Origin: Oopsacas minuta
Lineage: Eukaryota > Animalia > Porifera
Direction of reading: 5' to 3'
Assembly (NCBI GenBank): GCA_024704765.1
Contig: JAKMXF010000045.1
Location: 1 to 54,126 of the forward strand
DNA: 54,126 nt
Shown here: piece after piece, positions 1-54,126 of the stretch
Layout of the letters: every line of letters begins with the position of its first letter
Numbering within the stretch: position 1 is the stretch's first letter
Program-made: the position numbers and the translations under genes
The notes under the pieces: generated by a model
What the model was told of the DNA's origin: nothing
The model's database searches: none
What the model saw: the letters and a program-made list of their open reading frames with translations, nothing else

Positions 1-612
1 TTAATCAGTCAGGAAGAGATATTCTCCAGAGACATGAAAGAGATGATAACTGATCTTCCACACAACGAACATTATCGGATGGACCATAAAACTGATAAGT
101 ATTGGTGGAACCACACAAGTGTATTGTTTTCATTTGGAGAGAATTCTAACAATAGTCGTGATGAAGTGTTGAACTCTATCAAAGGAAATATAGGAATTAA
201 AGAAGTGGTGAACAGAGCTGGTGATAGATATATTTGGATGTCAGATACTACTTCTAAAGAGGATATTGTTAATCAAATCCAAACTCAATGTGATAATATG
301 AAAACGAATCGTAACGATAGAGAGTTTATTGGCGGACCTACAGAGCACTATCCCATGAAAATGAAGGAAGAAAAGTACAATATTACGGAAATTAAGTATT
401 CATGGTTTTGCTTCACTATCTCTTCTCTTATTCTTATCCTGCTGTTATGTCTATTTTTCCTTTTCCTTCCGGTAACTCTTCCGACTTTTCTCTGCTTACT
501 AATACCATTGTCAGTTTGTATTCCGGCAATTTTCCGAAAATTGAAATCATCCTGGATTTTGTTAAAGACGATTAACATTTATATTTATTCAATTTCGTTT
601 TGCATAATATAG
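1..612 (+). CDS. 3' part of a probable AIG1/GIMAP-like GTPase with C-terminal transmembrane anchor (5'-truncated by window edge)
   Basis: Frame is open from base 1. WNHTSVLFSFGE...IKEVVNRAGDRYIWM...IVNQIQ resembles the GIMAP pattern 'KHTIVLFTRGD...LKELVEKCGxRYxxF...QVxELL'. A long hydrophobic C-terminal segment follows. G1-G3 are not in the window. Confidence 0.5.
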   Translation, partial: LISQEEIFSRDMKEMITDLPHNEHYRMDHKTDKYWWNHTSVLFSFGENSNNSRDEVLNSIKGNIGIKEVVNRAGDRYIWMSDTTSKEDIVNQIQTQCDNMKTNRNDREFIGGPTEHYPMKMKEEKYNITEIKYSWFCFTISSLILILLLCLFFLFLPVTLPTFLCLLIPLSVCIPAIFRKLKSSWILLKTINIYIYSISFCII

Positions 613-1035
613 TATTATATCTATGTATTTTATCAATTATATAAATTTATCTACTGAAGAAGACGTGGTGTACAAACTGTGACTGTACGAACTATGCCGT
701 ATAAAATTTAGGCACTAGCGTTGCACTAGCCATTTACCTTCGATTAGTGTCAATATTGCTCCCAAATGCAGATGTTGCTCGGATGTCTGACTACCTCCTC
801 GATGTAAATTATTTTAATCTATTCTACTTGTTAAATAAGATTATGATCGAATTGATTGAGAAAATGGCAAGAGCATTAAGCGCTCCTCTTTTTATCGGGC
901 ACACTCTCGTTCCACGCTCCCCCATGAAAAAGGAGCGGTGCTCCTACCTCGCTCCTTACTCAAAAAAGGAGTGCACTCCGGCTTCCGCTCTTGGAAAATC
1001 GCACTCCAATAGCGTCCTTTTCATTCTTCAGACTT

Positions 1036-1160
1036 ACATTAGACGAGCCTTTGGCTCGTCGTTTCGCGATGAACTCGGTGCATTCTCCTTGACAACGGAC
1101 AAACAAACAAACAAACAATCATTGAGATTTAATAATATAGATTTGTATTTTAATTAATGA
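1036..1160 (-). mobile_element. Short copy of a dispersed non-autonomous element (Helentron/HINE-like family A)
   Basis: Shares the terminal hairpin GACGAGCC-AAA-GGCTCGTC and the (GTTT)n tract with copies at ~35955-36560 and ~38995-39420. Confidence 0.6.
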
Positions 1161-1974
1161 GGATTGAATTTAACCATTGTCCATTCGGAAAATAACTAAA
1201 TGTGCAACGTCAAACAATTTCAAGAATTTATGAATTATACATAAGTGTCCCAGCATCCACTTTAGATAGCAAGAATACTGAATTTTATTCAGAATAACGA
1301 TGAAATTTGTAAAATATTTGCAATTACATAGGAGCCCGCTCCAGTGTGTGCGCTCCTTCAAAAATGTAACGCCGCTCCACCTTGCGCGCACTTCCTTAAT
1401 GCTGTGAATATGGCTTATATTTGGTGATTATGTTGGTTTTAGCTCACTGTTCACAAACGCTGTACAAAGCTTGAAAGACGTTTGTATGCAATACAATCTG
1501 TAAACATTTTTATTGTATATTTATCATATGATTCCATTTTAGTATTCATCCAGAGTGCTTTACATGTACGTAGTTGGAAATGTGAGTATTCTAATCATTA
1601 AGTAGTTCTCCACGATTTATCTGTATTATCTAACGTTAAGCTAGTCTGCTAGTTAATCTGATGAAAAAGGTCTGTTAATTTCATGTTCTTGTATTCCAAT
1701 GATGTGTATACAGGATATGTATACAGGATATGTATACAGGGGTTTCTTGAATCAATTACATATTAATAATATTTCAAATTGAAAACTGAGTAAATTAGCG
1801 TTATTGTTTAAAGGTTACACCTTTCAAACTGAGGATAATCGACCATGTACGAGTAATAGTATCAAAAAAAATTACAGCGGGCAACCAATTCAGAACTAGG
1901 GTGTGCGAACGAGTGAATATTATCTTAGTAGCGGATTCGAATGTCCACTAAAACACTTTTTACTAGAATAGTAG

Positions 1975-2200
1975 GGGTTCTATTTTGAAAAGAATCATAC
2001 CAGTGTAAAGAAGAAAGTTGGTAGATTTCATATCATCACTTATAATCACGAAACTTTCATGATGAGTAAGCAATATTTCATATTTTGGTCGAGGTTTTTT
2101 TTATTAATATCTCCTAAAATATTTGTGATAACATTCATTTTACATCTCACTTGGTACATCATGTATATGTAATTTGAAATTATAATTATTATTTTTGAAA
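1975..2200 (-). repeat. Inverted homolog of the region upstream of the maT/mariner transposase (~14860-15075)
   Basis: Reverse complement aligns by eye (e.g. cctcgaccaaaatatgaaatattgcttactcatcatgaaa). Confidence 0.7.
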
Positions 2201-4184
2201 AAGTAAATGATCGCCCGAACTATTTTGAAGTATCGATTTGGTATATCATCATTGCAAACATTTTTCGCAAGTTGTCAAGATTATATTGATGCCAGAATCA
2301 CTGTGACAAAGTGTCCTTTGAGCTTCGAACAACCTATAAGAATAGATAAAATCTGTGACAAATTTAGGAAATTATCACCTTTCCTCATTCTTGAAACCTG
2401 CCATTTAGATAACTCATCTACATTAGAAAATATGATAGAACAATCAGTATCAATCAATCACGGAAATATAATATTAACCTACAAACTTTTAGGATACACC
2501 TTGCTCTCAAGTGGCATTTTCACCCTTAAAACATATATAAACGATGAATTTTACAGCTATGACAGGATGATGGCCCCACTAGCGAAAAGATTCGACTGGT
2601 AATGCCAAGTAGATATGCAACATCAATTCCTGAAAAAGTAAATTTAATAATACATATTTTCGATCATGCATGTATTTAGATACAGCTTTATTTTACCCAA
2701 AGCAAGTGTCGTATAGGTATGGGCTTAGTTATGTTAATTACAATTTCAAATGAGTTATTGGAATTCGTATCCTAAAGTGGCTACTTAATGGGAAATGTGA
2801 TCTGTATATTGAAGTGATTAAAATATTTTCAGTACCCTAAGTTAACACGCACTAACATAATTCGAAACAATCATCTCATTTTGACAATGCAATATTCTTG
2901 TTTATTAGATAAGCCATATACTTAACGGAACCCTAAATAAGCACAGACCAAATTTGTAATAAGTATTTGAGAGGCCATAAAACTTCATAACAGGCTAGAA
3001 TTAGCCCGGACCAAATTAGTCAATTTGTCAGAATTATGACAAGTATGGTCCTGGCGGACCATTTTTGCAGCCGGACCAAATTTGTCATAACAGAATTACA
3101 TAGACTACCAATTTTACTATAAATAGTGTAATGTACAATGAAAATTCTGATAAGTATTTAGAATGATTTATAATTGTATAATTCTAATTCTATTGTGGTT
3201 TCCACATATGAATACATTTGAAATATAATAAATATCACAATATTATAAAGAAAATTATATCTAGGACCCTAGGGTCCTAGAGTGTATTTTCGCTCTAGGA
3301 CCCTATATTTAGTGTATTTTAAAAACTTATTATATCAGTCTGGTGTATTTTGATTTTGATTACTTTCAAACAGGGTCCCAGAAATAATGCTAGGATCCTA
3401 GGGTCATGGAATTTTCTATCAAGACCCTAGGGTCCTGAGAATAACTCCTCAATATTATAAAATATGATTATATGAAAGTATTGTCTGACTGTTATACAAA
3501 ACATAAATAGTATCACCTGTTTAATATGCTATGCATGGGAAATTCAATCCATACATCTTATCAGTTCATCAATCAGTTCAATACAGAAACAAACTTTATT
3601 ATCAGTTAATTAATTACTATCTTGTAATAATTTACTATTTGTTTACTCTTTTGAATACAAAAACTAATGCAAAATCTTTACAGCTCTATTAGGAAGGTAA
3701 CAAATGTCTGACCAAATAAGATTTGAAGAGACGATCAACACTTCAATTTCTAATTATAAATGCCAGAATGGTAAGAGAAACAAAGGTTACCTCCAAATGA
3801 ATGCTCGGAAAAATAAATATTGTAACCTCTTTCTGATTCAAATTTGATAAATTTGTAAAAATAATATTCAGTTTTATCTGTTGAATTGAGGAAATTCATA
3901 TTTTTTGACTTCAAATAGCCACAATGCTGTATCTTTTTCCTATACCATTCTTCGCTTCTGACCCATAAAGATTTATTAGCTCTGGGATGAAAAGCAACAT
4001 TGAAAGCGGAATTCTACTACTTATACCGAGATATAATACTCTATCGAAATCTCTAGCTCTCAAATTTGGTTTCGAATTCTAAATATCAAATTTAACATTA
4101 CACATCCAGTTCTCTACAATGGCATTACTATTATACGAATAATTATTTCCAGCTGAAAAATTATTTAGCTTTTGGTCAGAAACA

Positions 4185-4774
4185 TATACGTATACATATA
4201 TGTTTGTATGTCCAGAATTGATTTAAGAAACTGGAGGACCCACAGGGCTGATTTATGGCATACAAGGGTATCCTGTGCCTGGCTCGGACGAAAATTCACA
4301 CCTATAATGGAAATATGACGTCATTGTCATCTTTTTGCATTTTCAAAAATCACATTATTAACCACTGCTTAGCCAATATACATGATAGAAGTTTGAAATT
4401 TGAATCACAGGTACCCCTCAATGTTCTGACCAAAAGCTAACTCATCATGGGATTATTACGTCATCACGACTGTACAAAAATCCAAATTTCGAAAATTTCA
4501 GAATTTCTTAATACCTGATGCACGAAGTGCCGAGATTACTAACCAGAAGCGAGATAGCATCTCCAGTGTCACTACAGAAGGCCATTCAATGTAATTTAGA
4601 TGGATCATGGATAATAAAATCTTAAAATTTTACTATTCTGTGAATTCGAGGCACGTAATGCCGAGTATATTCTGTCAGTAGCCGCCAATAACGCTATAAA
4701 ATTTTCTGTTTTTGTTCAAGCTAACCTAGAGCACAGAACTGTCGCGCAGCGACCTAACAAGCGATGCTCGCTAG
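4185..4774 (+). mobile_element. Non-autonomous Helitron-like element (family B)
   Basis: Ends in the GTCGC-GCA-GCGAC hairpin followed by ...AAGCGATGCTCGCTAG. Its body is homologous (inverted) to 53165-53445. Related 3' ends lie at 32493-32530, 33690-33734 and 53527-53575. Confidence 0.55.
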
Positions 4775-5242
4775 TATTTCATTAAAACGTTATACGAAAA
4801 TCCGAACCATTAGCTATATTGCTATATACTAATTGTAGCAACTTTTGAGTTGTATATTAGTAACTAGCAACAAGCAGACAGGTGGGATATTTCTTATAAA
4901 TAATATATACACCAATACACCTGTGGATGACCTTTGCGATACACCCCATCAATAAGCTTGCCAAGGGAGTATCGTCGTACACAGGGAGGGCGATCAACGT
5001 CAGTAAACATCAACATCAGGACCAAAGATTAAATGACAACACCAGAAAGAGCCTTATTAACAGATAACGGTTAATATTATTTCATTATAATTGTAAGTTA
5101 ACTCCATCTTATAGTTACAATTATTCAATTCTAAATAGTCAACAACAAAATACTATACTAATGCACCTTAACAGTTATAACAAACAAACATAGTTCCGTA
5201 AACATATAATTGTTTTATTGATATTTTATCTATACCCTAGAG

Positions 5243-5518
5243 CAGGGATCGGCAACCTTATAAATCAAAGAGCCATTTTTGGCACTAAAAAATGGACAAA
5301 AACGGTCTAAGAGCCGCATAATGTATTTGAGGCATATAATGAAGATAACACACCTATTTATTAAGTCTAAATTAGCCAACTAAACAATGATGAATAACAT
5401 TATAAATTCAAACATAACAAATTCGTTTCCATATAAAACTTTGTTGAAGCTACAGAAGCCAGTGGAGAGGGGCCAAAGAGCCGCATGCGGCTCCGGAGTC
5501 GCTGGTTGCTGACCCCTG
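5243..5518. mobile_element. hAT (Buster/Charlie-like) MITE
   Basis: TIRs CAGGGATCGGCAACC / GGTTGCTGACCCCTG. The 8-bp TSD is CCCTAGAG / CCCTAAAG, with central TA. Confidence 0.85.
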
Positions 5519-5848
5519 CCCTAAAGGAACGACGCCAATACCCAAGCATAGACCCCAACCTATTACTCTACATATGCTGGCCATTACACGGGAAATATAG
5601 ACAAGTATTGATAATATAGTTTCTATAAAAAGTATGACTGTAACATTACATTGAGTGGATAATTAAAATAATTTGCAAGAATAAATCGAATTTTAAATTT
5701 TCGTAACACATTTATTGCTACTAATGCTGGTCACTTGGGTAGCATGCTTAAGTCACTCGTTTTGAGGCGATCAATCCATCCTTGATATGATTTGTTATCT
5801 AATTCTAATTATCTTCAGTAATATTAAGAAACAGAAACAAACAACAAA

Positions 5849-7078
5849 TTAAAAAGCTTGTAAACAGAAATTATCATTGATAGATATAACATAAATAGTT
5901 CCTAATGCTGAAATACTAATACCAAATGGATCTGTAAATTCTCCTCTCCCATGTCCTTTCCTTCCTATGGTGTGTATTAGCTCTCCTGAAGGAGATAGTA
6001 TCTTGATATTACTACGGATAAAATCAGTAATCAGAATATTCTCTGCTACATCCAAACAAAAGTATCTGGGATAATGCACCACACCATCCTTCCCAAGAGT
6101 AATACATGAGTTTAAAAGACGTCCACTTCTGGAGTAGAAATGGACACAATTAGGGCTGTCATCTAGCACTACGATGTTAGTAGCAGTAACTTTAACATCC
6201 TGAGGGTGTTTTAGCTGTTGAGTACCCAAACAATTAACAAATTCAAGAGCTTTAGAGAATATAGAAACTCTGCTATTGTTCAAATCAGCAATATACACGT
6301 CTCCATTGTAGTCAACACAGAGTCCATATGGTTCATTTAGCTCTCCATCTCTTGCTCCTTTGTTACCAGTCCTCTTCACTAGCTTGTAATCCTTTTTGTT
6401 GAACTGTAACAGAGCGTGGAAATATGTGTCCGTAACGAAGACGTGATCTGTTGTCACAGCTATTCCCCATGGTCTCTTGAGTATGCTTTGTCCAAATCTT
6501 TTCAAGAAATTTCCTTCAAAAGTCACAACTTGAATACGACTGTTATACCAATCAGCTATGTAAATTAAATGATTTGATTCATCTAGAGATATACCCAAAG
6601 CATTTAATTCATTGTTACCTCTCCCTTTCTTTCCTACAGCTAGGATAGGTTCTTTCTTCATAGAGTAGTCCAGCTCCCATTCTTTCACCTCTCCGAACTC
6701 AGCGATTTGAGTTTGTAGTTGGGACAGCATCTTATAGGAGAAGAAGGGCTGCGGGAGTTTCGTGGGAGTCTCCAGCTGTTTGATGCGCTGTTGAAAGAGG
6801 TCAGTGGCCTGGTGATGGAGTTCTTTGTTCTCATTAACTTTTAGGCTTAGTTCCAACAGGTTTCGTTGAGTTTTTGCCAGTTCCTCCATGGCTGCATTAC
6901 GGGTGCTCTCTTTTGATAAATATTCCTCTTTCATATCTCTGAGTTTCCTCAGGAGAGCGTCCCTCCTCGCGATCAGCTGCTTAATTATGAGGTCGAATGT
7001 TTTCATGATTTTGGTAGCGACATACTCGAAATGTTCCACTTCTTTAATTGGTGCATTTATGGTCTGATTTGTTGCCAT
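5849..7078 (-). CDS. Coiled-coil + NHL-repeat beta-propeller protein (TRIM-NHL-like, no RING/B-box), intronless
   Basis: 409-aa ORF with an N-terminal heptad-rich helix, then repeated NHL units (IYIADWYNSRIQV, PWGIAV, PYGLCVD..GDVYIADLNNSRVSIF, PFGISIS). Confidence 0.9.
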   Translation of the reverse strand: MATNQTINAPIKEVEHFEYVATKIMKTFDLIIKQLIARRDALLRKLRDMKEEYLSKESTRNAAMEELAKTQRNLLELSLKVNENKELHHQATDLFQQRIKQLETPTKLPQPFFSYKMLSQLQTQIAEFGEVKEWELDYSMKKEPILAVGKKGRGNNELNALGISLDESNHLIYIADWYNSRIQVVTFEGNFLKRFGQSILKRPWGIAVTTDHVFVTDTYFHALLQFNKKDYKLVKRTGNKGARDGELNEPYGLCVDYNGDVYIADLNNSRVSIFSKALEFVNCLGTQQLKHPQDVKVTATNIVVLDDSPNCVHFYSRSGRLLNSCITLGKDGVVHYPRYFCLDVAENILITDFIRSNIKILSPSGELIHTIGRKGHGRGEFTDPFGISISALGTIYVISINDNFCLQAF

Positions 7079-7401
7079 TTCTTGATTAGATGTTAGTTTA
7101 TTAGAAATTATATTTTAACTATGCAAACTCTGTTTTATACTTATATAACTTGAGAATATCAATGTACGTCAATGGTTGCTATAGTAATTATTGTAAAGTT
7201 GGGAATTCTTCTTGGTTAGAGTTATGTTATACAATTACATAATCTGATATATTCAAGTTTGATTTCAATTCTACGCAGATTTATTTGCTTTTAATTATTT
7301 ATTGAAAAATTTGATAATATGTTTTTGGAATTATGAATCACTACCGCGGTTGTGGAATGTGAGTATGCGATTTTCACACCCTTTCCCACTATTGTAATAT
7401 A

Positions 7402-7572
7402 CAGTGGAGTCTCCGAAAAGCGGACAAGCCCCTACAACGGACAAACCTCATGGCACGGGTTGAATTTGCTAAGCATGTAATTACTACTTAAGCAGTCTCC
7501 GAGGTGTGGACAATTCTCTACAACGGACAGATAGCCTATCCCCAACGTGTTCATTATTCGGAGACTCTACTG
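7402..7572. mobile_element. Tc1/pogo-type MITE
   Basis: TIRs CAGTGGAGTCTCCGAA / TTCGGAGACTCTACTG (1 mismatch), flanked by TA on both sides. Confidence 0.8.
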
Positions 7573-8254
7573 TAGTTTACTTCTCGTCACTATTCCCATC
7601 TATATGTTTGAAATGTATTATCGTTGAAGAGGAATTGCATACAGTGATCTGTGGATCATGTTTGTTCACTCATAGCAATCCATACACTAGGCAATGGTGC
7701 AGGCAATTTTTAGGAGCAGGGATCGGTTAAACCAGTTTAAGATTATACTGAAGGCCATGACTGGAGTATATATATATATATCAGAATGCACTTTTGTCCG
7801 AATGAATGTATTAGATACTTGTAGAAATATATGTCTTTATTACATAAAAGCAAGATTTTCTCAGTTTTGCCAATTTATTTCTAAGCATTAATTGGGCGAA
7901 ATCACTCCATCTTTAAAACCATGTACAACGTTAAATTTTGATATTGGGTTAAAATTTTGAAGTACGAAATGATCTAACATAGTTTCCATACAACATATTA
8001 AAAATATTGTTAAAATACAACTGGCGCATTTCTGAGTTATAGGACAGACTATGGCTGGTGCAAGTTTGTCATTATCCACTTATAACTTGATAATTTCCTA
8101 TTCAACGATAATACATTTCATAGGAATATTGACGAGATGTAAACTATATTACAATAGTGGGGAAAGGTATGAAAACCGCTTAACTCACATTCAAATATTT
8201 TGGAAAAATAATATGACCAATTGACAACCTAACTATGACTTCCCATTTGACAAT

Positions 8255-8340
8255 AATACATTTTATGTGTCTAACTTTACCAAATTCGAATTACAAATGG
8301 ACCCAACTTCCAGGGCCCGAGATTACCAGATACTAGTCCT
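8255..8340 (+). repeat. Direct repeat copy 1 (copy 2 at ~14341-14410)
   Basis: tttaccaaattcgaattacaaa...cccaacttcca...gattaccagatactagtcc is present at both sites. Confidence 0.8.
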
Positions 8341-10540
8341 TCTATTTAATGTTATAACAAACGTAAGTGATTTGAATTTAAGGAATTATGTTTCCTTTAC
8401 TATCTATACTAATCCGTGTCAGTATAAGCAAACACAATATAGAGTAAGTCAGTAAGTCTTAATCAGTTGAGCAGTAAACACAATGCAAGTATGAAATTCA
8501 CTAATGACTACAAGTAGACGAAATTCTTTTAATTCTTGCTATGAAAAGTATGATCTGCATCCATGGCGAAGTGATCGAGCAATAGCTCGCATTTTATAAT
8601 AGACATCTCCTTAGAGAAGATCTCTGGGGTAAGCCGTACTCCTGAGTACCGGACCAGGGATGGGAGGCATAGTAAAGCTAGCTCAGATTAATACAGAGGT
8701 GTTTGGGGTCTAGCTGTTTCTATAGAGAGGAGTGAGAATAGCTGGAAGAATTGGTTCGATTCTGACACACCCGAGGTTAGCCCATATTATAACCATATAT
8801 AGAATATATTCACACCATAGGGATCATGGGTCAATTGGTCATGGGTCACCAATGGTACCTCATTGTCCATTCTGATTCACATGACATAACAATAGGTAAC
8901 ACCTCTTCCTGGAGCGTACTCTAGCGGTCTAACAGACCTCCAACAGCTGTTGGTATTACGCTGCTTCAGAGTAGACAGAATATACAGAGCTATTACTAAC
9001 TATATTACTAAACTAATGGGGTAGAGTTTTGTAACTCCTCCTGTTATATCATATGAACAGGTGTTTGAGAAGACCACTAGCTTGTCACCTATCGTGTTTA
9101 TACCAGTCCAGGAGATGATCCAGCTGGAGAGCTTCATAAACTAGAGGGCAGGATAGGGTCAGTTATTTTTTTGGCACCTTTGGACGGGGGACATCACATC
9201 CTATACGTGCTTCTGTGACGTGTTATGTCCCAGTTTCCATGGTTACTTCTTTGGTATTTGTTTTAGGGCTGGAGGTAGTAGATTAAGGTTCTTAGCTATG
9301 GGACAGGGACAAGAGAAACTAGCTCTACAAATGCTAGAGACAGCTTCACAGAAGGACAGTGGCTCCTCTTACAGAACTGCCACTTGTTAGTAAAGTGGCT
9401 CATAGACCTAGACAAGGCTCTAGAGAAGATGACACACCAACACCCTGACTTTCGGTTATGGCTAACCACAGCTCCAACACCAGACTTCCCAATCTCTATT
9501 CTACAGAGATCACTTAAAGTTGTCACAGAACCACCTAACGGTCTCGAACTTAATATGTGTAACACTTACCATAAGATTCCTCCCTCTGCTCTGGAGGACT
9601 GTTTTTATACTGCATTCAAGCCCCTCGTGCATGTCCACGCGTTCTTCCACGCTGTGGTACAAGAGACGAGGAAATATGGTACCATAGGGTAGAATATTAG
9701 TTACGATTTCAATGAGTCAGATTTCACAGTTTGTATGGAACTCCTGAAGACATATTTGACTAAAGCTTATGAGACTAAGTACCCTAAAATGCCCTGGGGG
9801 TCTCTTAAGTACCTGATTGGAGAGGTGAGGGGCTAATTAGTTCCAGTTATAGCTCCGGTTTATAACACCTCTTAATGTAGGTTCTGTATGGAGGAAGAGC
9901 AATAGATAATTTCGATAGAAGAGTCCTTAGAACGTATATGGATGAATATTTCGGTGATTATATATTCGACACCTTTCAACCATTCCACTTCTTCGTGAGT
10001 CCATAAATGGATTATAAAATCCCTGAATCTGGAACCAAAGACAACAACAGAGACGAGATAGAGCGCCTGCTGTTGGCTATCGGCCCTGATGTGTTCGGAC
10101 TACATCCAAATGCTGAGATAGGATATTTCACACGAGCTGCTAAAGATATGTGACATCAACTTGTTGAGCTACAGCGACAGACCGAGAGTCTGGGACAGGT
10201 TTGTGTTTGTTGTTATTGCTGTTGTTATTATTGTTATTAGACCATCGTTACTTGTTTCAGCTCCACCGCCACATGAATATTGCCCATTATTTCACCATTT
10301 TAGCAAAGAAATTCAACTACACAATATATTTACTAACTAACTGGTGAATAGTAGTGATTTATCAACACAGACCTCCTTTATACGCATTTGTTGTTGTGCT
10401 TATACTTAATGTGTATTGTATGATACTACAATAAATTGTAAAGGAATATTTTGGTTGCTAGGGAAGTGTATTTTCTAATAGAACAAGTTACAAATATGAA
10501 ATATGAAAAAATATTCTAAGTTGAGATTTATAACAGTTAG

Positions 10541-11360
10541 TCACAAAACTAAATTTAACTCATTTGTTAGAACTAATCCTAAAGATCTAGAGAGCCATAT
10601 AATTCTATCACCCTCTTCCACTACTTCTATAGTCCGTATATGATTTCCTTCTTTTGAGAATATCTTGATAGCTTTACTAGTAAAATCTCTGATAAGAATA
10701 TTCCCTGCTGGGTCCAGACAGAAGAAATGAGGGGTAGTAATTTCCATCTGGCTACCCATAGATATAAGAGAGCGGAGTCTCTCTCCTGTGTGAGAGAAGA
10801 CATGGATACAGGGATTGTCGGTACAGAGCACGTATTCCTCATCAGATGTTAGCTTGATGTCACGAGGTCTCCTGATTTTCTGTTCAGTGAGGTTACGCAT
10901 ATAAATCAGAGAACTGTTGAGGATTTGGATTCTATTGTTAAGATAATCTGCCAAGTATACACCTCAGGTATAAGATACAGAGAGGCTATGAGGGGTGTTA
11001 AACTTTCCAATCTGAGTTCCCTCAGTCCCTACCTTAGTGACTAGAGAGTAATAATTCTCCTTTTTGAAGCAGAACACTGCATGCACTCCTATATCTGTGA
11101 TATACACATATCCCCCGTGTATAGCTATACCGTGTGGACACTCCACGTTCTGGTGAGTAAAGCTATCTAGATAGTCTCCTTTCTCAGAAAAGATGGAGAT
11201 ACGTGCATGTGGATTTAGTAGGTAGAATTCACCCTCTGTAACGAATATATTATTGGTGTTAGGATCAACAGTAACAGCATGAGGATTAAACAAATTCCCA
11301 GGAGCACTCCCTATCTCCCCAACAGCTACTACCTGTCTCATGTTATCGTACTTAGGGATA
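10541..11360 (-). pseudogene. NHL-repeat gene remnant nested antisense in a dynein intron; in-frame TGA at 10964-10966
   Basis: ORFs 10964-11341 and 10541-10954 are in the same frame, separated by one stop. NHL units include PHAVTVD, PHGIAIH, VYLADYLNNRIQIL and PHFFCLD. Confidence 0.8.
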
Positions 11361-12116
11361 CTATAATGAGATTATATTAATTCAATGCCTCCTCTGCATG
11401 CTTAAATGGACATCAATAACAGGGGTCTAATAGTGTATTATTATTATTGTTTATTGTTGTTTACAGGTGTCAGTAGGGAGGATATCATAAGCGGAATAGC
11501 TTCAGACTTACAAAGCAAACTCCCACTAACCTTCGAGCTAGATCAGATAAAGAAGAAATTTGGCAATCTTACCCCAACTAATGTCGTCCTGTTACAGGAA
11601 CTTGAGAGATTCAATAACTTAGTTAAGATGTTTTGATCACTAATTAACTTATAGAGAGCTCTAGCAGGTGAGGTAGGCATGAGTAATGAGTTAGATGAGC
11701 TCGCTAAGAGTCTTTATAACGGACAGCTACCCTCTATGTGGAGATCTCTGGCTCATGAGACTCTTAAGTCTCTGGGTAACTGAATGCTTAAGGATATTTG
11801 ATCAGTACACTAAATGGGTTAAAGGTGAGTACTGTTTACAAACCAAATATCCGTAATACTAATAGTGCAGACAACCAAATAGATATCCAAGTAGACCAGA
11901 TGTTCCCAACCTGGGTCCATACATCTCTTGGCCCACGCGTGAAAAAGGTTGGAACCGCGGAAGTATGCAAGTAAACAAATATACAAGCAAACAAACAAAC
12001 AAATAAATATTCTAAGACCTCCTTTATAGTTGAACCTAGAGTGATGTGGCTACCAGGTCTCCACATACCAGAATCCTACCTGACAGCACTAATACAGTCT
12101 ACATGTAGAAAGAATG

Positions 12117-12768
12117 GACGCCATCTTTCATCTCGTTTAGGCGCCATTTATGCGATGACGTCAGCATTTATATAATTTGGCTATTTTCTCAAATTTTTAT
12201 GTAAAAAATGTATTTTTTATAACTTTATGCTAATATTGTTTGAATTCGTATATGTACTTCACACTCAAGTTTAATCCGTTTTAAAGATAGCTTATTTGAA
12301 GAAAAATTTCTGAATTATACCATGGACATGAAAATAATATATTTATCAAAAATAGATTTATGAATTTTCAAAAATATGATATAAAGATGTGATCCGAATT
12401 CTATTCTAAAGAAAACGCGCTAATTGTTTATACCATATGAATAAATAGAGGACATTAATTCCGTTGACGGAAAGATGGTCGCGCAAAAATGGTTGCGGAA
12501 ATTTCGTCGTGAGGAAAATTGGCCATTATTATCTCAATTGGATTCTAGCTGAGAAGGCGCTTAGCCTGAGGACAGATCTGTGGATCTAGGTGGTAGTCAA
12601 CTACCACCTAGATCCACAGACCAATTTTCCTTGCGGCGAAATTTCCGCCATTCTATTAATTCATCGAAATACAAGAATTTCAAAAAGTTCAAAGAATATT
12701 TTTGATGACCATTTGTGTGAATTTTGATGTGATTTGAATGTGCCTAAACGAGATGAAGAATGGCCGTT
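12117..12768. mobile_element. Unclassified TIR element inserted in the dynein pseudogene, containing a nested inner inverted-repeat element
   Basis: Outer TIRs are ...CCATCTTTCATCTCGTTTAGGC / GCCTAAACGAGATGAAGAATGG.... An inner IR pair lies at ~12495-12525 / ~12622-12650. Boundaries are approximate. Confidence 0.7.
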
Positions 12769-13338
12769 CGAACTTTTTAGGTAGTCTTAACTGATTTCTT
12801 ACATTTTCTAACCTAAAAAAGTTCAATTCACAAATTTTGAAGGATTAATTTAACTTTTATGAGATTTATATAAATGGCCTCCATGTTATGGATGTTACAT
12901 ATAGTGATGAAATTTATGAGAGACCTGAATCTGGTAATTTATCTTATTTTCACACCTATAGTTCCATATTAATAATCTCTGTAGTAGGGTGCTATATAGA
13001 GGGGTTATATTTGGAGGGAGTTATTTGGGACCATGTCAACCAGCGTCTAAAGAAGTCTAATCCAAAATTGTTAATCGAACAACTACCCATTCTTCATGTT
13101 ATCCCGGTAGAAGCTCATAGATTGAAATTACAGAACACATTCTGCACCCCTATACATCATCTCTAATAGACGTAATGCTATGGGGGTTTGTCTGGTATTT
13201 GAAGCGGACCTCTTCACACAAGAACACTTCGCATTGGACACTACAGGGAGTTGCCTTACTACTGACAACTAAACACTGACTAATTCTCACTACTTTATTT
13301 CCATTCAAACTCTATAGATTTACTATTATATACTACAA

Positions 13339-13956
13339 ATGCCTGTATCGATTCATAGGAGACTAATCACTATTATTGGAGATGAGGACACATGTACCCG
13401 GTTCCTATTAGGGGGTACTGGGGAGCTGAACGCTGCCAAACAGGCCAATTTCATTACAGTAACGAAAGACACAAGCACTAAGACAAAGAGGATAAATTTA
13501 AACTTTGTACGTCACGTACTGATATAGCTATCCTATTAATAACTCAAACTATTGAAGAAGAAATTAGGTACCTACTTGGCAGTCATACTATTCTATGTCG
13601 ATACCCGCTATCCTCACCGGCGTAAACTTCGTCAAAACACACAGGGTGCCACGACACTTTGTTCATTCCCTAGTTATATATTTTTCTGAATAAATATTTC
13701 ACTTGTCATAATTTTTGTTAAGAGAAAATTTTTCGCTCGCCACCTGCTAAATTGAGTGTGTGGGGTTAGGTTCGGTTTGAAAATTCCAGGGTGCCAGAAA
13801 CCTTTGGCACCATGGCATCACAGCCTCCAGGATGCTAGGCACCCGCCCCACACCCCAAGTTTACGCCCCTGGCTATCCTGGAGATTCCGTCCAAGGACCA
13901 TACGTACGATCCTAGCAAGGACTCTATATTGAAGAGGGCTAGAGGACTTCAGATAG
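13339..13956 (+). pseudogene. ATP6V1F: V-ATPase subunit F pseudogene, frameshifted and interrupted by a hAT MITE
   Basis: LITIIGDEDTCTRFLLGGTGELN..., DIAILLITQTIEEEIRYLL..., [26 protein letters not shown] match the well-known ATP6V1F sequence. Confidence 0.9.
13615..13871. mobile_element. hAT MITE inserted in the ATP6V1F coding sequence
   Basis: TIRs CACCGGCGTAAACTT / AAGTTTACGCCCCTG, with a perfect 8-bp TSD GCTATCCT (13607-13614, 13872-13879). Confidence 0.9.
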
Positions 13957-13989
13957 GTGTGAAAATGTGTAGATATACTATTTAGCAGC

Positions 13990-14290
13990 TGTTGTTGAGA
14001 ATTGAATATTATAAATATAGAGCTCTATAATATACAGTATATGTCCCTAGCAACACAGGAATGCATTGTATACCAATATATTATGAATAATAAAGCTAAA
14101 TCTGGAATATCTGTCAGAGCGTCCTTTTTCTTCTTACAAACAGTTATTAATCTGCCACGTGGGTCACAGGCTACTCCTCTTGGTTCCTCAAGTGGTTTAC
14201 CCTCCCCTGGTCACCAGTGTCCATATTAACCCACCGCCACATAAGAACAGAGGGATGCAATGGTTAGAGTAATCTGACAAGATAATAAAA
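13990..14290 (-). pseudogene. Degraded NHL-repeat fragment
   Basis: Minus-strand translation gives SDYSNHCI... and PLEEPRGVACDPRGRLITV in broken frames. Confidence 0.5.
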
Positions 14291-14340
14291 TCCTCTGGGC
14301 TAATAGTTGAGCAGAGAGGATTCGTTAGTTTTAAGTAGGC

Positions 14341-14410
14341 CAAATTTACCAAATTCGAATTACAAAGGCACCCAACTTCCAGAACCCAAGATTACCAGAT
14401 ACTAGTCCAT
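14341..14410 (+). repeat. Direct repeat copy 2 (see 8255-8340)
   Basis: Same ~70-bp motif as at 8255-8340, in the same orientation. Confidence 0.8.
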
Positions 14411-14859
14411 ATATTAAACAGCACGACCGCCTCGTCGTATACAATATCTCCAGGGGCCATATTTATTTAATATTTGTTAAATTCATTATGTATTACATTC
14501 AATAATTAAAGATATTTGGAATGCGAAATTCGGATTCAGTGTACTTAGTTACTCCTGTATATCCGTTAAGAGCAAACCTCTAAGTATACGTATTTGATAT
14601 TTAGCTGTGGAGTTAGATTTGTATTTAATATAAACAGGTCAATTAATCATAAATACCATACTAACACTTATTACAATCGCAGCCTATTATAATACGAGCT
14701 ATTACTCGGTTACTTCGCGATGGATGCAAATTTAATGGATACTTTAAGTAATATAAATGGAGAATTGATAACATCTAATTTAACCATAGAACTCATTTAG
14801 CAATAATTGGTCGTCTATGTGATACATATGAAAAATTCTGGCGTTTATAACTTTTCCAA

Positions 14860-16225
14860 AAATAATCCTTTTAATTTCAAATTAGATATACACGATGTAT
14901 CAAGTGAGATGTAAAATGAATGTTATCACAAATATTTTAGGAGATATTAATAAAAAACCTCGACCAAAATATGAAATATTGCTTACTCATCATGAAAAAT
15001 TTCGTGATTATAAGTGATGATTGGTAATGTACCAACTTTCTCTTTACACTGGTATGATTCTTTCAAAATAGAAAAATTGTGATTGGCCATGGAATCTGAG
15101 AGGTCAGCAATTATTGAGTTGCATATGGCGAGGAAACGTCCCTCAAAAATTTTGAAACTGCTGAATATTGCAAAAGGACGTAGGGCATTTATCTATAGGA
15201 CGATAAATCAATATAAAGAAACTGGGGACACTGTAGACAAGCAGAGATTTGGTCGTCCATGCTCTGTAACGACCCAGCTCTCAAGAAAGTAGTGCGAGAA
15301 CGGTTTCGGCGGAACCCACACCGTTCGATGAGGAAAATGGCCTTGGGAGCTTAATATATCTCGCCGAGCAATACAAAAGGTTGTCAAAAAAGACCTAGGA
15401 ATGCGCTCTTTTAAACGCAAAAGGTACAATTCCTATCTGGGTCGGTGAAAGAAAAGAGAGTATCCCAGAGTAAGAGCCTACTTGCTCTACACGCTATTAG
15501 GGTTCTCGAAAATATCCTTTTCTCAGATGAGAAAATTTTCACCATAGAAGAGGCTACAAGTAGCCAAAACGACAGAGTCATCTTGACCTCAGTTTCAGCG
15601 ATCCCTGATAAGTTCAGATATATCAGTCGGATGAAGAACCGCTGTCGGTTGTGGTATGTGCTGGGGTCTCTGCTGTTGGCCGGACACCACTGATTTTCAT
15701 CCCCCTAGGAGTGAAAACCAATGCCAAAACATACCAAGAGCTTGTATTAGAGTCTGTGGTAAAAGGTCTGAGCTAGACTATGTGTTCTGGACAACCATTT
15801 GTCTTCCAACAAGAAGGTGCTCCCGCCCATACGGCCAATACGACCCAAGATTGGATGAAGTACAATATTCCCAATTTTACACAAGGATGACTGGCGACGT
15901 TACAGTCCCGATTTAAATCCCATGGACTATTCCGTATGGTCTATCTTGGAAAACAAGGCTTGTTCTGTGTCACACAACAAAGTTAGCTCTCTAAAGATTT
16001 CCTTGTTCGAGAAAATAGCCCAAGAAACTCTGCGTGCCGCAGTAGAAGGATTCCCGAACAGACTCAGGGCTGTCATTTCCAAAAAGGGTGGTTATATTGG
16101 ATAAATGACTAGGCAATCTCTTCCTAATAGTATGTATTAATTATATATAGAAATCAATGATGTGGGTCATGCTGAAAAAATATTATAGGCAAAATGATTT
16201 GTATCAGAACCTTGGAGCCACCCTG
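14860..16225 (+). mobile_element. Decayed Tc1/mariner element, probably maT (DD37D-type) transposase pseudogene
   Basis: HTH region with GRP, FSDEK, FQQ(E)GAPAH and SPDLNPMDYSVW split over frameshifts. Right end is ...CCACCCTG followed by TA. The left TIR was not found. Confidence 0.85.
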
Positions 16226-16440
16226 TACATGTATATATCGGGGAAAATTGATACTCCGTTTTGCATAACTCACGCCTAGGCCCCAAACGATGGGTAAATA
16301 ATATTTAGTTTTATTTTCGTGGATTACAAAATCCACGAGAATATTTTGACGCCAAAAATCTCCAAATTTACGCTTCCATATCAAATCTTTCAAGCATTCT
16401 TAATTAATTAGGCAAACTTATTTACATATTGAGTATATTC

Positions 16441-18495
16441 ATGGCACACCCGAGTCTCAACGTCTGTCAAATAGAAAGGGACAAGAATATCTTAGATTTC
16501 GAATCTATAATGAGTCTCCCGAAATCTCTCCCTGAAGCTTACAAGCTACATTTGAAAAGGACGAACCATCCAGCTATCAAGTTGTTTGCCAGTAGTCTAC
16601 AAGCACATCGCTCTTGCAATGAAGCTATCCTGTTTCTGTATGGAGTGAGTGGTGCTGGCAAGTCATCCACCCTCAATCATCTCTTCTCCACAGACCTGAT
16701 TCCAACTTCTGCTACAGAGTCTGCCACAGATTCTGTCACTGAGTGGGTGAGTAGTATGCATAGTGAGCACTGGCGTGTCTCAAATCTGGAAGTGGGATTT
16801 GTGGATGTTCCTGGATGGGGAGACTCGGAAGGAAGAGACGCAACCAACTTTGCTCTCATGGAACAATTCCTCACTGTACATCTCATTCTCGGATCTAAAC
16901 CGAGAAAGCTCTACCCTAACATAGTACTGCTCGTCTTCAATTCCAATGACAATCGTATTTTGGGCAGTGAAGCTAATGCTTTGAGAATGTTAAGAACCTT
17001 GTCGAAACTGAACATAGTCGATAAGAAGCGACCTAATGTTGTTATCGTTCTAACTCATGTGTGCTCTCATTCAAAGATTGAATTCTCAGAGAAGTTATCA
17101 AAACAGAGTTTAATCTATCAGAACATAGCTCGTTCTTGTTTGGGAGTGAATCCACCTGTTGTCTTGATAGAGAACAATCCTACCTATCAGTTGACTATAC
17201 AGGGTGATTGGACACTGTTATATGATGATACAGAACAACCTCTCAATTTGTATAAAGCTATCAGAGATCTGATGGTGAGTGCAGGAGATGAAGTAGGGAA
17301 GGAAGCAATACGTCTCTACTTTGATTCTAGAGCTAAGAATCAACCCAAAGAGAGACTCAGGATAGATTCTAACTTGTGTAATAAAAAGATGTTAACAAAA
17401 CTTGAGAAAAATTGGTTAACTAATATTCAGTCAAGATTACCATCTTATAAATCAACTTCTCTAAATGTGTATTTACTTAATTATCTTTCTTCACATCCTG
17501 ATATGGATATTAAAGAAGGTGATGTCAACGGACTACTGTTAGCATTAGCTAATAATTGGTCTGATAAGTCTTGTATTAACACAAAAGATCTTTCTGTTCT
17601 GGAATGTTTACTCCCACATTATGTGATGAGTGTTAAAGAGAAAGAATTACTAACTAAGGCATTAGAGTTAAATACTCCTAAAATCCCAGATTGTATCAGG
17701 GCTATGGGGCATGGCTATGATATGAAAAATGGAACAATTACACCGGGACACATAATTGATTTATGTTTGGATGAGTATTTTTGTTCGTTTTTGAATGGTC
17801 CTCTCTCAAAAGCATTTTCGCTCTTTCCATTTGAAGGAAGTAGAATCTCATTTGGTACAATTACACTCGATGAAAGACGCGTGGCTCAAATTCTTCAACT
17901 TAACCTAGTGAAACAACAATTTTTTAATAATAGTGTATCCCTGAAATGCAATACGACTGCGTTAATAGATCCTTGCTTTTTTGAAATTGATCAAATTATT
18001 CGAAGTATGATGAATAATGAATTGGTGCATTTCTGGATAGAAGCAGGGTTATTTAATGTCCAATTAAACTTACCATTTGCTAAACTCTCTAAACAGTTTT
18101 GTGACGTCATCACCTCACTTCCTATTACAGCATTTACCGAAAATGGAGAACTAAATCTTGAGTTTTCCAATTTCTTTAACGAATATGGTCAATTTGTAAT
18201 AATCAGCGCTAATGGAGGTGGAATAGTTGAAGGAACTTTTAACTTTCTTGATTCTCAATCTGATATTTTGGATTTTACTGTACCATCTGATATTTTGGAA
18301 AAGATGGAATCGTATTTAGAGTTATTATTTGATCTAATTAAAGATGGCACTAATTGGAGAGATTTCTCCAATGACTTTTCTCAAGAAATATTTCGATTTT
18401 TACAAAGTTGGAATCGATTAATCTACAATGGTTCGGAGGAGAACAATCCTTCACTTCGCAAACTATTAAAGAAATATCTACTAATAATTATCTAA
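16441..18495 (+). CDS. AIG1/Toc34/septin-clade GTPase - MACPF protein, copy 1, upstream frame
   Basis: G1 GVSGAGKSS, G3 DVPG and G4-like VLTH. The MACPF start motif MGHGYD is at 17704 and the MACPF signature-like FFNEYGQFVIISANGGG at ~18172-18222. The 0-frame tail after ~18400 does not align with copy 2. Confidence 0.8.
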   Translation: MAHPSLNVCQIERDKNILDFESIMSLPKSLPEAYKLHLKRTNHPAIKLFASSLQAHRSCNEAILFLYGVSGAGKSSTLNHLFSTDLIPTSATESATDSVTEWVSSMHSEHWRVSNLEVGFVDVPGWGDSEGRDATNFALMEQFLTVHLILGSKPRKLYPNIVLLVFNSNDNRILGSEANALRMLRTLSKLNIVDKKRPNVVIVLTHVCSHSKIEFSEKLSKQSLIYQNIARSCLGVNPPVVLIENNPTYQLTIQGDWTLLYDDTEQPLNLYKAIRDLMVSAGDEVGKEAIRLYFDSRAKNQPKERLRIDSNLCNKKMLTKLEKNWLTNIQSRLPSYKSTSLNVYLLNYLSSHPDMDIKEGDVNGLLLALANNWSDKSCINTKDLSVLECLLPHYVMSVKEKELLTKALELNTPKIPDCIRAMGHGYDMKNGTITPGHIIDLCLDEYFCSFLNGPLSKAFSLFPFEGSRISFGTITLDERRVAQILQLNLVKQQFFNNSVSLKCNTTALIDPCFFEIDQIIRSMMNNELVHFWIEAGLFNVQLNLPFAKLSKQFCDVITSLPITAFTENGELNLEFSNFFNEYGQFVIISANGGGIVEGTFNFLDSQSDILDFTVPSDILEKMESYLELLFDLIKDGTNWRDFSNDFSQEIFRFLQSWNRLIYNGSEENNPSLRKLLKKYLLIII
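16510..17374. repeat. ~865-bp near-identical inverted repeat (GTPase module); partner at ~22709-23573
   Basis: Nucleotide identity is visible from ATGAGTCTCCCGA to GATA(G/A)ATTCTAACT. About ten amino-acid differences over ~288 codons. Confidence 0.9.
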
Positions 18496-19553
18496 ATTGG
18501 CTCAATTCCCTCAAACAATTTTCAATATTGTTTGACTATTCTTTCAATTTAGTTCCCATTCATCTTTTCGTAGCAACAGAATATCCACAAATTGCTCAAT
18601 TGATAAAACAGGCATTAGAATATACTCTGAATGCTGACGAATTATACTATTTGTATGATGAATCTCTCAATATCGATTCTCTCGCTACTGAAATGAACAA
18701 AACCATCATTAAGAATCCTAGACCAGCATCTCTTCAGTCCAAATCAACTTCTATAGCAGTGACTCGATTTAAGAAACGATCTGAGAGTACAATTGTCGCT
18801 GAACCCTCAGCTCATTTTCAACCGATAAACAGTGTTAGTTTAAAGAAACCAAAATATATAACTAGGGATGAAGTTTCTTCTTCAGATAAAACTAAAATTG
18901 AAAAACTTAAGTTAAACTGCTTCAATTCAGATTCCAAAGTAATCTTGAAGGGCGGAAAGTGTATCAAAATAAGTCAAATTAATATAGGCGATTATGTCTT
19001 ATCCTTAAATAAGAAATGTAATCAGTTTACCTATTCCAAAGTGTACATGTGGGGACATCTAGACCATGACTCAACAGCTTCCTTCCTGGAGATACAACAT
19101 GAATATGGTTCAATCAAGTTAACAGAAAATCATCTAATTCTACACGGCAATGATAAGCAGGTGGTCACAGCTTCTAGCTTACATATAGGAGATATAATTC
19201 ACTATTTTGAATCTACAGATTCTGATATCTACCGTATAATTCCTACTAAGGTTACAGGAGTTAGACTACATGTGCACAAGGGAGTATACTCTCCTTTCAC
19301 TCGTAATAGCTTAATTATTGTGGATGGAGTAGTATGTAGTGTATTTGCTGTCCCAGATAGTTCAGTCAACCAGTTTACTAGATTCGAGAAAATTTGTAAG
19401 ATTTCACTGTCTCCTTTCATCTTTATCAGCTTTATTGGCTCTGAGGATAAGCTTATCATAAAATCGCAGAATATCAAATTACATCCTTACACAGAGCTAC
19501 TGCTTCGCCTATATCACTCTGTTCCTAGAGTGAGGAGTTACTTTAATAAGTGA
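18396..19553 (+). CDS. -1 frame continuation of copy 1: end of MACPF + linker + Hedgehog-type Hint/Hog domain
   Basis: LQWFGG..YLNWLNSL..LFDYSFNLVPIHL aligns with copy 2 LVWLAG..YSIWLESL..LFDSSVSFVPIYL. It then has N|CF (Cys at 18918), IGDYVL, TENH, GVYSPFT and VDGVVCSVFA, plus an SRR-like LHPYTELLLRL. Confidence 0.85.
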   Translation: MFTKLESINLQWFGGEQSFTSQTIKEISTNNYLNWLNSLKQFSILFDYSFNLVPIHLFVATEYPQIAQLIKQALEYTLNADELYYLYDESLNIDSLATEMNKTIIKNPRPASLQSKSTSIAVTRFKKRSESTIVAEPSAHFQPINSVSLKKPKYITRDEVSSSDKTKIEKLKLNCFNSDSKVILKGGKCIKISQINIGDYVLSLNKKCNQFTYSKVYMWGHLDHDSTASFLEIQHEYGSIKLTENHLILHGNDKQVVTASSLHIGDIIHYFESTDSDIYRIIPTKVTGVRLHVHKGVYSPFTRNSLIIVDGVVCSVFAVPDSSVNQFTRFEKICKISLSPFIFISFIGSEDKLIIKSQNIKLHPYTELLLRLYHSVPRVRSYFNK

Positions 19554-19596
19554 TAATTATACTTTTAGTACTAAACTTGCTTTCTTAAAAGGTATA

Positions 19597-20888
19597 CAGG
19601 GTGTATCATATGTCTTGGCGGGTCAGTAAAATGTATATAGAATTTTCCGTTATCGAGTATTTGTTCCAATTATTTGCCAATATAACCACCATTCCTATCT
19701 AATACAAGTTGTATTCTAGCTGGCATACTACAAACTAAATTTTCTAGAATATCAGGGTCTATGTCAGCCCATGCGGATTTGACTCGTAGAATTAAGTCTT
19801 CCAGCTTAGTAGCATTTGCCATTTGTCCAACACGATCTTTCAATATTGACCAGAGGTTTTCAATCGGGTTCTGGCGAGTAACTCGGTCACTCAACCTTCC
19901 TCCAAAACCGAGGAAAGTGTTCTACATACCATCTCTGTGTAAAATTCGCAGTGTGAGGAGGGGCACCATCCTGCATGAATAGGAAATCAGACATGTCACC
20001 AAGCATTGATCTCTCCAGAATAGAATCTGTATTTGCAGTTCTATTTGTAGCATCACTACACGTCTTGGCTAAGATATTATCTCGATAGTGGGCTCCATTT
20101 ATCGTTTGTTCTGGAGGAATGATATGTAATTCTGAGAGAGCCCTGTGGGACATCATACCCCAGACTTGGATTTTTGTGGGAAATTTCATTTGAACGATAG
20201 GTTCAATTTTATTTAAATTCTGAGCCCAGATACGATCGTTTTGACGATTTGGTATGGAGAATACTTAGAAAGGTGATTCATCTGACCACAACACCTTTTT
20301 GCAGTCACCAATTGTCTAAATTATGTGATCTTTAGCGAACTGGAGGCGTTCATCCTTCATTTTTCTGTGTTAATCGAGGTATTTGAGGGCGTTTGAATGA
20401 TTTTACTCCCAAAGAATTGGTCAAATAGCTATATATACTTGAATACGAGATAGAATATCCCTTACCATTGAGAATACGTGCAAGTTTACGTGTTGACTTC
20501 CCCCTCTTCTCTAGAGATTTTGAGATGACTACTTGCAGACATTTTCCATGTTTCTCATTATGCCACCACCTTTGTATCGACCTCAAACCGACACCTAGCC
20601 TTGAAGCTACAATCTTCTGCTCAATTCCAGTTTTCAACATGGCAATTGCTTACAGGCGAATGGACAAACCATGATCTTTGACATTCATATTTCACAAAAA
20701 TAAGAGAAATACAAAAATGAGTTAAAATACAAATCAAAGTGAAAGCATTTATAAAGAGGTGTATTTGTAATAGATAAGACTTAGTAGTTAAGTGTAAGAC
20801 AAATATAATTCAATAATAAATTGTCGTCTGGTTAGATCAACTTTAAACATTATGAATTCATACCCGCCAAGACATATGATACACCCTG
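19597..20888 (-). mobile_element. Full-length Tc1-like element with a frameshifted DDE transposase
   Basis: Perfect 27-bp TIRs CAGGGTGTATCATATGTCTTGGCGGGT with TA TSDs. Minus-strand pieces encode WSDES, QDGAPPH and NPIENLW. Confidence 0.92.
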
Positions 20889-21335
20889 TACATTTGTAGT
20901 GTGAATATACGAACTTTGATATTATTGTATTATTTTTGTGGTTGTATATTTTGTATTTCCTTTTAAAGATTGCCAATAAATATGTATATTTCACTAGTAG
21001 CTCATACATCTTCGGTTCTAACTTATCAAGAATAGAAATATATATGTAGAGTAGAACTCGGATTAGATGTACTACGTACTTTTCTCAAAACAGATCATTA
21101 ATTTTGTACGATTGGTAGGGTAAAATATTTGATAAGACTTTTGTTCTGTAGGGGATACGTCTTAGCGAGTTCTACTGGAGTAATAAAGGAAATTTCCATG
21201 CTCAGAACTGAATATTTACGAAATGAAATGTAAACAAGTGTATAAACATTCAAATTCTTATAAGCTCGCCCTTGAATTCCATACAATAGATTTCTCAAGG
21301 ACTAGTTTACTCGAATGCATCTTAAAATAATTCCA

Positions 21336-23648
21336 TCAAATTTTGTGTTTGCTTTTTAATTTGAATCGTTTGAAAGCTTCAGGGACAGATCGGATCTCAT
21401 TTACAGTAGAATCAATAGGTGTATCATTTACTTGGAATGAACTACCGATGCTATCCAAATCTAAACAATGCTCACTGAATAATCTCTTTCCTTGTGGGTG
21501 AGTTAGCTCAAACGCCATTTTGAGTTCTTCTCCAACTATCTTATCAATATGGTCAGCTAGCAGATAGATGGGGACAAAACTAACAGAAGAGTCAAACAGT
21601 ATAAATGTCTCTGCTAGTGATTCCAACCATATTGAATACGTTTCTCTATTTAATCCTTCCATAGTCTCTGCAGTAGCACTCATGTCACCAGCTAACCAAA
21701 CCAGACTTGTCTTATCAAGTTTTTCCATTATCTGTCTCTCTTCTAGCGCGAGCTCACTAGTCAGATTTTTCCATTGATATCCTTCCTGTATCAAATCAAA
21801 GTACAATTCTATAACCATATGTATAGTGCGAAGAGAACTGGTGTCCTCATTCGTAATAGTATAACGTCCTTCTATTAGGCCGCCGCCATTTGCTTGTAGC
21901 ATGACAAAATGTCCATACTGTTTGAAGAATTTTGTATAAACTGGTATTAACTGGTTATTAACCTCATTAATACATTGATGTGGGAGAGATTTGATTGCTG
22001 TAGTAAACTCAGAATTGAAACGAACAAATTCTAAATTTAACTTCAAACATACTTTAGAAAATTCTACACGAAAGAATAACTCAGACAATTCATTGAATTT
22101 ATCTTCCAGTAGTTGTACTGCTAAAGTTCTTGAATCTTGTAGACTATTGTGGAAGAGACATTTGTCCAATTGTTCGATAGCTTCTTTCAACTGCTGTGGA
22201 GCAGCAGAGCTTCTGTCTACAGTACCATATGTAAATCTAGAACCTTCTATTGGAGAAACAGTAATCGCTTGAGATAAGAAAGTTAATAAAAACGGATTGA
22301 ACGCTTCGTTTTGGCTCCAGTCGAAAATGGAAGCTGCACTCAGGTCCTCTGATTCTATGTTATATCCACAACCAATTGCAGATATAGAATCTGACAGAAC
22401 TAATGATTTGATAAGTGAGCTCTTGAATAAAACAAGTTTCTCTTTAACTGATAGGAGGAATGGCGTAATTTTAATCTCCAACTGAATTATCGTTAATGAG
22501 GACAACTCTGCAATTGTATGAATTCCACATAACTCAAGAGCTAACAGTAACCCAGAAATATTTTCCGTACAAATACCTAGTATAGGATTCTCCTTCACAA
22601 ATTGTAATATAAATAAGTTTAATTCAGTGTTAGTATGATTTCGGATCTCGCTACGCAGGACTTCAACCCATTTCTTAGTACTTTTTGCATGTGAGTGAAT
22701 GTCCAGACAGTTAGAATTTATCCTGAGTCTCTCTTTGGGTTGATTCTTAACTCTAGAATCAAAGTAGAGACGTATTGCTTCCTTCCCTACTTCATCTCCT
22801 GCACTCACCATCAGATCTCTGATAGCTTTATACAAATTGAGAGGTTGTTCTGTATCATCATACAACAGTGTCCAATCACCCTGTACAGTCAACTGATAGG
22901 TTGGATTGTTCTCCATCAAGACAACAGGTGGATTCACTCCCAAACAAGAACGAGCTATGTTCTGATAGATTAAACTCTGTTTTGATAACTTCTCTGAGAA
23001 TTCAATCTTTGAATGAGAGCACACATGAGTTAGAACGATAACAACATTAGGTCGCTTCTTATCGACTATGTTCAGTTTCGACAAGGTTCTTAACATTCTC
23101 AAAGCATTAGCTTCACTGCCCAAAATACGATTGTCATTGGAATTGAAGACGAGCAGAACTACGTTAGGGTAGAACTTTCTCAGTTTAGATCCGAGAATGG
23201 GATGTACAGTGAGGAATTGTTCCATGAGAGCAAAGTTGGTTGCGTCTCTTCCTTCCGAGTCTCCCCATCCAGGAACATCCACAAATCCCACTTCCAGATT
23301 TGAGACACGCCAGTGCTCACTGTGCATACTACTCACCCACTCAGTGACAGAATCTGTGGCAGACTCTGTAGCAGAAGTTGGAATCAGGTCTGTGGAGAAG
23401 AGATGGTTGAGAGTGGATGACTTGCCAGCACCACTCACTCCATACAGAAACAGGATAGCTTCATTGCAAGAGCGATGTGCTTGTAGACTACTGGCAAACA
23501 ACTTGATAGCTGGATGGTTCGTCCTTTTCAAATGTAGCTTGTAAGTTTCATGGAGAGATCTCGGGAGACTCATCACAGAGCAACTTTCTGTCTCCTTTAT
23601 ATGAGATGGTGATAGTATAACCTGTTTAGGATTAATATGTGTTGCCAT
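21336..23648 (-). CDS. GTPase - MACPF protein, copy 2 (uninterrupted 770 aa, no Hint domain)
   Basis: Same GTPase motifs as copy 1; IGCGYN MACPF start; FFKQYGHFVMLQANGGG signature-like motif; W..SL...VPIYLL at the MACPF end; short basic tail. Confidence 0.85.
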   Translation of the reverse strand: MATHINPKQVILSPSHIKETESCSVMSLPRSLHETYKLHLKRTNHPAIKLFASSLQAHRSCNEAILFLYGVSGAGKSSTLNHLFSTDLIPTSATESATDSVTEWVSSMHSEHWRVSNLEVGFVDVPGWGDSEGRDATNFALMEQFLTVHPILGSKLRKFYPNVVLLVFNSNDNRILGSEANALRMLRTLSKLNIVDKKRPNVVIVLTHVCSHSKIEFSEKLSKQSLIYQNIARSCLGVNPPVVLMENNPTYQLTVQGDWTLLYDDTEQPLNLYKAIRDLMVSAGDEVGKEAIRLYFDSRVKNQPKERLRINSNCLDIHSHAKSTKKWVEVLRSEIRNHTNTELNLFILQFVKENPILGICTENISGLLLALELCGIHTIAELSSLTIIQLEIKITPFLLSVKEKLVLFKSSLIKSLVLSDSISAIGCGYNIESEDLSAASIFDWSQNEAFNPFLLTFLSQAITVSPIEGSRFTYGTVDRSSAAPQQLKEAIEQLDKCLFHNSLQDSRTLAVQLLEDKFNELSELFFRVEFSKVCLKLNLEFVRFNSEFTTAIKSLPHQCINEVNNQLIPVYTKFFKQYGHFVMLQANGGGLIEGRYTITNEDTSSLRTIHMVIELYFDLIQEGYQWKNLTSELALEERQIMEKLDKTSLVWLAGDMSATAETMEGLNRETYSIWLESLAETFILFDSSVSFVPIYLLADHIDKIVGEELKMAFELTHPQGKRLFSEHCLDLDSIGSSFQVNDTPIDSTVNEIRSVPEAFKRFKLKSKHKI

Positions 23649-25293
23649 CCTATAGACCTTTATGGCAATTGGAGAGATTGCCTAAAGCAAAAGAAAAATA
23701 TACGACAAAAACTACATCATATTAAATCAGTGGGATGCCAGTATATTACCAACAAAATTGTTATCAAATTACAACACTAGAAATTCTATTGTTGGTAATC
23801 TGCTTACCTTTGTGGCTGCAAATTACCAACAATACCGAAAATTGTTAAATTCTTCCTTAGCCCGGATACAAGTCTTCAATAGGCTTCAAGACTTGGTACA
23901 GCGCTTTGCACGTAAATCGCGCTCATTTCCGCTACGCTATTTTGCGTGTTTAAGGTGGTACGCTACCAGCGGGTTTATGTGTTATCTTGAAGCTACTAGG
24001 TGTCTATATACTACAAAAAAAATTTCTGGTTATCGGTAAAGTGTTACCACTAATACTAAAAATCATGTACTAATACAAAGTATATATATAATGTGAAGAA
24101 TTTCCGTAAATCAAGATAGAAATTTGAAAATTGGTTAAAAGTAGGCAAGTATTGACGAAATGGATAAATATTAGCGCATCCTAGTAAATACTGTACTTAG
24201 AAGTCCTAGAACCATGCCAAACAAAATCAATACTGGTGCTAAAAATGGTTCTCTAATAATTCATGGTTTACCTGATATAATACAAACTTTAATTTAGTAT
24301 CTTAACAGCTGTTCTTAAAATACTCTATATTGCTCGTATTTTCTTTGTTTTATATTCGATTTCATTTCAATGAATCTCAGTACTAGGATACTTGAACGTG
24401 TAACAATTTGACAATATGTGTTGGTAATTTGCAGCATTCCCAAAATCAGTAAATGAAGAACGCTCATTTATATGAATTATGGTATCTTTACAGGAATAAA
24501 GAGCCTCGGTTCTGTGATCAACTAGAAATAATAAAGAGGCGGATTCAAACACAAATCCGAGGGGAGGGTTGGGCTAAGATTATTTCAGGAGAGCTGCCCC
24601 ATAAGTTCATGGTTCATAACTAAATTAAGATTATAATATCTAAAATAGCTCAAAATCCATAAAAATGTCAATGATATATCCAAAGTGTACTATTCAAGTA
24701 ATTCATAAAAAGGAATGGAAAATATGTCCAATGGTCCACCCCTTTTGTTGCGTTTGCATATCGCCACACATCGATCAAGATCCTGCTGCGCTTGGATACC
24801 CTCGAAATAATCCAAATTTCTCTAATTTATTGTCACGCCAGGAGGTCTATTTTTAACACAAAATAGCACGAATTTACAAGTTTCATCAAAAATCACCCTA
24901 AACAGTTTACGCACAACCACTATTACTTCAGTAACTAGAGCTTAATTATCATACTATATAATGATAATTATGCTGGTTGTATAATATAGCCATTGATACT
25001 TGAATAACAGCTGGGTGATATGAGCAACATAGAATAAACTTGCCCACAAACACATAGCTACAACTTCTATGAACCAAGAAAAGAAAAGAAATATAACCTT
25101 ATGAAAAGAACTGTTTTGTCAGGCAGCCTAATAAATAGATGTTACATTCTACCTTTTTTTATAGGAAATACGTTTACAGATGCCTTATGATGTCTATCTA
25201 GGATAGTCAAGATGGTCTAATCAGGCCGATGCTCCGATAAATTCAAAGTACAGTGCAACCTGTATAAGTGGGGTCTCTTAGGCCCGTCGGAAG

Positions 25294-25593
25294 CAGGGGC
25301 GTAGCTAGATATTTTAAATTACAACGCACTACATGGAATTGGTACCCAACTTTTACCATCAGAATATAAAATGTAGATACAAATTCTCTGAATGTACTAA
25401 TAAATTATTCAATTATAATCGATTAATCAAATGCGAGGAGAATGCGCCTATCGTTCAGCGGATCAAAGCAGGGGCGTATTTGAAGGGGGCTCCAGGGGCT
25501 CCATGGAGCTCCCAGTCGGTGCGCCACTGAACCTCATCGGGGGAAAAAATCAGAAGAGAGGAAAAACGAAAGGGGTATTTTTCTCCATCTTGT

Positions 25594-25633
<40 letters not shown>

Positions 25634-26457
25634 CAAGATATGATTATATTTAATTTTTTGATGTAGTGATTTTACGTAATTAGTAGTATATATAATATCT
25701 AATTAGTAGAAAATATATCAAGATGTCAACAAAAAGACACGCCAGTAACAGACATAAACTCAAGTGTCATGAATGCGACTTATGTTAAGGAATAACAACA
25801 TATATTTTGACTACTTTGGATTAAAAAACTTGATTTTGTAAACTTTAGCTTATATTCTTTATTATCATTAGTTAAGTCGGAAGAATTTATGAAAAAACTC
25901 GTCGGAGCTGAAGTTGTGGAACCCCCTCCTTTGTTTGGTGCCCTACGCCCCTGGATCAAAGTCACGTAGGACACGCTCGACGTCAACATCAATAGTCTTG
26001 TGTAGATGCATCAGTGCTAGTCCTGTCAAACGGCTTTGACACATCGTGTTCCGCAACCATGTTTTCAGTCTTTTCAGTGTGCCAAATGAACGTTCTGCAG
26101 TTGCAGTGGATACAGGCATTGTTGCCAAAATAGCAAGTGCACTGTAGATGTTTGGAAATGTGTCCTTCGACATACAAACTAGAGTTTCACAAGCAGTTGT
26201 TGGTTTATCTTTCTCTCAAATTGTGCACCATTTACTTCTCCAAAATTTCCATTCCTTTTCATCATGCTCACAACGAATGATCACAAATTACATTCATCGG
26301 TCGAACTCTCATATAACAAAGATATTGTATGTGGGTTGATCCATTCTATTAAGGACAGGACAAAAATATATTTTGTCTAAATTCTCATTCCGCGTCCCTA
26401 ACTTGATAATTTTTAGTACGCACGTGCGTACTGTGCGTAATGCTAGCTACGCCCCTG
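25294..26457 (-). mobile_element. Internally deleted hAT element carrying a dimerization-domain remnant
   Basis: TIRs CAGGGGCGTAGCTAG / CTAGCTACGCCCCTG with perfect TSD GTCGGAAG. The minus strand encodes FPNI...PVSTATAERSFGTLKRLKTWLRNTMCQSRL. Contains a (GTT)n tract at ~25600-25631. Confidence 0.92.
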
Positions 26458-26959
26458 GTCGGAAGCCTCAGGCCTCGAGTGCACTTAACCTGCCACTGAT
26501 AAACATTGCTTGCAAATTTATGATCAAGCTACAGGTTAAACTCCCAGCTCTCATTTCTCATATAATGCTCTGCTACATTTTTTCCGTATACATATGTCTA
26601 AGTATATATTTATATACATAAGATATATACGTATATATTGCTGATTAATCTATGCACTACCGAAGAGTTGGCTAATTTATAATATATAAAATTGTCTAAT
26701 AAACACGTTTTCAATTTAGCTATACTGTATAGGATTGAAGCAAGATAAATATACCCAAATACACTGTAAACTACCTTCATTGTATATGCATTATACAGAC
26801 AGTATATACTTATTACTGTAATGACTTCAGTGAATTAACAAATAATTTAGCTACGATCTGAAATTCGAATCTTTATTGTAGGAAATTAACGCTATTTTCT
26901 CCTAATCGTTATAATTCCCTTGAACGTTATTTTCATGCACTATTTTGAGGTATCATACT

Positions 26960-27310
26960 TTCAACAACTATAGTAGGGTAATCGAGTATGCTGAGTCCGA
27001 ATATGGTATTGTAAACAACAGATTGTGAATATTTGTTTACTTTTAGGTACATAAAGTAAACAAATTTTAAATCTCAATTGTTGTTTGTCTGTTGATATGT
27101 AAATATATTGTTGTTTTTATGGATAGGCTTGCTTTCAACGGCTACAAAGGTATCTTACAAAATAATTCAATAACATGTATGTCATATAAATATATTTGTG
27201 AATTACAATGTTCTAAATATATCTATATTATAATATTCAAAGGGGCCATCAATTTGGAGAATAATGGATACCTCAAGGCGCAATGCGACGAGACAAATGC
27301 TCGTTTCTAA
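26960..27310 (+). mobile_element. Copy of dispersed family A (internal segments)
   Basis: Homologous to 36000-36350 (inverted) and 39250-39345. Confidence 0.6.
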
Positions 27311-27591
27311 TAAAATTCTAACACAATTTAAATACAATTTTGGCAAATTTTCAGTTATTACTTTGATATGATCTAAGTTAAAACTCTAAAATTGCGAAAT
27401 CATGTAAGCATTCATATAATTTCTGTTCAATGAATCCCTTCATCTATTTTGAACTTTGCAAAATTTATAGGTATCATATAATCTGTGGGATATAATATCT
27501 TTCACTTGCAGACCTAATTTCTATATCTATCATTTATGTAAATCAACATTTTTCAATACACATTTCTAATTTACCCAATGAATCTCTACAT

Positions 27592-27738
27592 AGGGATCGG
27601 TCAAAACGTTACGTAACACAATATATCAGAAATTGCCCTCTCCACGTGCCACGATTTTTGTAATACAAAAGTATAGTGCTGTCATCCTAAACACACCGCC
27701 TTCCTAAGTAACGTTACGTAACGTCTGTACGGCTCCAT
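27592..27738. mobile_element. Possible PIF/Harbinger-like MITE just upstream of the caspase start
   Basis: Imperfect TIRs containing ACGTTACGTAAC at both ends. Confidence 0.4.
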
Positions 27739-27820
27739 ATATACATCCATCAATAGAGAATCTAATTACACATTACATTCAATAATACGAATATATAATC
27801 CACCAGTCAGTCTAGCGAAA

Positions 27821-30800
27821 ATGGACCCTGAAGAGAATCTAACTTCCCAACACGTTTACCAGCCTAGCCTACTCAACAGCACCTACCCTTTAACCAGATC
27901 ATCCTACACTCCTGCCCATTCAGGAAATCACCCTAATAACTACCCTTACATGAACAATCACCTTCAATCTAACACACAACCCCCTCCATTTTACGGAATT
28001 CCAGAACCCCAACAGATTCATCACAATGTTACTCCCGCTCAATACCCGTATAACTCTCACACTCCTATTACGCAATCTCTCCATAATATTGTTCCTACTC
28101 CTCCAATTCCTGCCGGTCCTGCTCCCCAGATGTTGCAATCACTCCCAACTTCTGCTTACATGCCTGCATACAGCAATCTTGATTCAGACCCAAGTCAGAG
28201 AGAAGATTTCCAGTCGCTGATACGAGAGATTTGCACTGAGTTAGCTAAGGATGATAAAGTCGTAGATGAACTCAAGTTCATCTTATATGATAAATTTACC
28301 CAAGCTGAGATGGATAAGGTAAGTTGATTTTATTTTACTATGATTAACGCTAACAAATTCGAATAATTCAGTTCTCTAAATTTGTGAAAATACTATTTCG
28401 AATATTCGTAGACTTTGAGGCAAACTTTTCAATATAACTGAGGTAATACCTTGACATAAATATAGAGTCATTATAGCTACATATACAATTTCTAGCAATA
28501 TGTTGCTACGAGTTTAACTCTTAAAATTATAATTCAGCCTTTACTAATTCAAATTTGAATTGGATTCTTGCATAATTATCTCACAGCTAACTGATGTGGG
28601 ATCTATTCTGGATAAAATGATGGAAAAACAGCTTTTGAGTGAGAATAAAGTTTGCTACTTAGAAGATTATCTCAAAATATCTTATGTATCTCTCAGCAAG
28701 AGACTTATACAGTTCAGGCAATCTTGTGACAGTCCTAAGAAGCCTGCTACAGCTCTTGTACAAATAACAGGTTAGTACTATTGTATTTTCATTACAGTGT
28801 GTTAACCATATCTTTGATTGCTTTCGGATTCTTGTGTCATAGTTATAGAAATAACTTTAGACGAATTATTTGTAGTAATATGTGCCTTACATGTAAAAGC
28901 CAGAGTGGTTCTTATGCTATTGCTTAAGATTTTGTCTTGGACATGGAATCAATCAATTTCAACTGTCTGCACTTTTTCACGTTGAATCTGACCTGTAACT
29001 AATTTAATCATAGAATTAAACTGTCCGCACATTACATCTTGAGTTCTAGATTTCGTATTATTGATCGGTTTTATCCTCATTAATAAGCACCCTTTATTAC
29101 TTCCTGCGCTGATAGACTCTTCCCCACATACACTTTTCCTCTTGATTCTTTTCTTTGTTCTATTTTGTCCATCTGATGTTGCTAATTTTCCATGCTTGCT
29201 ACATGGATAATGCATGCTAGATTGTCTGGCATAAGTAATTTTAGGATCATGAACAAAATACATAGATTTTAGCTTTGGCATGATCATGCATGAATATTTC
29301 AAGTTTGTGGCATTGACTTTATTTGCACATCATCTGTTCTAATCTAGCATATTGCTTCTGCTATTTAAATAATTTTCCATTATTGCTGAAGGGAGTGCTG
29401 ATTAATTTCTAATGTTAAATACAGTAGAAATAAGTTCGAAAATATTTTGGAAGTACGGAATAAGTTCGAAAACTCTATTGTTACCATAGATTGTTGTTCT
29501 AGTGATTTTAAGTGGTTGATTGAGTTGTATGGACAGCTTTTGTATGGATTAGAATGAATTCTAAGCCATACGTGTTGTCTCGGGTTACGGTTAGCAGTTT
29601 TCTCGGCAGATTTTGATGGATTAGATTTGGAATTACATTATTTGAACTACCTACTTGGTGGCCTTTCAAACTTATTCCTATTCAGAAATACAGTTCTTGA
29701 CAGAGATTGTATTTTAAACTGATCCTGCAATTCGTACATGTAATGCAATTTCCAGATTGTCTGTCACCATTACAACGTGGCCTGTTTGGAAAATGTTAAC
29801 AAACGAAATTCCAACACAGTCTTCTAGGTTAATTTATCAATATTATAACTAAGTTATTGTAATTGTATACAGACGTGAGTCTAACAAAATTTGTCAAATG
29901 TTGCAACACTGTCATTCATAACTTGAGACTCTTATAAGAATTCCTAATCTATCAAGTGTCATCTCTCCTCATCATTGTCTGTATCCACAAGTACCAATTG
30001 GATCGGAATAGGATTAATTTCTTACTAATTATGTGTATAGAGTGGTAGATATGTGTAGGTTCTGGGTATCACTTATAAGACTCTTTCGCTTCACAAGATC
30101 AGAACGAATAGTTTCCAGGAGATCATCAAACAAATCAATCAATTCAATCAACTCTCTCTACCCGCTACGCATACTCAGTCCAGATACAGAGACAGGTGAA
30201 TCAGCTCTGATACTCCTGAACCAGCCCCTCCATCCCTCTCTTACACGAACTCTATTCTACAAATGTACATACAGAGTGTGTAGTGACGGAGGAGCTAACC
30301 GTCTCTATGCTCTCTCCTTCCATGACCTAACTCCAGACCAGATAGTAGGGGATCTTGACTCTGTTACTCATTCAGTACTGCAGTACTACAAAGATAGAGG
30401 TACACATATTGTACAGGACACAGGACAAGATAACACTGATCTCTTGAAGGCTCTCTTAATTCTACCCAGTAGTGTTAGTTCTGTTTATATACTCCCTCCA
30501 TTCACTGGTAGGTTTGATCATGTGCTGGCATGTATCAACTCTCTCTACACCTGGAACAATGGTCATCCCTCAGTGCCTGCATATCTCATATCTGAGACTA
30601 CTATTTGCTTCCTACTACCAGCTGGTAGAAATATGATTAGTTTCCCACCGGGACATGAAGACCAATTTTGTGGTCTAGTGCCAATAGGCGAACCTGCTTC
30701 CTGTGTGACAACCACAGGGCTGCGTTGGAATGTTAAGAATGAAGCGTTTCGATTTGGTGCCCTTATTAGTACAAGTAACCAGTTTGAATCCAATGTAGTC

Positions 30801-32321
30801 AGTGTAGATACAGATAAACCTCTCATATTCACTTCTACATACAAATATCCTCCAATCAAGTAATGATTATATTCATCATAGTTTCCTTAGATAAATATCA
30901 AAAAGTGATTTTACATGAGCCATAGACATTATATATAAATGTAACACTTTTGATTTTGCAATTATTATTGATTATTAATGCATCTATGGCAGGGAATCCC
31001 TGGAGAGGTGATGTTTCCTCGTATTTAGCAGTTTATCTAGTAAATGTTTGTACTTGACAAATTTACACTACCAGGGAGAGCGAGAGAGCGAAAATTTAAG
31101 CACCACTGCTCCTGAAAAATGTCCAAGGAAATGTCCAATGTACAGAGAATTCTAGAAATATTGGTAGGTGTTATGAGAAGAATTACCATCGAAAATATGC
31201 ATGAGTATGCCTGTACAATTGGTAGTTTCTTAAAGAATTGCCCATTAACAATTAATATTCATCAAATATAATCCCATAGAGGACCAACCAATCCCACAAA
31301 AGTCTATTCACCGCCCTCCAGTTGAATCAGGGGTCTACCATTACTCTATGGACAAGCGACCTCACGGAGTGTGTGCTATTTTTAACAATACTAACTTTAC
31401 TACAGAGAATCTGGGCAAGAGGAAAGGATCTGAGATAGATAGAGACCGTCTAACGACTATGTTCCAGCACCTACAATATAAAGTAGAGGTGTATAATGAT
31501 CTTACTGCAGGTAACTTAAATCCTTCCATATACGCAGGTACTTAGTACTACTTACAACAGTGCCTAGGGCTTTAGGACTGGTAAGCGCAAAAGTAATCAA
31601 TTTTTGGATATATTTACAGAATTACAGTAGATTAAATAATACGACCAGATATCTTAATAAATTGATTTATGCCTTCAAGTTTTCTGTCTATCTATTGGTC
31701 TCATAAGGTTCACTATAGAGACCATGGGTCTCTGATGCCTTTGTAACATATCACATTATAGATCAAACACTTTGGAGAATGAATGAGATATCTCAACGTA
31801 ACCATAAAGATTTCGATTCCTTCATCTGTTGTATCCTCACGCACGGTACTGACAATGATGCTCTGTATGGATCAGATGGTAAGGATGTAAGCCTCAGAAA
31901 AGTGATGTCTTTCTTCTACGGGAAGAATGCTAAGACTTTGTTTGGGAAACCAAAGATATTCTTCATCCAAGCCTGCAGAGGAGATCTTGAGGATTTGGGG
32001 TTCACTTCTAGTTCTATTGCAGCTGACTCAGAAGGCGATGATATGGTACACTTCGATTCTTCAGATCTACCTGACACAGCAGACTTCTTGATTGCATTTC
32101 CAACTTCTTCCGGGTTCGTTTCCTTCCGCTCTCACAACGAAGGAACATGGTACATCAAGGCACTATGTGATCAGCTGACGTCTTGTCATAACCAATACGA
32201 CTTAATGACTATACTCACTATGGTTAATGGGAAGGTTGCTGCAAGGAGGACATCTGAGGGGTACAAACAGATGCCCGCACCTGTAACTCATCTAAGAAAG
32301 CTGGTATATATACGTACCTAA
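27821..32321 (+). CDS. DED-containing initiator caspase (caspase-8/10-like architecture). Proposed exons: 27821-28318, 28587-28770, 31101-31163, 31280-31510, 31762-32321
   Basis: All proposed introns are GT-AG and phase-consistent (0,1,1,1). A DED-like domain is split over exons 1-2. Catalytic motifs RKGS, LTHG, QACRG and SFRS..GTWYI are present. Linker exon(s) are the least certain part. Confidence 0.75.
30033..30863 (+). CDS. TPK1: Thiamine pyrophosphokinase, intronless (start codon uncertain)
   Basis: ILLNQP, VCSDGGANRLY, GDLDS, QDNTDLLKAL, GRFDH, CGLVPIG, TTTGLRWN and STSN motifs. Confidence 0.92.
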   Translation: MYRVVDMCRFWVSLIRLFRFTRSERIVSRRSSNKSINSINSLYPLRILSPDTETGESALILLNQPLHPSLTRTLFYKCTYRVCSDGGANRLYALSFHDLTPDQIVGDLDSVTHSVLQYYKDRGTHIVQDTGQDNTDLLKALLILPSSVSSVYILPPFTGRFDHVLACINSLYTWNNGHPSVPAYLISETTICFLLPAGRNMISFPPGHEDQFCGLVPIGEPASCVTTTGLRWNVKNEAFRFGALISTSNQFESNVVSVDTDKPLIFTSTYKYPPIK

Positions 32322-34195
32322 GTGGGATGTTCCTATTATTTAATTTGGACTGTTTTGTTGTAAAATTATAATTCATATTATCCAGTAGAATATTTGCTAG
32401 CCAATGTGCTGCAAGAATTGCCTTACCTTTTGTATATGTAATACTTATGTATTTTGGATGCCGCACACGTTTAGATGTAATTATTATTTAAACTATCGCT
32501 TCGCTTGCTCATATGGGGCTCAGCATTTCGTGCCTCGAATTAAGCAGAGTATATAAGTAGCAACATATTCACAATACGTTAGTGATAAATTCATATTTGT
32601 AATCAGTGTAGCCGATTACCCCATACAGCTGTTACAGGTTTCTAGGATTAATTAGAAAATTATTTCCTTTATACGTATAGATATTATATGTATAATTGTA
32701 TAGTAATAAAGGCTAGATATAGGGATTTTTCTGCAATTATTAGTAGATTATACCTCTGGATGTACGCATTCACATGCAAGGTACTGTAATTGTTCGGAAG
32801 TACAACGGACGTTCAATAAGTTTTAAAATCTGGTTTGGGTAGTAAAAGAGATGGACCTCCACTAAATCCAAGGCCGGAATTCAGCGGCCAGGAGGTTCTT
32901 TATTCAATTTTTATGCGCAGGGTCCAGTGGCCTAGATTATTTCCTTAAGGGAAAATCAATCACTGTGGAGAATTTTATGCAACAATTACCTATCAGAAGT
33001 GGATAAACACTACTGGGAGCGAAAACCTAAGTCAGGACAAAGATAGCTAATGTTTTCGAGTTAACTGATGCCAAAGCCAAAAGTGCTAGAAGTATAACGA
33101 AGGGAAATTTATCCGTTCGAGTTAAACGGCATTCGAGATAGTCAACAGTATTTCTATGTAAACCGAATAATATAACGAGGGAAAATGAAAATTCGTTCGA
33201 GTTTAGGGACTATCGGATGTTGACTGTAATTATACTAATCTCTTGTTGTAAGAATACGCAGTACTAACCTCATCATTAGTTATTTAGCCCTAATTTAAGG
33301 TTCTAATAACACATTTGCCACACAAGAATATTATAGGGAATGTTGTGAGACAATTTCACTTTGTAAACGGGCCTTCTGATAAAAATTTGAAAACCATAAT
33401 CTATTGGGATAAATGAATAACCTGAGGAACAAATTAGTACCTATAAACATGAAATTTTTCATGAGGATGTGTAAAGTAACCTAGAGTGAAGAAAATTCTA
33501 TAGTCCTCCATTTCAATTGACACCCTAACAGCTACGGCCTCTCTGTATTACAAAATTCATGGAAATTTTGTAATGACCATCTATAAAATTTCTACTATTT
33601 TATACACTCGAGGCAAAAAGTGTATATTCTGTCGCAAAACGACCAAAAGTACTAAGACAATTAGCTGTTAAATACTTAAGCTAACCTGAGGCACTAAGCT
33701 GTCGCGTAGCGCCCTAATAAGCGAAGCGCGCTAGCATAATTAATGCCCATAGATATTATATTCCATTAACACACTTTATCATTTGTCAATTAAAAGAATG
33801 GCCATATGATGCTTGATAATTCAATGAATTCTCCAATCTATTGTTTATTATTTCGTTTTGAAGGCAAACAGTTTGAAAGATATTTAATTTATTATAATGT
33901 CAATTGATACTGCATACATTCCAGTTAATAATTCTCAGCCAAATTGTAATACAGTAGAATCCACTTGATAGAGCCAGATTACTCCCGTCACTTGGCCAGA
34001 AACAGAACCATACAAATAGTGTTAATTTAAGGATAACTCGGGAAACAAAATATAGTGCTTACTACCGATTTACGTCTTATCCGAATATCTTCTTATACAA
34101 TTAGTACAAAAATGCATAATCAGTTTTGCAGGAAAGTACGTACTAAACGAGTTCCACCGTAATCAACACCAAATCATACAACTATATTTTAAATC

Positions 34196-35269
34196 CTAAC
34201 GAAATCTGTAGTTAAACCGCGGATAGTAAATCTTGTCTTGATAGTCTCTGAGGAGAGGTCGAATTCTATCATTGATGTTACTGATGTTCCGTCTCTTCTT
34301 CCAATACTGTAGTATTATAGCAAGCATTAAGTATAGGTAATTCAGGTTAAAAGTAATCCTGTAAATCAACATGAAAATTTCTTGTAAATAATTTTTTTCT
34401 ACAAAACTCTTCAATTCAGGGCTGAAATGAATTTGTGGAAATAGTTTAAATAAATAAATAACTAAAGGAGGTTGAATTAATGCAATCCCTGCAAGCATAC
34501 GGGAGAGAAATGCAATGGTTATGAGTATAGCAGAAACTTTATAATGGATGCATAGGTATTTGCTCTCAAGATATTTATGTTTGTCTAAGAACAGCTGATT
34601 TCCTAATTCTCTCCCCTTCAAGAGAAGATAGAATTGTCTCGAGTAAATTATGTACATGCTGAGCTCAAATGACAAGAAGAAAGACTGTACTATGTAGTTA
34701 AGTACTTCAATGTTTGAATCTTCAATATACCCGTAGTTCATCTTGTTAATTATTGGCCCAACATGAATAAATGTAAGATATGCTATAATCTTCATTACCA
34801 TGTATGCTGTCCACTTCATTATATTGTACTTGTATGGTGTGTGGAGATAGACCAACCATAGCACTTTTGTAAATAAACATATGACAGGCAAAAGACAGAA
34901 CTGAGAAATCATTTTAATAACATACATTGAAGAAGATATTCTAGTGTCATCAGAACAAGTTATTTTAAGAAGTTCTAGTATTTCACAATGGTTTTGATAG
35001 ATAAAGCAAACTCTACTACCAATCTCTAATACGAGGATTAGTAGTATAAAATTTGTTATTAATGCTTTTACTTTCAAATTTTTGAGATGATTTTGGAAGG
35101 AGGGAAGCCACAATTGTTGAACAGTTATCGCCTTCATCTCTAAACGTAAATAATATTTCCTTCGAATATAATATATTAGAATGATGATGCAGAAGAAACA
35201 GAATGTTATCATGAGGCTATCAAAGCATAAGCCCAGTACAATTCCATAAGTATTGGAAGTTGAATTCAT
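34196..35269 (-). CDS. Intronless multi-pass (about seven TM) membrane protein, unknown family
   Basis: 357-aa ORF with seven hydrophobic segments and a basic C-tail. No DRY or NPxxY motif. A degraded paralog lies at ~39.6-40.6 kb. Confidence 0.75.
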   Translation of the reverse strand: MNSTSNTYGIVLGLCFDSLMITFCFFCIIILIYYIRRKYYLRLEMKAITVQQLWLPSFQNHLKNLKVKALITNFILLILVLEIGSRVCFIYQNHCEILELLKITCSDDTRISSSMYVIKMISQFCLLPVICLFTKVLWLVYLHTPYKYNIMKWTAYMVMKIIAYLTFIHVGPIINKMNYGYIEDSNIEVLNYIVQSFFLSFELSMYIIYSRQFYLLLKGRELGNQLFLDKHKYLESKYLCIHYKVSAILITIAFLSRMLAGIALIQPPLVIYLFKLFPQIHFSPELKSFVEKNYLQEIFMLIYRITFNLNYLYLMLAIILQYWKKRRNISNINDRIRPLLRDYQDKIYYPRFNYRFR

Positions 35270-35954
35270 TTCTATATTTCAAACAATAATTACCTAAGTA
35301 TCCTCATTTTATATGTGTACGTGTTATATATATATATATATCTCATGATCCCAGTTGTATTACTAATACATGTATGTAATTTTGTTATCAAATACTTGCA
35401 GTTGATAGCATTTCTAAAACTATGATCAATAATATTAATATATAATTGTGTTACTATTATTGTGGTAGTATATGAATAAGTAATTTAGATAAAATGCTGA
35501 TTGATATCATTTTATATTTATGGCGAAATATGTAATATTCCTGCGAGATATGCATACATGTAGTTATTGATAATATATTTATGTAATACTGTAGAATTAT
35601 ATCATTTGTCTGGACACAGGTGGTAGACTGATCCTGGGGAATATATCCCCTATTAATCATGGAAGGAATATTGAATCTCCGGATTGAAGGAGCTTTCAAT
35701 AAGGAGAAGTTTAAGTAAACCAAAATAGCGAATTTCGAACGCCTAACTCAACAGTTTTCATTTGGAGGTATCAGGGAGATTTTATATAATATATTTAATT
35801 TTAAATGTATTTATAGCTACAGTATCATTATGAGCTATCTTACATCTAGACCCTCTATTTGTAGGTCTATAAATTCCCATAGAATTTAATAATAGCAACA
35901 TTTTGTAGACCGAGAAAACCAATATCCATTTCTATTGGAATATACGTATCTGAT

Positions 35955-36560
35955 ATATTACGAGCCTTTGGCTCGTCGCTTCGCGATGAACTCGCAGCAT
36001 TACGTCTCGAGGTATCCATAATTCTCCAAATTGACTGCCCCTTTGAGTATTATAATATAGATATATTTAGTTTAATGTAATTCACAAATATACGTAAATG
36101 ACATAAATGTTATTGAATTATTTTGCAAGATCAACCCCCTTTGTAGCCATTGAGAGCAAGTATCTACGTAAATTTTGAGATTTTGCTTAATTGTTTCCTT
36201 TATATTCATAAAAACAACAATAAATTTACATATCAAAGGAACAACAAACAAACAATGCCATATTCGGACTCAGCATACTTGATTACCCAGTATAGTCGTT
36301 GAAGGTATGATTCTACTTCAATTTTGGAATTTGTTTACTTTATAGTCATAAAAACAACAATAAATTTACATATGATTAATCCAAAAGTGTGAAAATCGGA
36401 TTCAGCATGTTCGATATGTTTAGTGCAGTTTTATTGAATTCTATTTACTTCCTTGATAAACACGATAAATGCATAGTTATGCGACAATTTCATATTGTAT
36501 ACCGTAAATCCTTTCCTTTGACAATGGACAAACAAACAACAATTGAGATTTAAAAAATCT
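35955..36560 (-). mobile_element. Long copy of family A (Helentron/HINE-like)
   Basis: Inverted homolog of 38995-39420, with an extra internal segment homologous to 27090-27260. Terminal GACGAGCC-AAA-GGCTCGT hairpin. Confidence 0.7.
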
Positions 36561-36599
36561 AGATTATCATTTGTATTTTAATGAATTGGGCTCGTTGTT

Positions 36600-36960
36600 G
36601 GCAAATAGACTCAAATGGATATTCAAAGAGTTACATTGTTTGAATATCTAGTATTAGTGGAGCATCTAGTCTACTGAGTGATGCTATTTAACTGAAGACA
36701 GGCACAATTTTCATTTTTCGGACATCTGGAAACGAAATTAGCGAGCAAGATAGTGCATTATTTCTCGGACAATCCATAATAGGTAACACAGCATATGTTA
36801 TAATACAGGGGATTTCCATCGGAATGAGTGCATTGTGCTCACAAGCATACGGGGCTAAGAATCACAAATTAGTTGGCATCTACTTTCTTTGGGGAACATA
36901 TTTTTCTGTGGTTTGGCAATGATAGTACTACTTTATTACATACGTAGGAGGTACCTATTG
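36600..36960 (+). pseudogene. MATE (SLC47-like) transporter fragment
   Basis: FLGQSIIGNTAYVIIQGISIGMSALCSQAYGAKNHKLVGIYF resembles the MATE 'TLCSQAYGAKN.KLVG' motif. Flanking frames contain stops. Confidence 0.6.
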
Positions 36961-36987
36961 CATTTAGAAATCAAAGAAATCACTTAC

Positions 36988-37386
36988 TAGAGATGCCTCC
37001 GATATGAAAATTTCCCATCCGGCTTCTAATTTTCCGGTTATCCGGCCGGATACCGGATACCTTTGTTAAATATTTGGGTACTCCCCCTAGCTCAGTATAT
37101 AGTGAAAGATTATTTAGTAGTGCTGGAATTGTATTTGAAGAAAGGCGCAACAGATTGTTACCTGAGAAGGAGAGCATCTCTTTATTCAGAAAAATTTAGG
37201 ATAATTGGATTTCCATTATTAGTGTCTCGATAGGTTTGTTATAGCACAGTATATCTAGGACTAGACATTTGAGTTACTGTAGGTAGATTACATTAAATCA
37301 TGCGTTTTGTCTATATATAGTTTTATCCGGCACATCAATGAAATTGGCCGGATACCGAATAGAACCGGATATCCTGTGCATCTCTA
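36988..37386 (+). mobile_element. hAT deletion derivative
   Basis: TIRs TAGAGATGC / GCATCTCTA with TSD TCACTTAC / TCACCTAC. Internal plus-strand remnant PSSVYSERLFSSAG. Confidence 0.8.
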
Positions 37387-37718
37387 TCACCTACGAACAA
37401 TTGTGGCTCACTCACTTCCAAAATCGTTTAAAAAATTTACAAATTAAAGCAATGATATTTGGGGAAAGAGTTTATAAACAAGATTATTATATTATAAAAT
37501 GAGTAAGCGTAAGAGTTTTCCAAAAGGGACGAGTTGATAATATATATTAGTTGACTGTCTCCCCGCCCCTGTTATGTGTACGGATATAATTCTAGTATGA
37601 ACACTTCACCATAACAATAGAAATGTTTCTAAACAAAAACTTTTACCTAAGTACTGTTACTTATTAAGGTAATCACATAGCATAATGAGATCACTTGTCT
37701 TGTTCTCTGTCAGGATCT

Positions 37719-38738
37719 TTAATCTTCTAAAATCCTAGCTACGATAAAGAAGATTAGAACACCCAAAGAAATAAGTAAGGCGACCCCCGAGATAGAAGCA
37801 ATTATTATATAGCTGTAGAGATCTGTACGTGAACAACTCCAGGATAAGTCAACAGATACATTGAGAGATTGAGAAGAAGGGGTTGAGTTAGATAACAAAT
37901 ATTCTGTTTCATATGTTATAGTGAAAGATACATACTTAACTGCATTATTTTCGCTGTAGTAAGGTGGTGTCTCTGTGGGTACAGGGAGAAAGCACCGTGT
38001 AGACAATTCAGATAATGTGCATTGTTCTAGAATCTCAGATAAATCAAGATCGTACTTACGAACAGTTGCTTTGAGGGTAACAATAAGGGTTGAGGGTGTA
38101 GGAGTCGATTCAAAAACAAAATACAACCAATCATCAGATATTACAGATGAACTAACCATGCATCCTGAGACAGATAGTAAGCAATTACTGTCTAGCTCAT
38201 AACTGTTAAGAACGTTGATATTATTGCTAGTTATATCATTGGATAATTTGCTGAATCCTGTCGTGTCATAGACTGATATAGTTATGGATAATGAATCAAT
38301 GGAAATGTTAGCAGACCGTACATACAAGATAATTTCATCTCCTTCCGATACAGGTACACCATAGTATGTCAACTGATCGGGAGCATAGCCTACCTCTAGG
38401 GTATGGTTTGTGAGTATTTCTTCTAAGTTCTTAGTTATAACAATACTATCTACCTTTGTTAGATAGGCTGAGGTTATAGTGTTTGGAGTAAAGCTATTCA
38501 CTTCTATATGATAACAAATCTCTCCGGGGTAGCTAATACGCTTATCTCCACCCGGTATTACCGAGAAGTTATCCGGGTGGTTGCGAGGGTTTACGATAAC
38601 TTGTAGAATGACAAACAATACAATTATAAACGCTTGCAATAAACATAATGCAATAAAGAGTATGATACAAAAATTGGAAAATTTCATTTGTATTACTCCA
38701 CTAGATAATAAGATATCTTTATTCTCATAGGTTGACAT
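37719..38738 (-). CDS. Membrane protein with N- and C-terminal TM helices and a luminal/extracellular beta-rich domain (possibly related to the APD1-type ectodomain family)
   Basis: 339-aa intronless ORF with two hydrophobic segments and N-glycosylation sequons. The family guess rests only on the PG..R.ISY start pattern and is weak. Confidence 0.7.
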   Translation of the reverse strand: MSTYENKDILLSSGVIQMKFSNFCIILFIALCLLQAFIIVLFVILQVIVNPRNHPDNFSVIPGGDKRISYPGEICYHIEVNSFTPNTITSAYLTKVDSIVITKNLEEILTNHTLEVGYAPDQLTYYGVPVSEGDEIILYVRSANISIDSLSITISVYDTTGFSKLSNDITSNNINVLNSYELDSNCLLSVSGCMVSSSVISDDWLYFVFESTPTPSTLIVTLKATVRKYDLDLSEILEQCTLSELSTRCFLPVPTETPPYYSENNAVKYVSFTITYETEYLLSNSTPSSQSLNVSVDLSWSCSRTDLYSYIIIASISGVALLISLGVLIFFIVARILED

Positions 38739-38994
38739 ATTTATATCTTTGTAAGTATTGACCTATTTAAGTTCAATATAGTTTACTTTACATCAAGTCG
38801 TTACTATTTTATTGATTTGGTGGCGGATAGACAATTACAAGTATTGCAGCAGATTGTTGAAGAATTAGCAAAAGTATTGAAACTGCAAATGGTGAGCAAA
38901 TACATCTCCATCAGACGCAAAAGAAGCATACGTGTGCAGAAAATAATTAATTAAATAAGAACTGCAATGTCGTTGGTTCGAAGTCAATCTATAT

Positions 38995-39420
38995 TACTGA
39001 ATCTCAATTGTTGTCTGTCTGTGTTTGTTTGTCCGTTGTCAAGGAAAGGATTTACGGTATGCAATTTTGAAATTGTCGCACAACTATGTATTTATCGTGT
39101 TCACCAAGGAAGTAAAAGAATTCAATGAAACAGCAGTAAATATATCGAACAGGCTGAATCCGATTTTCACACTTTTGGATCAATCATATGTAAATTTATT
39201 GTTGTTTTTTATGAATATAAAGTAAACAAATTTCAAAATTGATATAGAATCATACTTTCAACGACTATACTGGGATAATCGAGTATGCTGAGTCTGAATA
39301 TTATAAACAACATCAATATTATTAAATCTTAATTGTTGTTTGCCTGTTTATTTGCCCGTTGAATACCTTGAGGCCCAATTCACTGAGTTCATCGCGAAGC
39401 GACGAGCCAAAGACTCGTAA
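38995..39420 (+). mobile_element. Copy of family A (Helentron/HINE-like)
   Basis: 5' (GTCT/GTTT)n tract, conserved core, and 3' GAGTTCATCGCGAAGCGACGAGCCAAAGACTCGT. Confidence 0.7.
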
Positions 39421-39518
39421 CTCATGATATTAGTAAATATTTTGAAGCTATTATCACGTTTCACAAATATGTACGTTGAACCACACATTCCAAATCTAGA
39501 AAATATTTCAAGTCGAAG

Positions 39519-39595
39519 AACAATTACAATTTCAGACTCCTATGTAGTTATTATACATAATAATAACTACATAGGAGTCTAAAATTGTAATTGTT
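39519..39595. repeat. Near-perfect hairpin (36-bp arms, 1 mismatch, 5-nt loop)
   Basis: AACAATTACAATTTCAGACTCCTATGTAGTTATTAT-ACATA-ATAATAACTACATAGGAGTCTAAAATTGTAATTGTT. Confidence 0.9.
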
Positions 39596-39599
39596 AAAT

Positions 39600-40621
39600 A
39601 GAGAAACTCATTATCCATATACCGTGTTCGTATTAACCGCAGCTGTGTCTATCAAGGCGTTTAGAGTTGTTGAGGCAGAATCTTCATGAATTAGCTAGAA
39701 ATGAGGATCTGTTTATTTCGACTGTGTCTCTGAAAGATTTTTGTATTTGTAATACGCGAGAGAATTGTAATTTTAATAATTATCCCACGAGTTGACTTAA
39801 TCCATATATATTCTCGTTTCTATTGATACTTAGAAGTGAGACAGGGTTTGTCATAATCATTTTGTTTGTTGATATATCAAAGAACTTTATTTCTTTAAAG
39901 AATTATATATTCTTTTGGTTACTGTATTTAGTATATTACAGAATACTTTGGTTACCATTACAAGTAGAAACAGTATTTGTGTATAGCTATGTACCAATTC
40001 TGTGTTCTCTTTTTGAAAGTCCTATTGCTGGTATCTCTGCATTCTCCATACGAATACACTATCTTGAGATGGATACCTTGCATTCTATTCAGGATACTGG
40101 CACTATCTCTTATGGATGAATTCCAATACTTTTGGAAGCGTGATAATCCTGAAAGTGAATTAAGGTCGGTACTATACCCCTCTCTACAGACAGTAATACA
40201 TATATTTGATCTTGTTGCTTACTTGAAATATATTCTCTGACGAAGATAGCTACCTCGAAAAGAAATCTGTTCGTATACACTTTGAAGTTGCTACTCTATT
40301 GGGTTCTATAGCGTTCTTCATGTATATTTTCAAGGTAATACCCTCAATTTATCCAGAACGGTTGAAATATTATTCCATGAATTTCCTATTGTATTTCCAA
40401 GGAATATCCGTGATGTAAATGATGCTTCATTGGTACGAGTAAACTTTCTTGTTCATTACAAAACTCTACTGGACCTGAACTATCTGTATGTTCTTGTAGT
40501 TATTCTATACAAGTATTGCAAACAGAAACTTCAACTGAATAGAGTCAACACTAAAATTCATCCCTTGGTCAGGAAATATCAAGAAGACAGAAAATCCATG
40601 ACTTTTCTCATTGTTAGATAA
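39600..40621 (+). pseudogene. Frameshifted paralog of the 7TM gene at 34196-35269
   Basis: KVLLLVSLHSPYEYTILRW vs KVLWLVYLHTPYKYNIMKW; LNYLYVLVVILYKYCK...IHPLVRKYQ vs LNYLYLMLAIILQYWK...IRPLLRDYQ. Confidence 0.8.
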
Positions 40622-41155
40622 TTATTCACTAACTAATATATTGTCATAAGTTTGACCTGTAACGTGAGTTATTTGTACATATATTTTACCGCCTAATTTG
40701 CACATAGTTATATTATTTTACAACGCTTACCATACTCGCTGCAACAATGTTGCATCATGTATGGTGTGTTTGATACTTGTGTTGAATAAGCTTGAATATA
40801 ATGATTCTTGGTTTGAGAACGAATCAAAATATTTATTCACATGATGGAGCAAGTACTTTTCACATGTATAAGTACATCTATTCATTAACTAGAAAAATGT
40901 ATTTTCTTATCATTTGTATATTCAGCACATCTACTAATTCAGTAAAAAATCATATGCAGTACTTGTAATGTCTATTTGCCGCCTAATTAATAAAATACTA
41001 ACGACTTGATTGTAAAGTGGAAACAACCATTAATCCAAATAGGAAACAACCATTAATCCAAATAGGCTAACACGTTACAAAGATAGATATATATTTGTAT
41101 ATTTATAAAGATAAATTATTATTTGATTATCTGAGAGAGCAATACAAAATTAGAA

Positions 41156-42304
41156 ATGAATAAATCCACTATCTGTATTATCACCTTTATTGCATTATGT
41201 TTAGTGTAAGCTTTTATAATTGTATTGTTTGTCATTCTACAAGTTATCGTAAACCCTCCCAACCATCCGGATAACTTCTCGGTAATACCGGGTGGAGTTA
41301 AGCGTATTAGCTACCCCGGAGAGAATTGTCGTCATATAAAAGTGAATAGCTTTACTCCAAACACTATAACCTCAGCCTATCTAACAAAGGTAGATAGTAT
41401 TGTTATAACTAAGAACTTAGAAGAAATACTCACAAACCATACCCTAGAGGTAGGCTATGCTCCCGATCAGTTGACATACTATGGTGTACCTGTATCGGAA
41501 GGAGATGAAATTATCTTGTATGTACGGTCTGCTAACATTTCCATTGATTCATTATCCATAACTATATCAGTCTATGACACGACAGGATTCAGCAAATTAT
41601 CCAATGATATAACTAGCAATAATATCAACGTTCTTAACAGTTATGAGCTAGACAGTAATTGCTTACTATCTGTCTCAGGATGCATGGTTAGTTCATCTGT
41701 AATATCTGATGATTGGTTGTATTTTGTTTTTGAATCGACTCCTACACCCTCAACCCTTGTTGTTACCCTCAAAGCAACTGTTCGTAAGTACGATCTTGAT
41801 TTATCTGAGATTCTAGAACAATGCACATTATCTGAATTGTCTACACGGTGCTTACTAATACATTCCGAAAGCAAAAATATGACTGATTTACCTTTCACTA
41901 TAACATATGTAACAGAATATTTGTTATCTAACTCAATCCCTTCTTCTCAATCTCTTAATGTATCTGTGGACCTATCCTGGAGTTGTTTTCGTATAGATAT
42001 CTACGACTATATAATAGTTTCTTCTGCCTTTGGGTCCACCTTACTCTGTTCCTTATGCTATCTAATCTTACTTATCAGGATTAAAATTTCAAACGAACAT
42101 GGATCCTATACAGTCAAAAATCCACGAAATTGTGACCAAACTCTAAGAACAAGTTTCCAGTTAGAAAATTCTAGTAGAGTGGAAATAGCCTTTGGTGGAG
42201 AATTAGACGTGGCTTCCTATATAACAAGAGAAGATGTCCCTCCTTCTTACCAAGAAATACAAATCATGGATGATAAGAGAGAAATAGAGAAAGAGATCCA
42301 TTGA
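41156..42304 (+). pseudogene. Inverted paralog of 37719-38738 with a nonsense codon (TAA 41207-41209) in its N-terminal anchor
   Basis: The central ~650 bp are almost identical to copy 1. ATG 41156 is in frame with ORF 41225-42304. TAA occupies the CAA(Q) position of copy 1. The C-terminus is longer and different. Confidence 0.7.
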
Positions 42305-44843
42305 CATGTGATTAATAGTAGCAGTAATTATGTAAACTTGGTTACAGACTGCAGGAACTTTTCTATCGTAAGGCTGACTTGTTCATGTTAGAATGTTATG
42401 TATGCTAAATTTCGCCTCTATTTTCAATTAGACTAAACAGGGGGTCGGAAGCTTACCAAAAGTAGAGCAGCCATTGTCATTATATTAGGGTAAAGAGTGC
42501 ATGGACTTGTGTCACACAACAAAATTGGTCCGGCCTAGATTTGTTATAGAAAGTAGAGTGAAATCATCAATGACAGACAGGACAAGATAACGCCAGGTTC
42601 GTTAGCTAATTTGATAAAAATGCGAAATGCTCTGCCAGTAACGCCAAAAGTTCAAATCCTCGCGTCAAATAGTGATGGAGGTAAATAACAGGTTAAGGCT
42701 GCTAAATTTGGTTTAGCCGAGGGATCATTATAAATATGGTCATCCTAATTTACTGAATGGAATGGACAAGTTTTCTTGAAGATATTTCAAATTTTGTGTT
42801 TGTTTGTTGCACATTTGGCATTGTAAATCACGGAACAATCTATCATGACGGCTGTCAAACATTTGTTCTGACATTTCACTTCTGCGGTAACCAATTTTCT
42901 TAATTTTGTAGCGAAGTCTATCTAGTAATACCTTCAACTACTTTTCACCATTAAAATTGTGAATATTATATGGACCAACCTACGGCTGGATAATTACTTC
43001 CCTCTAGCCAAGGAAAGAAGATCGAAAATTAGAGAGGGAAACTTTCCAGGGGAAAATACTTTAATTGTAAAATGGATACAAATATGAAATATTGGTTGCT
43101 ATCAACGTGAAATGTCTAAGCAAATGCTTGACAACTGTTGTTCTACATTATTCTGTGATTTTTAAGGTCTAATATGTGTTAAGCGACAAATTTTAAATTC
43201 ATTCAAAAAAAACATGTCGGTTCCGTACCATGAATTAGGGAGACCCTCAAAAATGCATCATAAAATACGAACACTTATTGTATTTATACGAATATTTATC
43301 CTAAAACTTCTAATTGTTGTATGTATTTTGGAATTTTCGTTCACTATTCTTCCTCAAGTCAGGAGTTTTATCTAGATTAGTACGGGCTCATTCATGAGGA
43401 GTTACCAGGATGTTAACATACAAATTGACTGTTGCATTGGTGGTTTCCTTGTATTACACTTTCGGTTATTTTACATATATAATGTTTTCAAATTTAGGTA
43501 TCCTAAATTCTATCATTCAATCGTTTTCCACTATTCTCCACATTCATTTACTTCACAGATATCCGTAATCTAGAGTCCGGTCCGAATTCGTTCGACCGGT
43601 ATATTTCTTAGGCGAGTTCGAATAATTATTGCGCCAATCCAATTTGATACATTGTTCCCATCACCCTCCTGTATTTTGGGGCCGCATCGATTTCTTTATT
43701 ATTTCATATTTTATTCAGAATTTGACGGTTTTTCTCAAGCTTACAATTCAAAATATTCCATTCTATGATAAACGTCTGGAAAATATCTTTGGCCACTACA
43801 ATTCAGAAATTTCTTAGTCTTAAGCTTGTCTGGCTTTGATACTGTCCGGTCGGGAAATATTACGGACCGTTGTAACTCTGCCGTAATCCCATTCTAATTG
43901 GTTTCGGGCATAAAACGGTATTTCACATATCCGAAGAAAAGTTGGGTGAATTTGAAAAATTCAAGTTGACAGACTAGGAGAGCAAGCACAGTTCCAGCGG
44001 ATTCAGTGCCGCTTAAAAAAATGAAGAGCTCATAATGCTCTGCGCGTTAGAAGATAATTACATTACGTTCGAACAGACTTTATAAACCAACGAATTTGCG
44101 AAAAGCAGTTTCAGTTTGAGGAAGTGACGAAGGTTAGGGAAATCCCAAAAATCGGGTAACATAAATAGACGCGAGAGGGCAGCAATAATTACATTCACTG
44201 CACTGGATTGAGGTAACGAAACTACTCAAATAAGACCAATTGTATCACAAAATCATAAGATATCTCCTTCATCCATTGTTCTTCTTTCTATCTCCTAAGC
44301 CAGCTTACTCTTCATAGTCTTCAATACAAGTTTGTGGTAAAATACTTCTGTGACAGACTACAAATAACCAACAGATTATCACATCAACACCATGTTGTAG
44401 CTCTGCTATAATAAATAGAAAACAGCATGACATATACGATATCAATATAATCTACTAGACCCATAGCTATAGTTGAAGAGAGAATAAATATCAGTGACAG
44501 AAGACTTGTAATGCGAATGTATTGAATGTAGTTTCCTTACGTTTTTATAGCAACAGAGAAGCAGAAATAGGCCTAACATTATCCATCTAATTCCTACAGT
44601 GAACACACAAATCCCTTGCGTGAGTTGAATCTGATTCTGTGTTGCTAATGCGTTATTGTTTATTTTATTATTTTGTATATTATTTATATTTTTATTGAAT
44701 AATATTGTTTATATTTTGATGGCTAATTTACTTTCTACTCATGAAAGTTTATAGAATTATTTTATCAGAGTCCTGTTAGTTAGCATTTGATTCTGCTATC
44801 TAACTTCCAGCCCAGTACTATATCAAGCCTGACCTATAAAAGG

Positions 44844-54126: not shown

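Follow-up and report, generated by a model that had tools for sequence, protein, structure and literature searches.

What kind of protein is built from a GTPase, a perforin-type domain and, in one of two neighbouring genes, a Hedgehog-type Hog domain? The question is raised by a locus of Oopsacas minuta, found in a stretch of 54,126 nucleotides (contig JAKMXF010000045.1, referred to here as the window), which consists of two convergent, intronless paralogs. Copy 1 (LOD99_10591; 16441-19553, plus strand) lies in two overlapping frames of the window, and copy 2 (21336-23648, minus strand) is an intact gene of 770 aa. Each copy comprises, in this order, a Toc34/AIG1/septin-type GTPase, a helical linker, a MACPF domain and a C-terminal region. 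Copy 2 lacks a Hog domain and ends in a basic tail, KRFKLKSKHKI (21339-21371, minus strand), similar to the tail kept in short orthologs (KRYKLRTK...), whereas in copy 1 a disordered linker leads to a complete Hog domain of the Hedgehog type, composed of a Hint module and a sterol-recognition region (SRR). Between the genes lies an interspersed repeat of ~1.3 kb with terminal inverted repeats of ~29 bp (19595-20890), which is no part of the GTPase-MACPF system. A GTP switch, a perforin-type domain and a membrane anchor in one protein suggest a protein that perforates membranes from within the cell. The explanation that we favour, to which we give somewhat better than even chances, joins this architecture to an inferred mechanism, in which copy 1 would be a self-anchored, GTP-assembled cytosolic pore-former and copy 2 its partner.

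The initial annotation had assigned the domains of both genes from short motifs, all of which were recovered at their positions in both copies, with matches far beyond chance. In the GTPase modules (16504-17374, plus strand, in copy 1; 22709-23579, minus strand, aa 24-313, in copy 2, delimited by alignment and model) these are the P-loop GVSGAGKSS (16642-16668 and 23441-23415), DVPGWGD (16804-16824 and 23279-23259) and VLTH (17047-17058 and 23036-23025). The G1 motif is intact, since P-loop residues G70, G73, G75 and K76 are conserved at 90% or more across the family; the same level holds for D124 of the DxPG motif, and P126 and G127 are invariant. A family profile matched Toc34 in the PDB (5.9e-6) as well as septins, EngB and GIMAP4, and Foldseek with the AF2 model of copy 2 retrieved Toc34/Toc33 at TMt 0.59-0.67. 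Among Pfam families, both copies pass the cut-off for MMR_HSR1 (23.3-24.1; cut-off 21.9) and remain below the curated cut-offs for AIG1 (22.8-23.1 bits; cut-off 27) and Septin (21.6-21.7; cut-off 26.2), while relatives in Mytilus exceed that for AIG1, at 45 bits. The modelled G-domain fold is closest to the AIG1/GIMAP/Toc34/septin clade, with which it shares fold and motifs, Toc34 being the best solved match. Tail anchors hold Toc34 and several GIMAPs in membranes, and their dimers form through the G domain. Some relatives of the sponge proteins likewise end in hydrophobic tails, but the family differs from Toc34, GIMAPs and septins in that a MACPF domain is inserted between G domain and anchor.

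The helical linker that follows the GTPase (17375-17706 in copy 1, plus strand, placed by alignment to the copy 2 model) leads into the middle region, on whose fold the initial annotation had staked its reading and which does model as a MACPF domain by AF2 and Foldseek. Profile searches and alignment place this domain at 17707-18632 (plus strand) in copy 1 and at 21474-22373 (minus strand; aa 426-725) in copy 2, beginning with GHGYD (17707-17721) and GCGYN (22373-22359), respectively. With the Pfam MACPF profile (PF01823; curated cut-off 21.5 bits), copy 2 reaches 26.5 bits and relatives 38-67 bits; the N-terminal piece of copy 1 obtains only 17.9 bits, because a frame break, discussed below, splits the domain. 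The family profile matched perforin-1 (2.9e-11) and C9 (1.2e-9) in the PDB. The AF2 model of copy 2 (pLDDT 82) has the canonical element order, beta1-TMH1-beta2-HTH-beta3-TMH2-beta4, with a bent central beta-sheet and two helical clusters (TMH1 and TMH2), and Foldseek matched it to perforin at 3.4e-11, with probability 1.00 to perforin, C6, C9, GNIP1Aa and TgPLP1. Compared with the signature (Y/W)-G-(T/S)-H-(F/Y)-x6-G-G, the sponge versions, YGQF-x6-GGG in copy 1 (18184-18222) and YGHF-x6-GGG in copy 2 (21917-21879), miss the T/S position.

Whether such a domain perforates membranes is a separate matter, as the perforin fold also serves Astrotactins, BRINPs and Torso-like, which make no pores; non-lytic MACPF proteins have reportedly been the subject of a review. 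In copy 2 both predicted TMH regions have a rather polar, weakly amphipathic sequence with no clear alternating pattern, which counts against the explanation we favour and means that the MACPF domain could be non-lytic. The same architecture would then make a GTPase scaffold or signalling platform that a lipid anchors to membranes, a reading also favoured by the lower identity among paralogs in the MACPF domains (18-30%) than in the GTPase modules (39-58%). Against it, signature residues Y578, G579, G589 and G590 show no or almost no variation, TMH1 (43 aa) and TMH2 (49 aa) are long enough to form hairpins, and the best fold matches are the lytic members perforin, C9 and GNIP1Aa; we regard a scaffold of this kind as unlikely. 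Perforin-1, complement C6-C9, MPEG1/perforin-2 and the bacterial GNIP1Aa and Mpf2Ba1 have the MACPF fold in common with the sponge family, and a signature that its own motif resembles. These pore-formers are secreted or lumenal, and reach membranes via C2, MABP or other ancillary domains. The sponge family, by contrast, has no signal peptide and carries a GTPase in front, and its Hog domain, CaaX box or hydrophobic tail takes the place of the membrane-binding domain.

In copy 1 the MACPF domain is followed by a disordered linker (18633-18917, plus strand; pLDDT <50), with a basic TRFKKRS motif (18762-18782) and with TRDE ahead of the predicted cleavage site. The Hint module (18918-19352, plus strand) opens with Cys-Phe at 18918, which puts the Asn|Cys junction at 18915-18920, exactly where the initial annotation had predicted cleavage. 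Beyond Cys1 (18918-18920), it contains a His at the general-base position (within 19047-19064), TENH (19122-19133) and VVCSVFA (19329-19349), and the SRR-like helix-loop-helix tail, stop codon included (19353-19553, plus strand), contains HPY (19482-19490). With nucleophile, TxxH motif and SRR all in place, the tail of copy 1 is a true Hog domain, as proposed. Its Pfam Hint (PF01079) score is 97.3 bits (E 1.2e-27), and the family profile matched Drosophila Hedgehog-C (3.5e-25) over chain residues 228-461 of 471, so the SRR is covered too. In the structural model of this tail, the best fold match is the Hedgehog Hint D46H (6tyy; TMt 0.91, rmsd 1.8 A), and helices at 323-342 and 360-380 form the SRR. 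Across 26 aligned sequences, C171, H217 and H242 are invariant and H359, which begins a nearly invariant HPY motif, almost so.

The Hint fold (TMt 0.91 to 6tyy/1at0), Cys1, TxxH and an SRR with an HWY-like motif are thus shared with Hedgehog HhC, whereas the N-terminal part is a GTPase, with no Hedge signalling domain and no signal peptide or hydrophobic leader; the label 'DHH' carried by a Mytilus relative in public databases, where the other three-domain relatives are listed as 'uncharacterized', is a misnomer. Two further differences concern catalysis. The Asp general base (D303 of Drosophila Hedgehog) is absent and the invariant H217 occupies its position; the residue before the Hint Cys, Gly in Hedgehog, is Asn in copy 1 and Ser, Thr, Gly or Ala in relatives, which counts against the favoured explanation. 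Drosophila Hedgehog with the engineered D303H exchange keeps its activity and accepts a wider range of substrates (PMC9163320). Both differences, and the widened substrate tolerance, would fit a Hog domain that is only a self-removing pro-domain, cleaved by water or a small nucleophile so as to activate or release the GTPase-MACPF part with no lipid attached. We hold this to be improbable: the SRR helix-loop-helix and the HxY motif are conserved, and in relatives a CaaX box or a hydrophobic tail takes the place of the Hog domain, which argues that the anchor itself is selected for.

The initial annotation had copy 1 continue from the MACPF region into the Hint domain. As to architecture this stands; it had passed over the fact that copy 1 is not a single open frame in the window. 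Frame 1 (ORF 16429-18495) and frame 3 (ORF 18408-19553) are joined at about 18385-18390 (plus strand), where a one-letter break interrupts the MACPF domain: orthologs match frame 1 up to ...FSQE and frame 3 from ISIFTKLESINLQW onward. The deposited annotation of LOD99_10591 (988 aa) bridges the break with an artificial intron, at the cost of ~50 residues from the end of the MACPF domain. The broken frame in the assembly counts against the favoured explanation, and copy 1 might be a true pseudogene with a real and fixed frameshift, leaving copy 2 as the only functional gene of the locus; gapless contig pieces from run X4 flank 18361-18394 but do not cross it, possibly a sign of allelic variation. 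Yet contigs from two runs of the same sample, spanning 17700-19445 and 17700-19622, each carry exactly one letter more than the window, with no other difference from it in the first and one in the second. Moreover, no further stop interrupts either frame, agreement with orthologs is close on both sides of the break, and orthologs are intact in three other genomes. A pseudogene is very unlikely in our estimate, and because these read-derived contigs from the source sample have the additional letter, an assembly error or an allele probably accounts for the break.

The two genes belong to a large, animal-wide and unstudied GTPase-MACPF family, with at least 13 paralogs in the O. minuta genome, most of them single open frames of ~1000-1234 aa, and relatives in mussels, one ctenophore, cnidarians and one springtail. 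Three-domain relatives are present in Mytilus, where the gene is a single coding exon, and in Bolinopsis. Since dozens of relatives hold all three domains in one unbroken frame, the Hint part belongs to the same polypeptide and is not a separate gene. The absence of a signal peptide, noted for the sponge genes, extends to family members from sponge, mussel, ctenophore and cnidarian; the springtail relatives have signal-peptide-like N-termini, if the gene models are right, and this counts against the favoured explanation, as does the fact that the locus appeared in no run recorded as RNA. A CaaX box ends 7 of the 41 Hog-less relatives, compared with 0.3% expected (binomial p = 5e-11), and others have hydrophobic C-terminal tails resembling tail anchors; among the Hog-less paralogs in O. 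minuta, two have CSIL and CFIF at the C-terminus. Measured from a shared TR(D/E)E motif, the CaaX Cys is roughly as far away as Cys1 of the Hog domain. Because CaaX boxes and hydrophobic tails thus stand at the position of the Hog cleavage site, the comparison suggests that the protein is cytosolic and is attached to membranes via its C-terminus. The replacement also gives indirect, comparative support to the earlier proposal that Hint cleavage may lipidate the MACPF part.

The GTPase modules of copies 1 and 2 are 97.8% identical over 871 bp, with no gaps (16504-17374 against 23579-22709). Within a genome, the GTPase modules of Hog-less and Hog-bearing genes are 92-97% identical, whereas linker and MACPF domain are 20-28% identical. 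In trees, GTPase modules group by genome (support 100/99, 100/96, 97/98 and 87/85), and MACPF domains by type (100/99). Judged from these sequence comparisons, gene conversion keeps the partners' GTPase modules uniform in each of four genomes. Other gene clusters of O. minuta have GTPase identities of 39-58%, and because homogenisation is limited to this pair in the genome, it may stem from recombination at this locus and have no functional meaning, a point against the favoured explanation. Its confinement to the GTPase hints at which parts of the partners must match.

Under the favoured explanation, the precursor would be made in the cytosol, where the Hog domain would form a thioester at Asn|Cys (18915-18920) and transfer the GTPase-MACPF part to sterol or a similar membrane nucleophile. 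The product of ~800 residues (~90 kDa) would be anchored by its C-terminus in the cytosolic leaflet. Pairing of G domains with GTP, as in Toc34, GIMAPs and septins, would gather MACPF units, which would then insert in the anchoring membrane, perhaps that of a vacuole with a microbe or symbiont, or one of the cell's own in a death response. The anchor-less copy 2 would join through its GTPase module, kept nearly identical to that of copy 1 by gene conversion. That the protein makes pores, transfers sterol, is gated by GTP and acts in immunity is our inference. A functional analogy, with no relationship in sequence or fold, is offered by GBPs and gasdermins, immune effectors that reside in the cytosol and approach membranes from that side: in prenylated GBPs, GTP controls exposure of the C-terminal lipid, and gasdermins become pore-formers after cleavage.

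Perforin-like proteins are familiar as weapons that are secreted or lumenal, and animal Hog domains chiefly as makers of the Hedgehog signal. The initial annotation had considered the three-domain architecture new, and no paper describing the GTPase-MACPF-Hog form was found in the literature; fusions of AIG1-like GTPases with Hog domains, on the other hand, are already published. GmGIN1 of Glomus mosseae, with an N-terminal AIG1-like GTPase and a C-terminal Hog domain, is reported to be without a signal peptide (PMC2362128), a precedent for such a Hog domain on an AIG1-like GTPase and a type that copy 1 fits. AIG-Hint fusions occur in Biomphalaria, whose AIG genes are reported without signal peptide (PMC7053062), and AIG1/GIMAP-Hint fusions, with CARD domains, in amphioxus (PMC12373286); compared by description only, none of the three has a MACPF domain described between GTPase and Hint. 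New here are the CaaX boxes and hydrophobic tails in place of the Hog domain, and the homogenisation of the GTPase module between Hog-less and Hog-bearing partners.

More tentatively, and as a possibility that we rate below even chances, sponges, ctenophores, cnidarians, molluscs and springtails may share an ancient system, a GTPase-switched cytosolic MACPF pore-former anchored at the cytosolic face by interchangeable Hog sterylation, CaaX box or hydrophobic tail, in which gene conversion limited to the GTPase would keep anchored and anchor-less partners compatible. The idea lends itself to direct tests, as the proteins are encoded by single exons with a predicted cleavage site and known catalytic residues, and mussels provide an experimental host for which immune-challenge data already exist. 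If true, this would be the first Hedgehog-type sterol transfer in animals to arm an effector, outside Hedgehog and the nematode Hog-related proteins, giving the Hog domain a second job, and the first perforin-like protein to attack membranes from the cytosol. Cell-autonomous immunity or regulated cell death would then extend to the earliest animal lineages.

The protein deposited as LOD99_10591, encoded on this 54,126-bp contig from Oopsacas minuta, a glass sponge, belongs to the first of two long reading frames that face each other, copy 1 (16441-19553, + strand) and copy 2 (23648-21336, - strand), and a motif check on the window found in place every motif that the initial annotation had read in them. 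In Pfam searches, for which the frame pieces of copy 1 were used separately and no joined sequence was constructed, the Hint domain of copy 1 scored 97.3 bits (E 1.2e-27) and the MACPF domain of copy 2 scored 26.5 bits (cut-off 21.5), while in the GTPase part MMR_HSR1 was slightly over its cut-off and AIG1 and Septin slightly under theirs. We also built a family profile from 37 members and ran it against all solved structures. [quoted passage not shown] Perforin-1 (2.9e-11) and C9 (~1e-9) were matched as well, as were Toc34 (5.9e-6) and then septins, EngB and GIMAP4.

The AlphaFold2 model of copy 2 (mean pLDDT 82) shows the canonical MACPF order beta1-TMH1-beta2-HTH-beta3-TMH2-beta4. Foldseek matched its C-terminal half to perforin (3.4e-11), GNIP1Aa, C6, C9, Mpf2Ba1 and TgPLP1, and its N-terminal third to Toc34/Toc33 (TMt 0.59-0.67); the middle region, proposed from the sequence to be of MACPF type, is therefore modelled as a MACPF fold. 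The TMH segments are polar, which we counted among the main points against a pore-forming mechanism. In the model of the copy 1 tail, ~90 disordered residues precede a Hint core with pLDDT >90, which is followed by a helix-loop-helix, and the top fold match was the Drosophila Hedgehog Hint structure 6tyy (TMt 0.91, rmsd 1.8 A), followed by 1at0.

We aligned 26 Hog tails from sponges, mussels and one ctenophore in order to examine the active site. C171 of the second frame (nt 18918-18920), the nucleophile Cys, is invariant, and so are the TxxH-motif His (H242) and H217, which occupies the place of the Hedgehog general base Asp303; H359, the His in the 'HWY' motif of the SRR (HPY in copy 1), is nearly so. 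The same elements, namely nucleophile Cys, TxxH, general base and SRR HWY, are named in a review of Hedgehog autoprocessing, according to which an engineered D303H Hedgehog retains both structure and activity and has a wider substrate range (PMC9163320). This D303H variant is the protein in 6tyy. Immediately before the Hint Cys, copy 1 has Asn, its relatives have Ser, Thr, Gly or Ala, and Hedgehog has Gly. In five family proteins (P0030, P0034, P0040, P0041 and P0043; columns 200-400 of alignment A3) a degenerate-looking second Hint lies upstream of the real one, an insert which resembles the Hint N-terminus and has Gly at the position of the nucleophile Cys.

Copy 1 can be read through in the window only by changing from frame 1 into frame 3, a break that the deposited annotation bridges with an intron that removes the end of the MACPF domain. 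Comparison with eleven orthologs placed the break at 18385-18390, the match running in frame 1 to ...FSQE and in frame 3 from ISIFTKLESINLQW on. A programmed -1 frameshift at a T-run/CAAAG site was rejected, as the break lies upstream of this slippery site, frame 3 matches the orthologs already before it, and read-derived contigs carry one extra letter. Specifically, two runs of the sample that was assembled gave contigs, spanning 17700-19445 and 17700-19622, that each equal the window plus exactly one letter, with no other difference from it in one contig and one in the other. Gapless pieces from a third run leave uncovered only 17936-18076, 18361-18394 and 18974-19021, and the break defined by homology lies inside the middle interval. 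For the O. minuta assembly, PacBio and Illumina data of different individuals were combined (PMC10280926), and the break is therefore likely to reflect either an allele or a consensus error that was left uncorrected.

The initial annotation had allowed that the Hint frame could be a separately transcribed gene. In Mytilus californianus, one exon encodes nearly the whole protein; the three domains are thus parts of a single polypeptide, as they are in single-frame O. minuta paralogs, and Hint is not a gene of its own. A Logan contig carrying a mussel relative without interruption might have pointed to a transcript, but this argument was dropped because the M. californianus gene has a single coding exon; the O. 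minuta locus itself was found in no run on record as RNA. The 61-Mb O. minuta genome holds at least 13 paralogs, most of them single open frames of ~1000-1234 residues, and several sit in tandem clusters. An exhaustive profile search returned 211 representatives with E below 1e-30. All three domains are present in members from Mytilus species (one is named 'DHH') and from Bolinopsis, a ctenophore; the octocoral Xenia, Hydra and the springtail Orchesella have GTPase-MACPF proteins that lack Hint, and a further cluster of profile matches includes a protein from the acoel Symsagittifera. The three-domain architecture is old in animals. Two Orchesella proteins (P0094 and P0109) have a ~250-residue N-terminal extension opening with a signal-peptide-like hydrophobic stretch, an unusual feature in a GTPase that could stem from a faulty gene model. 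As a lead only, an ESM Atlas look-up of the family protein P0001 (scores <0.9) gave rotifer protein clusters with a G domain and a stonustoxin-type MACPF (PF24674), which may represent a second, independent GTPase-MACPF pairing.

In the openly accessible full-text literature, we found no description of a protein that combines MACPF with either Hint or an AIG1-type GTPase, and the O. minuta genome paper mentions neither Hint nor hedgehog. GTPase-Hog fusions have been reported as GmGIN1, a protein without a signal peptide from an arbuscular mycorrhizal fungus (PMC2362128), as a Biomphalaria AIG1 protein with a C-terminal Hint domain (PMC7053062) and as CARD-AIG1-HINT proteins of amphioxus (PMC12373286); unlike the present family, none of these is described as containing MACPF. 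The three-domain form appears to be undescribed in the searchable literature, although the separate parts and the GTPase-Hog pairing were already known, which tempers the initial claim of novelty.

The Hog-less relatives offer a view of what the Hog domain may do. A canonical CaaX end is present in 7 of the 41 that have 600-850 residues (expected 0.3%; binomial p = 5e-11), and two Hog-less paralogs on O. minuta contig C33 end in CSIL and CFIF. At least six other Hog-less relatives carry terminal hydrophobic segments resembling tail anchors. The substrates of CaaX prenylation and of tail-anchor insertion are cytosolic proteins, which fits the absence of a signal peptide noted initially and upheld here. 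Taken together, these alternative ends and the lack of signal peptides support the view that the Hog domain would serve in this family to attach a lipid. The distance downstream from a shared TR(D/E)E-type motif is ~10-15 residues to the CaaX Cys and ~11-18 residues to Hog Cys1, a similar spacing that would make the prenylated Cys and the sterol-accepting residue roughly equivalent in position. In perforin the membrane-binding C2 domain comes after the MACPF domain, a geometry that a C-terminal anchor after MACPF would match in the present family. An anchor of this kind is missing from copy 2 and its orthologs, which end soon after a basic motif (KRFKLKSKHKI in copy 2, KRYKLRTK... in the orthologs); a similar motif, TRFKKRS, lies in copy 1 ~50 residues upstream of the predicted cleavage site.

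Across 871 bp, the GTPase module of copy 1 (16504-17374) aligns gaplessly with that of copy 2 (23579-22709) at 97.8% identity; linker and MACPF are only 20-28% identical in orthologous pairs of Hog-less (short) and Hog-bearing (long) members. Within each of three other glass-sponge assemblies the GTPase modules of such pairs are 92-96% identical, and between O. minuta and these assemblies ~80%. In maximum-likelihood trees the GTPase modules cluster by genome (support 100/99, 100/96, 97/98 and 87/85) and the MACPF domains split into a short and a long clade (100/99). The pair genes of the other assemblies lie in tandem on one strand, and the inverted O. minuta arrangement is therefore unnecessary for homogenisation. 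An invertible cassette, which the inverted modules might suggest, is unsupported, given that tandem pairs are homogenised too and that no joint beyond the repeat itself was seen. We read the pattern as repeated gene conversion that, in a pair with one anchored and one anchor-less member, stays within the GTPase module; homogenisation was looked for in other O. minuta clusters and not found. One of these (C33:452226-467900 in the O. minuta genome, G000; loci L005 and L008) is a five-gene cluster in which the CSIL- and CFIF-ended paralogs (758 and 764 aa) face three Hog-bearing ones on the opposite strand, a convergent short-versus-long layout as for copy 1 and copy 2, and its GTPase modules are not homogenised.

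Between copy 1 and copy 2 lies an interspersed repeat of ~1.3 kb (19595-20890) with terminal inverted repeats of ~29 bp, at least 15 near-full-length copies across the genome (84-90% identity) and a read-contig depth 10-100x that of its flanks. Its short ORFs gave no domain in a Pfam search, and it is probably a non-autonomous DNA transposon. NHL-repeat (six-bladed propeller) genes are present on the - strand at 5849-7078 and 10541-10954, and also adjoin the family in two other glass-sponge assemblies (locus L001, 19586-20761; locus L002, 15283-16458 and 19799-21046), so that the neighbourhood is conserved. A caspase-domain exon (Peptidase_C14, E 7e-38) lies ~8 kb from copy 2 at 31779-32321 (+ strand). 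Both family genes are also present (17700-23650, 90-95% identity) in sequencing run X5, which bears a different organism label and probably derives from a close relative or a divergent population.

The GTPase-MACPF-Hog observation is thus confirmed, and its interpretation as a self-processing, GTPase-gated pore-former is partly supported and strengthened with respect to anchoring. In the mechanism we propose, the precursor would be made in the cytosol and the Hog domain would cleave at Asn|Cys, passing the N-terminal part to sterol or a similar nucleophile and so fixing the GTPase-MACPF unit to the cytosolic leaflet of its putative target membrane. G-domain assembly would then be driven by GTP, and the MACPF domain would enter the membrane and may form a pore, possibly in the service of defence or cell death. 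Conversion restricted to the GTPase module is consistent with, although not proof of, the anchored and anchor-less proteins meeting through their G domains.
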